Shown one piece after another: positions 1-64,000 of a DNA stretch of 64,000 nt. Source of the DNA: Candidatus Colwellbacteria bacterium CG10_big_fil_rev_8_21_14_0_10_42_22 (GTDB taxonomy: Bacteria; Patescibacteriota; Minisyncoccia; UBA6257; Colwellbacteraceae). The notes under the pieces were generated by a model. It had not been told where the DNA came from, made no database searches, and saw only the letters and a program-made list of their open reading frames with translations. The position numbers and the translations under genes were made by a program. The DNA lies in the NCBI GenBank assembly GCA_002773725.1, contig PFAH01000008.1, forward strand, positions 2,654-66,653. The letters run 5' to 3'. Every line of letters begins with the position of its first letter. Position 1 is the stretch's first letter.

Positions 1-455
1 AGAAAGTAACGCGCCTTCATACTGCCACCCACCTTATGCAAGCAGCTCTTAGAAAAGTTTTAGGAGATCAAGTCGAACAGCGTGGATCAGACATCACGGT
101 TGAAAGGACACGTTTTGATTTCACTTTCGACAGGAAACTGACAGACGAAGAGGTGAAGAAGGTTGAAAACTTGGTGAATGGAGTGATCGAAAAAGATTTG
201 CCGGTTAACTTCGAGGAGATGCCTCTGGAGAAGGCAAAGAAAACCGGTGCACTATACTTTTTTAAAGGTAGATATCCTCTTCAAGTAAAAGTTTATTATG
301 TTGGCGAATCTTTGGATAAAGCATTCTCTAAGGAACTTTGCGGAGGACCCCACGTTGAAAGAACCGGTGGTATGGGAATTTTTGAGATAAAAAAGCAACA
401 AGCAGTCGCTGAAGGCATAAGGCGGGTGAGGGCCGACCTTAAGACAGATAAATGA
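1..455 (+). CDS. alaS: alanyl-tRNA synthetase, C-terminal editing-domain region (or AlaX-type editing protein); 5-prime end cut by window edge
   Basis: The frame is open from nt 3. The translation RKVTRLHTATHLMQAALRKVLG...SKELCGGPHVERTGGMGIFEI...GIRRVRA carries the AlaRS editing-domain zinc motifs HxxxH and CGGxH and the G-x-RR-x-xA tail. ORF track 36..455 is the part downstream of the internal ATG. Confidence 0.8.
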   Translation, partial: KVTRLHTATHLMQAALRKVLGDQVEQRGSDITVERTRFDFTFDRKLTDEEVKKVENLVNGVIEKDLPVNFEEMPLEKAKKTGALYFFKGRYPLQVKVYYVGESLDKAFSKELCGGPHVERTGGMGIFEIKKQQAVAEGIRRVRADLKTDK

Positions 456-1348
456 AGATTTTAGAGCTTAGTTCATCAGAGGCCGTTACTATTTTTTCTT
501 CAGTTAAGATTGTGAGAGAATATCCAACTCGAGCCCTAACGAATATAGATTTAGAAAACTATATCTCACAGGCGGTCTGGAAATTTTTTGATAAATGTAG
601 AAGCGAGGCGGCAGAAAGATTGAGCGTGGGGGAGATGGAGCTCGTTTTGAGCGACGTGCGCATTTTGGGCGTCAAGATAGATGGGCATCGTGTTATAAAC
701 CCAATCGGTTTTACAGGCAGAGAGCTTGAAATCAGCTTAAGCTTGACGGTTATCGGCAAGGGCGAGAGTGATGAGAATGTATATATGGTAGAGGGGGCTA
801 GTATGAGGGCTTATATTCTTTCACGTCTTTTAAATCTCGACAGGGCATTCTATGTAGAGAGCGATCAGAACAAAACGGGTATATATTATATCAACGGGTC
901 TGATATTCGCTATTTTAGCGGTTTTGATTGGGGTGGCGAGCATGCCGTGTCAGCTCTTCAAGAAATTTTAGAGATTGATGGCGATGTCCTTGAGAGAGTT
1001 TATAGAAAATATGCCAGAGGAGATGTCTCCGAGAGATTAGACAGAAGAATAGGCAAACCTTTCTATACAAATTTTGGCATATTGGTTAATGGCACCTTGA
1101 TGAATGTTAGGAATGCCGGTGCAATGCGGGGTAAGACGCCCCCCATTATTTATTTCAACCCTCTTTTTCCCGTTCCCGAAGGTGTTTATAGAAAAAACTT
1201 TACTTTTGGTAGGCATAAACTTAGATTTCAAAAGCCAGAGGATGAACTAGATATAGAAACTTTCATGAAAGACAATATTCATGGAGTGTATGAAGACCTA
1301 AACGATTTGGCTCGTCGAAGAATAAGTTGGCTTACGCCCAAGTCGTAG
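452..1348 (+). CDS. hypothetical protein, possibly a divergent actin-fold (FtsA/PilM-like) protein
   Basis: 298-aa ORF with an ATGA overlap with the upstream gene. The segment VRILGVKIDGHRVINPIGFTGRELEISLSLTVIGK and a later FDWGGEH resemble the FtsA subdomain pattern and the phosphate-2 region. There is no recognisable N-terminal phosphate-1 motif. Confidence 0.35.
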   Translation: MKILELSSSEAVTIFSSVKIVREYPTRALTNIDLENYISQAVWKFFDKCRSEAAERLSVGEMELVLSDVRILGVKIDGHRVINPIGFTGRELEISLSLTVIGKGESDENVYMVEGASMRAYILSRLLNLDRAFYVESDQNKTGIYYINGSDIRYFSGFDWGGEHAVSALQEILEIDGDVLERVYRKYARGDVSERLDRRIGKPFYTNFGILVNGTLMNVRNAGAMRGKTPPIIYFNPLFPVPEGVYRKNFTFGRHKLRFQKPEDELDIETFMKDNIHGVYEDLNDLARRRISWLTPKS

Positions 1349-1390
1349 ATTTTCGGAAACTACGTTTAAGAGATATAATAGTATCTGTCT

Positions 1391-2935
1391 GTGAGTAAAA
1401 AAGTTTATCTAAATAAATCCGACTCTGTGACGTCTGCCATAGATAAGGTTATCAATGCCCCCGATGAAGAGGTCGTTTTATATATTCCAAGAGGGGCGGA
1501 GGTTGCCAGCAACCGAAAAGATATAGAGCTTTTAAAAAGAGAGGTTGAGGCGTCCGGGAAATCCCTTATTGTGGAATCGGTTGACGACGACATTTTAGAA
1601 ATAGTAGCCACCTTGGGCATCAGAGCGAACAATCCATTTTTAGGCAGGAGCAAACACACTGTTTCTGACATCGTTGTGATTAAACCCAAGAACAGAGCAC
1701 CTGGAAATAATAAAAACACCCCCACATCTAAAAAGAAAAAAAGCAGAGCATCCAAGGTGAGGGTTGGGACAACTAGATCTCCGATTACAAATTCTGTAGG
1801 TGGTATGAAGAGAGTGGCTATCATCGCCGGTGTTATCGCCGGCTTAACGATGATAATTACTTTAGTTGTTGTCTCCACACCGCGAGTTAGCGTTGCTCTA
1901 ACATTAGAGAAAATCGATCAGGGGTATATAGGCCCTTTAATCGTTTCGCCTAATACTGAAGAAAGTAGTATTAGTGACAAGATGATAAATCTGCGTGGAA
2001 TCATTCTCTCTAAAAAGAAGAATATCACCAAAAGTTATCCTGCCACAGGCACAGATAGTGTCGGTAGAAAAGCGAGAGGAACAATTACTATCTATAACGA
2101 TTTTGGCGTCGAAAAACAGACATTAGTAAAAACAACTCGCTTTGTTACTCCTGACGGAAAGATATTCCGCTTAGATTATGACGTTGTTGTGCCTGGACGT
2201 AATGCAGATGGATCGCCATCAAGCATTGATGCGTCTGTTACTGCCGATCAACCGGGTGAGAGTTATAATATCGGACCGGTTTCCAAGCTTCGCATCCCCG
2301 GTTTTCAGGGATCTTCTAAATACGAAGGTTTTTACGCCGAGTCAAAAGAAGATATGAAAGGAGGAACAACCGGTGAAGTTAAGGTGCCGACAGATGCCGA
2401 TATAGAATCTGCTAGGGAAGACGCTAAAAAATCCCTGGAAGATGTTTTAAAAACAGACCTGTTAGTGGATATGCCCGAAGGAGTTGAGGTGCTAGAAGGT
2501 GCCTACGAGCTATTCATAACAAAAGAAGAGATTAACGACGTTGTTGACAAGAAGAATGAATTTAACATCACTCTCTACGGCGAGATGAAGATTGTTGGCT
2601 TTAGTGAAAAGGAATTACTTGAGGTGTTGGGCGAACGTTTTTCCGAAGAAGCCGGCAAAGAGCTTACCAGCTATATGGCCGAAGTGGACTATGGAGAGGT
2701 AAGTGTTGATTTTGAGAACCAGACCATGAAATCGGCTGTTAATATTAGATCTCAGTGGATAGAGCCGTTTGATGTTGAAGAGTTTAAACAAAGGGTTGCT
2801 GGTCTTACCGAGAACCAGCTTAAAGAGGCAGTTTTTTCCACTCCAGGAGTAAGTGGAGGGGAGGTTAGAATGTGGCCATTTTGGGTAAATAAAGTGCCTA
2901 AAGACATCGATAGAATCAGCGTTGACGCTACTTAG
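1391..2935 (+). CDS. hypothetical membrane-anchored protein (single TM, large C-terminal extracytoplasmic domain)
   Basis: 514-aa ORF with a GTG start. It has a lysine-rich linker, then the hydrophobic helix VAIIAGVIAGLTMIITLVVV, then about 350 aa of soluble domain. No family recognised. Confidence 0.5.
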   Translation: MSKKVYLNKSDSVTSAIDKVINAPDEEVVLYIPRGAEVASNRKDIELLKREVEASGKSLIVESVDDDILEIVATLGIRANNPFLGRSKHTVSDIVVIKPKNRAPGNNKNTPTSKKKKSRASKVRVGTTRSPITNSVGGMKRVAIIAGVIAGLTMIITLVVVSTPRVSVALTLEKIDQGYIGPLIVSPNTEESSISDKMINLRGIILSKKKNITKSYPATGTDSVGRKARGTITIYNDFGVEKQTLVKTTRFVTPDGKIFRLDYDVVVPGRNADGSPSSIDASVTADQPGESYNIGPVSKLRIPGFQGSSKYEGFYAESKEDMKGGTTGEVKVPTDADIESAREDAKKSLEDVLKTDLLVDMPEGVEVLEGAYELFITKEEINDVVDKKNEFNITLYGEMKIVGFSEKELLEVLGERFSEEAGKELTSYMAEVDYGEVSVDFENQTMKSAVNIRSQWIEPFDVEEFKQRVAGLTENQLKEAVFSTPGVSGGEVRMWPFWVNKVPKDIDRISVDAT

Positions 2936-2963
2936 GACATATGATAGTATCATCCCGCGTTAA

Positions 2964-3161
2964 ATGACCGTTGAAGGAACAGTCGTGGAAGCCCTGCCGG
3001 GAGCTACTTTCAGGGTCAAACTTGATGATGAAAGAGAAATCCTGGCCTATATCGCAGGCAAAATGCGTATGCGTCGTATTAGAATTTTGCCCGGCGATAA
3101 AGTAAAGATAGAATTACCCGATTCGGGTGGTGAAAGGGGCAGAATTACTTGGCGGTTGTAA
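2964..3161 (+). CDS. infA: translation initiation factor IF-1
   Basis: 65 aa; [47 protein letters not shown] matches the IF-1 S1-fold consensus. It sits in its conserved position before rpmJ and rpsM. Confidence 0.9.
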
Positions 3162-3169
3162 CCGATTGT

Positions 3170-3286
3170 ATGAAGGTACAAGCATCTGTTAAAAAGATTT
3201 GTAATAGTTGCCAAACTATCCGCCGTAAAGGGCGGGTTTATGTAATCTGCAAAACAAACCCTAAGCACAAACAAAGACAGGGATAA
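3170..3286 (+). CDS. rpmJ: 50S ribosomal protein L36
   Basis: A 38-aa ORF, too short for the ORF track, read directly: [38 protein letters not shown]. It has the canonical L36 zinc ribbon CxxC...C...H and lies between infA and rpsM. Confidence 0.9.
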
Positions 3287-3288
3287 AA

Positions 3289-3672
3289 ATGAGATTATTT
3301 GGGAGAAATATACCTGATGAGAAGAAGATAGCGATTGCGCTTACTTCAGTTTATGGAATTGGCCACACATTGGCTGGAAAGATTTTGAAGAAAGCAGAGA
3401 TTGACCCCAATCGAAGAACTAAAGAGTTAAGCCAAGCCGAATTAAACAGAATTAAACAGGCAGTAGAGCAAGAATATACAGTTGAAGGAGAGTTGCGTCA
3501 GAGTATTCGCCAAGACATCAACCGTCTTAAAAATATTAAAAGCTATAGAGGGATAAGACACGTAAAAAAGTTGCCCGCTAGAGGACAAAACACTAAACGT
3601 AATTCCAGGACCGTTAGAGGAAACGTGAGACGCACTATGGGAAGCGGTCGTAGAAAATTAACTCTCAAATAA
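3289..3672 (+). CDS. rpsM: 30S ribosomal protein S13
   Basis: 127 aa; IPDEKKIAIALTSVYGIGHTLAGKIL...YRGIRH is the S13 signature; conserved operon context. Confidence 0.93.
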   Translation: MRLFGRNIPDEKKIAIALTSVYGIGHTLAGKILKKAEIDPNRRTKELSQAELNRIKQAVEQEYTVEGELRQSIRQDINRLKNIKSYRGIRHVKKLPARGQNTKRNSRTVRGNVRRTMGSGRRKLTLK

Positions 3673-3676
3673 AGCC

Positions 3677-4132
3677 ATGGGTAAGAAAAAAGTTGTTGAA
3701 AAAGGTCTAGACACATCGGGAACAAAGGTTGAGGGTGCTTCTGCTACTCAAGCGGGTGGTTCGCTCAAGAAGAAACCTGCTCGAAAGCTTGAAACGGGCA
3801 GGGTTTATATAAAATCTTCATACAACAATACCAGTATCACCGTTACGGACGATAAGGGAGATGTCGTCGCCTGGTCTTCGGCTGGTTCTATGGGATTTGC
3901 CGGACCTAAAAAAGCGACTCCTTTCGCGGCATCCAAAGTAGTTTCAGCAATTGTTGAAAAGATTGAGAAAACCGGACCCAAAAAAGTTGATTTATATATA
4001 TCTGGCATTGGTCCTGGCAGAGACAGCGCAGTCCGATCTTTGGCTGCTCAAGGTTTTGAAATTGAATCAATAAAAGATGTTACTCCTCTTGCCCACAATG
4101 GTCCCAAACCCAGAAAAATTAGGAGAACTTAG
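3677..4132 (+). CDS. rpsK: 30S ribosomal protein S11
   Basis: 151 aa; VYIKSSYNNTSITVTDDKGDVVAWSSAGSMGFAGPKKATPFAA is the S11 core. Confidence 0.93.
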   Translation: MGKKKVVEKGLDTSGTKVEGASATQAGGSLKKKPARKLETGRVYIKSSYNNTSITVTDDKGDVVAWSSAGSMGFAGPKKATPFAASKVVSAIVEKIEKTGPKKVDLYISGIGPGRDSAVRSLAAQGFEIESIKDVTPLAHNGPKPRKIRRT

Positions 4133-4134
4133 TT

Positions 4135-4761
4135 ATGGCTAAAATACTTGAGAAAAAAGAAAGAAGCTTGGGGGTTAAACTTTTAAGAAAGGGAGAGCGT
4201 GCTAATTCTCCTAAGGCAGCTCTTTTACGTAAACCATACCGACCCGGTCCACAGGGAAAGAAATTCAGAAGAAAGCTTAGTGAATACGGCACCCAGCTTC
4301 AGGAAAAACAAAAGATTAAATTTAGTTATGGAGTTACTGAACGCCAGCTTCGCAATATCGTTAAAGAGGTTGAAAAAAGAGTGCTTAAGCAGGATATTTC
4401 AGCTACCAACGAGATTATCAAAACACTAGAAAGTCGTTTGGATAATGTTATTATGCGACTCGGCTTTACGGAAGGACGATCCTTGGCTAGACAGATGGTT
4501 TCACATGGACATTTCATAGTTAACGGAAAGAGAGTAAAAACACCCTCTTTTAGGGTGAAGGTCGGTGATAAGATATCTGTTCGTTCTCAATCGCGGGTAA
4601 TGCCCTATTTTGAGGAGTTAAATGACAAGATTAAGAAATATGAGCCCCCAACTTGGCTCAAGATAGACAAGGCAAAGTTGGAAGGAGAAGTTGTAGGTTC
4701 GCCGGAAGTCGCCGACGCACTTTTTAACGTAAGTTTAGTAGTCGATTACTATTCTAAATAA
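4135..4761 (+). CDS. rpsD: 30S ribosomal protein S4
   Basis: 208 aa; the RPGPQGKK...LSEYGTQLQEKQK N-terminus and the S4 domain HGHFIVNGKRVKTPSFRVKVGDKISV. Confidence 0.93.
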   Translation: MAKILEKKERSLGVKLLRKGERANSPKAALLRKPYRPGPQGKKFRRKLSEYGTQLQEKQKIKFSYGVTERQLRNIVKEVEKRVLKQDISATNEIIKTLESRLDNVIMRLGFTEGRSLARQMVSHGHFIVNGKRVKTPSFRVKVGDKISVRSQSRVMPYFEELNDKIKKYEPPTWLKIDKAKLEGEVVGSPEVADALFNVSLVVDYYSK

Positions 4762-4769
4762 ATAAAAAA

Positions 4770-5507
4770 ATGGAATACCAGTACTTAAGCGAAACAGTCA
4801 AAATTAAAAAAGTATCCGAAGATGAAACAGCCGGTGTTTTTGAGATAGAAGGGCTCTTTAGAGGTTACGGAATCACTATCGGCAATGCCCTAAGAAGGGT
4901 TTTGCTCTCGTCTTTGCCGGGCGCAGCCATCACCAGGTTTAGTGTTAAAGGTGCGGGTCATGAATTCACAACTATCCCGGGTGTGGTAGAAAATGTTGTG
5001 GAATTGGGACTCAATCTCAAGCAAGTAAGATTTACCTTCCATGCGGATGAACCACAGGAATTGATTCTAAAAGTAAAAGGCGAGGGCGAGGTTAAGGCCA
5101 AAGACATAAAGGGCAACGCCCAAGTAGAGATTAAAAATCCTGATTTACACATAGCAACTCTTGGCAATAAGACGGCTGAGCTAGATATGGTTTTAACAGT
5201 TGAGAAAGGTTTGGGATATCTACCCGTAGAGTCACAGAAGATTGATAGGTTGCCGATTGGGACAGTAGCCCTAGATGCTGTTTTTTCACCCGTAGTTAAT
5301 GTTAATTTTAGCGTAGATAACATGCGAGTAGGCGATCGCACGGATTACAACAGAGTAAAGCTTGAAGTTGAAACAGATGGCACCATATCACCATCAAGCG
5401 CTCTTCATAAGGCGGCCAATGTTTTGAGAGACCACCTAGGCAAGATATCTGACATAGAAGTTATTGATGAAGAAAAGCCGGAAAAGCCGAAAAAGGAAGA
5501 TAAATAA
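4770..5507 (+). CDS. rpoA: DNA-directed RNA polymerase alpha subunit (N-terminal domain only, 245 aa)
   Basis: FEIEGLFRGYGITIGNALRRVLLSSLPGAAIT is the alpha NTD signature. The gene lies between rpsD and rplQ as usual. Its length is consistent with absence of the alpha CTD. Confidence 0.88.
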   Translation: MEYQYLSETVKIKKVSEDETAGVFEIEGLFRGYGITIGNALRRVLLSSLPGAAITRFSVKGAGHEFTTIPGVVENVVELGLNLKQVRFTFHADEPQELILKVKGEGEVKAKDIKGNAQVEIKNPDLHIATLGNKTAELDMVLTVEKGLGYLPVESQKIDRLPIGTVALDAVFSPVVNVNFSVDNMRVGDRTDYNRVKLEVETDGTISPSSALHKAANVLRDHLGKISDIEVIDEEKPEKPKKEDK

Positions 5508-5513
5508 TCACCG

Positions 5514-5864
5514 ATGAGGCATCTCAAAAAAGGTCGAAAGTTTGGTTTAATGATGGGAAAACGCAGGGCGTTTTTGCGCATTTTAGTGCATAACCTGATT
5601 ATGGAAGAAAAGATTGAGACCACCGAGGCCAGAGCAAAGGAGATTCGTCCTCGCGTAGAAAAATTAGTAACCATTGCTAAGAAAAACAATCTGATGGCTT
5701 TGCGACTTTTAATGCGTCGATTACCCAAGACATCGGCATATAAGCTTTATCACGAGCTTGCTCCAAAATATAAGGATCGTAACGGAGGATATCTTAGGAT
5801 TAGAAAAAGCGCTGAAGTTAGGCAAAGAGATGGATCAAGGCGAGCAATTATAGAATTTGTTTAA
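5514..5864 (+). CDS. rplQ: 50S ribosomal protein L17
   Basis: 116 aa; MRHLKKGRKFGLMMGKRRAFLRILVHNLIMEEKIETTEARAKEIRP matches L17. Confidence 0.93.
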   Translation: MRHLKKGRKFGLMMGKRRAFLRILVHNLIMEEKIETTEARAKEIRPRVEKLVTIAKKNNLMALRLLMRRLPKTSAYKLYHELAPKYKDRNGGYLRIRKSAEVRQRDGSRRAIIEFV

Positions 5865-5865
5865 A

Positions 5866-6210
5866 ATGGCAAACTTTACCATAGATGCAAAAAATAAACC
5901 CTTAGGAAGATTAGCTACGGAGATAGCCGGTATTCTTCAGGGCAAGAATTCACCTGATTACGAGCCACACAAAGCGGGTGATAATCAAGTTATTGTAAAA
6001 AACATAGATCAGCTTAAAGTATCTGGAAATAAAGATTCTCAAAAAATATATTATCGACACAGTGGTAAGCCGGGAAATTTGAAAAAAGAAACATATGAAA
6101 GCTTGTTTGAAAGGGCTCCCGAGAAGGTTCTTATTAATGCAGTTAGGGGCATGTTGCCTAGAAACAAGCTAAGAAAAGAAAGATTAAAAAATCTGATTAT
6201 AGAGAAATAA
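5866..6210 (+). CDS. rplM: 50S ribosomal protein L13
   Basis: The ATG at 5866 gives MANFTIDAKNKPLGRLATEIAGILQGK (L13). The ORF track begins three codons earlier at a TTG (5857) that overlaps the rplQ stop. Confidence 0.9.
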   Translation: MANFTIDAKNKPLGRLATEIAGILQGKNSPDYEPHKAGDNQVIVKNIDQLKVSGNKDSQKIYYRHSGKPGNLKKETYESLFERAPEKVLINAVRGMLPRNKLRKERLKNLIIEK

Positions 6211-6211
6211 A

Positions 6212-6625
6212 ATGGCTGAGAAAGACAAAAAATATTTTGAGGGAATAGGTAGACGCAAAAGCGCGGTAGCAAGGGTTAGGTTTTTCCCGGCAGGTCCTGG
6301 CGGAATGTTTAAGGTTAATGAATTGGATTACAAAGAGTATTTTGATGTTGAGAGATTGAGGCAATCAGCCATTGCCCCCCTAAAGCTTCTGGACAACACT
6401 TTACGCAAAAATGCTGGAGTGGAGGTCCATGTTCGTGGAGGTGGTATTATGGCTCAGGCGGAAGCGGTTACGCTTGGCTTAGCAAGGGCTTTGGTTAAAC
6501 AAAACGAAGATTTAAAAAAAGAGATGAGGGCGTTTGGATACCTAACTAGAGATCCACGAAAAGTAGAAAGAAAGAAATTTGGTCTTAAAAAGGCCAGAAG
6601 AGCTCCGCAGTGGAGGAAAAGATAA
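6212..6625 (+). CDS. rpsI: 30S ribosomal protein S9
   Basis: 137 aa; GIGRRKSAVARV...VRGGGIMAQAEAVTLGLARAL...KKARRAPQWRKR is the S9 signature with its C-terminal basic tail. Confidence 0.93.
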   Translation: MAEKDKKYFEGIGRRKSAVARVRFFPAGPGGMFKVNELDYKEYFDVERLRQSAIAPLKLLDNTLRKNAGVEVHVRGGGIMAQAEAVTLGLARALVKQNEDLKKEMRAFGYLTRDPRKVERKKFGLKKARRAPQWRKR

Positions 6626-6626
6626 T

Positions 6627-7046
6627 ATGACGCGCTTACGTTTGGAACGCAACCTTACCCTTTCAGTTTTTACCTTCTTCTTACTTCATTCGGTTGCTTC
6701 CGTGAACGATTGGTATCGTTCTTTGGCTTGGATAGATATACCGGTTCATTTTTTGGGCGGGGTTCTTGTCGCCGCTGTTTTTTATTGGTTTTTCCAGAGA
6801 TTTCCAAGTCATTTTGATACAAGCCGTAATTTTTTGATTACTCTAATTATGGTTTTGAGCTTCACTGCTCTAGCGGGAGTATTCTGGGAGTTTACTGAAT
6901 ATATATACGACCTTTTAATAGCTAAATATGGATTGGGTTTAAAGACCCTTCAGTTTGGCCTAAGGGACACCTTGGGAGATTTATTGGCTGATTTAGCCGG
7001 TGGTTTGGTCTTAGCTATTTTTGTGAAGCTTCGCTATCATAGATAG
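6627..7046 (+). CDS. hypothetical integral membrane protein
   Basis: The ATG at 6627 (MTRLRLERN...) avoids overlap with rpsI. The ORF track starts at 6579, inside rpsI. About four hydrophobic helices; possibly VanZ-like, but not confirmed. Confidence 0.5.
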   Translation: MTRLRLERNLTLSVFTFFLLHSVASVNDWYRSLAWIDIPVHFLGGVLVAAVFYWFFQRFPSHFDTSRNFLITLIMVLSFTALAGVFWEFTEYIYDLLIAKYGLGLKTLQFGLRDTLGDLLADLAGGLVLAIFVKLRYHR

Positions 7047-7804
7047 TGATGGCGAATCCAAAACCATATTTATCAATAGTCATTCCAGTTTATAACGAGT
7101 CCAAACGTTTGCCGTTGACCCTTCTTGATATAGATAAACACCTTTCAAAGGTTGATTTCACATATGAAATATTGATCTATAACGATGGTTCCACAGATGA
7201 CACCGTTGAAGTTGTAGAAAAAATGAAGAAGCTTATTCCAAATCTACGTGTGGATGGCTATCAAAAAAATCAAGGTAAGGGAACGGCGGTTAAAGAGGGA
7301 ATGCTAGAGGCCAATGGCAAATATCGTCTTTTCATGGATTCGGATAATTCCACCTCTATAGACCAATTTGAAAAAATGCGCCCTTTTATAGATAAAGGAG
7401 CACATGTCGTAATTGGCTCAAGAGACATAAAGGGGGCAGTCATGGAGCCACCCCAGTCCTTGCTTAAACGTATTATGGGAAATATGGGAAATTTGTTTAT
7501 CCAGATATTGCTTTTGCCGGGCATTTGGGACACCCAGTGTGGTTTTAAGTGTTTTAGCGAAGAGGCCTCTCTTAAAATATTTCCTCTCCAAAAGATTAAA
7601 CGTTGGGGATTTGATCCAGAAATTCTAAGTTTAGCTAAAAAGTTCGGTTATAAAATTGAAGAAATACCAGTTTATTGGATAAATGATACGGATTCAAAGT
7701 TAAGTCCATTTTCATATGTTCAAGTGCTTCTAGAGGTGGTAAAAATACGTTTTTGGTTTTGGTTCGACGCTTACGGTCTGCGAAAAAAACCGCAAATAAA
7801 ATAG
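7046..7804 (+). CDS. family-2 glycosyltransferase (dolichyl/polyprenyl-phosphate sugar synthase-like)
   Basis: 252 aa; LSIVIPVYNESKRL...YEILIYNDGSTDDT...FMDSDNST carries GT2 (GT-A fold) motifs, including the DxD-like DSD. Confidence 0.8.
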   Translation: MMANPKPYLSIVIPVYNESKRLPLTLLDIDKHLSKVDFTYEILIYNDGSTDDTVEVVEKMKKLIPNLRVDGYQKNQGKGTAVKEGMLEANGKYRLFMDSDNSTSIDQFEKMRPFIDKGAHVVIGSRDIKGAVMEPPQSLLKRIMGNMGNLFIQILLLPGIWDTQCGFKCFSEEASLKIFPLQKIKRWGFDPEILSLAKKFGYKIEEIPVYWINDTDSKLSPFSYVQVLLEVVKIRFWFWFDAYGLRKKPQIK

Positions 7805-7878
7805 GGTTTGGATAGCCCTTTACTCTACGCCAGGTTTTCTGTAGAATCTATGTTCGGTTGTTTAGTTATTGCTTAAAC

Positions 7879-8331
7879 ATGGATTATCTAACTAAGAAAA
7901 AATTAGCCGAACTTAAAGAAGAATTAGAAACCCTTAAAACAGAAGGGCGTAAATCTATTGCAGAGAATCTTAAGACGGCGAAAGAAATGGGCGATTTGTC
8001 TGAAAATGCAGAATATATTGAAGCTAGGGAACAGCAACAGAGAACTGAAAAGAAAATTTCCGAACTAGAACAGATGGTGCGTAATGCTGTTGTTATCGGT
8101 GTGCGCAAAAAACACGATGAGGTTGAAGTGGGCTCAACGGTTGCAGTTGAGCGTGATGGAGAGAAGTTCATTTTCCATATAGTTGGAAGCAATGAGGCAA
8201 AACCAGCAGAAGGATTCATCTCAAACGAATCTCCTTTAGGAGAAGCTCTTCTTGGACACAAAGAGGGGGAAGTTGTTGATTTTAAATCTCCTCGGGGGAA
8301 AGTTAAGTATAAGATTAATAAAATAGATTAA
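7879..8331 (+). CDS. greA: transcription elongation factor GreA
   Basis: The ATG at 7879 gives MDYLTKKKLAELKEELETLKTEGRKSIAENLKTAKEMGDLSENAEYIEARE, the GreA coiled-coil with the acidic tip. The C-terminal FKBP-like domain is present. The ORF track starts at a TTG at 7858. Confidence 0.9.
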   Translation: MDYLTKKKLAELKEELETLKTEGRKSIAENLKTAKEMGDLSENAEYIEAREQQQRTEKKISELEQMVRNAVVIGVRKKHDEVEVGSTVAVERDGEKFIFHIVGSNEAKPAEGFISNESPLGEALLGHKEGEVVDFKSPRGKVKYKINKID

Positions 8332-8355
8332 TTTTTTAGAGTTCTAAAAATAGAA

Positions 8356-8385
8356 TGACCCCCGTCGCTGTGGCGAAGGGGGTCA
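8356..8385. terminator. GC-rich hairpin GACCCCC-n14-GGGGGTC between convergent genes; T-run follows on the minus strand
   Basis: Read directly. On the minus strand the stem is followed by TCTATTTTTAG, so it probably terminates the 8948-to-8403 minus-strand cassette. It may also serve greA. Confidence 0.6.
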
Positions 8386-8402
8386 TTCGTCAGCGAAAGG
8401 GG

Positions 8403-8639
8403 TCAGGTGTTATCGAAGAGCAAGGGAAGGAATGTCATCATCGAGAGGATGGCCGTGACGATCCAGGCCAACACGCTCAAAATGTCGAGTGTCCTCCACG
8501 CCCAAGCATTCCAACCCCATTCTTCCGTTGTATTGGAAGCGAAGCCGGTGGCTAGGGCAAAGATGGCCACGCAGACCGCGATGAGAAGAAACTCCCACCA
8601 CGGATCAAACTCTTCCCTGTTCTTGCTAGACCAGGTCAA
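8403..8639 (-). CDS. hypothetical small membrane protein (78 aa, two hydrophobic helices) in a GC-rich insert
   Basis: ATG preceded by AAAGAGGTG. It lies 28 nt downstream of the 92-aa gene and is followed by the hairpin terminator at 8356-8385. Helices FLLIAVCVAIFALATGF and ILSVLAWIVTAILSMMTFLPLLF. Confidence 0.55.
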   Translation of the reverse strand: MTWSSKNREEFDPWWEFLLIAVCVAIFALATGFASNTTEEWGWNAWAWRTLDILSVLAWIVTAILSMMTFLPLLFDNT

Positions 8640-8669
8640 GGTGCACCTCTTTTTATCCGAGTGGTCTTA

Positions 8670-8948
8670 TCAAGAACGAATGGCGTAAGCCATGCCGTTC
8701 CGAATTTCCCAGCCATACTTCGTGTCCTTGCCGAAAGATGGCCAATGGATGATGTGCCCGTTGGGGTCGCGCCTGAAACGTCCCTTGAAACGCCCCCGAA
8801 TGGGTGTTGCCCCCTCCCACGCCTCATGAGCTTCGATGGTATGCGCGAAATCACCTCCCCCGAGCCTGCGGAGCATGTCTTTGAACTCTGGAGACACGCC
8901 CTTTCCTCTCCCGACGGGTTCTGCGCTGTTTCGTATGGTGTACGCCAC
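8670..8948 (-). CDS. hypothetical protein (92 aa) in a GC-rich insert
   Basis: GTG start preceded by GGGGAGG with a 6-nt spacer and a perfect TATAAT about 20 nt further up (plus coordinates 8967-8972, minus strand). GC is clearly higher than the flanks. Sequence MAYTIRNSAEPVGRGKG...GHIIHWPSFGKD; no family recognised. Confidence 0.55.
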   Translation of the reverse strand: MAYTIRNSAEPVGRGKGVSPEFKDMLRRLGGGDFAHTIEAHEAWEGATPIRGRFKGRFRRDPNGHIIHWPSFGKDTKYGWEIRNGMAYAIRS

Positions 8949-9048
8949 TTATCACCTCCCCGTGATATTATATGGGTAACATATCGAGTTTGGGGTTGTC
9001 CAGTTCTCGCTTTGGGGGAAGGATATGATATTCTAATAACTAGTCAGA

Positions 9049-10392
9049 ATGTTAAGTAGAATTCTCAAAGATAAATTCGGGAGATTAGAAAAGCTTAGAA
9101 AAGCTGGTGTTAATCCCTTTCCTGCAAGAGTTAAGAAGCATTTATCTATTAGTTCGGTATTAAAAGATTTTCCAAGCTTGAGTAAGCACCAAAGACCCAT
9201 CTATGTAGTGGGTAGGATTATATCTCGTCGAGATCAGGGAAAACTTTTGTTTATTGATTTATATGATGGAACAGACAAAATCCAAATTTTTGCAGCTAAA
9301 AAGGAATTGTCTAAATTTGATCTCTGGAAAGACACCCTAGACATAGGAGATTTTATAGGCGTAAAGGGAATTTGTTTCAAAACTAAAAAAGGTGAAAAGA
9401 GTATTCGCGCTAAGAGTTTAGATATACTTGCTAAGAGCTTGAGGCCCTTGCCGGATACATGGTTTGGCTTGAAGGATGTAGAAGAGCGCTTTCGTAAACG
9501 CTATTTAGACATGTTGATGAACTTGGAAGTTAAGGAGTCATTTGATAAGCGCTCTAAAATTGTTAGAGAAATGAGAGAGTTTCTTTGGAAAAACGACTTT
9601 ATAGAAGTAGAAACACCCATGCTCCAGCCAATTCCTGGCGGTGCCCTAGCGGAGCCCTTTAAAACGCACCACAACGCCCTCGGGCAAGATTTCTATTTAA
9701 GAATTGCTCCGGAGCTTTACTTGAAACGTTTACTTGTGGGTGGATTCAATAAAGTTTTTGAGATGGGAAGAATTTTTAGAAACGAGGGTATGGATAGGGA
9801 GCACAATCCTGAATTTACAATGCTTGAACTTTACTGGGCTTATCAGGATTACGAAGGGCTTATCAAGTTTACTGAAAAACTACTGAATAATGTTTTGGGT
9901 AAGAAGAAGTGGGAAAAAATTACTTATGCGGAGGCCTTTAAGAAATATGCTAAAAAGGATCTATCTAAGATAAAAGACAAGGCCTCCGTAGATGATGTTT
10001 TCAAAAGAGAGGTGCGCTCCAAGCTCATTAAGCCAACTATTTTGTGCGATCACCCGAAAGCGATTTCACCTTTGGCTAAATCTAAAATAGATAATCCTGA
10101 AATCACAGAGCGCTTTCAGTTCATCATAGGTGGAGTAGAGATAGCTAATGGATTTAGTGAACTTAATGATCCAATAGATCAAAAAGAAAGGATGGAATAT
10201 CAAGAATCTCTGTTTCGTAAGGGAAACAAAGAGGTAACCCGTATGGACAAAGATTTTTTGGAAGCCCTTGAATACGGTATGCCTCCAGCTGCTGGGTTGG
10301 GTGTTGGTATAGATCGTCTTGTGGTTATCGCGACAAATAGAGATTCGGTAAAGGAGTCGATTATATTCCCAACATTAAAAAGTAAAAAATAA
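9049..10392 (+). CDS. lysS: lysyl-tRNA synthetase (class II)
   Basis: 447 aa with an anticodon-binding OB fold N-terminus. Class II motifs include FRNEGMDREHNPEFTMLELY (motif 2) and GGVEIANGFSELNDP...GLGVGIDRLVV (motif 3). Confidence 0.95.
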   Translation: MLSRILKDKFGRLEKLRKAGVNPFPARVKKHLSISSVLKDFPSLSKHQRPIYVVGRIISRRDQGKLLFIDLYDGTDKIQIFAAKKELSKFDLWKDTLDIGDFIGVKGICFKTKKGEKSIRAKSLDILAKSLRPLPDTWFGLKDVEERFRKRYLDMLMNLEVKESFDKRSKIVREMREFLWKNDFIEVETPMLQPIPGGALAEPFKTHHNALGQDFYLRIAPELYLKRLLVGGFNKVFEMGRIFRNEGMDREHNPEFTMLELYWAYQDYEGLIKFTEKLLNNVLGKKKWEKITYAEAFKKYAKKDLSKIKDKASVDDVFKREVRSKLIKPTILCDHPKAISPLAKSKIDNPEITERFQFIIGGVEIANGFSELNDPIDQKERMEYQESLFRKGNKEVTRMDKDFLEALEYGMPPAAGLGVGIDRLVVIATNRDSVKESIIFPTLKSKK

Positions 10393-10395
10393 AAT

Positions 10396-11613
10396 ATGTT
10401 AGATCCTAATTTTATTCGAGAAAATGTAGATAAGGTTCGAGAGGGTATGAAAAAACGGGGTATGGATGCTGGTATCGTAGATAAATTTTTAGCTGCCGAT
10501 ATGGAGTGGAGAACATATTTGACAGAGGAAGAAGGGATAAGAGCACAACGCAATGTTTTAGGCAAAGAAGATAGAGAACGATCAGGAGCACTTAAAAGAG
10601 AGCTCAAGGAAAAAGAGCCCCTAAAGAAAGATGCTTGGATGAGAAGAGAAGAGTTTTTGCGCGCAATTCCCAACATCCCTGAAGCTAGAGTCCCAGTAGG
10701 CAAGGATGAGGAGGACAATGTTGAATTGAGTAGCTGGGGCAAGATTCCTAAGTTCAAGTTTGAACCCAAAGACCACATGGAACTGGCTGGTCCTTTGATT
10801 AACAAAGAGAAGGCGTCCGAAGTATCGGGCAGTCGTTTTAGTTATATTTTGGGTGATTTAGCATTATTAGAATTTGCTTTAATAAAATATGTATTCGAGA
10901 AGCTATTACCCCACGGATTTATACCAGTGATTCCTCCCGTATTGGTGAAATCTAAAACGATGGTGGGAATGGGTAAGACCAAATTTATAGAAGACGAGGA
11001 TGCTTATTATTTGCCCGCTGACGATTTGTACTTAGTAGGGACAGCCGAGGACTCAATCGGTCCGCTTCACTCTAATGAGATAATTGATATAAAAGAGCTT
11101 CCTAAAAGGTATGTTGGTTTCTCGACTGCTTTCAGAAGAGAGGCGGGTACTTATGGCAAAGATGTTAAGGGTATATTGAGATCTCATCAGTTTGATAAAG
11201 CAGAGATGTTCTCCTTTACTCGGCCGGAAGATTCAGTTAAAGAAAATGAGTTTCTTTTGAAGATGCAGGAAGAGATTATGCGGGGGTTGGGACTCCCTTA
11301 TCGAGTTGTTTATATCTGTACGGCAGATATGGGGTTTACCGCCACTAACCAGTACGATATTGAGACCTGGCTTCCAAGCGAAGGGAAATATAGAGAATCG
11401 CATTCCTGTTCTAATACGACAGATTTCCAATCTCGAGGGTTGAACATCAAATCATCAGAGGGAGAGTTTGTACATATGCTCAATGCCACAGGAGTAGCTA
11501 TTGGGAGGATGTTGATTTATATACTGGAGAATAATCAAACTAAAGACGGCAAAATAAAGATACCAAAAGCTTTGCAACCCTATGTCGGTAAGAAGGAGAT
11601 CAAGAGGGGGTAA
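10396..11613 (+). CDS. serS: seryl-tRNA synthetase
   Basis: 405 aa; an N-terminal coiled-coil arm, then class II core FRREAGTYGKDVKGILRSHQFDKAEMF and GVAIGRMLIYILENNQ. Confidence 0.95.
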   Translation: MLDPNFIRENVDKVREGMKKRGMDAGIVDKFLAADMEWRTYLTEEEGIRAQRNVLGKEDRERSGALKRELKEKEPLKKDAWMRREEFLRAIPNIPEARVPVGKDEEDNVELSSWGKIPKFKFEPKDHMELAGPLINKEKASEVSGSRFSYILGDLALLEFALIKYVFEKLLPHGFIPVIPPVLVKSKTMVGMGKTKFIEDEDAYYLPADDLYLVGTAEDSIGPLHSNEIIDIKELPKRYVGFSTAFRREAGTYGKDVKGILRSHQFDKAEMFSFTRPEDSVKENEFLLKMQEEIMRGLGLPYRVVYICTADMGFTATNQYDIETWLPSEGKYRESHSCSNTTDFQSRGLNIKSSEGEFVHMLNATGVAIGRMLIYILENNQTKDGKIKIPKALQPYVGKKEIKRG

Positions 11614-12313
11614 CCGCCTTCGGCGTATACTTCTTTTATTCACAACTCTGATTTTATTAGTCGGAGTGATCTACTTAATATGGTTCTCTCCTATTTTTGA
11701 AATTAAAGAAGTTGAGATTAGTGGAGAAGATTTAATTGCAAACCTCGATGTAGAAACAATTAAAGGGCAGAATATCTTTTTTTGGAAAATAGACCCAAAT
11801 ATTTTTGATGGCTCTCATCGAGTGGCAGAAGTAACGGTTGATAAAGAATTCCTTAAAAGAAAAGTGATTATAACTCTTCTTGCTAGACAAAAATATACAA
11901 TTTGGTGTTTTAACAAAGAAGATGTTTGTTATTGGGTAGATGAAAAAGGATTTATTTTTAGCGAAGCACCAAACTTGGAGGGCTCATTAAACTTGAGAAT
12001 CATAAAAGATTCATCCGAAAGGAAACTCTCGTTAGGGGATCAAGTTCTAGAGGATGAGCTTTTTAAAAACCTAGTTTTAGCCATAACGTTTATGGAGGAT
12101 TTGAATATTGAACAAGAAGAGATTGTTATAGGCGATCTGAAGTTTAAAGAAGCGGTGGCGAGAGTTAAAAGTGGACCAGATATTTATTTCAGCTTAATGC
12201 TTGATCCAAGCTTTGCCCAAAACGTAGTTAAATCTCTTCGCCAGAGCGGAGAGTGGAATGCCATAAATTACTTGGATTTAAGAGTTCCTAATCGAGCTTA
12301 CTACAACAACTAA
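11582..12313 (+). CDS. FtsQ/DivIB-like cell-division protein (N-terminal TM plus POTRA-like domain)
   Basis: 243 aa with a basic N-terminus. The TM helix ILLLFTTLILLVGVIYLIWF is followed by IKEVEISGEDLIANLDVETIKGQNIFFW, typical of the FtsQ POTRA region. The start overlaps the serS end by 32 nt. Confidence 0.5.
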   Translation: MSVRRRSRGGNRLRRILLLFTTLILLVGVIYLIWFSPIFEIKEVEISGEDLIANLDVETIKGQNIFFWKIDPNIFDGSHRVAEVTVDKEFLKRKVIITLLARQKYTIWCFNKEDVCYWVDEKGFIFSEAPNLEGSLNLRIIKDSSERKLSLGDQVLEDELFKNLVLAITFMEDLNIEQEEIVIGDLKFKEAVARVKSGPDIYFSLMLDPSFAQNVVKSLRQSGEWNAINYLDLRVPNRAYYNN

Positions 12314-14133
12314 CGACTTTTCAGATTGTAGACGAAGATAGATTTGCCGATTACATAGTCGGGTTGCGTGGGTCGTTTTAACCATTCATATTCGTCTTCT
12401 GGATTCATCCAAAATCCGGGCGCTTTTTCGCCTATAGATGTTTGTAGGAAACCGACAGACAATGCCAGCCACTCTATATTGCTCTCTCCAGGGTTGCCTT
12501 TAGCAGAGTACCAATTAACCACTCTTTCTTCTCCCAAATAGTATTGAGGCGAACCGGCGCCAAAATAATCAATGGCAATTCTATCTATATTCATTTCGTT
12601 AACAAATGCCGGTAAGCGCTTCAAATCCTGACCCCAGTCGTAATTAGAATCAGTAACATACTGCCAACCATTATCCGTTCCAACTAGTTCATTGAAATAC
12701 GGAAGATAATGCGGATAGGCGGCGATTGAAGAAGCGCCAAACCAAACAAACATGAAAATGACGAATGCAATCTTAAGCTGTTTTTTGTAGAAATCGGTGT
12801 GCACGTATTTTTTGAGTGCCCCAACTGAAAGCATGTATATAAGGGGAATAATGGGCATCAAGTGTCTAAAACCAATATTCAAAGAGCTTTGAATACTGTA
12901 GGCGATATATATGGCTACGAAAGATATGGCCACGAACTCAGAGAGGTTGGTATTTAGATATTCCTTGAGTTTAGGAGTCCTTTTGATAAGCGCCTTAAAT
13001 GTGTTGTAGATACTAAATATCAAAGCAAGAAAGATAAGGATCAAGAGGGACAAGCTTTCTTTTAGCAGATAAACGGCTGGGAAATAAAGAGAGCTCCCCT
13101 TGTTATCAACCGTTCCAAAGAAATAGGCGGTATTTCCTCCGGCGCTACGTTGCATAACCATCAGAAGACCCAACATATATTGGGCATACGGCCTGATAAC
13201 GGGCTTGTCAGCGCTCCAAATCGTGATATCTGCTAAACACCTAAGGGGACTACAAATTTCACCTTCTGGGGTCGGTGGGGCAGGAAAACCTTCTAAAATG
13301 TGACTGGTGTCAGCTAATTGTTTTTCGGGTGGATAATTGAGAGTCGCAATCCAATAGAATGGATAAATTAAGATGGCGCCAATTACAAATATGACAATGA
13401 CTCTCCCCATATACTTTGTGCCAACATTAAATATTTGTTTTCCGATGTGTCCTCCAGATTTTGATATTCGACTAAAGGCAATTATTAACCCTACCAATAT
13501 AAAATGAGCGACTAAAAGAGCGGCTGAGAACTTCATCAATTGGGCAATACCAAAACCAACCCCTGCCCAAATTAAGTTTTTCTTAGTAGGCGTCGCCAAA
13601 TATTTGGAAAATAGATAAAGAGATAGAATAATACCTAGAGTTGCGCCCACATCAGTTGTCACGTAATGGCCATGAGCGAGAAAATTGGGAGATAGAGCGG
13701 TGGCAAGGGTGGGTAAAAGCGCCCACCAATCTCCCATAAGTTCACGTGACCACAAATAAACAACTAGCACCAAAAGAAGCATTAAGAGCATGGGACCAAT
13801 TCTGGATAGCTGGATTATTTGATCTGCGTCATTGCCTGATTCATAGAGAAAAGCACGACCTATATCCCACTGGCCGTTAACCTGACTCTGCCAGTATTCA
13901 TTTTCGATTGGAAAGTTTGGATTAAGCGTCAAAAGAGGGAGACCGGCTAACATTTTTACCAAAGGTGGGTGCTCGGGGTTGAGACGATAGTCAAGGTATT
14001 TAACATATCCGTAACCGGCTGGAATATGCGCCAACTCGTCCATGGTGGCGGACTCTTGCGCGGATGAACCGACCATTAGAAGGAGCGAGAGAATTAATAT
14101 AAAAACTAAAACTACTCTATTTAAAAAAGTCAT
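12310..14133 (-). CDS. GT-C family glycosyltransferase (ArnT / protein-O-mannosyltransferase-like, family 39/83)
   Basis: 607 aa, polytopic. The first loop DELAHIPAGYGYVKYLDYRLNPEHPPLVKMLAGLPLL matches the PMT/ArnT catalytic-loop signature (DE...H...EHPPL.K). Confidence 0.8.
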   Translation of the reverse strand: MTFLNRVVLVFILILSLLLMVGSSAQESATMDELAHIPAGYGYVKYLDYRLNPEHPPLVKMLAGLPLLTLNPNFPIENEYWQSQVNGQWDIGRAFLYESGNDADQIIQLSRIGPMLLMLLLVLVVYLWSRELMGDWWALLPTLATALSPNFLAHGHYVTTDVGATLGIILSLYLFSKYLATPTKKNLIWAGVGFGIAQLMKFSAALLVAHFILVGLIIAFSRISKSGGHIGKQIFNVGTKYMGRVIVIFVIGAILIYPFYWIATLNYPPEKQLADTSHILEGFPAPPTPEGEICSPLRCLADITIWSADKPVIRPYAQYMLGLLMVMQRSAGGNTAYFFGTVDNKGSSLYFPAVYLLKESLSLLILIFLALIFSIYNTFKALIKRTPKLKEYLNTNLSEFVAISFVAIYIAYSIQSSLNIGFRHLMPIIPLIYMLSVGALKKYVHTDFYKKQLKIAFVIFMFVWFGASSIAAYPHYLPYFNELVGTDNGWQYVTDSNYDWGQDLKRLPAFVNEMNIDRIAIDYFGAGSPQYYLGEERVVNWYSAKGNPGESNIEWLALSVGFLQTSIGEKAPGFWMNPEDEYEWLKRPTQPDYVIGKSIFVYNLKSR

Positions 14134-14153
14134 TTATAATCCAATTATACAGT

Positions 14154-14453
14154 ATGAAAGAGCTTTTTTGGACAAGGCATGCAAAAGACAAGATGAATCA
14201 TTGGCGTCTTAGTGAATCGCGAGTAAGGCGAGTGATTAAGTCATATGACAGGATAGAAGAGGGGGTTGCCGAGGATACGATTGCCTTGATGCAAAGAGCC
14301 GGAACGACTAAAAATAAATATGAAATTTGGGTGATGGTGGCTGACAAGGATAATCAGAGAAGAGTGGTTTCAGCATGGAGATATCCAGGCATCACCATTC
14401 CCGGAGAACCTTTGCCGGAAGAGATCATAAAAGAGTTTAGGGCTATTTTTTAG
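14154..14453 (+). CDS. DUF4258-like small protein (RelE/ParE-superfamily toxin-like fold)
   Basis: 99 aa; FWTRHAKDKMNHWRLSESRVRRVIKSYDRIEEGVAEDTIALMQRAG...EIWVMVADKDNQRRVVSAWRYPG follows the DUF4258 pattern (T.HA...M...I....V..VI.......E......I.L.......hVVv......ViTvy.P). Confidence 0.5.
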   Translation: MKELFWTRHAKDKMNHWRLSESRVRRVIKSYDRIEEGVAEDTIALMQRAGTTKNKYEIWVMVADKDNQRRVVSAWRYPGITIPGEPLPEEIIKEFRAIF

Positions 14454-14574
14454 AGATGATACTTATTAACATTGTGTTTGGTGCTCTGGACTGATACAAA
14501 GAGATTAGGAGTCGCAACTAAGAGGGGTTGCAACTTTTTTATTTGTACCTAGACGCAACTAGGAGGTTCAAACC

Positions 14575-14811
14575 GTGAGTAGCGTTGTCGACTACAAGAG
14601 TTGGGAGGATCAGGGTTCATTGCCTGCTTCTCAAATTCAGTCAGGCGACTCGATCAGTGGCCCCTATGGCAAGATCGTTGAATACACTGAGTGTATTCCC
14701 GGCGGCATTCCGAAGATTCGGATTACGTTCGAAGACGGCACACAACAACTCGTCGATAAGGGCCTTATGTTCCATGTTTGGAGACAGCCGTACAGGCGAG
14801 GCGATTGGTAA
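14575..14811 (+). CDS. hypothetical small protein (78 aa) in a GC-rich insert
   Basis: GTG start with AGGAGG 7 nt upstream. Followed by a long GC-rich hairpin plus TTTTT (14873-14938). Composition differs from the flanks. Confidence 0.5.
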   Translation: MSSVVDYKSWEDQGSLPASQIQSGDSISGPYGKIVEYTECIPGGIPKIRITFEDGTQQLVDKGLMFHVWRQPYRRGDW

Positions 14812-14872
14812 TGAATGGACTCGTGGATTTCGGCTCCCAAGAGGTGCGACCCTCAAAAACTTGCCCCGGCGC

Positions 14873-14938
14873 GCGAGAACCCCGACACGATATGTGTGTC
14901 AGGCAACTCGTGCATCATGCCGGGGTTCTCGCTTTTTC
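14873..14938 (+). terminator. intrinsic terminator (GCGAGAACCCCG ... CGGGGTTCTCGC TTTTT)
   Basis: 12-bp perfect stem read directly, with a structured ~36-nt loop containing GACAC/GTGTC, then a T5 run. Confidence 0.6.
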
Positions 14939-15014
14939 GAGTGAGAAAGCTTAGAATCTTCTTTGTAGACCCCCTATATAAAGGCAACTAGGGGGGATTT
15001 CTGCGTTTAACTCC

Positions 15015-17033
15015 ATGTTGAAACTGATATCAGAAAAAAAACCGGCGGGGGACCAACCCAAAGCCATAGATGCCCTGGTTAAAGGATTAAAAAAAGGTCT
15101 TAAGCACCAAACTCTTTTAGGCGTAACCGGTTCAGGTAAAACCTTCACTATCGCCAATGTTATAAACGAAGTGAAAAGACCAACCCTTGTTATCGCACAT
15201 AATAAAACTTTGGCTGCTCAGCTTTGTAATGAATTTAGAGAGCTGTTTCCCGAAAACCAAGTCCACTATTTTGTTTCATACTACGATTACTACCAACCAG
15301 AAGCATATCTTCCCAATACAAATACATATATAGCCAAAGAGGCGCATACAAATGACGAGATAGACCGCCTACGTCACGCTGCCACCACGGCTCTTTTGAC
15401 TCAAAAAGATGTAATTATTGTGGCATCCGTCTCGGCCATTTATGGCCTCGGCACGCCGGAGCTTTATAGAGAAAACATTCTTCACTTTAAAATAGGCGAT
15501 CAGATATCCCGCGAAGAATTGGCGAGGCGTTTAATCAGGGTACAGTTCACGCGTACCAACGCCAACCTTAATCGAGGTTCTTTTCGTTTGCGAGGAGATA
15601 ACTGGGAGATAATGTCTCCTCACGACGACGTTGTTTACAACTTCGTTATGGATAAAGGCAAGATATCAAAGATATATATAGTAGATCCGACTATCGGCTT
15701 CAGTTACGAAAAGACGCCAAGCACGGACGAAGTTTATATATCACCCGTTAAACACTACATTACTTTAGATAGTCAGATAGAGGTAGCTCTTAAAAATATC
15801 GAACAAGAAATGAAGGAAAGAATCAAATATTTTGAAAAAGAAGGCAAACTTTTGGAAGCAGAGATTATAGAACGTCGCACCAAGGGCGATATGGCGATGA
15901 TTCGGGAAGTGGGATATTGCAATGGCATTGAGAATTATTCAAGACATTTAGATGGCAGAGCTCCGGGTGAGCCCCCCGCCACTTTACTTGATTACTTTCC
16001 CGAGGATTTCTTGCTGGTTATAGATGAGTCGCACGTAACGGTGCCACAAATCAGAGGTATGTTTGAGGGAGATGCTTCTAGAAAAAGGACTTTGATAGAA
16101 CATGGTTTTCGCCTCCCGTCAGCTTCTGATAACCGCCCCCTTAAATTTGGTGAATTCGAAAAAAGAGTAGGACAAACAATATACACATCGGCTACGCCGA
16201 GTGTCTATGAGGCAGAACACAGTCAAAAAACGGTTGAGCAGGTTATTAGACCCACTGGTCTAGTTGATCCAATCATCACTATCCGTCCGGCTAAGGGTCA
16301 GATAGACGATCTTATACCTCGCATCAAAGAGCGGATAGAAAAAAGCGAGAGGGTGCTTGTAACGACTTTGACAAAGAAGATGGCAGAGGACCTAAACGAC
16401 TATTTACACGACTTAGGTTTAAAAGTTAATTATTTACACAGCGACGTTGAAACATTGGATAGGATTAGAATTCTGACGGGTCTTAGGAGAGGCGACTTTG
16501 ATGTTTTAGTTGGAGTAAACCTGCTTAGGGAAGGATTAGATTTGCCAGAAGTATCTTTAGTGGCAATCCTAGATGCTGACAAAGAGGGATTCTTACGTAG
16601 CGAAACAGCGCTTATCCAGACAATTGGTCGGGCGGCCAGAAACGTAAACGGGGAAGTACTGATTTATGCAGACCAAATAACTGGTTCGGTAAAAAGGGCT
16701 GTTAGCGAAACAGAGAGGAGAAGAAAGATCCAAATAGCTTATAACAAAAAGCATGGCATTACTCCCCAAACAATTGTTAGAAACATTCAAGATATTTTAC
16801 CAATTGAGAACCGCGAAAGAGAGGCAAAAATAGGTGAAATACTTGAACTTGAGGTAGGTGCGTTACCCAAAACAACCAAGCGTATTGAAGAGATGATTAG
16901 AGACAAAGAACGAGAAATGAAGGAAGTAGCTAAAAAACTGGATTTTGAGTTGGCAGCTATCTTAAGAGATGAGCTGGTGATCCTTAAAGAAAAAATGAGT
17001 CATAAGAACAAAAAGAAACATGGCTCCGCCTAA
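15015..17033 (+). CDS. uvrB: excinuclease ABC subunit B
   Basis: 672 aa; Walker A GVTGSGKTF, helicase motifs, the beta-hairpin region and the C-terminal UVR coiled-coil ELAAILRDELVILKEKM. Confidence 0.95.
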   Translation: MLKLISEKKPAGDQPKAIDALVKGLKKGLKHQTLLGVTGSGKTFTIANVINEVKRPTLVIAHNKTLAAQLCNEFRELFPENQVHYFVSYYDYYQPEAYLPNTNTYIAKEAHTNDEIDRLRHAATTALLTQKDVIIVASVSAIYGLGTPELYRENILHFKIGDQISREELARRLIRVQFTRTNANLNRGSFRLRGDNWEIMSPHDDVVYNFVMDKGKISKIYIVDPTIGFSYEKTPSTDEVYISPVKHYITLDSQIEVALKNIEQEMKERIKYFEKEGKLLEAEIIERRTKGDMAMIREVGYCNGIENYSRHLDGRAPGEPPATLLDYFPEDFLLVIDESHVTVPQIRGMFEGDASRKRTLIEHGFRLPSASDNRPLKFGEFEKRVGQTIYTSATPSVYEAEHSQKTVEQVIRPTGLVDPIITIRPAKGQIDDLIPRIKERIEKSERVLVTTLTKKMAEDLNDYLHDLGLKVNYLHSDVETLDRIRILTGLRRGDFDVLVGVNLLREGLDLPEVSLVAILDADKEGFLRSETALIQTIGRAARNVNGEVLIYADQITGSVKRAVSETERRRKIQIAYNKKHGITPQTIVRNIQDILPIENREREAKIGEILELEVGALPKTTKRIEEMIRDKEREMKEVAKKLDFELAAILRDELVILKEKMSHKNKKKHGSA

Positions 17034-17088
17034 GGCGGATGCTCATAGTTTTAACTAAAATAAATTTTAGAAAACAATGGCACAAAAT
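17025..17088 (+). repeat. copy A of a ~64-nt intergenic module (CCGCC-TAA-GGCGG hairpin, AT-rich tract, start codon)
   Basis: TCCGCCTAAGGCGGATGCTCATAGTTTTAACTAAAATAAATTTTAGAAAACAATGGCACAAAAT. It matches 34070-34132 with about 4 mismatches. The uvrB stop codon TAA forms the hairpin loop, and the module runs into the first codons of uvrA. Confidence 0.85.
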
Positions 17089-19647
17089 AAAATAATCATA
17101 AAAGGAGCTAGAGAGCATAATCTTAAGAATATAAACTTAGAGATACCTCGAGACAAAATGATTGTTTTTACGGGTCTCTCCGGTTCGGGCAAGTCCTCTT
17201 TAGCGTTTGATACTATTTTTGCAGAAGGGCAAAGACGCTATATAGAATCATTATCTGCTTATGCGAGACAATTCTTGGGGCGATTAGATAAACCCGACGT
17301 TGATGAAATAGAAGGATTATCTCCCGCCATTTCAATTGATCAGAAAAGCCATTCTTCTAACCCCAGATCAATTGTGGCGACCATCACCGAAATTTACGAC
17401 TACATGAGGGTTTTATACTCGCGCATTGGCAAACCACATTGCGTAGAATGTGGAGATGAAATAAGACGGATGTCTTCCGGGGAAATAGTAGACGCAATCA
17501 TAGAAACATTAAATACAGAAAAGGAGGCCAAAGAATTAATCGTGATGGCGCCCGTGGTTATTGGTAGGAAGGGCGAATACTATCAATTACTATACGATTT
17601 CCTTGGTTCCGGTTTTACTGAAAGTAGAGTTGACGGGGAATTTCGTTCTCTGCGCGATAGAATAGAAATGGCGCGTCACAAGCGCCATGATATCGATTTA
17701 GTTACAGACAAGATATCCGTCAGTACGGATTTTGGATCTAAGGATGGCAGATTAAGATTGGCTGAAGCCGTGGAGTTGGCGCTCAAATATGGTCACGATT
17801 CCGTAAAGATACTTTTTTCAAAAACCTTAAGTGGTCTTTATCAAAAAAGTATTAAAAAAGACACTAAAGAAAAGGAGATTATTTTTTCAGCACGTTTTGC
17901 CTGCCCGAAGGATAATTTTTCTTTTCCCGAAATTGAGCCACGACTTTTTTCATTCAACAGCCCCTATGGTGCATGTCCAGAATGTCATGGACTTGGCACA
18001 GAGAGCGTGTGGTCTGAAAGGCCTTGTGAAGTGTGCCAAGGTAAGCGTTTAAGACCGGAAGCTCTAAGCGTATTTATAAAAGGCAAAAATATTGTAGAAG
18101 CCACCGCCTTTTCAATAGGTGATGCTATTGATTTCTTTAATTCATTTGACGGATTGTCTACTCAGGACAAAGAGATAGCCCAAGCCCCTCTTAGAGAAAT
18201 TGGTTATCGACTTCAATTTATGAATGATGTTGGTTTGGAATACATTACTCTTGATAGAAAAGCGGGAACACTTTCGGGAGGAGAAGCCCAAAGAATTCGT
18301 TTGGCCTCTCAGATTGGTTCACGTTTGGTCGGGACTCTCTATATTTTAGACGAGCCAACTATCGGTTTACACCAACGAGATAATACTAAGCTGGTAAAAA
18401 CCCTTCAGGACTTGAGGGATTTAGGGAACACCATCGTGGTGGTAGAGCATGACGAAGAGACGATTAGAGCATCCGATTATCTTGTTGATATTGGGCCGGC
18501 TGCCGGAATTCATGGAGGAGAAATCGTAGCCGAAGGCAAAGTGCCCGAAATATTCAAAGATAAATCTCAAAAATCCCTGACTTTGGATTACTTACGAGGC
18601 GATAACGAGATTCCTTTACCGGAGGAAAGAAGAAAGATAAAAACTCCTGGAGATTATTTAAGAATCAAAGGGGCGACTGAAAATAATCTTAAGGGAATAA
18701 ATGTTGATATACCGCTTCGTAAATTCGTAACCGTTACGGGTGTTTCTGGTTCTGGAAAGAGTTCTCTTGTTTACGACGTTCTCTACAAAACTCTGGCTAA
18801 CAAGTTCAATCGCGCTAGTTACCAAGAGGGTGGGCACAAAAGTATTTTGGGCATGGAGTATGTAAATAGGGTGGTAAACATCGATCAATCTCCAATAGGT
18901 AGGACGCCTCGTTCAAATCCGGCCACGTATGTAGGCGCTTGGACATATATCCGAGAACTTTTTTCAGCTACTCCCGAAGCTAGGTTTAGGGGGTATAAAC
19001 CGGGTAGGTTTAGTTTCAATGTAAAAGGAGGAAGGTGTGAGAATTGTCAGGGTCATGGGCAGATTGCAATCGAGATGCATTTTTTGCCAACCGTTTATGT
19101 TAATTGTGATGCGTGTCATGGTAGGAGATTTAATCGGGAAACTTTGGAGGTGGTCTATCGAGATAAGAATATTTTTGAAGTATTAGAGATGACAATTGAA
19201 GAAGCGGTTAAATTTTTTGAAGACATACCTTGGCCTTACGACCGACTAAAAATTATGGACGAGGTGGGTCTTGGATATTTAAAGATTGGGCAATCTGCCA
19301 CCACATTGTCGGGCGGAGAAGCGCAGAGAATAAAGCTGGCTAAAGAGCTTGGAAAAAGGGACACTCGCAGAACCCTCTACCTATTAGACGAGCCCACCAC
19401 CGGATTGCACTTCGAGGATGTTAAAAAGTTATTGATTGTTCTTCAACGACTTGTTGATCGGGGTAATACTGTAGTGGTCATTGAGCATAACTTAGATGTG
19501 ATTAAAACATCCGATTGGGTTATAGATTTGGGGCCTGGAGGTGGAGATAAGGGTGGAGAAGTGGTGGTTGCCGGCACGCCCGAAGAGGTGGCAAGAAAAA
19601 AGACGAGCTATACTGGTGAATATTTGAGAAAAGTACTGAAATGTTAA
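17077..19647 (+). CDS. uvrA: excinuclease ABC subunit A
   Basis: 856 aa with two ABC cassettes: [14 protein letters not shown] and [11 protein letters not shown] Walker A, two LSGGEAQR signatures, and zinc-finger Cys pairs. It is shorter than the usual ~940 aa. Confidence 0.93.
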
Positions 19648-20828
19648 AAGACAAGCTAAAAAAACTACCCCCAAATCCCGGCGTTTATATCATGAAGGGA
19701 CAAAAGGACAAGGTTTTGTATATTGGCAAGGCCGGCAATTTAAAAAAAAGAGTTTCGAGCTATTTTTCTAAAAAACATACTGACAAAACCGCCAGCTTAA
19801 TTGAGGAGGTTAAAAAAATTGATTACATCGAAACTCCAACCGCCATTGAAGCCCTTATCTTAGAAGCGGAACTTATTAAGAAATATAAACCCCCATATAA
19901 TTTCAAAGAGAAAGACGATAAAAGTTTTTGGCACGTAGAGATTACCAAAGATGAGTTTCCGCGAGTCCTTTTGGTGCGTGGGAAAGATAAACCCCAAGGG
20001 GAGCGATCTGGACCCTTTACGAACGCCTCTGACATTAGAGCGGCTCTTCGTATCATTCGTAAGATTTTTCCTTTTAGCACCCACACGCCCAATAAGCTTT
20101 TGGGTAAATCTAAGAGACCGTGCTTTGAAGCTCAGATAGGCCTTTGTCCTGGGACATGCGTTGGGAGTGCTGATAGGGATGCATACAAGAAAAACATTAA
20201 AAATATCAAACTTTTATTCAAGGGAAATAAAAAGAAGATTCTTAAAGATTTAGAAAAAGAAATGAAGCAATCCGCGGAAATGTTGAACTTTGAAGAAGCT
20301 ATTCGACTAAGGGGGCAACTTTTTGCCCTTAATCATGTTCAAGACATAGCCCTGATAGCTCAAGCTGAAAAGATAAGTACAGATAGCGATTTAAGGATTG
20401 AGGGGTATGATGTCTCAAACATTTCGGGAACTAGCCCAGTTGGCTCTATGGCAGTTTTTAAAGGCGACTCTCCAGAACTGCAAGAATATAAAAAGTTTAA
20501 AATCAGAACTATTCATCAGCCGGACGACGTCGGTATGTTAAGAGAGGTCTTAGAAAGACGTTTCAAAAATGAGTGGCCTTTGCCAGATTTGGTACTAGTA
20601 GATGGAGGAAAACCCCAAGTTAATACGGCAAGGCAGGTTTTAGAAGAAGCGGGGCTTAGTATTCCATTAGTAGGCATTGCTAAAGGGCCCAAAAGAGACA
20701 AGAATGAATTTATAGGAACTATACCTAAAGGTTTTAGTAGAAAAACCTTAATACAAGTAAGGGATGAGGCCCATAGATTTGCAATCAGTTATCACAAAAA
20801 AGTACGCAGTAAAAGATTCTTATCTTAA
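19641..20828 (+). CDS. uvrC: excinuclease ABC subunit C (short form lacking the C-terminal HhH domain)
   Basis: 395 aa; GIY-YIG GVYIMKG...[21 protein letters not shown] domain [11 protein letters not shown], and an RNase H-like endonuclease region [20 protein letters not shown]...[14 protein letters not shown]. Confidence 0.85.
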
Positions 20829-21838
20829 TGAGTAAATTATCAGTTGGCATAGTGGGTCTTCCCAATGTGGGTAAATCAACTCTTTTTAAGGCCTTAACTG
20901 CGGTGGATATTAATATTGCCAATTATCCTTTCGCCACTATTGACCCAAACGTGGGCGTGGTTAGTGTTCCAGACGAACGATTAGATAAATTGGCAACGCT
21001 TTCCAAATCCGAACAAAAAGTGCCAGCAGTGGTGGAATTTTATGATATTGCCGGCTTGGTTAAGGGAGCTAACCAAGGAGAGGGATTGGGTAATCAGTTT
21101 CTTGCCCACATTAGGGAGACAAAAGTGCTTATACACGTAGTCCGAATTTTCAAGTCAGAAGAGATAATTCATGTAGAGGGCTCGGTGGATCCAATTAGAG
21201 ACATAGAGACAATCAATACAGAATTAATGTTGAAAGACATGGAGACGCTTGAGAGGCGCCTCAAGACCGCTGTAAAAGAAGCCAAAACTGGTGATAAGGG
21301 AAAGGCAAAAGATTTAAAAACATTAGAAAGCGTAAAGAAAGTATTAGATGATGGAAAGCTGGTAATTTCTGCGGACGAGGATGTTGTAAACACCCCCGTT
21401 GTGCGCGAACTCGGTCTTTTAACAGCTAAGCCACAAATTTTACTTTTAAATGGCGAGACCCAAGAGGCATCAGATGAATTGAAGAAAAAAATTGAAGACC
21501 TTGGGTTTTATTTTATAGTTGCTGATCTAAGCAAAGAAGTTAATTTAGAAGGTCTGATAAAAGAATCTTACAAAACCCTCGACTTGATTAGTTTTTTAAC
21601 AACTGGTCCTAAGGAAACTCGTGGATGGACAGTTAAAAAGGGGAGTAGTGCTCCGCAGGCCGCCGGTGTTATTCATACAGATTTTCAGGACAAGTTTATT
21701 AGGGCAGAAGTTATTAATTGGGAAAAGCTTTTAGAAGCGGGGGGATGGAATGAAGCTCGCGCCAAGGGCCTTATAAAGACCGAAGGCAAGGCGTATATTA
21801 TTCAAGACGGAGACGTTTTGTTGATAAGGCACTCCTGA
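20828..21838 (+). CDS. ychF: ribosome-binding ATPase YchF (Obg-family GTPase)
   Basis: 336 aa; G1 GLPNVGKSTLF, then NYPFATIDPNVGVV and DIAGLVKGA, with a C-terminal TGS-like tail. Confidence 0.9.
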   Translation: MSKLSVGIVGLPNVGKSTLFKALTAVDINIANYPFATIDPNVGVVSVPDERLDKLATLSKSEQKVPAVVEFYDIAGLVKGANQGEGLGNQFLAHIRETKVLIHVVRIFKSEEIIHVEGSVDPIRDIETINTELMLKDMETLERRLKTAVKEAKTGDKGKAKDLKTLESVKKVLDDGKLVISADEDVVNTPVVRELGLLTAKPQILLLNGETQEASDELKKKIEDLGFYFIVADLSKEVNLEGLIKESYKTLDLISFLTTGPKETRGWTVKKGSSAPQAAGVIHTDFQDKFIRAEVINWEKLLEAGGWNEARAKGLIKTEGKAYIIQDGDVLLIRHS

Positions 21839-22042
21839 GAAATGTTTTTCTTTTTGGGGAGAGGGGAGGGGGAGAAAGCGAGCTCAACTCGATCACTAAG
21901 GCCATCGGCCCACTGGACCTTCGCTCGAATCTCTCCCTCTACCGCCGTTCACGGCTGTGGTACTAGGCGGCGCTCCTCTTGCTGTTGCTATCCATGGGAT
22001 CCTCCCATGTGATTCGCTCCGGAACAAGTCCGGCTTCTTTAT

Positions 22043-22318
22043 ATGTTAAGAAGGGGGTTCTCTCGTTGTCAATATGTTAAAATTGAGTTAATGCAGAATC
22101 TTTTGGACAACCTAGATTCTTTAGCTCCGGAATTTTTGTGGACGAGCGCTTTTTTTGTAGTGATTTTTACTATCTTAATTGCCTGGGCGCTTTCGTATCA
22201 TTGGCGAGAGTATTCTATAGACATGCATAGGGACGCAAAGATGTTTAAAGGGTATTTGAGCATAGCAGGTGTCCTGATGGTCGCTATGTTTTTAAGCTTA
22301 ATTTTATATTTATACTAA
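22043..22318 (+). CDS. hypothetical small membrane protein
   Basis: Two hydrophobic helices. An in-frame ATG at 22091 (MQNLLDNL...) is an equally plausible start. No ribosome-binding site seen for either. Confidence 0.4.
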   Translation: MLRRGFSRCQYVKIELMQNLLDNLDSLAPEFLWTSAFFVVIFTILIAWALSYHWREYSIDMHRDAKMFKGYLSIAGVLMVAMFLSLILYLY

Positions 22319-22842
22319 TGGCCGGAGTAAACATAGATGCAGGCGAGAAAGTTTTAGCGGAATTCAGGCGTCACTGGTATGTGCTGGCGACAGAATCGGC
22401 TGCCATCGCTGCTATGGCCCTCTTGCCTTTTGGCGCTCTCACAGCCCTGACGGCTGTTAATTATTCTGAAAGGATATTCTTCCTTATTCTTTTTATGTCT
22501 ATGGCGTGGCTTACTATTCTTTGGTCGCTTTTTTTTATAATTTGGACTAATTACTACTTAGATGTTTGGATTCTGACGGATAAGAAAATTATAGACATAG
22601 AGCAATATACTCTTTTTAGTCGAGATGTTTCGGAATTCAGGTTAGACAGAATTCAAGATATTACAGTAGAGGTAAAAGGTATCGTGGCCACCTTTTTAAA
22701 ATTTGGCACTTTGCACGTACAAACTGCTGGCACTCATCATGAGTTTATGATTAAGAACGTCCCGAATCCGTATCAAGTGCGAGATATGATCATGGATTGG
22801 CACAGTCGGGCTATGAAAGTAAATAACCCTAAAGATGCCTAG
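22318..22842 (+). CDS. membrane protein with bacterial PH (bPH_2/DUF304, YdbS-like) domain
   Basis: 174 aa; GEKVLAEFRRHWYVLATE, then two TM helices, then a C-terminal beta-rich domain. Typical bPH_2 architecture. Confidence 0.6.
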   Translation: MAGVNIDAGEKVLAEFRRHWYVLATESAAIAAMALLPFGALTALTAVNYSERIFFLILFMSMAWLTILWSLFFIIWTNYYLDVWILTDKKIIDIEQYTLFSRDVSEFRLDRIQDITVEVKGIVATFLKFGTLHVQTAGTHHEFMIKNVPNPYQVRDMIMDWHSRAMKVNNPKDA

Positions 22843-23299
22843 AAAGAATATTGAAGGACAAATAGGATTTCCAGGTATAGAAGAAGAGGAGACAAAAGAA
22901 CAGATTGAAAAAAGAAAAATAGGGGCAAAAAGAAGAAGCGAATTAATCGGTACGAGAATTTTCCCATTTGGGGAAGTTAATGAAGGCGGAGCACAAGCAT
23001 TACAAGACGGTTATATAGTAACCACAGAGGTGAGACGATGGGGTGGAAAACTTCTTGATAGTGTCGAAGACCAGTTGACCAGGGTTACTGGTAAGGAAAG
23101 AGGTCCTATGCCTCCGGACGAAAGTAGTTGGCCCAATGTTATACCCGAAACAAGAAAATTCAATTTGGACAGAATAGTGGATGAAAGACGTCGGTCTTTA
23201 ATCAAAAAGTATGTTGAAGAAGGCGATATAGAGAGGGCAGGAGATTTAAAAAGAAAAAGAAGAGAGGGTAGAGCCAAACAAGAGAAAAGAAGGTCTTGA
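22835..23299 (+). CDS. hypothetical highly charged protein
   Basis: 154 aa with an 8-nt overlap with the upstream gene. Lys/Arg/Glu-rich tail. No family recognised. Confidence 0.45.
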   Translation: MPRKNIEGQIGFPGIEEEETKEQIEKRKIGAKRRSELIGTRIFPFGEVNEGGAQALQDGYIVTTEVRRWGGKLLDSVEDQLTRVTGKERGPMPPDESSWPNVIPETRKFNLDRIVDERRRSLIKKYVEEGDIERAGDLKRKRREGRAKQEKRRS

Positions 23300-23350
23300 T
23301 TTGACGTTTTTCCTATAATACGATGTCTCCACGCTAGGTAAGGAGATACG

Positions 23351-23881
23351 TTGACATATCAAGTTCTGGAGAAAGGGCCTTGGCTCTTCAGAGTGGCGGA
23401 TGACGGCTCGCACGCTTGGGGTATCTACGCCGGCATCGTCCGGTTTTACTTGCTCCCCCAGCCAGGTCGGCTCCATGCCGATTGGAGTCGTCGGAAAACC
23501 ATGAAGGGTTATCCGGGTTTTGTTCCGGATGAGCACTTCTGGCCCTATTTGCAGGAAATCAACAAGTTGATGCTGGATAGACGGAAGCGAATTCCGTTCT
23601 CGCCTGGTCGGCGGGACTTTGCGAATCGTCGCAAGGTTTCCATGGAATTTTCGAATGGCAGAGTGGACTTCTTCATCCATCCCATGGGTGAGGATTGCTG
23701 GGTTCACATCTACTCCGGAGAGAGGGTGGAAGCGGTCCTTCTCTTCACTCGAGGGATTATGGGCGAAGTAGAACGCGACCTTTCCAAGTCCTCTGGCCAC
23801 ACATCGGAAAATATGGAGACCTACGTCCGGCTTTCCGCCGATCAATTGATGCATTGGCAAGCCAGCTTCGCTCATAGTTGA
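23351..23881 (+). CDS. hypothetical protein (176 aa) in a GC-rich insert
   Basis: TTG start with AAGGAG 6 nt upstream. TTGATT/TTGACG and TATAAT elements lie just upstream (23297-23325). A hairpin terminator sits at 23905-23945. Composition differs from the flanks. The antisense 209-aa ORF is judged spurious. Confidence 0.5.
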   Translation: MTYQVLEKGPWLFRVADDGSHAWGIYAGIVRFYLLPQPGRLHADWSRRKTMKGYPGFVPDEHFWPYLQEINKLMLDRRKRIPFSPGRRDFANRRKVSMEFSNGRVDFFIHPMGEDCWVHIYSGERVEAVLLFTRGIMGEVERDLSKSSGHTSENMETYVRLSADQLMHWQASFAHS

Positions 23882-23904
23882 TCGTGCTACATGAGGGGGC
23901 GATG

Positions 23905-23948
23905 ACGCGAGGGGGTGAAGCGTCAGGACCCCCTTTCGTCATTTTCAA
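23905..23948 (+). terminator. intrinsic terminator (AGGGGG...CCCCCT plus a T-rich tail)
   Basis: Read directly: GACGCGAGGGGGTGAAGCGTCAGGACCCCCTTTCGTCATTTTC. Confidence 0.55.
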
Positions 23949-23991
23949 ATAATTAATAACCTACTTTTTAAAGAGTCATTTTTATGGCACC

Positions 23992-24264
23992 ATGAAGTAT
24001 ATGTTTCCAGAAATAGATTCTAGTTTGATGGCAGATAGTCCGGTTTTCTGGATGATGGTATTAATCCAGCTTTGGGAGTTGCCCTGGAAGGGTTATGCCC
24101 TTTGGAAAGCTGCTCGTAATAAACATATAGGTTGGTTTGTTGCCCTCCTTTTTATTCACCTAGCCGCCCTTATAGATATCATTTACATTTTTTATTTCAG
24201 CGAACCCAAGAAAAGGGTTGTTCATAAGTTTATAAAGCGTCCAAGCAAAACCACTAAGAAATAG
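23992..24264 (+). CDS. hypothetical small membrane protein
   Basis: 90 aa; two hydrophobic helices, W-rich, with a basic C-terminus. Confidence 0.45.
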   Translation: MKYMFPEIDSSLMADSPVFWMMVLIQLWELPWKGYALWKAARNKHIGWFVALLFIHLAALIDIIYIFYFSEPKKRVVHKFIKRPSKTTKK

Positions 24265-24266
24265 TA

Positions 24267-25115
24267 GTGAAAAGACCCAACTTAGGTGCACACGTTAAAG
24301 CAGCGGGTGGTCTTTATCGATCTGTAGAAAACGCCCAAGCTATAGGTGCAGAGACGATTCAAATATTCGGCGCCTCGCCTCGACAGTGGAGAGCCAAAAC
24401 TCCAAGCAAAGATGTTGTTTTAAGATTTAAAGAAGAGTTCAAAAATAGCAACATTCAATCCGTTTATCTTCACGCCGCTTATTTAGTAAATCTAGCAACA
24501 AGCGATAAAGATTTGCATAAAAAGTCCGTAGAGAACCTAGCAATCCATTTTGAGATAGCCAATATGATTGGCGCCAAGGGCTTGGTCTTCCATATAGGTT
24601 CCGACAAGGGCCTAAATAGAGAAGAGGCGTTGATGAGAGTGGTGAATGGCATGGAACAGGTCTTAAAGAAAGTATCCGGCGAAACTTTGCTTATCATGGA
24701 GAATTCTTCCGGTGGTGGTGGAAAAATCGGTTCTGACTTATTCGAGATAGGGAAATTATTGAAAATGATTAAGTCAAAAAGAGTAAAGATATGTTTGGAT
24801 ACTGCCCATGCTTTTGAAGCGGGTAAAATAAAATATGAATCAGCAGAAATTAAAGAATATTTTGATAAATGGGATAAGGAGATTGGCATAGACAACTTAG
24901 TGGTGCTCCACGCCAACGACTCTAAAACAGCTTATGGTTCTAATATAGACAGGCATGAAAATATTGGTGAAGGATATATTGGAAAAACGGGTTTTAAAAA
25001 CTTGGTAAGAGAAAAGCGTTTATGGAACAAGGACTGGATTTTGGAGGTGCCCGGCTTTGATGGCAAAGGACCCGATAAAAAAAATTTAGAAATCTTAAAA
25101 TCTTGCTTTAAATAA
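24267..25115 (+). CDS. nfo: endonuclease IV (AP endonuclease family 2)
   Basis: 282 aa; NLGAHVKAAGG...AIGAETIQIFGASPRQW...YLHAAYLVNLA...GLVFHIGS...CLDTAHAFEAG match the Nfo TIM-barrel metal-site blocks. GTG start. Confidence 0.85.
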   Translation: MKRPNLGAHVKAAGGLYRSVENAQAIGAETIQIFGASPRQWRAKTPSKDVVLRFKEEFKNSNIQSVYLHAAYLVNLATSDKDLHKKSVENLAIHFEIANMIGAKGLVFHIGSDKGLNREEALMRVVNGMEQVLKKVSGETLLIMENSSGGGGKIGSDLFEIGKLLKMIKSKRVKICLDTAHAFEAGKIKYESAEIKEYFDKWDKEIGIDNLVVLHANDSKTAYGSNIDRHENIGEGYIGKTGFKNLVREKRLWNKDWILEVPGFDGKGPDKKNLEILKSCFK

Positions 25116-25149
25116 GTGAAGATTTTATTCTAATTGCTATAATTAAGAC

Positions 25150-25869
25150 ATGCCTCAAAAGAAAAGGATTAATAAAGATGAAGATGATATCCTTGCTATC
25201 AAGGCAAGGGATCAATATAAAACAATCGACGAATTAGTTAAGAAGAGTAAACCGAACTCGGTTTATTACACTCTTTTGATAATTTCATCTTTAATCATTG
25301 CTTTTGGTTTACTTTTGGGCAATTCAACGGTTGTTATTGGTGGGATGTTGGTTACGCCGGTGCTCACCCCAATTCTTTTTATTGCTCTTGGTATAGTCAC
25401 CGGAGAGCTAGGTCTTATTAAAAGCGTAGGTCAACTGATAGCTAAATCATTTGCTATCGTATTTGCGAGCGGTTTAGTGGCGGCTTGGATTTTCGGAACC
25501 GGCGGAAGTTCACTGAATTTCATAGAAAATGATATTACAGTACCGGCACTCTATTTCAGCGTAGCTCTTTTAGCTGGTGCGGCAGCCACCTTTGCCTGGA
25601 CGCGTAAAGACGTAGTGGATATTTTACCCGGAGTTGCTATTGCCGTTGCCTTGGTGCCTCCCCTTACCCTATCGGGAATAGGACTAAGCCTTTTAAACGT
25701 GACTTTAGTTAGGATAAACTTTCTCATTTTTCTTTTCAATGTTTTCGGCGTAATTATTGGAAGCTTGATAGTTTTTTCTTTGCTTGGATTTTATAAAACT
25801 AAAGAGCGAGTTCATCGCGAAGCTGAAGTTGTAGAGAAGGAGACCAAGAGGACATCAAAGAAGAAATAG
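25150..25869 (+). CDS. DUF389-like integral membrane protein
   Basis: 239 aa; the hydrophobic repeat VVIGGMLVTPVLTPILFIALGIVTGE resembles the DUF389/TIGR00341 core. Confidence 0.45.
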   Translation: MPQKKRINKDEDDILAIKARDQYKTIDELVKKSKPNSVYYTLLIISSLIIAFGLLLGNSTVVIGGMLVTPVLTPILFIALGIVTGELGLIKSVGQLIAKSFAIVFASGLVAAWIFGTGGSSLNFIENDITVPALYFSVALLAGAAATFAWTRKDVVDILPGVAIAVALVPPLTLSGIGLSLLNVTLVRINFLIFLFNVFGVIIGSLIVFSLLGFYKTKERVHREAEVVEKETKRTSKKK

Positions 25870-26412
25870 TTGAAAAAGCTCTTTGTATCCATAGATTTGA
25901 GTGATGAAATAGCCGGCTATTTAGCCGGCTTCGTTAAACACTTACCTCGAGTTCACGAGTGCAGATTGGTTCCCCACGAGAACTATCACATTACAGCCAA
26001 TTTTATTGGTTATGTGGGTGAAGATATTATAGGTGAGATAAAAACACGTCTCGAGAAAGTGTCTTTATCCAACGGACCCTTCTATTTAGAGTTGGAGAAG
26101 ATGATTGCTGGACCTCCAAACAAAACACCTAGACAGATTTGGGCTGTTCTTAACGAAAGTCCGCAATATAACAAACTAACAAACAACTTGCGAGAATCCT
26201 TAATTCAGTTCAGTGATTCAAAACTTAAAGAGATGATTCCGCACGTGACATTAGTCCGATGTTATAAACCAGATAAGAATCTTCGTCAATTTGAACGAGA
26301 GATTGAACCTGGTCGTAGTATGCTGGTTGGTAATTTGTTTTTAATGGAGAGCATACAGGCATCAAAAGGGGTTTATTATAAACCACTTGCAGAATATAAA
26401 TTACGGGGATGA
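25870..26412 (+). CDS. thpR: RNA 2',3'-cyclic phosphodiesterase (2H phosphoesterase, LigT/ThpR family)
   Basis: 180 aa with a TTG start. Two H-x-T/S-x motifs (HITANFIG and HVTLVR) at the characteristic spacing. Confidence 0.75.
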   Translation: MKKLFVSIDLSDEIAGYLAGFVKHLPRVHECRLVPHENYHITANFIGYVGEDIIGEIKTRLEKVSLSNGPFYLELEKMIAGPPNKTPRQIWAVLNESPQYNKLTNNLRESLIQFSDSKLKEMIPHVTLVRCYKPDKNLRQFEREIEPGRSMLVGNLFLMESIQASKGVYYKPLAEYKLRG

Positions 26413-26630
26413 AGCTACGCCTTAAGGTCAAAACTAATTCAAAAGAAGCATCTATCGAAGAAAAAGATGGGTATCTTTTGGTGAGAGTGGGGGCGTCTGC
26501 CAGAGAGGGCGCTGCCAATAAAGAAGTTATAAACCTAGTAGCTAAATATTTTGGGGTTTCAAAAAGTGAAGTAGAGATTGTTTCAGGATTGAAATCAAGG
26601 AATAAAGTGATTACTATCAAGGATAAATAA
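26409..26630 (+). CDS. yggU: DUF167 (YggU/UPF0235) family protein
   Basis: 73 aa; LKVKTNSKEASIEEKDGYLLVRVGASAREGAANKEVINLVAKYFGVSKSEVEIVSGLKSRNKVI matches the YggU pattern. Confidence 0.7.
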   Translation: MKLRLKVKTNSKEASIEEKDGYLLVRVGASAREGAANKEVINLVAKYFGVSKSEVEIVSGLKSRNKVITIKDK

Positions 26631-26636
26631 GATCAA

Positions 26637-27323
26637 ATGCAGGCAGTTATATTAGCAGCGGGTGAAGGAAGCAGATTAAGGCCGTTTACGGACAATTTGC
26701 CAAAGCCAATGGTAAACGTTTCTGGTAAGCCCATTCTTGAAAGAACCTTGGATATTTTGCCGGACGAAATAGAAGAAGTTGTATTAATCGTAGGTTATAA
26801 GAAAGAAAAAATTATAGAGCATTTTGGAGACGAATATAGACGTATCAAGATTACGTATGCTGAACAGAAAGAACGAAAAGGTACATACGATGCCCTTCTT
26901 TGCGCTGAACCGTTCTTAAAAAAAGGTTTTTTCTTGCTTTTACAAGGAGACGAACTTTATCACCCCTTTGACCTCAAAAGATGTGTTGAATCAGAAGAGT
27001 TGGCTGCTTTAGTTATTGAAACGGAACATCCCGAAAGGTTCGGCATCTGTATTCCGGATGAAAATGACTATGTTGTTAAGATTATCGAAAAACCAACAGA
27101 TGCTCCCGGCAACTTGGCAAGTATTGGCGCCTTTCTCTTACATACAGATATATTTAAAATGTCCAAATTTGCATCAGAAGCTATTCCCGGGGAATATGTT
27201 TTAGCTGAACATATTAGCAAGTGGGTTGAGGAGGTCAAAATGAAAATGATAAGAGCCACTTTTTGGTATACCATCAGTTCCCACGAGGATGTTTATATAG
27301 CTGATAAGTTCTTGGGGATGTAA
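26637..27323 (+). CDS. sugar-phosphate nucleotidyltransferase (NTP_transferase domain)
   Basis: 228 aa; MQAVILAAGEGSRLRPFTDNLPKPMVNVSGKPILE is the classic G-x-G-x-R-L nucleotidyltransferase N-terminus. Confidence 0.8.
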   Translation: MQAVILAAGEGSRLRPFTDNLPKPMVNVSGKPILERTLDILPDEIEEVVLIVGYKKEKIIEHFGDEYRRIKITYAEQKERKGTYDALLCAEPFLKKGFFLLLQGDELYHPFDLKRCVESEELAALVIETEHPERFGICIPDENDYVVKIIEKPTDAPGNLASIGAFLLHTDIFKMSKFASEAIPGEYVLAEHISKWVEEVKMKMIRATFWYTISSHEDVYIADKFLGM

Positions 27324-27341
27324 GTGTTATAATTAAATCAA

Positions 27342-28022
27342 ATGTTTGATTTTTTGAGTCCCATAGACGCGCTTTCGTCTGTAACCCTTTTATTCTTGGC
27401 TGTCTTTGGACTAATCGAACTATTAATTATCCTAAGACATCGTTACTACTTAGAGAAAAAACACCTAGCTATTTTACGACTAGACCCACAAATACAGGAG
27501 GGGAAAATTGGAGAATTCATTAAATCTATAAGACCCCCATTTATCTTTGAGGTTGCGGTTCATCAACTGGGTAAAGAGATTCACTATTATCTTATTTTGC
27601 CGAGAAAAAGAGTTAAACATTTTAAGAATCTAAGTCAGATAAAACGGGTTGAGGATTACCATTTATTCCATCACGGAGGCGAACACCTCGGTGCCTATTT
27701 AAAAGGTGATGACAAATGGCCGGATATAGATTTTAAAAAAATAGATTTTTCTAAAGTGAACGAAGTGGGTGAGGGCGTAGCAATTCAGTTAGTGTTCGGT
27801 AGGCGTCGCATGAAAAAAACAGCAGTTAATTTTAGGATATTGATTTCTGCTCCCTCTAGTTATCAGGCAAAAGAAATATTAAGCGCTATCAAGCCAGCAT
27901 TTTCGAACCTTAGTTTAATTGAGTCCAAAAGCGAGGAATTTTTGCGCAAAGCTAATTTCAGAGAATTTAATGAAAAGGAGGCGATGTATTGGATGGTAGC
28001 TGGGAATAAGAACAAAGCTTGA
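27342..28022 (+). CDS. hypothetical protein with N-terminal TM helix
   Basis: 226 aa; no family recognised. Confidence 0.45.
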   Translation: MFDFLSPIDALSSVTLLFLAVFGLIELLIILRHRYYLEKKHLAILRLDPQIQEGKIGEFIKSIRPPFIFEVAVHQLGKEIHYYLILPRKRVKHFKNLSQIKRVEDYHLFHHGGEHLGAYLKGDDKWPDIDFKKIDFSKVNEVGEGVAIQLVFGRRRMKKTAVNFRILISAPSSYQAKEILSAIKPAFSNLSLIESKSEEFLRKANFREFNEKEAMYWMVAGNKNKA

Positions 28023-28063
28023 AAACCTTTATTTATTAAAGCTAAAATACTCATTGGAGCGGC

Positions 28064-28170
28064 ATATAGGGCGCTCACTCAACACAGAGGCTTAGGAGGC
28101 CACCATGTCCGCTCCATATCACAGCCCTTAACAGCCCTCAATATTTGAGGGCTGTGATATTCTTATATAT
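28064..28170 (+). promoter_or_regulatory. structured leader upstream of murB with nested inverted repeats and an 8-codon upstream ORF
   Basis: TGGAGCGG...CCGCTCCA stem (28066-28118). It encloses AGGAGG-5nt-ATG TCC GCT CCA TAT CAC AGC CCT TAA (MSAPYHSP). The duplicated arm CACAGCCCT/CAGCCCTCA can pair either way with TGAGGGCTGTGATAT (28116-28160). The structure ends 10 nt before the murB ATG. Confidence 0.45.
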
Positions 28171-29238
28171 ATGGAGTTTCGAGAGAACGTATCGCTTGCT
28201 GAGTATACGACTATGAAAGTCGGTGGTCCCGCGCGTTATCTTGCGTGCATCGGGAATGAAAAAGAGCTAGTAGAAGCTCTGGGCTTCGCCAAAGAAAAAG
28301 GATTATCCGTGATAGTTATCGGCGAAGGTTCAAATACTATATTTGCAGACAAGGGCTACGACGGTTTAGTGATTATTAATAGAATCAAAGGAATTGAGGT
28401 CTCTGAAAAAGAAGGCAGTTTTTCAATAAGAGCGGGTTCGGGTGAGAAGTGGGACGACGTTGTTAAGAAGAGTGTTGATCTAAGCCTTACAGGGATGGAA
28501 GCTCTATCCTTAATTCCGGGAAGCGTGGGGGCGGCACCTGTTCAAAATATAGGAGCTTATGGCCAAGATATATCTGGAGTTCTGGAAAGTGTCGAGGTCT
28601 ATGACGAGACTAGGCAGAAATTTGAAATTATAAGTCGGGAAGAATGTGGGCTTGGGTACAGAACCAGCATTTTCAAGTGGGGGCATCCCGACTATGAAGA
28701 AGGGAGATATATTATTACGGCCGTTACTTTTCGGCTCAAAAGAGGATTTCTAGAACCTCCTTTCTACAAGGACATAGAAGCATATTTGAAAGAGAATAAT
28801 ATTTCTGAATATACGCCCGCCAATATTAGAGAAGCAGTTTTGCAAATACGGACTAAAAAGTTACCAGATCCTAAAAAGGCTCCTAATAGCGGCTCTTTTT
28901 TTCGTAACCCGATTGTCTCCAAAGAAAAATTCACCCAGATAGAAGAAGAGGAACCTTCTATAAACGAGGTACCCGAGGGGTGGTCTCAGCCTCCGCGTTG
29001 GATATTGCCTGACAGCTCTGTAAAAATAGCGGCCGGTTGGCTTCTTGAGCAAGTTGGCTATTCTGCCTATTACGATAAGGCAACGGGGATGGAGACTTGG
29101 CCAACTCAAAATCTAACCCTAGTTAATAAGAGCGCAAAATCTGCTGAGGATGTCATTAAGTTCAGGGACGTCATAGTTAATAAGGTTAAAGATAAATTCG
29201 GAATCGAACTTGAAGAAGAAGTAAGGGTAATAGAATAA
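28171..29238 (+). CDS. murB: UDP-N-acetylenolpyruvoylglucosamine reductase
   Basis: 355 aa; FAD-binding N-terminus YTTMKVGGPARYL...VIGEGSNTIF, and the C-terminal MurB domain AAGWLLEQVG. Confidence 0.88.
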   Translation: MEFRENVSLAEYTTMKVGGPARYLACIGNEKELVEALGFAKEKGLSVIVIGEGSNTIFADKGYDGLVIINRIKGIEVSEKEGSFSIRAGSGEKWDDVVKKSVDLSLTGMEALSLIPGSVGAAPVQNIGAYGQDISGVLESVEVYDETRQKFEIISREECGLGYRTSIFKWGHPDYEEGRYIITAVTFRLKRGFLEPPFYKDIEAYLKENNISEYTPANIREAVLQIRTKKLPDPKKAPNSGSFFRNPIVSKEKFTQIEEEEPSINEVPEGWSQPPRWILPDSSVKIAAGWLLEQVGYSAYYDKATGMETWPTQNLTLVNKSAKSAEDVIKFRDVIVNKVKDKFGIELEEEVRVIE

Positions 29239-29244
29239 ACGAAG

Positions 29245-30546
29245 ATGAAGGGAAAGATAAAAAACTTTAAAGAACTGGCGAACACCGACTTAAGGCGCAC
29301 CCTTTTAGAGGTTGTAGAGGTCGGTCTTGAGGCGATAGATACGTCTGATGTGATTAGAGAAGATATTGTTTTGGAGGGAGATATGTTCACAATCGGAGAT
29401 AACAAATATTCTCTGAAAGACATCGAGAATCTCTATGTGATTGGGGCCGGTAAGTGCGTTCTTGAGGCAACGGAAGTTTTGGAAGAAGTTTTGGGGGATC
29501 GTTTGATGGGTGGTTTTGTGGTGGACGTCAGCGTCCCGAGAAAACACAAGCTCAAGAAGATAAAATGCTCCGAAGGAACGCATCCTTTACCATCATCAGC
29601 TAATGTTAGGGCGTCTGGTTATATACAAAAACTTTTGAAAGATACGACCGAAAAAGATATGGTAATTTTTGTTATCTCTGGGGGTGGGTCTACTCTTTTG
29701 TGCCTACCAGAAAAAGGTGGTGATTGTAAAACAGAGGCGAAGATTCTAAAAACGCTTTCTAGCAAAGGAGCGAGTATAGAAGAAATCAATACTTTGCGTA
29801 AACACATGTCTTTGGTTAGGGGAGGGTTTTTGGCGAAGCACGCTTATCCGGCTAAGGTGGTGAGCATTATTTTGTCTGATGTTCCGGGAAATGATTTAGA
29901 ATTTATAGCTTCTGGTCCGACGGTTAAGGACAGAACAACAGTTCAAGATGCGGAAGAAATTATAAAAAAATACGATTTACTCAAAGACGTTAAGCCCCAT
30001 ACGCTTAAATTGATTGAGACACCGAAGGAGGATAAATACTTCAAAAATGTAGACAACATAATGTTCGTATCTAATCAGCGAGCATTGAACGCTATGGCTC
30101 AAAAGGCGAAGGATTTGGGCTATAGGTCGGAAATAATAACAACAGCTATGACAGGAGAGGCGAGAGATGTAGCACAAGATATTGTCAAAGAACTACATAA
30201 GAAAGAATCGGGAACAGTTCTACTATATGGTGGAGAGACAACGGTTACTATTAAGGTTAAGGGTAAAGGTGGTCGCAATCGGGAACTTGTCTTGTCGGCT
30301 CTACTTACAATTGGGGAAGGTGAGGTTTTGGCATCTGTTGCATCTGACGGTAGGGATAACAGCGAATATGCCGGAGCGATTGCAGACGTTGAAACGCTTA
30401 CTCATGCCAAAGCCAAAGAGTTAAACGTTCTGTGGTATCTAGACAATAATCAGTCAGATAAATTCTTTAAAGAGACAAAGGACTATATAATGACAGGAGA
30501 TACTGGTTCAAACGTTTCGGATCTGGTCATAGCAATTAAGAAATAA
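29245..30546 (+). CDS. glycerate 2-kinase (MOFRL family)
   Basis: 433 aa; DUF4147-like N-terminus and MOFRL C-terminus. LYGGETTVTIKVKGKGGRNRELVLSALLTI...ASDGRDN matches the GckA/TtuD family. Confidence 0.75.
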   Translation: MKGKIKNFKELANTDLRRTLLEVVEVGLEAIDTSDVIREDIVLEGDMFTIGDNKYSLKDIENLYVIGAGKCVLEATEVLEEVLGDRLMGGFVVDVSVPRKHKLKKIKCSEGTHPLPSSANVRASGYIQKLLKDTTEKDMVIFVISGGGSTLLCLPEKGGDCKTEAKILKTLSSKGASIEEINTLRKHMSLVRGGFLAKHAYPAKVVSIILSDVPGNDLEFIASGPTVKDRTTVQDAEEIIKKYDLLKDVKPHTLKLIETPKEDKYFKNVDNIMFVSNQRALNAMAQKAKDLGYRSEIITTAMTGEARDVAQDIVKELHKKESGTVLLYGGETTVTIKVKGKGGRNRELVLSALLTIGEGEVLASVASDGRDNSEYAGAIADVETLTHAKAKELNVLWYLDNNQSDKFFKETKDYIMTGDTGSNVSDLVIAIKK

Positions 30547-30549
30547 TTA

Positions 30550-32985
30550 ATGAGAAATAAAAAACTAATTTTGGATTTAGAAAAGGTGGGACTGAAAGAC
30601 GTTGCGTTAGTGGGCGGTAAAAATGCTTCTTTAGGGGAGATGCTCCAGAAACTCACGCCCAAGGGAGTGGCTATACCGTCGGGCTTCGTGGTAACGGCTG
30701 AAGCATATAGATATTTTCTTAGAGAGACGAAATTGGACTCCTTCATAAAAGAATCTTTAAAAGGTTTAAACACACACAATGTTCGCGATTTAGCTGTTGT
30801 AGGTAAGAAGATCAGAGAAGCGATTGTGAATGCTGAATTTCCAAAAGAATTGGAGTTAGAAATAGAAAAAGCATATAAGGGTTTGGAAAAGAAATATGGT
30901 AAAAACATTGACGTAGCAGTTCGTTCTAGCGCGACAGCCGAAGACCTGCCTGGTGCTAGTTTTGCCGGTGAACACGAAACATATCTTGGCATAAGAGGGG
31001 TTGAAGACGTGACAAGGGCCACTCGCTCGGCCATGGCTTCTCTTTTTACAAACAGAGCTATTTCTTACAGGGTGGACAAAGGTTTTGGTCATACTAAAGT
31101 AGCGCTTTCAGTCGCTGTCCAGCTAATGGTTCGTTCAGATTCGGGGGCGTCTGGTGTCATGTTCACGCTTGATACAGAATCCGGCTTTAAGGATTTGGTT
31201 TTGATTAATGCCGCTTGGGGTCTTGGAGAGATGGTGGTGCAGGGGAAGGTGAATCCAGACGAATACTTAGTAGCTAAGAAAAACTTGGGGAGTGTTCCTA
31301 ATCCAGTCATCTCAAAATCTTTAGGCAGTAAAGATCGCAAGATGATATATGCGAAGGGCAAGAAGGGGATTCGTCCGGTTAAGGTTGTCCCCACATCCCC
31401 GAAGGAACGAAATAGTTTTGTATTAAGCGAGAAGGAGATTTTAACTCTTGCTCGATGGGGAGTTGAGATAGAAAAGCATTATTCTAAAAAATACGACAAA
31501 TGGACGCCCATGGACATGGAATGGGCCAAAGATGGACGGACCGGCAAGCTATTTATTGTACAGGCCAGACCGGAAACTATTCATGCTGGTCGGGATTTCA
31601 CAAAGGTTCACGAATATATACGCCTTGAAGACGGTAAACTTTTGACTCAGGGGGTATCTGTGGGTAGCAAGATAGCCGTTGGTAAAGCTAGGGTTATTTT
31701 AGATGCAAAGGACATTCATAAATTTAAGGCCGGTGAGGTGTTGGTAACCGATATGACTGACCCCGATTGGGAGCCGATTATGAAGATCGCTTCAGCCATC
31801 ATTACGGATAAGGGTGGGCGCACTTCTCATGCGGCTATTGTCAGTCGAGAGCTTGGCATACCGGCCGTAGTGGGATCTGGTAACGCCACTAGAAAAATTA
31901 AAACGGGTCAGGATGTGACAATTGATACAGTTGGTAGCGACGGCTTGGTTTTTCAGGGGCTCCTTAAATTTAAGGTCAGGGAACGCGATTTAAAGACGAT
32001 TCCCGAGACCAAGACCAAAATAATGATGAATATTGGCACGCCCGAAACCGCTTTTGAAAAATCTCTCCTACCGAATAAGGGCGTAGGGTTGGCGCGAGAA
32101 GAGTTTATTATCGCTTCTGAAATTGGTATTCATCCGATGGCTCTTATCAACTACAAAAAATTATCCACCCCCCTTAAAAAGAAGATAGATGCCAAAAGTT
32201 TGGGTTGGGAAGATAAGAAACAGTTCTATGTCGATAAACTGGCTTATGGAATTGCTAAAATAGGCACAGCTTTTAATCCGCACCCCGTCATTGTTAGGTT
32301 TTCAGATTTCAAAACCAACGAATATCGCACCCTCTTGGGAGGAGAGCTTTATGAGCCGATAGAGCAAAACCCGATGATAGGTTGGCGGGGCGCCTCTCGC
32401 TATTATCACGAGAATTTTAAAGAAGCTTTCAAATTAGAGCTCCTTGCCCTCAAGAAGGTTCGTAACGAGATGGGCCTCAAGAACGTAATACCGATGGTGC
32501 CGTTTTGTAGAACTCCGAAAGAGGGGATTGCGATTCTCAAATTAATGAAAGAAGCGGGATTGAAACCCAAATATTTTAATAAAGACAAAGACACCCTACC
32601 TAACCGACAGACAGACATGCCGGTCTATGTTATGTGCGAGATTCCTTCGAATGTTATTAATGCCGAAGAATTTTTAGATATATTTGATGGAATGTCTATT
32701 GGCTCCAACGATCTTACGCAATTAATTCTAGGACTGGATAGAGATTCTGAAATTGTGAGCGGTGTTGGCAACGAGAAAGACCCAGCTCTTAAATCAGCTG
32801 TAGCGGATATTATTAAAAAGTGTAAGAAACGGGGTAAATATATAGGTATTTGTGGACAGGCGCCGTCCGACTATCCCGACTTCGCCGCCTTTTTAGTAAG
32901 CGAGGGGATAGAGAGCATGTCTTTGACCCCGGATACGGTCGTTGAAACCACTATCGCAGTCGCTAAACAAGAGAAGAAAAAGTAG
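30550..32985 (+). CDS. ppsA: phosphoenolpyruvate synthase (pyruvate, water dikinase)
   Basis: 811 aa with an ATP-grasp N-terminal domain. The phosphohistidine domain is GGRTSHAAIVSRELGIPAVVG. The C-terminal PEP-utilising TIM barrel contains MIGWRGASRY and CGQAPSDYPD. Confidence 0.9.
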   Translation: MRNKKLILDLEKVGLKDVALVGGKNASLGEMLQKLTPKGVAIPSGFVVTAEAYRYFLRETKLDSFIKESLKGLNTHNVRDLAVVGKKIREAIVNAEFPKELELEIEKAYKGLEKKYGKNIDVAVRSSATAEDLPGASFAGEHETYLGIRGVEDVTRATRSAMASLFTNRAISYRVDKGFGHTKVALSVAVQLMVRSDSGASGVMFTLDTESGFKDLVLINAAWGLGEMVVQGKVNPDEYLVAKKNLGSVPNPVISKSLGSKDRKMIYAKGKKGIRPVKVVPTSPKERNSFVLSEKEILTLARWGVEIEKHYSKKYDKWTPMDMEWAKDGRTGKLFIVQARPETIHAGRDFTKVHEYIRLEDGKLLTQGVSVGSKIAVGKARVILDAKDIHKFKAGEVLVTDMTDPDWEPIMKIASAIITDKGGRTSHAAIVSRELGIPAVVGSGNATRKIKTGQDVTIDTVGSDGLVFQGLLKFKVRERDLKTIPETKTKIMMNIGTPETAFEKSLLPNKGVGLAREEFIIASEIGIHPMALINYKKLSTPLKKKIDAKSLGWEDKKQFYVDKLAYGIAKIGTAFNPHPVIVRFSDFKTNEYRTLLGGELYEPIEQNPMIGWRGASRYYHENFKEAFKLELLALKKVRNEMGLKNVIPMVPFCRTPKEGIAILKLMKEAGLKPKYFNKDKDTLPNRQTDMPVYVMCEIPSNVINAEEFLDIFDGMSIGSNDLTQLILGLDRDSEIVSGVGNEKDPALKSAVADIIKKCKKRGKYIGICGQAPSDYPDFAAFLVSEGIESMSLTPDTVVETTIAVAKQEKKK

Positions 32986-33053
32986 AAAATAGTCGCAACC
33001 CCGACCTGGGTCGGGACGCTCAAAATTTTAATTAAAACAAGTTTTAAAAAATT

Positions 33054-34061
33054 ATGGCGAATATAGCGTTTTATGGAGTTAAACCATGGGGACAAGAATA
33101 TCTTAAAAAATACCTTAAGGGGCACAAGCTTTATTTTCACGAGGAACATATAGACGAAGAACATCCGCCGACTGAAAAAGATATTGATATACTCTCTGTT
33201 TTTGTTGGCTCTAATGTAACGGCAGAGGTGATAGGTTCTTTGCCGAAACTAAAGTATATAACAACTCGTTCAACGGGCTTTGACCATATAGATCTTAAGG
33301 CATGTGAAGAAAGAAAAATTTTAGTTTCGAATGTACCCTCTTATGGAGAAAACACGGTAGCCGAATATGCTTTTGCTTTGATCTTGGTTTTGTCCAGACG
33401 CATCTACGATGCCTACGAACAAGTGCGAGAAGAAGGAGATTTTAGCTATGACAACCTGCAGGGATTCGACTTAATGGGCAAAACTTTAGGGGTTATAGGA
33501 ACAGGTAGAATCGGTAAACATACGGCTCGCATTGGAAAAGGTTTTGATATGGAAGTTTTGGCGTACGATGTTTCTCCCGACAAGAAATTTGCCAGAAAGA
33601 TAGGCGTTAAGTATGTATCCCTGGAAAAGCTTCTCAAAGAAAGCGACATTGTTTCTCTCCACGTCCCATACATGAAAGAGACCCACCACCTAATCAATAA
33701 AGAGAAAATAGCACTGATGAAAAAGGGTTCATATCTCATTAACACCAGTCGTGGAGCAATAGTGGATACGCAGGCCTTAGTTGGGGCATTAAAGAGCGGT
33801 CTTTTGGCTGGGGCCGGACTGGATGTATTTGAGGAAGAGGAGGCCGTTAAGGACGAAGCGAGCTTCTTGTCAGCGAAAGACACCACCGACCACGACCTGC
33901 GTAACGTGATAGCAGATCATATCTTAGTAGATATGCCCAACGTTATTGTTACCCCCCATAACGCCTTCAATACCAAAGAAGCGCTTGAACGCATATTGGA
34001 TACCACTGTTGAAAACGTAAACAAGTTTCTCAAGAGAAAGCCCCAGAATATAGTTAATTAA
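33054..34061 (+). CDS. D-isomer-specific 2-hydroxyacid dehydrogenase (hydroxypyruvate/glycerate dehydrogenase-like)
   Basis: 335 aa; NAD-binding GVIGTGRIGKHTARIG. Catalytic R/E/H blocks are NTSRGAIVD and TPHNAF. Confidence 0.85.
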   Translation: MANIAFYGVKPWGQEYLKKYLKGHKLYFHEEHIDEEHPPTEKDIDILSVFVGSNVTAEVIGSLPKLKYITTRSTGFDHIDLKACEERKILVSNVPSYGENTVAEYAFALILVLSRRIYDAYEQVREEGDFSYDNLQGFDLMGKTLGVIGTGRIGKHTARIGKGFDMEVLAYDVSPDKKFARKIGVKYVSLEKLLKESDIVSLHVPYMKETHHLINKEKIALMKKGSYLINTSRGAIVDTQALVGALKSGLLAGAGLDVFEEEEAVKDEASFLSAKDTTDHDLRNVIADHILVDMPNVIVTPHNAFNTKEALERILDTTVENVNKFLKRKPQNIVN

Positions 34062-34069
34062 AGATGTCT

Positions 34070-34132
34070 TCCGCCTAAGGCGGATGCTTATAGTTTTAAC
34101 TAAAATAAATCTTAGAAGACAATGGCAAAAAT
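34070..34132 (+). repeat. copy B of the ~64-nt intergenic module
   Basis: TCCGCCTAAGGCGGATGCTTATAGTTTTAACTAAAATAAATCTTAGAAGACAATGGCAAAAAT, near-identical to 17025-17088. It runs into the eno start codon. Confidence 0.85.
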
Positions 34133-35279
34133 ATCCGACATCAAGGCCTCTAAAATTTTAAATTCGCGAGACGACTGGACAATCGAAGTCGAACTTTTTT
34201 TGGATGATGGCGTTAGCGTTAAAGCATCTGTTCCGGAAGGAAAAAGTGACGGCTCGCACGAAGCTGTTTCGGCAGATGTCGAAACGGCGATTTATAATAT
34301 CCATAAAGAAATTCTACCGACCCTACGTGGTCTTGAGGTATCAGACCATTTGGCTCTAGATAACAAACTTATAGAATTAGATGGGACGAATAACAAATCT
34401 CGTCTTGGGGCAAATGCTATCTTAGCTGTCTCTATCGCTTCGTTTCGGGCTTCTGCTCAATCGAGGGACAAGCCCATTTGGCGATACATCAAAGAAGTTA
34501 GCGGGCTTCAATCATTTGGCTCGACTAAAATATATGCAAATTTAATTAATGGCGGGAAACATGCTGGAAACAATTTAGATATTCAAGAATATTTGGTTAT
34601 TCCAAAGACGGAAAACATCAAAGAAGCGGCCGATATTATAAGTCGTATATATCACAATCTCGGCACTATCTGTATTGAGAAATACGGAGAGTCCGCGACA
34701 TTGGTTGGAGATGAAGGAGGGTATGCCCCATCTCTTGATAACAACCTTATCCCCCTTAAATTAATTAAAGAGGCGGCTGGTGATTTTGAGATAGATTTGG
34801 GCATAGATGCCGCTGCTAGTGGTATTAACATGAGTAAGGAAAAATTAATGAAGATATATCGTGAGATGGTTAGCGCCTATAACCTTTTTTATTTAGAAGA
34901 TCCTTTTAACGAAGAGGATTTTCCGGCATTTAAAGAAGCGCTACTCGAATTTGGTGAAGAAGTGGTGGTAACGGGAGATGATTTGACCGTGACCAATACA
35001 GAGCGTATGCGCATAGCTAAGAATCACAAGAGCATTAATGGAATCATCATCAAGCCCAATCAGATTGGGACGGTCTCAGAGGCGATTAGGGCTGTTCAAA
35101 AGGCGCGGGAGTATGGTTGGTCTGTGATTGTATCCCACAGATCTGGCGAAACTAACGACGACTTTATAGCCGATTTTGCCGTAGGTGTCGGAGCCGATGG
35201 TGCCAAGATTGGAGCACCAGCGAGAGGGGAAAGAATTGCCAAGTATAACCGTCTTCTAAAAATTGATGAAGAAAAATAA
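34122..35279 (+). CDS. eno: enolase (phosphopyruvate hydratase), short form
   Basis: 385 aa; ILNSRDDWTIEVEL...SVPEGKSDGSHEAV...LDGTNNKSRLGANAILAVSIA and C-terminal IKPNQIGTVSEAI...SHRSGET enolase blocks. Confidence 0.82.
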   Translation: MAKISDIKASKILNSRDDWTIEVELFLDDGVSVKASVPEGKSDGSHEAVSADVETAIYNIHKEILPTLRGLEVSDHLALDNKLIELDGTNNKSRLGANAILAVSIASFRASAQSRDKPIWRYIKEVSGLQSFGSTKIYANLINGGKHAGNNLDIQEYLVIPKTENIKEAADIISRIYHNLGTICIEKYGESATLVGDEGGYAPSLDNNLIPLKLIKEAAGDFEIDLGIDAAASGINMSKEKLMKIYREMVSAYNLFYLEDPFNEEDFPAFKEALLEFGEEVVVTGDDLTVTNTERMRIAKNHKSINGIIIKPNQIGTVSEAIRAVQKAREYGWSVIVSHRSGETNDDFIADFAVGVGADGAKIGAPARGERIAKYNRLLKIDEEK

Positions 35280-35340
35280 TTAGCAAAAGTTATTAGACCT
35301 TTATCTAACCACAAATTAGTTTCATAATTCTTTTATACAC

Positions 35341-36681
35341 ATGAACAATAATGAAAGTGTGCCGGTGAATGGTAAAGAGATTTTTCCGAAAAAGAAGTTT
35401 CTTTTTGTTTCTCTAGAGAGTTTAAGTGGCGACCTTGCTTGGACGTTGGTTAAAGAAGGCCACGAAGTCAAGTCATATATAAAATCGCCAGAAGACGAAG
35501 GCGTTTATTCGGGATTTTTTGAAAGAGTTCCGACATGGAAAGAACATGTGGATTGGGCAGACGTCGTTATATTCGACGACGTTGAGTTCGGTTTAATTGC
35601 AGATAATCTTCGTAAAAAAGGAAAGCTTGTAATAGGCGGATCCGAGTATACAGATCGGCTTGAAATTGATAGAGAATTTGGACAGGCCGAACTTAAACGT
35701 CACGGGATTAATGTTCTTCCAAGTTGGCAATTTACCAACTATGACGAGGGGATTAAATTCGTCAGGGAGAACCCCGGGAGATATGTTTTTAAACCCGGCG
35801 GGAATACTCCGTCCAGCGGTAAGGGAATGTTGTTCCTAGGGCAAGAAGATGATGGTCGAGATATTCTTGAGTTGCTTGAGCAGAACAAGTCGGTTTGGGA
35901 GAAACATACACCCGTTTTTCTTCTCCAGAAGTATATTTCGGGAGTAGAGGTGGCAGTCGGCGCATTCTTTAACGGACACGATTTTATATATCCGATTAAC
36001 GTTAATTTTGAGCATAAACGTACTTTTCCGGGGGATATTGGTCCCTTTGCCGGGGAGATGGGAACCCTGATGTATTGGAGCGAGCCGAATAAACTTTTTA
36101 AGGCAACTTTAGAGAAAATGCATCCAGCTCTTAGAGAATCGGGTTATGTAGGATATGTAGACATTAACTGTATTGTGAATCATAGAAGTATTTACCCTCT
36201 TGAATTTACATCCCGTTTCGGCTATCCGACTACCTCTATTCAGCTCGAAGGAATCATGACCCCAACCGGTGAGTGGCTTTATAAAATGGCGATGGGTGAG
36301 AATTTTGATCTCAAAACAAAACGGGGATTTCAAATTGGCATCAGAATATTAGTCCCATCATATTTCGCGTCCGACAGGAAAGCCGAGATAGTTCAAAGAT
36401 ATAAAGATTTAGCCATTACTTTTAAAAATCCGTTAATGAAAGAAGGCGTTCATATAGAAGATGTTAGAGATGATAATGGAGTATGGAGAGTTGCCGGATG
36501 TTCCGGAGTGGTTTTGATTATCACCGCTAGCGGAACAACTGTTGAGGATACAAGGCGTTTGGTCTATAACAGAGTCCAAAACGTAGTTATTCCCAACATG
36601 ATTTATCGTACTGATATTGGGGCTAAATGGCCGATTGATAGCGACAGATTACAAACTTGGGACTATCTTAAACTGGCCTAA
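35341..36681 (+). CDS. purD: phosphoribosylamine--glycine ligase (ATP-grasp)
   Basis: 446 aa. It aligns block by block with E. coli PurD: FKPGGNTPSSGKGMLF/IKADGLAAGKGVIV, GDIGPFAGEMGTLMYWS/GDKDTGPNTGGMGAYSP, EFTSRFGYPTT/EFNCRFGDPET, VVLIITASGTTVEDTRRLVYNRV...RTDIG/RVLCVTALGHTVAEAQKRAYALM...RKDIG. Confidence 0.8.
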   Translation: MNNNESVPVNGKEIFPKKKFLFVSLESLSGDLAWTLVKEGHEVKSYIKSPEDEGVYSGFFERVPTWKEHVDWADVVIFDDVEFGLIADNLRKKGKLVIGGSEYTDRLEIDREFGQAELKRHGINVLPSWQFTNYDEGIKFVRENPGRYVFKPGGNTPSSGKGMLFLGQEDDGRDILELLEQNKSVWEKHTPVFLLQKYISGVEVAVGAFFNGHDFIYPINVNFEHKRTFPGDIGPFAGEMGTLMYWSEPNKLFKATLEKMHPALRESGYVGYVDINCIVNHRSIYPLEFTSRFGYPTTSIQLEGIMTPTGEWLYKMAMGENFDLKTKRGFQIGIRILVPSYFASDRKAEIVQRYKDLAITFKNPLMKEGVHIEDVRDDNGVWRVAGCSGVVLIITASGTTVEDTRRLVYNRVQNVVIPNMIYRTDIGAKWPIDSDRLQTWDYLKLA

Positions 36682-36690
36682 TCTCTACGA

Positions 36691-38010
36691 TTAAATTTTA
36701 TAGGTCGGAGCTATCGGTTTAATAAAATCGTTCGCGAGAGCGTATGTATAAGCGCCCTGGAAGGGAATAACCATAACATCCCCCTCCTTGATTTTGTTTG
36801 CGTAGCAGTAAAATCCCCATATGTCATACGGAGTGCATAGATTTCCGTATAGGGTAAACTTCCTTTCTCTATGGGAGGGGTTTGTAAAATTGATAACTGG
36901 TGAATAATAATCTTCATATTTTTCCCAAACGCCAATCAAATTGGTGCCACCGTCAGCAATGCCGAAATTTTTATTTTTCAAATCTGCTAGACGTACGACT
37001 ATATGCATTGAACGTTCTGCAACCATTCGTCCCGGTTCGCACATATAAGTACATTGAATTAGCGGATCAAGATATTCTTTGCAGGCGTCGCTGATGCCCT
37101 TGGCGAACTCCATAGGAGTTTCTGGCTTTAGGGGGTAGTATTTTTCATTAAAATCTGGATGTAGATTGTAATATTCATTGGCGGTCTGGATAATACGTCC
37201 TTGAGGGGTCGTCCAAGGGTACTCTGCCTCCAACAAAGAAGGCGAGAACCCTCCACCAAAATCAAAGAACTTAATTTCCTCTAATTCCTGCGAGCTGAAT
37301 TGTTTACGCAGGTAGTTTGCGATTTCGATAATCATTTTTTGATAAGGTTCCGCCGATTGATTGAAACTAATGTGACATTGCAGACCCGATAAATTAACAC
37401 CTGGATATTTTTTTGCCTCCCGCCAAAAATTTGCTAGATCTGTAAGCGGTATGCCAAATTTGTGCCAATCCCCATGATGCCCAGTAGAAACCCTAATACC
37501 GGCTCTAATCTGTTGATTCTTATTTAATGTTTGACCTAATTTCTTAAGTTCTCCGAAGCTGTCTAGGTGAATAATTGTTTTACGACGGTTGGTAATAGCT
37601 GTTCTTAACTCCAAACTACTTTTAGCCGGCCCCGAGAAGATTATTTTTTCAACACCGTGCTTTATAGCCAGTTCCAACTCTTTACCGCTGGATACATCAA
37701 GCCCGAGGCCATTCTTAACCACTTCTTTCAAAAGAAAGTCGTGGTCATTCGCTTTAACGGCATAGTATATTTGAAGCCCCGGCATTCTTTCTTTAAAGGC
37801 GTTTGTGAATTCATCAATACTTTTTTTAACTTCCCTCTGATCAAATACATAAAAGGGTGTTTGATGTTTTTTCGTTAGGGCTAATATACTGGCACGTTTT
37901 TTAAGGGCAGATTTGACAGTTGGTAGGAGGTTGCCGGTAGCAGCCCTTACCGGTTCAGCAAGGACCTTGTTTACTATTGCTTTTTGGGCTTTAAGATTTT
38001 TTGAGATCAT
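36691..38010 (-). CDS. PLP-dependent decarboxylase of the Orn/DAP/Arg decarboxylase family (alanine-racemase fold)
   Basis: 439 aa; TPFYVFDQREV...YYAVKANDH...GLGLDVSSGKELE and the C-terminal beta-barrel block GAYTYALAN. Confidence 0.75.
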   Translation of the reverse strand: MISKNLKAQKAIVNKVLAEPVRAATGNLLPTVKSALKKRASILALTKKHQTPFYVFDQREVKKSIDEFTNAFKERMPGLQIYYAVKANDHDFLLKEVVKNGLGLDVSSGKELELAIKHGVEKIIFSGPAKSSLELRTAITNRRKTIIHLDSFGELKKLGQTLNKNQQIRAGIRVSTGHHGDWHKFGIPLTDLANFWREAKKYPGVNLSGLQCHISFNQSAEPYQKMIIEIANYLRKQFSSQELEEIKFFDFGGGFSPSLLEAEYPWTTPQGRIIQTANEYYNLHPDFNEKYYPLKPETPMEFAKGISDACKEYLDPLIQCTYMCEPGRMVAERSMHIVVRLADLKNKNFGIADGGTNLIGVWEKYEDYYSPVINFTNPSHRERKFTLYGNLCTPYDIWGFYCYANKIKEGDVMVIPFQGAYTYALANDFIKPIAPTYKI

Positions 38011-39352
38011 AGTCGAAATAGTCGGAGAGCATTCTACCCGCAGAGTTTATGTTACCGGAAGAGTCAAAGAGGGGAAAGTTGGCGGTGATTATGCCTGCTG
38101 CCCTGTTCTTCCTAAAAATTTCGTTTAGGTCGACGGTTGAGAAATAGATAAACTGGTCGTCTTTTTGGGCTTGTCTGATATCCGGTGACACAAATTTTAC
38201 ATCCTTATTTTTAAATGAATACACACCGATGGGATACGTTTGCTTAACTTTAAATCGTTTACCATTTTCAATATCTAGATTTAGGACCGATCCACTATAC
38301 TCCGATTGAGGTATTGGAAGGACTTTTTTGGGCGTGATGAGAGATTTTTTTATATATCTCTCTATAATCAAGTTGCCGGCTTGGATGTTTGAAATTAGAT
38401 TTGGATTAATGGCGATTTGGGTAGTTGAGGATGAAAAGCGGGGATTGCATTCTATTATTTTAATCGCTCCCCCTTCTGAAAGAATAAAATCAACATTAGC
38501 GAATCCCAAAAATCCTTTTTCCTGTAAAATAGATCCGAGGCGTAGAAAAATTTTGTTAATCGGTTCTTTATTTCGTCCTATTGATGAATTAGGTAGCCAT
38601 TGTATACCGGCGAATATGTGGTCTTGACCATCTTTATTAGAAAAGCACTGCTCTCTGATGGGAGAGAGCGCTATGATGTCTGGTGTGCAAAGAATAGTAA
38701 TACCGCAGGGTTTGCCTGGAATAAATTCTCTTAATAAATAGTCCGGATTATTCTTATTTTTTCTGTTTAGGATTTTTTGCAGGTCATCCTTTGAATTTAT
38801 GAAAAAAGTTCCCTCCCCTCCATCTGAGATTGCTTCCTGTAGAACTAGCCGACCGGAAATTTTCACCTTGCTTTTGGTAGGGTTAATAATTTGACTAGAG
38901 GGCTTAGGCAAATTGTTTTCTGCTAAGAATTGATCAAACCAAATTTTATTTTCTAGATTGTTTTGCCAGACCAGATTTGGGCCTATAACTTCAAAGTCGT
39001 GATTCTTAGCTACGCCGTATATTTGTTTGCGATCTTTATTAGCAACGGTCAGCCAGAGATATTTTATTTTATTCTCTTTTATGACCTTAGTGACATCAGA
39101 GTGTTTTAAAATACTGCCGAAATCATTTTTTTCAAGAGAGGGTTTTTTGGTCGATAGGGAATATAGACAAATTTTCTCTTGGGGCAAGAATTGCCTAGCC
39201 CAAAGCTCTTCGGGAGTTTTTCTAGCAACCAAATAGCGTAAATCAAAATATTTGGAGGGCTGTATGATAATAGATTCCTGATCGCACGGGAAAACTCCAA
39301 CTAGGACGGCTTGCTTATTTTTTAGCTTGGAAAGGTGTAAGTTCTTCTTCAT
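37991..39352 (-). CDS. ATP-grasp domain protein with N-terminal uncharacterised domain
   Basis: 453 aa; C-terminal half DGGEGTFFINSKDDL...REFIPGKPCGITILC...FLGFANVDFIL...IKIIECNPRFSSS is the ATP-grasp core. It overlaps both neighbours, by 20 nt and 38 nt. Confidence 0.65.
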   Translation of the reverse strand: MKKNLHLSKLKNKQAVLVGVFPCDQESIIIQPSKYFDLRYLVARKTPEELWARQFLPQEKICLYSLSTKKPSLEKNDFGSILKHSDVTKVIKENKIKYLWLTVANKDRKQIYGVAKNHDFEVIGPNLVWQNNLENKIWFDQFLAENNLPKPSSQIINPTKSKVKISGRLVLQEAISDGGEGTFFINSKDDLQKILNRKNKNNPDYLLREFIPGKPCGITILCTPDIIALSPIREQCFSNKDGQDHIFAGIQWLPNSSIGRNKEPINKIFLRLGSILQEKGFLGFANVDFILSEGGAIKIIECNPRFSSSTTQIAINPNLISNIQAGNLIIERYIKKSLITPKKVLPIPQSEYSGSVLNLDIENGKRFKVKQTYPIGVYSFKNKDVKFVSPDIRQAQKDDQFIYFSTVDLNEIFRKNRAAGIITANFPLFDSSGNINSAGRMLSDYFDYDLKKS

Positions 39353-40703
39353 AAATCGAAATTAATTTCTTTTCAATAGATTTTGGCACACTTGGTCCGG
39401 CGTGAATACCAAAAAAACGATTTCTCAAGTCGGCCTCTCTATTAATCGCTTCTCCGAGAAGATTTTTCTCGAAAAGTTCTACAAGATATCCTTTAGCGCC
39501 AAGGCGATAGGCGAGTAGGAAGGCCAAAAGTTGTTCCTCCCTTACTGCCAGTGGTTTTTCGTAAGGTCGTTTTATTCTTTTAGCGAAGAGGGGATAAAGA
39601 TTTTTATACTCTTTACCAAAGAGGTCTTTATGAAAATCCATTTGTGTTGGTCTTCCGTTTACGGCAATGGAATAAAGAAAAGATTTCGCACACATTGGAC
39701 AAGCGTAGCACCATCTGGATTGAGACCCTTTATTTGGTGAGCACGACATCATATATTTCAAAAGGTGGGGGTAACGATTATAAAGGATTTTCATCTCGGC
39801 AAGATTATATATTGGCTCTACGGGGCTTAATATTTGAATATTGCGATCCGTGAAACCTGCCAAAACCTCATTTTCTTTTTCGGTATAGACGGAGCTTTGG
39901 TCAAAAGAAGGATATGTCTCCGCACCGAACCGGTTTATATAAGAGTCGTCCATATTTTTTTCATTACCCAATACGATATATTTCGCTCGGTGACTAAAAG
40001 CAAAAGGCATTAATTCAAGGGCGAAAGCTAACATGCCGTTTGTATTTTCAAATTCACCTAGTCCCTTTGTAGGGGGTGCATAATACATATCATCGGCCGT
40101 ATCCTCAAAGAAAAGGATTTTTTCCCCTTGCTCACGGACAAAGGTGTTCATAATATTCATCTTAAATTTATATTCTCCGCTGTTCTGGGATTCCATCTCA
40201 ACACCGAAGACAATTTGCAAGTCAAGACCTATTTCTTTAAGCAGGGCGTATGAAAGTAAACTGTCCTTTCCGAAGGAAAGGGCTAGAATGGCTTTCTCTT
40301 CAGAATGATTCGCAAGTGGTGTTATTTTCTGTTCCTCCCTATCTTTGCCCAAAAAGTTTATCTTGCTCGATTCTAGAATTAATTTATTTAACCTCTCGTT
40401 TTTTAATCCAATAAAATCACTGATGCGGGGCAGGTCTTTAGTCACCCCGTAATCGACAAACTGTCTAAATCTTGGTTCTGAAAATTGATAATTTAATTGA
40501 TTGGTCAGCATGGCCAATGGTCTGGTTCTGGCGTAAGTAAAATTTTCAGCCAAGACCTGCCTGTCCTCATTGTCTAGAGAATTAAAGACAGTGGTGGGAT
40601 ATAGAATTGAGTATTTTCCCCCAAACCCAGGTTCAATTACAAACCCGTTCTCTAAAACTCGATAGGATATCTCAAGCTTTTTTCTTGGATTAACCCTTGT
40701 CAT
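39315..40703 (-). CDS. PP-loop (adenine nucleotide alpha-hydrolase superfamily) ATPase with C-terminal Cys cluster
   Basis: 462 aa; PP-loop ILALSFGKDSLLS (SGGxDS-type) and C-terminal WCYACPMCAKS. The specific family is not assigned. Confidence 0.55.
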   Translation of the reverse strand: MTRVNPRKKLEISYRVLENGFVIEPGFGGKYSILYPTTVFNSLDNEDRQVLAENFTYARTRPLAMLTNQLNYQFSEPRFRQFVDYGVTKDLPRISDFIGLKNERLNKLILESSKINFLGKDREEQKITPLANHSEEKAILALSFGKDSLLSYALLKEIGLDLQIVFGVEMESQNSGEYKFKMNIMNTFVREQGEKILFFEDTADDMYYAPPTKGLGEFENTNGMLAFALELMPFAFSHRAKYIVLGNEKNMDDSYINRFGAETYPSFDQSSVYTEKENEVLAGFTDRNIQILSPVEPIYNLAEMKILYNRYPHLLKYMMSCSPNKGSQSRWCYACPMCAKSFLYSIAVNGRPTQMDFHKDLFGKEYKNLYPLFAKRIKRPYEKPLAVREEQLLAFLLAYRLGAKGYLVELFEKNLLGEAINREADLRNRFFGIHAGPSVPKSIEKKLISIYEEELTPFQAKK

Positions 40704-40814
40704 TCACTTCCGGATCATATCGGTTTTACAATTCCGCCAGTTGACGAACCGATATATTTTGTTTGAATTCTCTGCCGAACTGTTTTATGGACACCATAGC
40801 CATTAATGCACAAT

Positions 40815-41606
40815 CTACCTAATTTCGTATATGAGCATAATGCTGATTGCGATCTTCTCTGAGCCGGGTTCTACTGAAGGCGCCATTGGTCCGTCTCCTC
40901 CCTTGCCGTATCCCAAATTGTAACCCTCTACGGAATCCGCATAATAGTCATAGTACGGTTCGTTTTCGCTGATAGAAATGAGCTTGCCCAGACGAAAACC
41001 TCCCGCCTTGGCAATACTTTTAGCTTTTTCTTTTGCTTGACTGATGGCGCTAGCGCGCGCCTCATTTTCAATTTGAGTCGGGTCATCTGCTGAGAAATTA
41101 AGCCCCGAAACGTTATTGGCGCCATTTTCAACTACGCCCGAAAGCAATGCTCCTACATTTTCTAGATTACGTACCTTTACAGATACGGTGTGTTGGATGG
41201 AGTACCCAACAATTTCGGGTGGAGAGCAAATACCATCTTCATCAAAGCATCGACTGTATTGATATCGAGGCGAAACGGAATAGTCCTGCGACTGAATATC
41301 TTTTTCGTCAACGCCGTTACTTTTAAGATATTCAATAACAGCATTCGATTGCTCATTGTTTTGTGTTTGAAGAGATGTCGGATTTATCCCGCCCTCTGTC
41401 AAAACACTAAAAGTGAAAGTTCCAATATCGGGAACGACGACTGCTTCTCCTTCTCCCGTTACGGAAAAGGTTCTTTCGCTATAGTCGGGCTGGTTATATA
41501 CATAACCGACTGAAGCGAAGGCAAATGCGAGAGATGTGACAATTAGAGACATCCCCAAATAATTTTTAATTTTTTCGCTCATAATGTTCCTATTATATAC
41601 TTCCAT
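40815..41606 (-). CDS. SIMPL-domain (DUF541) secreted protein
   Basis: 263 aa; an N-terminal signal/TM, then GYSIQHTVSVKVRNLENVGALLSGVVENGANNVSGLNFSADDP, typical of the SIMPL family. Confidence 0.6.
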   Translation of the reverse strand: MEVYNRNIMSEKIKNYLGMSLIVTSLAFAFASVGYVYNQPDYSERTFSVTGEGEAVVVPDIGTFTFSVLTEGGINPTSLQTQNNEQSNAVIEYLKSNGVDEKDIQSQDYSVSPRYQYSRCFDEDGICSPPEIVGYSIQHTVSVKVRNLENVGALLSGVVENGANNVSGLNFSADDPTQIENEARASAISQAKEKAKSIAKAGGFRLGKLISISENEPYYDYYADSVEGYNLGYGKGGDGPMAPSVEPGSEKIAISIMLIYEIR

Positions 41607-41660
41607 TCTAGAAAAATCCTTTACTACTGGCTCTTGGGATGGCTATAATAGATTTAAAGG

Positions 41661-41969
41661 ATGACTATAGACATAATAGCCAATGGGATAGAGCTCACAG
41701 ATCCGCTTAGGGAATATGTAAATATGAAAATCGGTTCTTTAGAGAAGTATTTAAAGAGCTATGGCCCTGAGAATTTACGGATAGATGTGGAGGTCGCTCG
41801 CACTACCCAGCATCACCGACACGGAGACGTATTTTACGCCGAAGCCAATCTAAATTTGCCTGGCAAGCTTTTAAGGGCAACTCACGAAGCATCTGATATT
41901 AGGGTGGCTATTGATAAGGTTAAAGACACGCTTCAAAGAGAGATTAGGAAATATAAAGATCAACATTAA
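41661..41969 (+). CDS. hpf: ribosome hibernation promoting factor (YfiA/HPF family)
   Basis: 102 aa; IELTDPLREYVNMKIGSLEKYL...IDVEVA fits the sigma-54 modulation / ribosomal subunit interface fold. Confidence 0.8.
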   Translation: MTIDIIANGIELTDPLREYVNMKIGSLEKYLKSYGPENLRIDVEVARTTQHHRHGDVFYAEANLNLPGKLLRATHEASDIRVAIDKVKDTLQREIRKYKDQH

Positions 41970-41972
41970 TCC

Positions 41973-44549
41973 ATGAATATAATTAAAGGCATCGGGAAGC
42001 GCCTGTTTTCGAGTGCTCCCAAGCGTCCCAAAGAAATAGATGAGATTAATGCCCTCGAAGAGGAGGTCTCAAAATTAACTGACGAAGAACTTAAGGAAAG
42101 GGGATTGGCATTAAAAAAAGAAGCCCAAAGTGGGGTTGGTTTAGACGATTTACTTGTTAGAGCTTTTGCTGTTGTTAGGGAAGTGGCAAAAAGAAAACTT
42201 GGTCAGCGTCACTACGATGTCCAGCTTTGGGGCGGTATTGTGATGCACCAACAAGGTATTGCAGAGATGGTAACGGGTGAAGGAAAAACCTTAGCAGCGA
42301 CGGCGCCAGTTTATCTAAACGCCCTTGATGGCAAAGGAGTGCATGTTATAACCGTCAATGACTACTTGGCTAAAAGAGACGCCGTTTGGATGGGGCAAAT
42401 CTATTACGAACTTGGTCTTTCGGTCGGTTGTTTGCTTCACGACCAGGCCCTTGTTTATGACCCTGAATGGAAACTTACGGATGAAGAAAGGGAGGCGTTG
42501 GATAAAGAAAGAGACGAAACTGGTAGTTTCAAAGTTAAAGAAGAATTTTTAAGACCCGTAGACAGGAAAGAAGCATATGCAGCAGACGTAACATACGGCA
42601 CTAATCATGAATTTGGTTTTGATTATCTGAGAGATAATCTTAAACGTTCTAAATTCGATCAAGTTCAACGTAAGCTTAATTTTGCAGTGGTTGATGAGAT
42701 TGACTCTATTTTAATAGACGAAGCTAGAACGCCTCTTATTATATCTGTTCCAGATATGGGGTCTTCTGATTATTACAGAGTTTTTGCCGGAGCGGTTAGA
42801 AACCTAGTTCCTGAAGAGGATTACATCGTTGATGAGAAACTACGCTCGGTGGAAATTACAGAACCCGGCATTGATAAAGTCGAGAAGAAAACGGGTATAA
42901 AAAATCTTTACGATGTTCATAATCTACGCCTAGCTCATTATCTAGAGGCGAGTTTAAAAGCGAGTATTCTTTTTGAGAAAGATAAGGAGTATGTGGTTAA
43001 AGATGGGCAAGTTATTATCGTCGATCAATTCACGGGACGTTTGATGCACGGTAGGCGATACAGTGCTGGCATTCATCAAGCAATAGAAGCCAAGGAGGGC
43101 TTAGCTGTCCAAGACGAGTCGCGGACATTTGCCCAGATTACAATTCAAAACTATTTCCGCCTTTATAAAAAATTAGCGGGCATGACAGGTACTGCTCAGA
43201 CCTCAGCTGAAGAATTCTTCAAAGTTTATGAACTTGAGGTGGTCTCTATTCCGACAAACAAACCCCTAATCAGGAAAGATAAGGAAGACCTTATATACAA
43301 AAATATGCACGCTAAACATGACGCTATAGTTAAGGATGTCAAAAGTTGTCAGGAAAAGGGCCAGCCCGTTTTGATAGGCACCGTTTCTATTGAAAAGAAC
43401 GAAGAGCTGGCAAAAGTTTTAAAAAGAGCAGGTATTCAGTATGAAATATTAAATGCCAAAAATCATGAACGAGAAGGAAGTATTATTGCCCAAGCCGGTA
43501 GAGAGGGCGCGGTGACAGTTGCCACCAATATGGCTGGTAGGGGAGTAGATATAGTTCTTGGTGGCAATCCGTACAATCAGGAAAAAGCAGAGAAAGTAAA
43601 AGAAGTGGGTGGATTATATGTAATTGGCACAGAGCGTCACGAAGCCAGACGCATTGATAATCAGCTTAGAGGGCGTGCTGGTAGGCAGGGAGATGAGGGA
43701 GTGTCTCAATTTTATCTTTCACTAGAAGACGATTTGATGAGAATTTTCGGTGGTGAACGTTTGCAGGGATTAATGGAGAGATTTGATTTTCCCGAAGACG
43801 TGCCTATAGAAAATAAAATGGTGTCTGGTGCTATTGTCCAGGCGCAAAACAAAGTAGAAGGATTCAACTTCGATTCCAGAAAACACCTACTAGAATATGA
43901 CGACATTCTTAATAAACAAAGATTATCTTTTTATAGAAAACGCCAGGAAATATTGGAAAATATTGAAGACGACCTGGGCAAGATTAGGGATTTGATAAGT
44001 CAATTCTTTGCTAACCAATTAGAGGTTTTTAGAGTTGCCGAGATTCCTCCAGAGCACCGAAAGAAAGTTCTTGTTGAAATTGGAGCTCCTACAGAAGACC
44101 TTGGTAAGCTCCAAGAGTTTGCTGATAAAAAGATAAAAGAGATAGAGAATATGGTCCCCCTAGGCCATCAGCTTCTTAATATTATGGACACCCTTTGGAT
44201 GAATCACTTAGAAGATATAGAAGCGCTTAGAGAAGCGGTGCGCATTAGGGCTTATGGTCAAAAGGACCCGTTGGTTGAATACAGACGTGAGAGTAAAATA
44301 CTTTTTGACAGGATGAACGGTAATTTAGAGGCATGGATTTTCATGAATCTTCTTAGAATAAAAACAGAGAAAAGAGATGGTGAAGAAGAAGATCTAATTC
44401 AAGAAAGAATCCAAATTGTTCGTCCTAAAGGAGGGGACAAAATTGGACGTAACGACCCATGCCCTTGTGGAGCGATTAACCTAGACACCGGGAATGTATA
44501 TAAATATAAAAAGTGCGGTTTAATTAATGCTCCACATCATCAAAAATAA
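41973..44549 (+). CDS. secA: preprotein translocase ATPase SecA
   Basis: 858 aa; DEAD motor with MVTGEGKT and VDEIDSILIDEARTPLIIS, and the C-terminal zinc motif CPCG...C. Confidence 0.95.
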   Translation: MNIIKGIGKRLFSSAPKRPKEIDEINALEEEVSKLTDEELKERGLALKKEAQSGVGLDDLLVRAFAVVREVAKRKLGQRHYDVQLWGGIVMHQQGIAEMVTGEGKTLAATAPVYLNALDGKGVHVITVNDYLAKRDAVWMGQIYYELGLSVGCLLHDQALVYDPEWKLTDEEREALDKERDETGSFKVKEEFLRPVDRKEAYAADVTYGTNHEFGFDYLRDNLKRSKFDQVQRKLNFAVVDEIDSILIDEARTPLIISVPDMGSSDYYRVFAGAVRNLVPEEDYIVDEKLRSVEITEPGIDKVEKKTGIKNLYDVHNLRLAHYLEASLKASILFEKDKEYVVKDGQVIIVDQFTGRLMHGRRYSAGIHQAIEAKEGLAVQDESRTFAQITIQNYFRLYKKLAGMTGTAQTSAEEFFKVYELEVVSIPTNKPLIRKDKEDLIYKNMHAKHDAIVKDVKSCQEKGQPVLIGTVSIEKNEELAKVLKRAGIQYEILNAKNHEREGSIIAQAGREGAVTVATNMAGRGVDIVLGGNPYNQEKAEKVKEVGGLYVIGTERHEARRIDNQLRGRAGRQGDEGVSQFYLSLEDDLMRIFGGERLQGLMERFDFPEDVPIENKMVSGAIVQAQNKVEGFNFDSRKHLLEYDDILNKQRLSFYRKRQEILENIEDDLGKIRDLISQFFANQLEVFRVAEIPPEHRKKVLVEIGAPTEDLGKLQEFADKKIKEIENMVPLGHQLLNIMDTLWMNHLEDIEALREAVRIRAYGQKDPLVEYRRESKILFDRMNGNLEAWIFMNLLRIKTEKRDGEEEDLIQERIQIVRPKGGDKIGRNDPCPCGAINLDTGNVYKYKKCGLINAPHHQK

Positions 44550-44818
44550 TGGCGGAATATAAGAAAAAGGTTTGGCCTCAACAGTTTGAATCGCTTAAAT
44601 CGGGCAAAAGGAAAGCTGATTTAAGATTGGCAGAATTTGAACCCCATGAGGGAGATACGATGATTTTGCAGGAATGGAATCCGGAAACACAAGAATATAC
44701 GGGTAGAGAATTAAAGAAAAAAATAACTCATATCAGCAAATTTCGTGTGGACGACATACCCTTTTGGGCAGAGCAGGAAATTAGAGAAAAAGGAATCTTA
44801 ATTATTTCTCTAGAATAG
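44549..44818 (+). CDS. DUF3850 (ASCH-like) domain protein
   Basis: 89 aa; KVWPQQFESLKSGKRKADLRLAEFEPHEGDTMILQEWNPETQEYTGRELKKKITHI follows the DUF3850 consensus. Confidence 0.6.
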   Translation: MAEYKKKVWPQQFESLKSGKRKADLRLAEFEPHEGDTMILQEWNPETQEYTGRELKKKITHISKFRVDDIPFWAEQEIREKGILIISLE

Positions 44819-44821
44819 ATT

Positions 44822-45910
44822 CTATAGAACGGAATTCACGACTTTCATGAATTCTTCCCTAAATCTTTTCTTTGAATATTTTTCAGCTGTTTCAGACACT
44901 CTTTTAGGATTAAATGTTCTCTTCTCAAATCTTTGAACTGCCTCAATAAGACCATTCTCGCTCTGCTCGCCAAAGAGTATTCCGTTCAAGCCATCTTCTA
45001 TTATTTCGGCTGTTCCACCGGCATTATAGCCAATAACGGGCGTTCCACAGGCGATAGATTCAGCGCTTACCAAACCGAAATCTTCAATTTGAGGAACAAT
45101 AACGGCTTTCGCTTTGGCAATAATTTCCCGAAGCTTGTTCTCGTCTTCTACAAAGGAAAGATATTCTAATCCATCAGAGCCATTTATGAGTTTTTTGACT
45201 GCATATTCTTCGGGGCCAGCGCCTACCACCTTAAGGGGCAGACCCATTTTCTTAAAGGCGTGAATGACCATTAAGAATTTTTTATAGTGAATAATCCTAC
45301 CGTAAATTAGATAGTAGTTTTGTTTTTCTATCTTGGGGTCGTAGTAAAAGACGTGGTCTTCAATTGGTGGGTTGAGCACCTTAGCTTCTCGACCGTAATA
45401 ATTATTAATCTTATCAGCAATGTGATTAGAGTTAGTCAGGATGTGGTCGGGCTTCTGGGAAAATTTTTTATCTTGCCAACGCACATATTGAATAGCTGGC
45501 ATGCCTGCCCAAATAAGGGGTTTGGGGAAAAGATCGGGGAGATATGTCCATGGTTCCCAAGCATATCGTAAGGGAGAGTGGATATATGAAATATGAACGC
45601 TATTTTTATACCTAACTCCTTTTACAAAACCCATAGTATTAGTGATTATAAGATCATATTTATCTCCTAAATTTAAACTTTGAGCGGCGTGTCCAAGGAT
45701 AGGAATAAATAGGCGGTGGCGTTTCCGAACAAAAGGAGTATCGATAAAACTAGTGTGAATTTCTTTATTTTTGAATAGATGTCCAAGAGATTTGGGCTCA
45801 TAAAGTAGAGTGTAGATGGGCGCTTCGGGAAACATCTCAATAAGGTTTAGCAATACCCTTTCTTGGCCTCCAAATTGGTCTAAATAATCGTGAACTAGAG
45901 CTACGCGCAT
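44822..45910 (-). CDS. family-4 glycosyltransferase (GT-B fold)
   Basis: 362 aa; MRVALVHDYLDQFGGQERV N-terminus. C-terminal sugar-donor block GTPVIGYNAGGTAEIIEDGLNGILF carries the EX7E-like motif. Confidence 0.8.
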   Translation of the reverse strand: MRVALVHDYLDQFGGQERVLLNLIEMFPEAPIYTLLYEPKSLGHLFKNKEIHTSFIDTPFVRKRHRLFIPILGHAAQSLNLGDKYDLIITNTMGFVKGVRYKNSVHISYIHSPLRYAWEPWTYLPDLFPKPLIWAGMPAIQYVRWQDKKFSQKPDHILTNSNHIADKINNYYGREAKVLNPPIEDHVFYYDPKIEKQNYYLIYGRIIHYKKFLMVIHAFKKMGLPLKVVGAGPEEYAVKKLINGSDGLEYLSFVEDENKLREIIAKAKAVIVPQIEDFGLVSAESIACGTPVIGYNAGGTAEIIEDGLNGILFGEQSENGLIEAVQRFEKRTFNPKRVSETAEKYSKKRFREEFMKVVNSVL

Positions 45911-46014
45911 ATTTAGTTTCTAATTGATAGGTTTTAGTTGAAAGTTAATGGTTTATAGGTCCTAGCCACTAGCCACTACTCCCTTCTAGGATGCTATAAT
46001 CTTATCACTCAGCG

Positions 46015-46617
46015 ATGAAATATCCTCTGTGGAAAAGATTTTTTGATATTACGGGGGCCGTCTTAGGCCTTTTAATTTTTTTACCCCTATTTCCGCTTAT
46101 AGCTTTAGCCATAAAGTTAGATAGTGAAGGGCCCGTCTTTGTGAGATTGAAGAGGGTGAGCGAGGGTAGAGAAATTATGGTTTATAAATTTCGTTCTATG
46201 ATTAAGAATGCCGAAGAGCAAAAAGTTCGACTGGCTCATCTTAATGAGCGTAACGATGGTCCTCTTTTCAAAATTCGGAAAGATCCACGTGTGACGAGAG
46301 TCGGTAGATTTATACGAAGAATTCGGATAGATGAATCTCCACAATTAGTAAATGTTCTAAGAGGTGAGTTGGGATTGGTGGGCCCTCGTCCCCGTGAGCC
46401 AGAAGAAGCAAGACAATACCCTCGCGAATACAAAAAAATTATTGATTTTCGAAACGGCGTAACGGGTTATTCTCAAGTAAACGGAGCATCTAGTTTGCCT
46501 TTTATAAAAGAGCTTGAACTCGATAAATATTATGTTGAGAACTTTTCTTTTTGGCTCGATTTAAAGATTGTTTTAAAGACAATCGTTATTTTATTTTTCG
46601 ACCCCACAGCCGTATGA
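46015..46617 (+). CDS. polyprenyl-phosphate sugar-1-phosphate transferase (monotopic bacterial sugar transferase, PglC/WbaP C-terminal type)
   Basis: 200 aa; one re-entrant helix, then GPVFVRLKRVSEGREIMVYKFRSM...NDGPLFKIRKDPRVTRVGRFIRRIRIDESPQL...GELGLVGPRP. Confidence 0.8.
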   Translation: MKYPLWKRFFDITGAVLGLLIFLPLFPLIALAIKLDSEGPVFVRLKRVSEGREIMVYKFRSMIKNAEEQKVRLAHLNERNDGPLFKIRKDPRVTRVGRFIRRIRIDESPQLVNVLRGELGLVGPRPREPEEARQYPREYKKIIDFRNGVTGYSQVNGASSLPFIKELELDKYYVENFSFWLDLKIVLKTIVILFFDPTAV

Positions 46618-46624
46618 TTGATTT

Positions 46625-48580
46625 ATGAGTTTGAGAGACGGTCCGGTCATGGCTGATATTAAAAAGCCCAAAAAGGTGGACCGACATCAACCCAACAAAA
46701 GCCCGGTAAAAAAGGAATCTTTGAGCCGTAGTAGAAAGGTGGCGGTATTCCTGCTTTTTGTTTTATTAATAGCATCTTCATCTTATTTTGCCCTTGATTT
46801 AAGCAGTAGTGCCAAAAGAATTTACAGAGGATTTAAAGATCTTGCGGGGGATATAGCTGGTTTTGGTGGTTCTGGATTTGAAAACTCCTTGAACTCTATA
46901 GGACAGGATATAGATGATTTAGGCAGAAGAGCAGAGCTTCTTAGCTTAATTCCCCAACTTAAAGAAATACCGGGCGTTGTGGCAGATTTAAAACAAATTG
47001 TCTCAATCGTCGCAAACTTAGGGGCAGTATTTTCTGAAACCAGAGATAATGGTCTATCTCTAGCATTTAACGGTGAGGGAGAAGAGCTTTTAAAAGCTTT
47101 AAAAATAATGAGTTTTGATTTGGGTCAATTAGAAGTGATCAGCAATAGATTATTGGAAAGAGTTGGAGAGATTAGCCCATATGAGGAAAAATTTAATGGT
47201 TTTGGCCTAGAACTGTTGGATGTCAAAGAAAGAATGGATGCGTTGATAATATTCTTAGACGTTCCTCAAAAGAGAAATATTATTTTACTTTTTGAAAACC
47301 CTTCTGAACTAAGACCATCTGGTGGTTTTGCCGGCAGTTATGGAGAACTCGCCTTATTAAAAGGTGGGATAGAGGAGTTGGTAGTTAATGATATATATTA
47401 TCCAGACAAATTTTTAACCGAAAAAGTGGTTCCACCACTACAACTTCAAGGCATAACACCCGACTGGGGTGCTCGAGACACTAATTGGTTTTTTGATTTT
47501 TCCCTGTCATCAAGAAAACTGCTCGAATATTTAGAAAAGTCGGATGTTTATAAAGAGACCGACTTCGACGGGGTTATTTCAATAAACGTCAGAGTGGTGG
47601 AAGATATTCTTCGCTTAACCGGTCCTATCAAAATACCAGAATATAATATGGAGCTTGGGTATAAGGATTTTTTAAGAGAGATACAGGAGCAAGTTGTTGA
47701 AGATCGAGCGCCAGGACAAAACCCAAAGGAAGTATTGAAATATGCCTTACCTGCCCTCATCGAAGCAGTTGGCAACTTAAAGGCAGAGAAAAAGGCGGAA
47801 CTTTTAAATATATTTACGGAGCGAGCACGGAGAAAAGATGTTAAGTTCTATTTTGAAGACGAAAGAATGCAGGCAATGGTTGCCCAAATGGGTGTAGCTG
47901 GTCAGGAATACAATATTGAGAATGGTTTTGTGGGCGATTATTTAGCAGTAGTTAATGCAAACATAGCCGGGGGTAAGACAGATGTTTTTGTCGACCAAAG
48001 AGTGGTTCTTGAAAGTAAGATTAATTCCGACGGTTTCGTCCAAAACAGATTACTTATATCGAGACGACACTGGGGAGGAAGGGAGCCCGAGATTTTTTAT
48101 AATCAAACTAATAAAAATTTCTTGCGTATTTTTACTGTTCCAACTGCGAATCTTAGTTATATAGAAGGAGGTTTTAGTAAGCAGATAGAACCACTTGTAA
48201 ATTACAACAGTTCTTTTGAGAAAGATCCCGACTTGTCAGTTCTTGAGAATACACGTACGCTTCTTTCGACTTCACCAGACGGGTATGCGGAGCGCTATAT
48301 GTATTCCGGAAAGAGAATTTTTGGAACGTGGTTCGATATAGAGCCGGGTGAAAATAAGTCGCTCGAACTTAGATATAGTGGTCAAAGAGTAGCGATTAAA
48401 AATGGTCAGCAATATAAATTCATCTTAGATAAACAATCTGGAAGTGAGATGATGTTTGAATACACCCTAGTGGCACCCGAGGCCTTTATTTGGGCAGAAA
48501 GTGGCACTAAGGAATATCGGTATCAAGAGAAGATATTACCAGCCAGATTAGAAATAATCCTAACATTACAGAAGAAATGA
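46625..48580 (+). CDS. large membrane-anchored hypothetical protein (possibly DUF4012 family)
   Basis: 651 aa; basic N-terminus, a single TM VAVFLLFVLLIASSSYFAL, then a large soluble domain. It sits between a sugar transferase and lepA. Confidence 0.4.
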   Translation: MSLRDGPVMADIKKPKKVDRHQPNKSPVKKESLSRSRKVAVFLLFVLLIASSSYFALDLSSSAKRIYRGFKDLAGDIAGFGGSGFENSLNSIGQDIDDLGRRAELLSLIPQLKEIPGVVADLKQIVSIVANLGAVFSETRDNGLSLAFNGEGEELLKALKIMSFDLGQLEVISNRLLERVGEISPYEEKFNGFGLELLDVKERMDALIIFLDVPQKRNIILLFENPSELRPSGGFAGSYGELALLKGGIEELVVNDIYYPDKFLTEKVVPPLQLQGITPDWGARDTNWFFDFSLSSRKLLEYLEKSDVYKETDFDGVISINVRVVEDILRLTGPIKIPEYNMELGYKDFLREIQEQVVEDRAPGQNPKEVLKYALPALIEAVGNLKAEKKAELLNIFTERARRKDVKFYFEDERMQAMVAQMGVAGQEYNIENGFVGDYLAVVNANIAGGKTDVFVDQRVVLESKINSDGFVQNRLLISRRHWGGREPEIFYNQTNKNFLRIFTVPTANLSYIEGGFSKQIEPLVNYNSSFEKDPDLSVLENTRTLLSTSPDGYAERYMYSGKRIFGTWFDIEPGENKSLELRYSGQRVAIKNGQQYKFILDKQSGSEMMFEYTLVAPEAFIWAESGTKEYRYQEKILPARLEIILTLQKK

Positions 48581-50313
48581 AAATCAGAAATTTTGTCATT
48601 ATAGCCCACATTGACCACGGAAAGAGTACTCTTGCAGATAGAATGCTCGAAGTTACAGAGACGATTCCTGCGCGTGAGATGAAGGAGCAATATTTAGATT
48701 CTATGGAGCTGGAACGGGAAAGGGGTATTACTATCAAGATGGCCCCTGTAAGGATGCATTTCAAAGGCACTACTTTGAATCTAATAGATACACCTGGACA
48801 TAGTGATTTTTCATACGAGGTTTCCAGGTCGCTTAAGGCGGTTGAAGGAGCTGTTCTTTTAGTTGATGCCACTCAAGGTATTCAGGCGCAAACTCTTGCC
48901 AATCTAGAAATGGCTAAAAACAGCGGTCTTCAAATTATAGGAGCTATTAATAAGGTTGATATGAACCCACCCGGCATGGATCTTTTGATAGAAGAATTGG
49001 CAGAACTAATAGAGCAAGAACCGGATAAGATACATAGGATTTCTGCCAAAACTGGAGAAGGAGTCGAAAAGTTATTAGAAGCAATCGTTGATGAATTTCC
49101 TTCGCCTAAAAACGAACTAAAGGAAAAGGCGCTCATATTTAGCTCTCTTTACGACGAGCACAAAGGAATTATTGCTTTTGTTAGAGTATTTGGTGGTGTA
49201 TTCCAAAGAGATAAGCGCACTACTCTTCAGGCGTTTAACAAAAATTTTAAGGTTAAAGAGGTTGGCTATTTTGCCCCAGAGTTTAAAACTATTAAAGATC
49301 TTTCTGCGGGCGAAATGGGTTATATAGCAACCGGCATTAAAGATCCTGAAAAAATAAGAATCGGAGACACTATTGGCGAAGAGGCCCTCCCTGGATTTAA
49401 AGTTCCTAAACCAGTTGTTTTTGTTTCCATCTACCCCGACGGCGGAGGAGATTATGATGATCTTAAGGTAGCTCTAGAAAAGCTTAAGCTTAACGATTCA
49501 TCTCTAGATTTTATGCCCGACTCTAGTCATGTTTTAGGGAGAGGATTTAAGTGTGGATTTCTAGGGCGTCTTCATTTTGAAATTACTATGCAACGTCTCG
49601 AGCGTGAATTCGGGTTGGAGACAGTAAATAGCTTCCCATCAGTTGCATATAAAGTTGTTATGCGTGGGGGCAAGGAGTTGTTTGTAGAAAATGCTAGAGA
49701 TTTTCCAGACGATTATGAAAGAAGCTTTGAGCCAATGGTGCGCCTCAACATCTTAGTGCCCAATAGGTATTTAGGAGCTGTTTTGGGATTGAGCGAAATT
49801 TTTCGTTTGAGAGGGATAGAAACGGGCAATGCGGGTAGCAACATCATTATTAATGCCAAATTGCCTTTATCCGAATTAATCTTAGATTTTGACGATAAAT
49901 TAAAATCAATTTCGCAGGGATTCGCTTCTTTCAGCTATGAATTTGATGACTACGTAGAGGCCGAGCTTAGAAGGTTGGATATATTGGTAGCAGGCGAGAT
50001 AGTGCCGGGCCTGTCTAGGGTTGTTTATAAAGATGAGATGGAAAATGAAGGTCGGCGTATGGCGAGCAAGCTTAAGGATCTTATGCCTCGTAGACAGTTC
50101 GTTCAGCCCGTACAGGCCGTTGTCGGAGGTAAGATTGTGGCGCGAGAGAACATAAAAGCAATGCGCAAAGACGTAACAGCTCCGCTTTATGGAGGAGATG
50201 TGACCAGAAAACGTAAACTCTTGGAGAAACAGAAAAAAGGTAAAAAACGATTGGCTGGTGTTACTAGGATATCTGTCCCCCCGGAGGTCTTTAAAGAGTT
50301 GTTGAAGAAATAG
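48577..50313 (+). CDS. lepA: elongation factor 4
   Basis: 578 aa; G1 AHIDHGKSTLADR, DTPGH, NKVD, and the LepA-specific C-terminal domain. Confidence 0.93.
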   Translation: MKIRNFVIIAHIDHGKSTLADRMLEVTETIPAREMKEQYLDSMELERERGITIKMAPVRMHFKGTTLNLIDTPGHSDFSYEVSRSLKAVEGAVLLVDATQGIQAQTLANLEMAKNSGLQIIGAINKVDMNPPGMDLLIEELAELIEQEPDKIHRISAKTGEGVEKLLEAIVDEFPSPKNELKEKALIFSSLYDEHKGIIAFVRVFGGVFQRDKRTTLQAFNKNFKVKEVGYFAPEFKTIKDLSAGEMGYIATGIKDPEKIRIGDTIGEEALPGFKVPKPVVFVSIYPDGGGDYDDLKVALEKLKLNDSSLDFMPDSSHVLGRGFKCGFLGRLHFEITMQRLEREFGLETVNSFPSVAYKVVMRGGKELFVENARDFPDDYERSFEPMVRLNILVPNRYLGAVLGLSEIFRLRGIETGNAGSNIIINAKLPLSELILDFDDKLKSISQGFASFSYEFDDYVEAELRRLDILVAGEIVPGLSRVVYKDEMENEGRRMASKLKDLMPRRQFVQPVQAVVGGKIVARENIKAMRKDVTAPLYGGDVTRKRKLLEKQKKGKKRLAGVTRISVPPEVFKELLKK

Positions 50314-50331
50314 TAAACTAAAGACAAAATT

Positions 50332-50628
50332 ATGAAAAAATGGTTGGTAACAATAATTGTATTGATGATGATGACCTTGTTGGGATCCCAAGTGTATGAA
50401 CTTCAAAAAAAGAGAATTGATATATCCAAGGAATATGGCGAAATTAATGCTTCATATCAAGAAGTGGAGGAAGATAGTTCACGACTTTCAGAAAAGATAG
50501 AATATTTGTCGGAACCTCGTAATTTAGAAAAGGAATTGAGGTCGAAATTTAATTACAAATATCCAAACGAAACGCTTATAATAGTGGTGCCGAAAGATAC
50601 TGAAGGGGAATCTGGCACTGGAGAGTAA
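50332..50628 (+). CDS. FtsB/DivIC-like septum formation initiator
   Basis: 98 aa; an N-terminal TM, then the coiled coil SQVYELQKKRIDISKEYGEINASYQEVEEDSSRLSEKIEYL and a conserved PNETLIIV tail. Confidence 0.55.
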   Translation: MKKWLVTIIVLMMMTLLGSQVYELQKKRIDISKEYGEINASYQEVEEDSSRLSEKIEYLSEPRNLEKELRSKFNYKYPNETLIIVVPKDTEGESGTGE

Positions 50629-50629
50629 C

Positions 50630-50700
50630 GCGGGATTGGTACAGTGGTAGCACATCAGCTTCCCAAGCTGAAGACACGGATTCGATTTCCGTATCCCGCT
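50630..50700 (+). tRNA. tRNA-Gly (anticodon CCC)
   Basis: Hand-folded: acceptor GCGGGAT/ATCCCGC; anticodon stem TCAGC/GCTGA with loop TTCCCAA; T arm ACGGA-TTCGATT-TCCGT. One A-C mismatch in the D stem. CCA is not encoded. Confidence 0.75.
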
Positions 50701-50750
50701 CAGGGAATAATCCCCCTAGGGACGGATTAGTTATCAGCTGGGATTAGAAC

Positions 50751-50822
50751 GCCGGAGTAGCTCAGTGGTAGAGCAATCCACTCGTAATGGATAGGCCGGG
50801 AGTTCAATCCTCCCCTCCGGCT
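50751..50822 (+). tRNA. tRNA-Thr (anticodon CGT)
   Basis: Hand-folded: acceptor GCCGGAG/CTCCGGC; D arm GCTC-AGTGGTA-GAGC; anticodon stem ATCCA/TGGAT with loop CTCGTAA; T arm GGGAG-TTCAATC-CTCCC. Confidence 0.85.
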
Positions 50823-50826
50823 CAAG

Positions 50827-51786
50827 ATGATAGATAAAAATCAAAATATAGAAGAATCCAAGGTCCAATTGGGTGAGCGTCTTGATATTGAAAAGAAACG
50901 TATAGAACTCAAAAATCTAGACGCCGAAATCAGCGACCCCGATTTGTGGAAGAATAATCGAGAATTAGCGGAAGAGAAGACAAAACAAGCAGGTATTTTA
51001 AAAGAGATTATTAATGAATTTGATTCAATTACTTCAGAAAAAGATATCAAGAAGTTAGAAATAAAAGTTTTATTATCGGGCAAGTATGACGTCGGTTCAG
51101 CCACCATATCTGTTTTCGCCGGTGCTGGTGGAGATGATGCTAGTGATTGGGCGTCTATGCTTTTGGATATGTATAAAAAATATGCTGATATACGAGGTTG
51201 GAAAGTGCAATCAATCGCCGACAACGCCATCACTATAAAAGGTTCTTACGCCTATGGTTTTCTTAAAAACGAATCTGGAGTTCACAGATTGGTGAGGATT
51301 TCTCCTTACGATTCAAAAAAACTTCGCCACACATCTTTTGCTTTGGTAGAAATTTTGCCGGAATTACTTCGTGAGGATTCCGACAAGCTTAAGATTCCAG
51401 AGAGTGATATTAGATTAGAATTCTCGCGAGCGGGTGGTCCGGGTGGGCAGAATGTGAACAAGGTGGAAACATCTGTCAGAGTGGTTCATGTACCAACGGG
51501 GATTTCTGCTGGTTCTGATGCAGAGCGTTCTCAAGCCCAGAACCGCGAAAAGGCAACCAAGTTACTAAAAGCCAAACTTATTCGTTTAATGGAAGAGAGG
51601 CAAGCTAAAGAGGTTTCTGATTTGAAATCAAAAGAGAAGCCGGAGTGGGGGAGCCAGATTCGGTCGTATGTTTTGCACCCCTATAAGCTAGTTAAGGACC
51701 ATCGGACTGGCGCAGAGACCTCGAAAGCCGAAAGTGTTTTAGAGGGAGCACTTGATGAATTCATAGAAGCCGAGCTAGAATTATAG
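50827..51786 (+). CDS. prfB: peptide chain release factor 2 (no programmed frameshift, short N-terminus)
   Basis: 319 aa; the RF2-type RISPYDS (SPF-like) motif and GGQ in [20 protein letters not shown]. It starts 4 nt after tRNA-Thr. Confidence 0.85.
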
Positions 51787-51810
51787 AACAGCATTTAAAC
51801 AAGAATTCGA

Positions 51811-52497
51811 ATGATACTTTTTGAAAACGTCTCCAAGCAGTACGACGGTGGAGAGTACACCGCGCTGGAGGATATTAATTTTGAAATTAAACCCAAAGAA
51901 TTTGTTTCTATTGTTGGTAGGTCGGGCGCGGGTAAATCAACAGTTATTCGACTTTTAATAGGAGAAGAAAGACCTACGACTGGCAGGATTGTTTTTGGTG
52001 AAGATGAGATAAGCACAATGCACCCAAGAGATTTACCAAGAGTCCGTAGGGGAATAGGAACTATTTTCCAAAACTATCGTTTACTCCCAACCAAAACTGC
52101 TTATGAGAACGTTGCTTTTGCCCTAGAGGTGGCGGGTGTATCAGAACGTGAAATAGACGACATGGTGCGCGAATCTCTTGACCTAGTAGGACTTTCGGAC
52201 AAAGCAGGGAATTTCCCCCACGAACTCTCTGGTGGAGAAGCCCAGAGAGTAGCTATGGCTCGGGCTATGGTTAACCACCCTCGATTGATAGTGGCCGATG
52301 AACCTACTGGAAATTTGGACCCACTCAATACAGCTGATGTTATTAAGGTCCTTGAACAGATTAACGATTTGGGGACAACCGTGATTTTAACTACTCACAA
52401 TAGAGATGTGGTGAACAAGCTCAATAGGAGAGTCATCCAACTTGATAACGGACGTATTATTAGAGACGTAACGAAAGGGAAATACACATTAGCATAA
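51811..52497 (+). CDS. ftsE: cell-division ABC transporter ATP-binding protein FtsE
   Basis: 228 aa; Walker A GRSGAGKST, signature LSGGEAQR, Walker B LIVADEPT. Confidence 0.88.
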   Translation: MILFENVSKQYDGGEYTALEDINFEIKPKEFVSIVGRSGAGKSTVIRLLIGEERPTTGRIVFGEDEISTMHPRDLPRVRRGIGTIFQNYRLLPTKTAYENVAFALEVAGVSEREIDDMVRESLDLVGLSDKAGNFPHELSGGEAQRVAMARAMVNHPRLIVADEPTGNLDPLNTADVIKVLEQINDLGTTVILTTHNRDVVNKLNRRVIQLDNGRIIRDVTKGKYTLA

Positions 52498-53408
52498 TGT
52501 TTACCAACATTTACCGACTTTTAAAATATTCTTTTCAGAGCTTTTGGAGGCAGAAACTTCTGTCGGTTGCAACTATGGCAGTCATGCTCTTAGTGCTTTT
52601 TGTTTTTCAGGGAATATTCATATTCGGAGCAATAGGGGATAATGCCCTCGAATCGATTAAGGGCAAGATAGATGTTAGTTTGTTTTTCCAAGTGGATGCA
52701 CCGGAGGACGAGATTTTGGCTGTTAAAAATGAGGTTGAAAAACTAGATGTAGTTAAGGGGGTTGAATATATTTCACGAGAAGAGGCATTAAAGCTTTTTA
52801 GAGAAAGGCATCGGAAAGACGAAACGGTGACCCAAGCATTAGATGAGTTGGACGACAATCCACTTTCTGCTTCTTTAAACATTAAAACCCATGAAACGGA
52901 TCAATTACCCGTAGTGGCTGCTTATCTTAACAACATTGTTTCGGAATCTTTGGTGGATGAAGTAAGTTACAATGAAGACAATAAAGCAGTTATAGATCGT
53001 CTGACAGCCATCATTACGGTCAGCGAGATAGCCGGAGTAATTTTGGCACTCTTCTTGGCTATCGTTGCCATCCTAGTTGCCTTCAATACAGTTCTTTTGG
53101 GTATTTATTCAAATCGTGACGAAATATCAATCATGCGTTTAGTGGGCGCTTCAAACATATTTATTAGGGGACCATTTATAGGGTTGGGTGTGATATACGG
53201 ATTTATAACAGCTACGATTGTGATGCTTTTGAGTATTCCGGTGGTCTATGCGATGGCACCGAATGTTATCCCATTTGTACCGGATTTTGATTTGGTTAAC
53301 TGGTTCAATAGTGGATTTATCGGACTCTATTTATTGCAAATAGGTATTAGTGTATCTATTGGAGTAGTTTCCAGTATGATTGCTATCAATCGTTATTTAG
53401 AGGCCTAA
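52497..53408 (+). CDS. ftsX: cell-division ABC transporter permease FtsX
   Basis: 303 aa; an N-terminal TM, an extracellular domain, then three C-terminal TMs. Immediately downstream of ftsE with an ATGA overlap. Confidence 0.85.
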   Translation: MFTNIYRLLKYSFQSFWRQKLLSVATMAVMLLVLFVFQGIFIFGAIGDNALESIKGKIDVSLFFQVDAPEDEILAVKNEVEKLDVVKGVEYISREEALKLFRERHRKDETVTQALDELDDNPLSASLNIKTHETDQLPVVAAYLNNIVSESLVDEVSYNEDNKAVIDRLTAIITVSEIAGVILALFLAIVAILVAFNTVLLGIYSNRDEISIMRLVGASNIFIRGPFIGLGVIYGFITATIVMLLSIPVVYAMAPNVIPFVPDFDLVNWFNSGFIGLYLLQIGISVSIGVVSSMIAINRYLEA

Positions 53409-53502
53409 AATATTTAGAAATTTTTCTCCTGTGGATTTTTGAACCCTTCTCTTTTGGTGTCGTGTTAGAATGTAAATAAAGGTCAAATTAATTTAACAAA
53501 AC

Positions 53503-53760
53503 ATGAAATTAAATCCTAAAGCTTTCGGTTTAGCGTGTGGTTCTATCTGGGGAGCATTAATGGCTTTAATGACAATAATCAATCTCATACCAATGTTTGG
53601 CGGATACGCAGGCGAAATGTTGCTTGTTTTTGCCGGTATTTACCCCGGATACACCATAAGTTGGTTTGGTGTTTTGATTGGGGCGATTTACGGTTTCATA
53701 GACGCCTTTATAGGTGGATGGTTGTTTGTCTGGGTCTATAACAAATTTGATAAGGAATAA
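53503..53760 (+). CDS. hypothetical small membrane protein
   Basis: 85 aa; three glycine-rich hydrophobic helices. A TTGAAC-18-TGTTAGAAT promoter-like element lies upstream at about 53440-53472. Confidence 0.45.
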   Translation: MKLNPKAFGLACGSIWGALMALMTIINLIPMFGGYAGEMLLVFAGIYPGYTISWFGVLIGAIYGFIDAFIGGWLFVWVYNKFDKE

Positions 53761-54114
53761 ATGGAAGAGATTAAGAGTATTGATAGAGACCGTTTGAGGG
53801 GTTGGGTGAGCGATAGAAGCGACTTCGTCCTTGTTGATATAAGAGATAGCGAAGATTACAAAGAGATGCATATCCCCGGGGCCAAAAATATTGGCTTGGA
53901 GTCCAAGGATTTTTTGGGTGAAATTTCTAAGTTGGCTTCCGATAAAAAAACGACGGTTGTTATCTATTGTTATGCTGGAAATTCATCTCCCAAGGTGGCT
54001 GAAAAACTTGTAAAAGTCGGATATGAAGACGTGTACGATTTTAGTGGTGGTATGGACGATTGGGAAGATGCGGGTTATCCAGTAGAAAAGAACGGACAAA
54101 TGATTTATAGGTGA
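53761..54114 (+). CDS. rhodanese-domain sulfurtransferase
   Basis: 117 aa; active-site loop CYAGNSS, with flanking rhodanese blocks VLVDIRDSEDYKEMHIPGA and FSGGMDDWEDAGYPV. Confidence 0.8.
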   Translation: MEEIKSIDRDRLRGWVSDRSDFVLVDIRDSEDYKEMHIPGAKNIGLESKDFLGEISKLASDKKTTVVIYCYAGNSSPKVAEKLVKVGYEDVYDFSGGMDDWEDAGYPVEKNGQMIYR

Positions 54115-54189
54115 ATCTTTTCATACTTTTTTGATGTGGCCTTTATTAAATCTTCTTTATATTAATGACGAAAATAGGGGATGGGTCTT

Positions 54190-54250
54190 AAAAACAGAAA
54201 CGCCCACCAAAGATAGCGAGCAGAATCTGCTCACGTCCCCAGTGGGCGCG
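54190..54250 (-). terminator. intrinsic terminator for the minus-strand small-gene operon (CGCCCAC...GTGGGCG with inner GAGCAG/CTGCTC; U-run on the minus strand)
   Basis: Read directly: plus strand AAAAACAGAAACGCCCACCAAAGATAGCGAGCAGAATCTGCTCACGTCCCCAGTGGGCG. On the minus-strand transcript the stem is followed by UUUCUGUUUUU. Confidence 0.6.
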
Positions 54251-54263
54251 TGATGAGGTGTTC

Positions 54264-54605
54264 CTAGTTTTCGTCCTCATCTTCAGCTTCAGAGAACCAC
54301 TTCTCGTTTTCGGGGGGCGCAATTCGCACCTCGACGACGTAGGAGCCCCCACAATCGTCGAGTTCCTGTCCACAGAACGGACAGATGTACTCGAGCAATC
54401 CATTGACCCGAAGATCCCCTCCTGGTGCTCTGCCCCCCGCATTGCATTCCCATTCCGTAGAAGAGTCAGCAATGGATGCACCGATTGCCTTGAAGTGTTC
54501 CTCGACAATCTCAATACAGGCACAGACATCCGGATCGATGAGGTCTGCCGAGCATTCGAATTTTTCGAAAGCCCTGCCAACGAAGTCCAAGTCGATGGGT
54601 TTCAT
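54264..54605 (-). CDS. hypothetical acidic protein with Cys pairs (zinc-ribbon-like), GC-rich island gene 5
   Basis: 113 aa; CSADLIDPDVCAC...EWECNAGG...ICPFCGQELDDCGG and the tail EAEDEDEN. AGAAGGGA lies upstream of the ATG. Last gene before the terminator. Confidence 0.5.
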   Translation of the reverse strand: MKPIDLDFVGRAFEKFECSADLIDPDVCACIEIVEEHFKAIGASIADSSTEWECNAGGRAPGGDLRVNGLLEYICPFCGQELDDCGGSYVVEVRIAPPENEKWFSEAEDEDEN

Positions 54606-54620
54606 ACTTCTTGTTCCCTT

Positions 54621-54989
54621 CTACGCAATCCAAAGACCGTGCAGACCGGATAGTTCACGCCTGAACACTCCGCCCCTCTTCTCCACATGCTCGCGAAACA
54701 TACGAAAAACGTTGTCCACGTTCTCCGCGTCGTACCACCCATCGTATAGACCATCATCATCGAGGGCGATGTAAATGAGTCCTTTTGGTTGGAGAGAAGC
54801 ATCGTGCTGGGAAATGACCTCCTCACGTTCTTCGTCCCAGAGAAGAATGTGACCCATGTTGGGCAGAAACCCCACTCTTTTCCCGAGGATTCTTGGATGG
54901 GATTTCTCCAAGTTGGCCAATGCCGTTCCGCCGGGGTGGTGTCCCTCTGTCCATCCATACCTCGCCCTATAGAGCCAAAGCGTTTCCAT
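54621..54989 (-). CDS. hypothetical protein, GC-rich island gene 4
   Basis: 122 aa; AAGGGG 5 nt before the ATG, and 11 nt after the stop of gene 3. The alternative frame 54602..54994 looks compositionally like noise. Confidence 0.45.
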   Translation of the reverse strand: METLWLYRARYGWTEGHHPGGTALANLEKSHPRILGKRVGFLPNMGHILLWDEEREEVISQHDASLQPKGLIYIALDDDGLYDGWYDAENVDNVFRMFREHVEKRGGVFRRELSGLHGLWIA

Positions 54990-55000
54990 ATCAACCCCTT

Positions 55001-55339
55001 CTAGGTACCGATGGTGTGAATACCGCGTTGCCCCGGATACTCTGGGGCCTCGACGATGGTTCGTGTCCTCACATACGCGTCGTAGTTGTCTTCATAAACC
55101 CAACCCAGGATTATTCCATTCAGGTTGTTGTCTTCGAAGAAAACTCGAATCTTATGACCAACATGTGGCCATGCTCCGGTGTGGTAGTTGAAGTGCTCAC
55201 CCTCCATCCATGAAAGAAGCCCTCCATTGGAAAGATCGAATTGGTGAATCTGGTAAGATTCGTTCAAACGAACTTCTCCCACCATATTCGTGACATCGAC
55301 CTCGATAACCACACCAGCATGCCAATCGCGATATGTCAT
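55001..55339 (-). CDS. hypothetical protein, GC-rich island gene 3
   Basis: 112 aa from the ATG at 55339 (MTYRDWHAGVVIEV...). The ATG overlaps the stop of gene 2 in an ATGA motif, indicating translational coupling. Confidence 0.45.
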   Translation of the reverse strand: MTYRDWHAGVVIEVDVTNMVGEVRLNESYQIHQFDLSNGGLLSWMEGEHFNYHTGAWPHVGHKIRVFFEDNNLNGIILGWVYEDNYDAYVRTRTIVEAPEYPGQRGIHTIGT

Positions 55340-55500
55340 GATCTGTGTCCTCCGGTTGTTATGAAGCGACGAAATCTCGGATTGTGGCGGTTGTCCCTGC
55401 ACTCAAGTCGAGCGGGCGCAACTCGCATCTTCTTGTCTTCACGATGCAGAAGTTTGGGAGAGCCCAACGCTTGTGCAACATGTCTCCAGAAATCGTTCAT
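55336..55500 (-). CDS. hypothetical small basic protein, GC-rich island gene 2
   Basis: 54 aa from the ATG at 55500, with GAGGAAG 7 nt upstream. The ORF track extends to a GTG at 55548, which has no ribosome-binding site. Arg/His-rich. Confidence 0.4.
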   Translation of the reverse strand: MNDFWRHVAQALGSPKLLHREDKKMRVAPARLECRDNRHNPRFRRFITTGGHRS

Positions 55501-55609
55501 AGTTCTCTTCCTCAGTTGTGAAAGAGCGAAGCCCTTTCTTTTCCCCACGGGGCTTATAGGTCTTGAATATGCAATATTTATAAGAGTCAGTCAACTTCGT
55601 TAGAGTTAA

Positions 55610-55625
55610 GCTATCTCAAGATAGC
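55610..55625. promoter_or_regulatory. near-perfect palindrome GCTATCT-CA-AGATAGC in the intergenic region upstream of the gene 2-5 operon
   Basis: Read directly. A TTGACT box (minus strand, plus coordinates 55589-55594) lies next to it. Candidate operator. Confidence 0.4.
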
Positions 55626-55746
55626 CATCGGATGCCAAAGGGCACTTTATCTCTAACGGGGTCAATTTTAATACACCCAAAAATGCATGAACCCCACCTT
55701 TGTGAAATCGGGCGGGATTCACGCAGATGGGGTTGTTGGGCTCGCT

Positions 55747-55983
55747 TTAGACGCGCCCTCGGATTCTGGGAAAAGAGAAGCATCGGTCGTGCTGATGGCA
55801 CCTCTCGGCGCTGTTGTAGATAGAAAGGCGAATTTCGCAGCCCTTCTCCGCGCAAATGCGTCCCGTGGGATACACCTTGTGTTTGCGGTTGCTTCCGCCG
55901 ATTCTTCTCGCAATTGTCGGATTGCGACGCGTAGTCGCTCCTCCAAAATTGCCTCCCACTCCCTCGTTCTCAAAGAGCGGCAT
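55747..55983 (-). CDS. hypothetical zinc-finger-like small protein, GC-rich island gene 1
   Basis: 78 aa; GGGAGG with a 6-nt spacer before the ATG. Cys/His pattern CAEKGC-x12-CHQHDRC. It is the first gene downstream of the divergent promoter region. Confidence 0.5.
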   Translation of the reverse strand: MPLFENEGVGGNFGGATTRRNPTIARRIGGSNRKHKVYPTGRICAEKGCEIRLSIYNSAERCHQHDRCFSFPRIRGRV

Positions 55984-56009
55984 CTTTTTCCTCCCTATCC
56001 CGATGCCTT

Positions 56010-56126
56010 AGACCCCTAAAATACAATTTTTAATTATTAAAAGTCAATATTCGTATTTGACTAGCGAAATAAATTGTGGCAATTTCTATATGTACATTGA
56101 AGTCTAAGTTGAAGGGAGCGTTCATC
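56010..56126. promoter_or_regulatory. divergent control region between the minus-strand and plus-strand small-gene operons
   Basis: AT-rich, with AGTCAA (56042-56047) and TTGACT (56057-56062) forming an inverted pair of -35-like boxes 9 nt apart (AGTCAA-ATATTCGTATT-TGACT). Genes with good ribosome-binding sites start on both sides. Confidence 0.45.
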
Positions 56127-56405
56127 GTGCAAGACATTCCCGAAAACGTGGAACTCGGAAGTCAGCTCTATTGGGAGTATCGACTTCGCAACGAACTGAA
56201 CTCCAGATGGAATCGTGTTGCCAATCATCTCGTGGCTTTGAAGAAGCGGATGTATGAACAGAGATGTGATGACGGATGCATTCTCGGGATTTGGCACTGG
56301 CTTGTGAATCAGTGGGGAGAGTCCCTTCTGAGAAGGCGTAATGCCTGCGAGGAACGCATTCGCATTTTGGAGCACCAGATTTGGATTAAAGGAGAACGAG
56401 AATGA
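56127..56405 (+). CDS. hypothetical protein, GC-rich island plus-strand gene 1
   Basis: 93 aa from the GTG at 56127, with AAGGGAG 8 nt upstream. The ORF track ATG at 56076 lacks a ribosome-binding site. The stop overlaps the next ATG (ATGA). Confidence 0.4.
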   Translation: MQDIPENVELGSQLYWEYRLRNELNSRWNRVANHLVALKKRMYEQRCDDGCILGIWHWLVNQWGESLLRRRNACEERIRILEHQIWIKGERE

Positions 56406-56650
56406 ATGGTATGAGCATCATTCAGCGCATTGACACCGCCTTCATCCTTATAGCAAGCGTTGTCGGGTTTGTAGTTGGCGTTGTTGCGGGTTTGCTTACT
56501 GGTCTTTGTGTCCTTGTCGGCGTTGTTTTCGGTTTTGATTGGCTCCTAGAAATCAATCCGAGATATTTGGTTGCCGTTTCGGTCTTTGTTGTTTGCCTGA
56601 CGGTAATCGTGCTGGCGAGGATTCGATTGAAGAAAGAAATGCTTCTGTGA
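56402..56650 (+). CDS. hypothetical small membrane protein, GC-rich island plus-strand gene 2
   Basis: 82 aa; AAGGAG 7 nt upstream; hydrophobic stretches FILIASVVGFVVGVVAGLLTGLCVLVGVVFGF and YLVAVSVFVVCLTVIVLA. Confidence 0.5.
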   Translation: MNGMSIIQRIDTAFILIASVVGFVVGVVAGLLTGLCVLVGVVFGFDWLLEINPRYLVAVSVFVVCLTVIVLARIRLKKEMLL

Positions 56651-56886
56651 TGGAAAATCCTTCCGAGCGAACGGCGTTGGCTGTCGTCATCGGTATCGCT
56701 GTCACACTGGTGTTGGTCTGGTTTGCCTTCCGTGTGGGAGACCCCCAGTGGTTCATTCTCATCCTCGCTTTTCCTATCGGTGTCGTCTCCTTCCTCGCTC
56801 TCGTTTTCAGCTTGGTGTGCTGTCTTCAGAAGGGGATTTGCACAGCGATCATCGAAGACAAGCGCCGGCAAAAGCCGGACAGGTAA
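56650..56886 (+). CDS. hypothetical small membrane protein, GC-rich island plus-strand gene 3
   Basis: 78 aa from the ATG at 56650, overlapping the previous stop (TGATG). Two TM helices and a CC pair. The terminator follows immediately. Confidence 0.45.
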   Translation: MENPSERTALAVVIGIAVTLVLVWFAFRVGDPQWFILILAFPIGVVSFLALVFSLVCCLQKGICTAIIEDKRRQKPDR

Positions 56887-56887
56887 T

Positions 56888-56946
56888 ACCCGCACATCGA
56901 GACGCAAAACTCGCGCGTCTTAGGGGGAGATGTGCGGGTTTTGTGC
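56888..56946 (+). terminator. intrinsic terminator (ACCCGCACATC ... GATGTGCGGGT TTTGTGCTTC) with an inner palindrome GAGACGC/GCGTCT
   Basis: Read directly; an 11-bp outer stem followed by a T-rich tract. Confidence 0.65.
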
Positions 56947-56971
56947 TTCTTGGGTGTATGATTAGAGCAGT

Positions 56972-57169
56972 GTGAAGTTAAAAGAATTTCAAAAACTAGA
57001 GAACGAGGATAAGCTCGAAGAGATTTTTAAATCCGTCGAGAAGACGAGAAAGTATTTCAAAGTGACACTCATCGTCGCCTTAGTTGTTATCGTCTTACCA
57101 CTTTTAGTTTTGCCAATGATAATCGGGCAATTCTTAAATACTTACAATTTAAACGTATTAGGATTATAG
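56972..57169 (+). CDS. hypothetical small membrane protein
   Basis: 65 aa; GTG start; low GC; one TM helix. Confidence 0.35.
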   Translation: MKLKEFQKLENEDKLEEIFKSVEKTRKYFKVTLIVALVVIVLPLLVLPMIIGQFLNTYNLNVLGL

Positions 57170-57173
57170 AATA

Positions 57174-57587
57174 ATGATCGAATGGAAATTATATCTAGCC
57201 AAACTCTTGGGTAAAAAGCGCCATACGGCGTATGTTCTTTTAGAGAAAGAAGGCAAGTTTTTGCTTGTTCAGGAATCGACTTCGGGAATTCGTGGATTGT
57301 GGGGTTTGCCCGGTGGTGGTATCGATGGGGGCGAATCTCCCGAACAGGCAGCCGAAAGAGAGGTCGAAGAAGAATCGGGCTTTGATGTAGAGCTGATCCG
57401 GAAGATCGCGGAGATTCAGGATAAAAAACGAAACAGTGTGCGCCATATTTTTCTAGGGAAAATAAAGTCAGGTGAGCTTAGAATTGATAAACGTGAACAT
57501 ATAGATGCTGGTTGGTTCAGTAAGGAAGAAATGCAATCTCTCAAATTAAGAGGCGATTGGGTGATAGAAGCTTTTGACTTGATATAA
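57174..57587 (+). CDS. NUDIX hydrolase
   Basis: 137 aa; Nudix box GLPGGGIDGGESPEQAAEREVEEESGF (G-x5-E-x7-REUxEExGU). Confidence 0.85.
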   Translation: MIEWKLYLAKLLGKKRHTAYVLLEKEGKFLLVQESTSGIRGLWGLPGGGIDGGESPEQAAEREVEEESGFDVELIRKIAEIQDKKRNSVRHIFLGKIKSGELRIDKREHIDAGWFSKEEMQSLKLRGDWVIEAFDLI

Positions 57588-57594
57588 TCTCAAT

Positions 57595-57990
57595 ATGGAA
57601 ACATACGTTTGGTATCAGCAATTAATTCGCCCAGATTGGGCACCGCCAGCTTGGGTTTTTGGACCTGTTTGGAGTGTTTTATATTTATTAATATTTATTT
57701 CCTTTGGAGCAGTTCTTTTAAAGGTTTTTCAAAAGAAATTACCAGCAAAGATTGCCCTACCATTTGTCTTGAATATTGTTTTTAATTTGGCCTTTACGCC
57801 CATTCAGTTTGGGCTACAAAATAATATTTTAGCCGCCCTAGATATCTTGTTTGTTTTGGGCACTATGGTTTGGATGTTTAAGTTCATTTGGCCCCACATG
57901 CGTTGGGTGATTTATGTAAACATCCCTTATTTTCTTTGGGTCTCTTTCGCTACTATCCTACAGCTCACTATCACTTATCTAAATCTATAA
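57595..57990 (+). CDS. tspO: TspO/MBR family tryptophan-rich sensory protein
   Basis: 131 aa; five TM helices; W-rich N-terminus WYQQLIRPDWAPPAWVFGPVWSVLYLL. Confidence 0.8.
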   Translation: METYVWYQQLIRPDWAPPAWVFGPVWSVLYLLIFISFGAVLLKVFQKKLPAKIALPFVLNIVFNLAFTPIQFGLQNNILAALDILFVLGTMVWMFKFIWPHMRWVIYVNIPYFLWVSFATILQLTITYLNL

Positions 57991-58037
57991 AAACGAAGAA
58001 GACCACCGCGGGGCGAGGGAAGACGATGGTCTTCTTC
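57990..58037 (-). terminator. intrinsic terminator (11-bp stem GAAGAAGACCA/TGGTCTTCTTC; U-run on the minus strand)
   Basis: Read directly. On the minus-strand RNA the stem is followed by GUUUUUA. It sits between convergent tspO and the 58583-to-58065 gene. Confidence 0.6.
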
Positions 58038-58064
58038 GGGCCGTGATGGTCTTTTGATGTGGTT

Positions 58065-58583
58065 CTAGCAGACGGGTATGGGGGCAATCAATCGCCCACG
58101 CGACCGCCTGCAGTCGGCGATGTCCCAGACCTCCACGAGATCCAGATCGCCGTTCCCTCCGTCGCCGTGCTCGAACGAGCGGTGTTCCAGCTCCGGAACC
58201 TCTTCGATTGCTCTTGAGCAACAGACGCTCGCGAACACGGAAGGCATCATGAGATCAGCGATCTCATGATCGCGGAGGCGGAGGAGCAGATCCTCCAAGT
58301 CCGAGACCGCTTCGTCCCAGGCGGTCTCTTCGCACCAGACCGGCGCGAATCCAAATCGGCGATCGTACCGGTGCGGACGGTACTCATAGAGCACCGTCAC
58401 GCCATCAGGCGGGATGCAGGGCATGGTGCCCTTTTCCACCCACGGCTCGCACTCGCGGAAAATCACTTCCCCCCCGTTACGCAGGGGAGCGATGACTTTC
58501 CGACCTCGCTGGGTCGGTTCGATGATGGCAAACCACTCACCATCATCACCTTGAAATGCTTCAAAGATCGTTCCCCCAAACAT
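58065..58583 (-). CDS. hypothetical protein (172 aa), GC-rich
   Basis: ATG at 58583 with AAGGAGGG 4 nt upstream. A TTGACA-17-TACAAA promoter lies on the minus strand (plus coordinates 58622-58650). The terminator is downstream. No family recognised. Confidence 0.5.
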   Translation of the reverse strand: MFGGTIFEAFQGDDGEWFAIIEPTQRGRKVIAPLRNGGEVIFRECEPWVEKGTMPCIPPDGVTVLYEYRPHRYDRRFGFAPVWCEETAWDEAVSDLEDLLLRLRDHEIADLMMPSVFASVCCSRAIEEVPELEHRSFEHGDGGNGDLDLVEVWDIADCRRSRGRLIAPIPVC

Positions 58584-58644
58584 GGTCCCTCCTTCTTGTC
58601 GCTTCAAGGACCGTTGCGGTGTTTGTACCATAAAACAGAATAAA

Positions 58645-58700
58645 TGTCAATAAAGTGGATACTTTCCACTCTTGATTAAATTAATTTTCTATTGTATAAA
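58645..58700. promoter_or_regulatory. back-to-back divergent promoters: minus-strand TTGACA (58645-58650) for the 172-aa gene and plus-strand TTGATT-17-TATAAA (58672-58700) for rnpB
   Basis: Hexamers read directly. A small hairpin GTGGA-TACTT-TCCAC (58655-58669) sits between the two -35 boxes. Confidence 0.5.
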
Positions 58701-58734
58701 CTTTTCCGCCTACTTATTTGTAGAAAAACTTATC

Positions 58735-58803
58735 TGACAGTAGGTACGCCTACCTGACAGTAGGTGCGCCTACCTGACAGTAGGTAGGCCTGCCTGCCGA
58801 TAG
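58735..58803 (+). repeat. three tandem ~20-nt units (TACCTGACAGTAGGT-N-CGCC), each a CCTAC/GTAGG mini-hairpin, in the rnpB leader
   Basis: Read directly: TATCTGACAGTAGGTACGCC TACCTGACAGTAGGTGCGCC TACCTGACAGTAGGTAGGCC, then TGCCTGCCGATAGGCAGGG. Related GC-rich motifs (CCTGCC, TAGGTAGG, and the palindrome CCTACCGGTAGG) recur at 59211-59262, 3-prime of rnpB. Confidence 0.7.
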
Positions 58804-59210
58804 GCAGGGAGGCAATTTAGATAGCAGCTTTGTGGACTCTACACAGTCGAGATAGTGATTGTTCTTTACATCAGGAGTCCGCAAAGAGGAAAGTCCGGAC
58901 ACTCCTCCGACTTAGGTCGGAGAGCAGGGTAGCGGGTAATACCCGTCGTTCGAAAGAATAGAGGTGCGAGCAGTGACGCTCTGTTTAGAAATATGCAGAG
59001 AGGCCCGATCCCAACGTAGATGGTCTAATCCCGCCATAGGGGCAAAAAGCGGGAGTGAAACGGCTAAATCCTTACCTGAGTGCAAGGCCGTGCTCCGACT
59101 TCGGTCGGAGAGAGCCGCACGAGCTTGAGAGTAATCGATGGCCTAGATAGATTGCTATCATCCGACCACGCGTCGGATTACAGAATCCGGCTTATTAATT
59201 GCCTCCCTGC
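58804..59210 (+). ncRNA. rnpB: RNase P RNA (bacterial type A)
   Basis: P1 pairing GCAGGGAGGCAATT (5-prime) with AATTGCCTCCCTGC (3-prime). P4 strands AGGAAAGTCCGGACACTCC and ACAGAATCCGGCTTAT. Conserved AGGGTAGCGGGTAATACCCG, GGGCAAAAAGCGGGAGTGAAACGGC and TGAGTGCAAGGCCGTGCTCCGACTTCGGTCGGAG modules. Confidence 0.85.
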
Positions 59211-59263
59211 TTACCGGCAGACAGACCTGCCTGCTGATAGGTAGGCCTGCCTACCGGTAGGTA

Positions 59264-59309
59264 AAAGAGGTCATCCGAGATTTATCTTAGATGACCTCTT
59301 TTGGTTTTT
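59264..59309 (+). terminator. intrinsic terminator after rnpB (AAGAGGTCATC ... GATGACCTCTT TTGGTTTTT)
   Basis: 11-bp stem with a T-tract, read directly. Confidence 0.7.
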
Positions 59310-59393
59310 GAGTTGAGAACCAATAGAATTATCAATTACAAAACTAGATTGTCCACTATCAACTATTCTCTAAAAACTATAAACTGACAAAGT

Positions 59394-60146
59394 ATGTCAA
59401 AGTATTACACACCTCGAAGAACAAGAAATATCTATGAGCCAAGCTCGGATGAGCCCTTTAAGTTGAGTCGCTCTAAGGTAGATCTTTTCATTGAATGCCC
59501 AAAATGTTTCTATCTTGATCGTCGTCTTGGAGTTGGCAGACCCCCCGGCTATCCGTTTAGTTTAAATTCTGCGGTTGACTCGCTTTTAAAAAAAGAATTT
59601 GATATCCACAGAGCTGATAAAACGGCTCATCCCTTAATGGAGCAATATGGAATAGACGCTGTTCCTTTTGAACACGAAGATATAGATAAATGGAGAGAAA
59701 ACTTTGTTGGTGTTCAGTATTATCATAAACCAACAAACTTTGTCTTAACCGGAGCTATAGATGATGTTTGGGTAAATCCCAAGGGAGAGTTATTAATTGC
59801 TGACTATAAAGCAACTTCTAAAGATGGAGAAGTTGATCTAGATGCAGATTGGCAGATTAGTTACAAACGCCAAATGGAATTCTACCAATGGTTAATGCGT
59901 CAAAATGGATTCGACGTATCTTCGGTTGGGTATTTTGTTTACGCCAATGGCAAGACGGACACAAAGGCGTTTGACGGCAAACTGGAGTTCGATGTTAAGG
60001 TGATTCCCTATGAGGGCGATTCGTCTTGGGTAGAGCCCACTCTCGAGAAGATTAAATCGACTCTAGATGCAAATAATGTTCCGGAGGCAGATGATGATTG
60101 TGATTTTTGCAGATATAGAAAAGCGGTGGTGGAAGTGGGCGAATAG
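59394..60146 (+). CDS. PD-(D/E)xK nuclease with four-Cys cluster (Cas4-like / DUF83-type)
   Basis: 250 aa; N-terminal ECPKCFYLD and C-terminal CDFCRYRK Cys pairs flank the nuclease core GAIDDVWVNPKGELLIADYKA (D...D/E-x-K). Confidence 0.65.
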   Translation: MSKYYTPRRTRNIYEPSSDEPFKLSRSKVDLFIECPKCFYLDRRLGVGRPPGYPFSLNSAVDSLLKKEFDIHRADKTAHPLMEQYGIDAVPFEHEDIDKWRENFVGVQYYHKPTNFVLTGAIDDVWVNPKGELLIADYKATSKDGEVDLDADWQISYKRQMEFYQWLMRQNGFDVSSVGYFVYANGKTDTKAFDGKLEFDVKVIPYEGDSSWVEPTLEKIKSTLDANNVPEADDDCDFCRYRKAVVEVGE

Positions 60147-60171
60147 ATTAAAGTTTTGTTATAATTAAGGT

Positions 60172-60504
60172 ATGAAGACGCTTCTTCGTTGGATAGCTCT
60201 GACGCTTACGATATTGGCTCTTTCGAATCTTCTACCATCTGTCAGTATAGACGGATTTTTGACAGCCCTGGTGGCTGCCTTAGTTTTGGGTATCATCAAC
60301 ACTTTTTTAAAGCCGATTATTACCTTCGTTGCTTTCCCCATAAACCTCCTTACATTTGGTCTTTTTACATTAGTTATTAACGCTGGCCTTGTGATGTTGG
60401 CAACTTATATTGTGCCGGGATTTGAGGTAGCTGGTTTTTGGTCTGCAGTTTTGTTCGGTTTTCTACTATCGATTATTTCACCCATTATTTCACTTATTTT
60501 TTAA
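60172..60504 (+). CDS. DUF360 / phage-holin-4-like four-TM membrane protein
   Basis: 110 aa; FLTALVAALVLGIINTFLKPIITFVAFPINLLTFGLFTLVINAGLVMLATYIVPGFEV matches the PF04020 pattern. Confidence 0.6.
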   Translation: MKTLLRWIALTLTILALSNLLPSVSIDGFLTALVAALVLGIINTFLKPIITFVAFPINLLTFGLFTLVINAGLVMLATYIVPGFEVAGFWSAVLFGFLLSIISPIISLIF

Positions 60505-60582
60505 CCCGTTAGGAACAGATCGTTCCTAGATGGTCGTAGCCCACGCTTTTGCAGAGTGTTTTCTAACGGGCTGAAGCGCCTA

Positions 60583-60688
60583 TTGACACCTAGTTTTCTA
60601 TGTTATAGAATTTACTTGTCTGCTGAAGGATTCGTCTTTCGGTAGACAACCAAGAAAGGCCCCCGTCAGGGGGTTTTTCTTTTTTCCC
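60583..60688 (+). ncRNA. candidate small RNA: a strong promoter (TTGACA-17-TAGAAT) followed about 50 nt later by a canonical intrinsic terminator
   Basis: -35 at 60583-60588 and -10 at 60606-60611. Predicted transcript of about 70 nt (60619-60688) contains the internal stem TTGTCT...AGACAA and the terminator GGCCCCCGTCAGGGGGTTTTTCTTTTTT. No ORF with a ribosome-binding site. Confidence 0.5.
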
Positions 60689-60802
60689 CATCCGCCTGGT
60701 TATTCATTAGTTACAAATAGCAGTCCGCCTTTGGCGGAGCGCATATCAAATTGACAATTATGAATATTTGTATCATCATCCGAGAGTCCTTTAAAATACA
60801 TC

Positions 60803-60856
60803 CTCTTGCAAGCTTCTTAGTAAGTTTGTAATTAGCTTTCTAAGAAGCTTGCAAGA
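60803..60856 (+). promoter_or_regulatory. long perfect inverted repeat (17-bp arms, 19-nt loop) in the pgsA 5-prime region
   Basis: CTCTTGCAAGCTTCTTAG...CTAAGAAGCTTGCAAGA, read directly. Each arm contains the 8-bp palindrome CTTGCAAG. It ends about 25 nt before the pgsA ATG. Confidence 0.55.
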
Positions 60857-60880
60857 ATTACTCCAAAGAAAGGGGCAGGC

Positions 60881-61417
60881 ATGCTAAAGAAATTGCCCAA
60901 CTGGTTGGGCTACGCGAGAATGGTCCTGACCCCTGTGGTTATGGGCTTCATCTACTACGGTGACAACGAATTCTGGACGGGGTTCGTTTTCGCCATCGTT
61001 GTGGCGACAGATGGCCTTGATGGCCCCATCGCCCGAGCAACACATTCGACCAGCCAATTTGGCATCATGTTGGACACGCTGGCAGACAAGTTCTTGATTG
61101 CCGGTTGTGTCCTCGCGTTGGTAGCCAAGGACCCAGTTTGGCTTTGGGCGGGATTCATCATCATCGACCGTGATTTCTTGGTGATGACGCTGAAGGCAAA
61201 CGTAGGCGGGGGCTTCATCAAGGCATCCAACTTGGGAAAGATCAAGATGGGCCTTCAATCGGTGGCTATCTACCTGGTCATCAATCCTTGGCCTTTCAAT
61301 GGTGCCACCGGCTGGAACTCTCCTGGTGGGGCGGTGATGGCGTTGGCTCTTTGGTTCACCCTCTTCTCGGCTTGGGACTACTACCACAAGTACACCCGTT
61401 TCTTGCGGTGGAATTAA
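60881..61417 (+). CDS. pgsA: CDP-alcohol phosphatidyltransferase (phosphatidylglycerophosphate synthase-like)
   Basis: 178 aa; D-G-x2-A-R ... G-x3-D-x3-D signature in ATDGLDGPIARATHSTSQFGIMLDTLADKF. GC is clearly higher than the neighbouring genes. Confidence 0.75.
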   Translation: MLKKLPNWLGYARMVLTPVVMGFIYYGDNEFWTGFVFAIVVATDGLDGPIARATHSTSQFGIMLDTLADKFLIAGCVLALVAKDPVWLWAGFIIIDRDFLVMTLKANVGGGFIKASNLGKIKMGLQSVAIYLVINPWPFNGATGWNSPGGAVMALALWFTLFSAWDYYHKYTRFLRWN

Positions 61418-61550
61418 GCCCAGCTAACCACTTGGAGTGTATGTGCCCCGGAAATCGTAAGATGACCGGGGCACCTTCACTTATAGAGTGAGTGAATATA
61501 GAATAAAAACGCTCATTGCCCTCCGTCGCCGATTGGCTATGGAAGGACTA

Positions 61551-61624
61551 TGCCGGATCGTCTAGTGGTAGGACGTCTGTTTCTGGAACAGAAAACCGGG
61601 GTTCGAGTCCCTGTCCGGCAGCCA
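61551..61624 (+). tRNA. tRNA-Gln (anticodon CTG), CCA encoded
   Basis: Hand-folded: acceptor TGCCGGA/TCCGGCA (U1-A72); anticodon stem TCTGT/ACAGA with loop TTCTGGA; T arm CGGGG-TTCGAGT-CCCTG; discriminator G then CCA. Confidence 0.8.
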
Positions 61625-61692
61625 AGTCGTGCTAGTACGAGAAGCGTATGGATCTCGTGCGCTCGAGGAGGGTGATGTGATAAGATTCCAAT

Positions 61693-62538
61693 ATGAATAT
61701 TTGGAAATTAGATAACGGATTTGAATTGCCGAAGGTGGGTTTGGGCACCTGGCTTATGGGAGGGAATATGGAGGCTAATTCTTCAGACGATGAAGTTTGT
61801 TTGAGAGCCATACAGTCAGCCTTAGACTTGGGGTACAGGCATATAGATACAGCTGAGCTTTATGGGAACGGCCACGCTGAGGAGCTAGTTGGACAAGCCA
61901 TCACAAACACCAAAAGAGAAAATCTAATTATAGCCACTAAGGTGGCTAAAACTAACTTGCAATACGAGGATGTCCTTAAAGCGGCCAAAGGAAGTTTGAA
62001 AAGACTGAAATTAGATTACGTAGACATATACTACATCCACGCTCCCAACCCAAATATTCCCGTAGAGGGAACTATGAAAGCAATGAACAAACTAATAAAA
62101 GAAGGGCTAATAAAGAACATCGCCGTAAGTAACTTCACAATAGATATGATTAGAGAGGCACAATCATTCGCCGACACCAAGATCGTGGCTAACCAGGTTG
62201 AATACAGCCTATCCACCCAACTGGAAGACAATTATGGATATAGCAAGAATGTGTGTTCAGAAATGGTTCCCTACTGTCAGGAAAACGGCATTATGCTAGT
62301 AGCCTATAGACCAGTTAACAGAGGTGAGTTACTAGAGCCAAACAAAATTTTGGATAAGGTGGCTCAGAAATACGGTAAGACAAGAGCTCAAATCGCCATT
62401 AACTGGCTTGTCTCCCAAAAGAACGTGGTAACTATTCCGATGTCTCAGAACGAGACACACCTCAAAGAAAACTTAGAAGCGGGGGACTGGGAGATGGATC
62501 CAGAGGACATCGAAGCCCTCGGAGTGGCGTACCGATAG
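61693..62538 (+). CDS. aldo/keto reductase
   Basis: 281 aa; LGTW...RAIQSALDLGYRHIDTAELYGNGHAEELVGQAI and IIATKV carry the AKR catalytic tetrad context (D, Y, K, H). Confidence 0.85.
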   Translation: MNIWKLDNGFELPKVGLGTWLMGGNMEANSSDDEVCLRAIQSALDLGYRHIDTAELYGNGHAEELVGQAITNTKRENLIIATKVAKTNLQYEDVLKAAKGSLKRLKLDYVDIYYIHAPNPNIPVEGTMKAMNKLIKEGLIKNIAVSNFTIDMIREAQSFADTKIVANQVEYSLSTQLEDNYGYSKNVCSEMVPYCQENGIMLVAYRPVNRGELLEPNKILDKVAQKYGKTRAQIAINWLVSQKNVVTIPMSQNETHLKENLEAGDWEMDPEDIEALGVAYR

Positions 62539-62542
62539 TTAC

Positions 62543-62566
62543 GTTCGATTCCCAGACCCCCAGCCA
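62543..62566 (+). other. tRNA 3-prime-end-like fragment (T-loop, T-stem 3-prime strand, acceptor 3-prime strand, G, CCA) without a 5-prime partner
   Basis: GTTCGATTCCCAGACCCCCAGCCA. It reads as TTCGATT (T-loop), CCCAG, ACCCCCA, G, CCA, but no matching 5-prime half (TGGGGGT...CTGGG) lies upstream. It is not identical to the tRNA-Gln at 61551. Confidence 0.4.
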
Positions 62567-62596
62567 AGGTTTGAAGTTCCTAGTGACCACTAGGGA

Positions 62597-62850
62597 TTGC
62601 AATTTTCTATCAGCATTCTATAATCCACTTAATAGCTATGACCCTGGGAGACACAGGTGAGCTGAGGGAAGAAAACCATTATGGTGAGTAGAACCCTTCG
62701 GGAGTGCCCGTGACAGCATAGGACCATTGTCCAATGGTTCGCGAGGCTCTAACTGGTAACAGTTGAGTAAAGCAGGGTGGTATCGTGCACAGAGCGCCCC
62801 TGTAAACCTATTAGCTTAAACTAGTGGGTTTGCAGGGGCTTTTTGTTTGT
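62597..62850 (+). promoter_or_regulatory. promoter (TTGCAA-16-TATAAT) plus T-box riboswitch-like leader with intrinsic terminator, upstream of aspS
   Basis: -35 at 62597-62602 and -10 at 62619-62624. The leader is about 225 nt and contains AGGGTGGTATCGTG (62774-62787; T-box consensus AGGGUGGNACCGCG). Terminator GCGCCCCTG...CAGGGGC (62795-62839) plus TTTTTGTTTG overlaps the T-box 3-prime side. GAC triplets occur in the 5-prime stem region. Confidence 0.5.
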
Positions 62851-62856
62851 AGAAAC

Positions 62857-64000
62857 ATGAAGAGAATCAAAATAGAACAATTAAATAGAAGAGTAGGAAA
62901 GAAAGTTCGGATAGCTGGTTGGGTTCAAACCATCCGAGATCAGGGCGCGATTAAGTTTTTGTTAATTAGGGATGATAGTGGCGTTGTCCAAGTGGTGGTG
63001 AAGGGATCCAAAAGCAAGACTGTTTTCGACTCTATCAGCGATCTTACCACTGAATCTGTGGTTGAGATCCTTGGATTAGTCAAAGAGGAGAAGCAAGCGC
63101 CAGGAGGACTAGAGATGGCAGCCACTTCCCTTTCGGTTTTATCCAAAGCAGATCCAATGCTCCCAATTCCTATAATGGAAAAAGGGGATGGGGAAGCTTC
63201 TCAAGGAAAACGTTTAGACTGGCGATGGCTTGATCTTCGTAAACCGAAGAGTGCTCTCATATTCAAAATCTGGACTACAATGGAGCAGGCCCTTGTTAAC
63301 CACTGTAGCAACAATGGGTTTACCAGAATACATTCTCCCAAGTTTATGAGTAGTCCAAGTGAGTCGGGAGGGGAATTGTTTGAGGTAAAATACTTCGATC
63401 GAAAGGCTTATCTTGCCCAGTCTCCTCAGTTCTATAAACAAATGGCTATGGCTTCCGGTATGGAAAGAGTATTTGAGATAGGTCCGGTTTTTCGAGCAAA
63501 CCCATCCTTTACATCCAGACATGACACGGAATGGACAAGTTATGACATGGAAATAGCTTTTATAGACTCTCACCAGGACGTGATGGCAGAAGAAGAGAAG
63601 CTCATTGTAGCTATGCTAAAAGCTGTGGAGAAAAAATATGGGAAACGAGTAAAAAGAATTTTAGGGAGAAAATTGGTTGTGCCCAAGAGACCTTTCCCTC
63701 AAATAGAATTTTTCGAGGCAAAGAAAGTACTAAAGAGTATGGGTCTAAAAAGTGATAAACCAGAGGACCTTTCGCCAGAGGAGGAGCGTGCTATTAGTAA
63801 GTATGTGATGGAACAACACGGGCATGAATTTGTTTTTGTAACTAACTGGCCTGTTTCAGCAAGACCCTTCTACCACATGAGGTTTGAGGATGAACCTGAA
63901 TTGACCAAAAGCTTCGACTTGCTTTGGAATGGTTTAGAAGTTACAACAGGTGCTCAAAGAGAACACCGCTATAATGTTTTAATTAAACAGGCTAAGGAGA
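62857..64000 (+). CDS. aspS: aspartyl-tRNA synthetase, archaeal/eukaryal-like short type (possibly non-discriminating); 3-prime end beyond window
   Basis: N-terminal OB fold VRIAGWVQTIRDQGAIKFLLIRDDSGVVQVV, then class II motifs FRANPSFTSRHDTEWTSYDMEIAF (motif 2) and GLEVTTGAQREH. The ORF is open to the window edge. Confidence 0.85.
   Translation, partial: MKRIKIEQLNRRVGKKVRIAGWVQTIRDQGAIKFLLIRDDSGVVQVVVKGSKSKTVFDSISDLTTESVVEILGLVKEEKQAPGGLEMAATSLSVLSKADPMLPIPIMEKGDGEASQGKRLDWRWLDLRKPKSALIFKIWTTMEQALVNHCSNNGFTRIHSPKFMSSPSESGGELFEVKYFDRKAYLAQSPQFYKQMAMASGMERVFEIGPVFRANPSFTSRHDTEWTSYDMEIAFIDSHQDVMAEEEKLIVAMLKAVEKKYGKRVKRILGRKLVVPKRPFPQIEFFEAKKVLKSMGLKSDKPEDLSPEEERAISKYVMEQHGHEFVFVTNWPVSARPFYHMRFEDEPELTKSFDLLWNGLEVTTGAQREHRYNVLIKQAKE

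Follow-up and report, generated by a model that had tools for sequence, protein, structure and literature searches.

A conserved two-hairpin element downstream of a PF04020 gene in Colwellbacteria is probably the gene for a small non-coding RNA of an undescribed family

Introduction

Between the gene for a "holin-like" membrane protein and pgsA, this Colwellbacteria genome bears a short plus-strand stretch where a promoter-like site is followed by two hairpins, and the question is whether this is a small RNA gene in its own right or a regulatory leader of the gene downstream. Patescibacteria (candidate phyla radiation, CPR) are for the most part uncultured bacteria with tiny genomes; in the literature searched we found no described small or regulatory RNA of the CPR, Patescibacteria or Colwellbacteria. 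An earlier reading made from the letters alone (the sequence-only reading) had proposed an independent small RNA of ~70 nt, with a cis-acting pgsA leader or attenuator as the alternative. We analysed the element in the window, i.e., the whole 64-kb stretch of DNA under study, and in homologous loci of related genomes, designated below by L numbers. The results support the independent RNA: promoter, spacing, helices and terminator are kept in 11 loci, and positions 60583-60685 probably represent a self-contained gene for a non-coding RNA of ~65-70 nt belonging to an undescribed family.

Results

Anatomy of the element

The features referred to below are as follows.

58808-59208, plus strand: RNase P RNA (bacterial class A), 82.9 bits, E 1.8e-25; the score is below the Rfam gathering score of 100, and the RNA is absent from the default scan
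59394-60146, plus strand: PD-(D/E)XK nuclease, 250 aa, Cas4-like, cysteine-rich
60172-60504, plus strand: PF04020 (Phage_holin_4_2) "holin-like" membrane protein, 110 aa, four predicted membrane segments
60583-60685, plus strand: candidate small RNA element (direct reading and fold)
60583-60611, plus strand: P1, predicted sigma-70-type promoter; -35 box TTGACA 60583-60588, 17-nt spacer, -10 box TAGAAT 60606-60611
60616-60649, plus strand: hairpin 1; conserved 13-bp helix 60618-60630 with 60635-60647, UUCG loop 60631-60634
60648-60651, plus strand: linker, AACC here; 2-4 nt, with GACC, ACCU or UUU in relatives
60652-60685, plus strand: hairpin 2, predicted intrinsic terminator; 13-bp stem 60652-60664 with 60669-60681
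60751-60779, plus strand: P2, second promoter-like site, for pgsA; TTGACA, 17 nt, CATCAT
60881-61417, plus strand: pgsA-like CDP-alcohol phosphatidyltransferase, the downstream neighbour in this genome
61551-61624: tRNA-Gln(CUG), 3' of pgsA in the order on the plus strand

Direct reading of the sequence confirmed the presence and positions of all the features that the sequence-only reading had described in this interval. It had regarded P1 as the strongest sigma-70-like match, and indeed P1 agrees with the consensus at 11 of 12 positions and is the sole site with at least 11/12 matches on either strand of the 64-kb window. By itself such a match is within chance, because ~2.1 matches of this quality (at least 11/12) are expected in shuffled sequence. 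Across the loci the site retains the form of a sigma-70-type promoter, with TTGACA- and TATAAT-like hexamers 16-18 nt apart and a drifting spacer, and we consider P1 a strong promoter of this type, its activity being predicted. Since in all loci 6-7 nt separate the -10 box from the first pair of hairpin 1, transcription should start at the foot of this hairpin, at a predicted position of 60617-60619.

Hairpin 1 forms a continuous helix of 15 bp in this genome (60616-60630 with 60635-60649), two pairs more than the conserved 13. The TTGTCT/AGACAA stem of the sequence-only reading is thus present (60616-60621 with 60644-60649), but its extent of 6 bp fell short of the true helix of 13-15 bp. Given the two extra pairs, two linker bases (60650-60651) remain unpaired in the window fold, and the linker is the sole internal single-stranded stretch besides the loops. 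The GGCCCCC-GTCA-GGGGG terminator that had been claimed was found as well, with a stem that extends to 13 bp: the core GGCCCCC (60658-60664), GTCA and GGGGG (60669-60673) is followed by TTTTTCTTTTTT (60674-60685), so that the five C-G pairs of the core are prolonged by eight pairs of an A/U extension around the GUCA loop (60665-60668). The U-run 3' of the stem reaches 60685, the stem-loop being followed by UUUUUCUUUUUU. A GC-rich stem-loop with a U-run directly behind it is what characterizes an intrinsic (Rho-independent) terminator, and hairpin 2, the predicted terminator, has this form.

The 77-nt stretch folds on the plus strand with -40.6 kcal/mol (z = -7.1), and none of 200 shuffles was as good, whereas its reverse complement in the window reaches only -23.1 kcal/mol (z -1.9). 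The stability of the fold exceeds chance, while the P1 match alone does not. About 80% of the RNA bases are paired, the minimum-energy fold makes up 40% of the ensemble for the window sequence, and the two hairpins are independent of each other. According to the unpaired probabilities, only the two tetraloops (UYCG and GNNA-like), the variable 2-4-nt linker and the U-tail are single-stranded, and besides the U-tail there is no accessible stretch of 5 nt or longer. The same probabilities and the fold revealed no alternative or antiterminator structure competing with the terminator. In agreement with the sequence-only reading, no ORF with a ribosome-binding site was found, and a comparison of the homologues on both strands revealed none with a constant start and frame; small ORFs are limited to group-specific ATGs (e.g., MKRPRQGVFHF), none of which is conserved.

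From this anatomy a simple scheme can be proposed. P1 would start transcription at the foot of the 13-15-bp UUCG hairpin, and four bases past this hairpin the 13-bp GC-core hairpin with its U-run would terminate it, giving an RNA of two hairpins that begins flush with a helix. Such an RNA should be very stable because of the flush helix at the 5' end and the terminator at the 3' end.

Homologous loci

Conservation in relatives, which had been named as a check on the proposal, settles the reality of the observation: the unit occurs once per locus in 10 further distinct loci from related genomes, 11 with the window. It consists of TTGACA, 16-18 nt, TAnAAT, the 13-bp hairpin with the UYCG loop, a 4-nt linker and the 13-bp terminator. 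Contigs with an identical pgsA protein were 100% identical over the region compared and were uninformative. The only other relative of this pgsA (64% amino-acid identity; L005, L006) has its genes in the same order, and a copy of the element can be recognised there. A search with the exact 19-base core pattern returned nine stretches of metagenome contigs, comprising six new copies, the window itself (L014) and two chance matches, and a looser pattern gave three stretches in GTDB species genomes, one of them Colwellbacteria GWA2_46_10; scanning the GTDB genomes with a pgsA protein pattern found nothing. Three further copies (L023, L026, L027) came from contigs with homologues of the PD-(D/E)XK nuclease, collected with no use of an RNA pattern, so that four loci (these and L005) were reached through neighbouring proteins rather than through the RNA itself.

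A covariance model built from 8 sequences recovered all 11 distinct loci at 85-99 bits, one copy in each, and detected no extra copies in the window or in the loci. Of 23 pattern matches in viral contigs the model confirmed none, and a search of phage records gave no match to the RNA, which indicates that the RNA is not phage-associated. It is also missing from four non-syntenic PD-(D/E)XK loci (L028, L029, L053, L054) and from its expected place in the syntenic L024, where the PF04020 gene and tRNA-Gln are kept. One contig deserves a remark: L020 (CAYIAN010000004.1) is labelled as uncultured Candidatus Saccharibacteria, yet its gene block is of the Colwellbacteria type and its RNA region matches that of L010 exactly; a binning or naming error probably explains the label.

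Conservation and covariation of the RNA

All 11 loci bear TTGAC(A/G), a spacer of 16-18 nt and TA(T/G/C)A(A/C)T (the promoter of L023, with an 18-nt spacer, was read by eye). The mean pairwise identity among the 11 loci clearly follows the borders of the functional parts: it amounts to 0.97 in the -35 box, 0.86 in the -10 box and 0.86 in the RNA body, and to 0.32 in the promoter spacer, 0.30 in the 20 nt upstream and 0.27 in the 30 nt downstream; the short 5' leader, at 0.36, is unconserved. The PF04020 gene has a DNA identity of 0.61 with 0.33 at third codon positions, and therefore its synonymous sites are saturated; the spacers, the flanks and these third positions set the background at 27-33%. 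In four genomes whose PF04020 proteins differ by 10-16% the RNA body is 100% identical.

Standard pairs fill 99.3% of the cells in the 11-sequence alignment, vs. 45-60% when the partners are slid by one to three columns. In hairpin 1, 98.6% of the cells are paired, four pairs have changed on both sides, and U13·G30 and G17·U26 are invariant; in the terminator stem, which lies outside the exact core search pattern, all cells are paired in the 11 loci, two pairs are double-changed, and G48·U63 is invariant. Altogether, six pairs are double-changed and three G·U pairs never vary. The double changes include U-A to C-G at 10:33, A-U to G-C at 15:28 (L023), A-U to C-G at 19:24 (L026, L027), A-U to U-A at 42:69 and G·U to C-G at 47:64. 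Covariation scored 0.196 vs. 0.091 in shuffles, none of 500 of which reached 0.196; with no more than five to seven distinct RNA sequences, which are related phylogenetically, these statistics overstate the significance. In six loci the search pattern itself prescribed the 19 core positions, so the invariance of the core among these is partly by construction; the promoter, the lower stem, the linker and the terminator lie outside the pattern, and in the protein-anchored loci the core does vary, with compensation. As 18 of the 26 pairs never vary while neutral sites are saturated, both the sequence of the helices and their pairing appear to be selected.

The covariation also bears on the nature of the selected molecule. 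Inverted repeats, together with the breaks of synteny immediately downstream in several lineages, could point to a DNA-level element, such as a palindromic site for protein binding or recombination, and the 33-aa minus-strand ORF that one gene caller put across the element (L003) might be taken for a tiny-protein gene. The invariant G·U pairs and the changes from G·U to A-U or C-G make the repeats imperfect in DNA and strand-specific, neither viral contigs nor phage records yielded copies, and no ORF keeps its start or frame, so that we consider a DNA element or a tiny protein extremely improbable. On the minus strand the G·U pairs become C·A mismatches and the fold is weaker, which identifies the plus-strand RNA as the functional molecule. 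The ORF in L003 (1749-1850, minus strand) is a wrong gene call.

Gene neighbourhood: a leader, an operon end or a gene of its own

Upstream of the RNA the neighbourhood is constant, with RNase P RNA, the PD-(D/E)XK nuclease and the PF04020 protein; the PF04020 gene is found upstream in all 11 loci at a distance of 20-600 nt. Both the PD-(D/E)XK and the pgsA-like protein of the window have identical counterparts in a metagenome-assembled Candidatus Colwellbacteria CG10 genome. The downstream gene varies, being pgsA in five loci (the window, L005, L013, L023, L027), directly tRNA-Gln in three (L011, L012, L017), and in the remaining three an unrelated small protein (L010, L015) or an Ice_binding protein (L026). 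A position of the L027 RNA between two minus-strand genes was rejected: the calls at 7787-8047 and 8204-8812 (both minus) are erroneous, and plus-strand PF04020 and pgsA genes flank the RNA there. As to the wider block, tRNA-Gln(CUG) is a constant downstream member in the window, L005, L011, L012, L017, L023, L024 and L027, and in L024, without the small RNA, it directly follows PF04020. An equivalent gap of ~500 nt separates RNase H from the PD-(D/E)XK gene in the related loci. The PD-(D/E)XK protein itself is unusually conserved, with at least 8000 database proteins matching at E < 1e-20 and ~67-83% identity among the best 120 of these at least 8000 matches, which come from Colwellbacteria, Harrisonbacteria, Magasanikbacteria and other Patescibacteria.

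If P1 were the promoter of the downstream gene (pgsA in this genome) and the terminator a regulated stop, the element would be a cis-acting leader or attenuator. Read-through regulation is conceivable, since the downstream gene has the same orientation as the RNA in 11 of 11 loci, and pgsA follows in five of them; moreover, when 60400-61000 was scanned permissively against Rfam, the highest-scoring family in the interval, though below threshold, was a leader (Phe_leader, 26.1 bits vs. the gathering score of 55). Against this stand the inconstancy of the downstream gene, the lack of any pairing that competes with the terminator, the independence of the two hairpins and the absence of a leader peptide; hairpin 1 does not overlap the terminator, unlike antiterminators of the RAT or ANTAR type. 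In addition, a conserved consensus -35 box lies past the terminator. P2-like TTGAC(A/G)-17 sites occur between the terminator and the downstream gene in L005, L010, L013, L015, L023 and L027, i.e., in most loci whose downstream gene is protein-coding, and a conserved GT(A/C)CCTTT motif follows P2 at the likely start of the transcript. The -10 boxes of these sites are weak (CATCAT, CATTAT), which favours the leader; still, as predicted from the sequence, P2 shows that pgsA would not depend on P1. The variable downstream gene, the RNA's own promoter and the lack of an alternative fold and of a conserved ORF argue for an independent small RNA, and we regard a leader or attenuator, the alternative of the sequence-only reading, as improbable.

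The upstream operon has also to be considered. In L010, L011, L015, L023 and L027 the -35 box begins 7-40 nt past the end of the PF04020 coding sequence and no terminator intervenes, which suggests that the terminator of the RNA probably also ends the upstream PD-(D/E)XK / PF04020 operon in most loci. One could go further and view the element as the 3' end of this operon only, a tandem terminator or stabiliser of its mRNA with a functionless promoter, and the same five loci speak for that. Yet the promoter hexamers and their spacing are kept in 11 of 11 loci while the spacer is random, and a terminator stem needs no 86% identity where synonymous sites are saturated. Furthermore, in L012, L013, L017 and L026 a convergent gene of 153-157 aa lies between PF04020 and the unit and blocks same-strand transcripts from upstream, so that only its own promoter can transcribe the unit there. 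We find an operon end of this kind improbable too, and slightly more so than a leader. As an independent gene, the RNA would be expressed from P1, and we infer that it acts in trans.

Comparison with known RNA families

A scan of the whole window against Rfam 15 at gathering scores reported only three tRNAs. In the permissive scan of 60400-61000, RNAI reached 23.9 bits vs. a gathering score of 47 and ctRNA 19.2 vs. 50; these scores, like that of Phe_leader, reflect a generic shape of a hairpin plus a terminator. Judged from its sequence, the element is a new family of an ordinary kind, a putative bacterial small RNA gene.

In layout it comes closest, by analogy, to 3'UTR small RNAs transcribed from a promoter of their own. 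Like the type I members DapZ and MicL of enterobacteria, it is a short RNA with a same-strand promoter at or after the end of the upstream coding sequence, and in most loci one terminator would serve both the mRNA and the small RNA; this layout is present in the window, L005, L010, L011, L015, L023 and L027 and absent from L012, L013, L017 and L026. Unlike DapZ and MicL, which are Hfq-dependent and bear a conserved single-stranded seed, the present RNA is seedless and unrelated in sequence, and in four loci a convergent gene detaches it from the upstream gene. With RNAI and ctRNA/CopA (RF00106, RF00489) it shares an architecture in which a long 5' hairpin leads straight into a terminator, and a length of ~70-100 nt, but those RNAs are plasmid-borne, antisense to their target and equipped with 6-7-nt kissing loops, whereas ours is chromosomal, has tetraloops and lacks an antisense partner. 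The pheL leader (RF01859) likewise combines promoter, hairpin and intrinsic terminator upstream of a gene, but a leader peptide, an alternative antiterminator and a constant downstream gene are all lacking here. Finally, CsrB/RsmZ and 6S RNA resemble it in the proposed binding of a protein by a stable, highly transcribed structured RNA with no mRNA pairing, and differ in the repeated GGA loop motifs and the open-promoter bubble, respectively, neither of which our RNA has.

Several assignments were rejected. A sponge of the CsrB/RsmZ type does not fit a single GGA that lies inside the stem and reads GGC in L026 and L027. SRP (4.5S) RNA is discarded as hairpin 1 is fully paired with a UYCG instead of a GNRA loop, and no SRP match was obtained at E <=10. 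For a type I toxin-antitoxin pair, duplexes with the start region of PF04020 were no better than those of shuffled RNA in 9 loci, and a protein of the size of PF04020 (110 aa), with four predicted membrane segments, is no short toxin. By eye, the ACC of the linker is not conserved in the register of a tRNA minihelix, and the defining features of a 5S or 23S fragment, of CsrA sites and of put-like or RAT/ANTAR antiterminators are absent.

Discussion

Possible mode of action

Small RNAs made from their own promoter and terminator commonly act by base pairing. Were this the case here, hairpin 1 would open, and one of its arms would pair in trans with ribosome-binding sites or other mRNA regions; the candidates are the pyrimidine-rich 3' arm GUCUUUCGG, which is anti-Shine-Dalgarno-like, and the purine-rich 5' arm CUGAAGGAU, which is Shine-Dalgarno-like. 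The upper stem is conserved in sequence and rich in A-U and G·U pairs, and nearby ribosome-binding sites read GAAAGG(A/G)G, as such pairing would lead one to expect. Nevertheless, opening the helix would cost ~20 kcal/mol, there is no unpaired stretch of at least 5 nt, and where an arm has changed (L023, L026, L027) the compensating change lies in the hairpin itself, as under selection for the helix. Nor does complementarity rise above chance: apart from A/T runs, exact complementarity between the RNA and the 64-kb window was at the chance level, duplexes with the PF04020 start regions of 9 loci were no better than shuffled controls, and inspection by eye showed no more than 4-5 bp with the pgsA leader and the GUACCUUU motif. 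A conserved accessible seed was not found, as only the tetraloops, the variable 2-4-nt linker and the U-tail are unpaired. We therefore hold a trans-acting base-pairing RNA to be rather unlikely.

Tentatively, we favour over seed pairing a different mode, in which the RNA may work not as an antisense molecule but as a specific protein-binding hairpin, i.e., a decoy, a scaffold or a recognition element. Protein binding is suggested by the ~80% of bases paired in two tetraloop-capped helices, by the purifying selection on the helix sequences, the three invariant G·U pairs among them, and by the absence of a conserved single-stranded seed; drawn as it is from this absence, the idea rests on negative evidence. 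In a more specific version, which we find as unlikely as seed pairing, the RNA would be a lineage-specific housekeeping RNA of Colwellbacteria, produced constitutively, with helices that are read sequence-specifically by a protein, and it would titrate or guide a core factor. In such a housekeeping role hairpin 1, which looks like a Shine-Dalgarno / anti-Shine-Dalgarno duplex, could serve as its mimic.

The distribution of the RNA appears narrow, and we rate its importance as moderate. With 86% identity next to saturated synonymous sites, it is a clear and cheap target for existing groundwater metatranscriptomes. The covariance model can be used to annotate these genomes, where gene callers put spurious ORFs over the RNA. 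If protein binding proves true, a regulatory or housekeeping function specific to this lineage would be indicated.

Other structures in the vicinity

Within the window, the stretch ~54100-56100 differs in composition, with a higher GC content (0.50) and a reversed GC skew. The sole ORFs there overlap one another, are 110-133 aa long and lie on both strands; the stretch gave no Rfam match, and the five ORFs scanned (within 54188-55603) gave no Pfam match.

Directly 3' of the PF04020 stop codon, a structured element (60505-60572) is formed by an outer stem, CCCGTTAG/CTAACGGG, around inner hairpins. A related unit in L005 (~4560-4700) and L006 (1-183) is a 67-nt tandem repeat of 2.7 copies that are 100% identical, and it extends into the -35 box of the promoter of the small RNA.

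On the other side of the RNA, the two structures that the sequence-only reading had placed near pgsA are both real. The hairpin TCCGCC-TTT-GGCGGA (60724-60738) lies just upstream of P2; it is conserved, with a changed loop, in L005 only and is absent from the other loci. The long inverted repeat in the pgsA 5' region (60804-60856) forms a 5'UTR hairpin kept in three loci, the window, L005 and L010, where the region from P2 through the 5'UTR spans 60751-60880, 4866-5001 and 551-680 (minus strand), respectively; in L010 the gene behind it is not pgsA. Compensatory changes affect 11 pairs of this hairpin, and UAG...CUAAG close to its top is invariant. The 5' CCUUU of the region may pair with the ribosome-binding site, in which case the region would be a possible translational control element.
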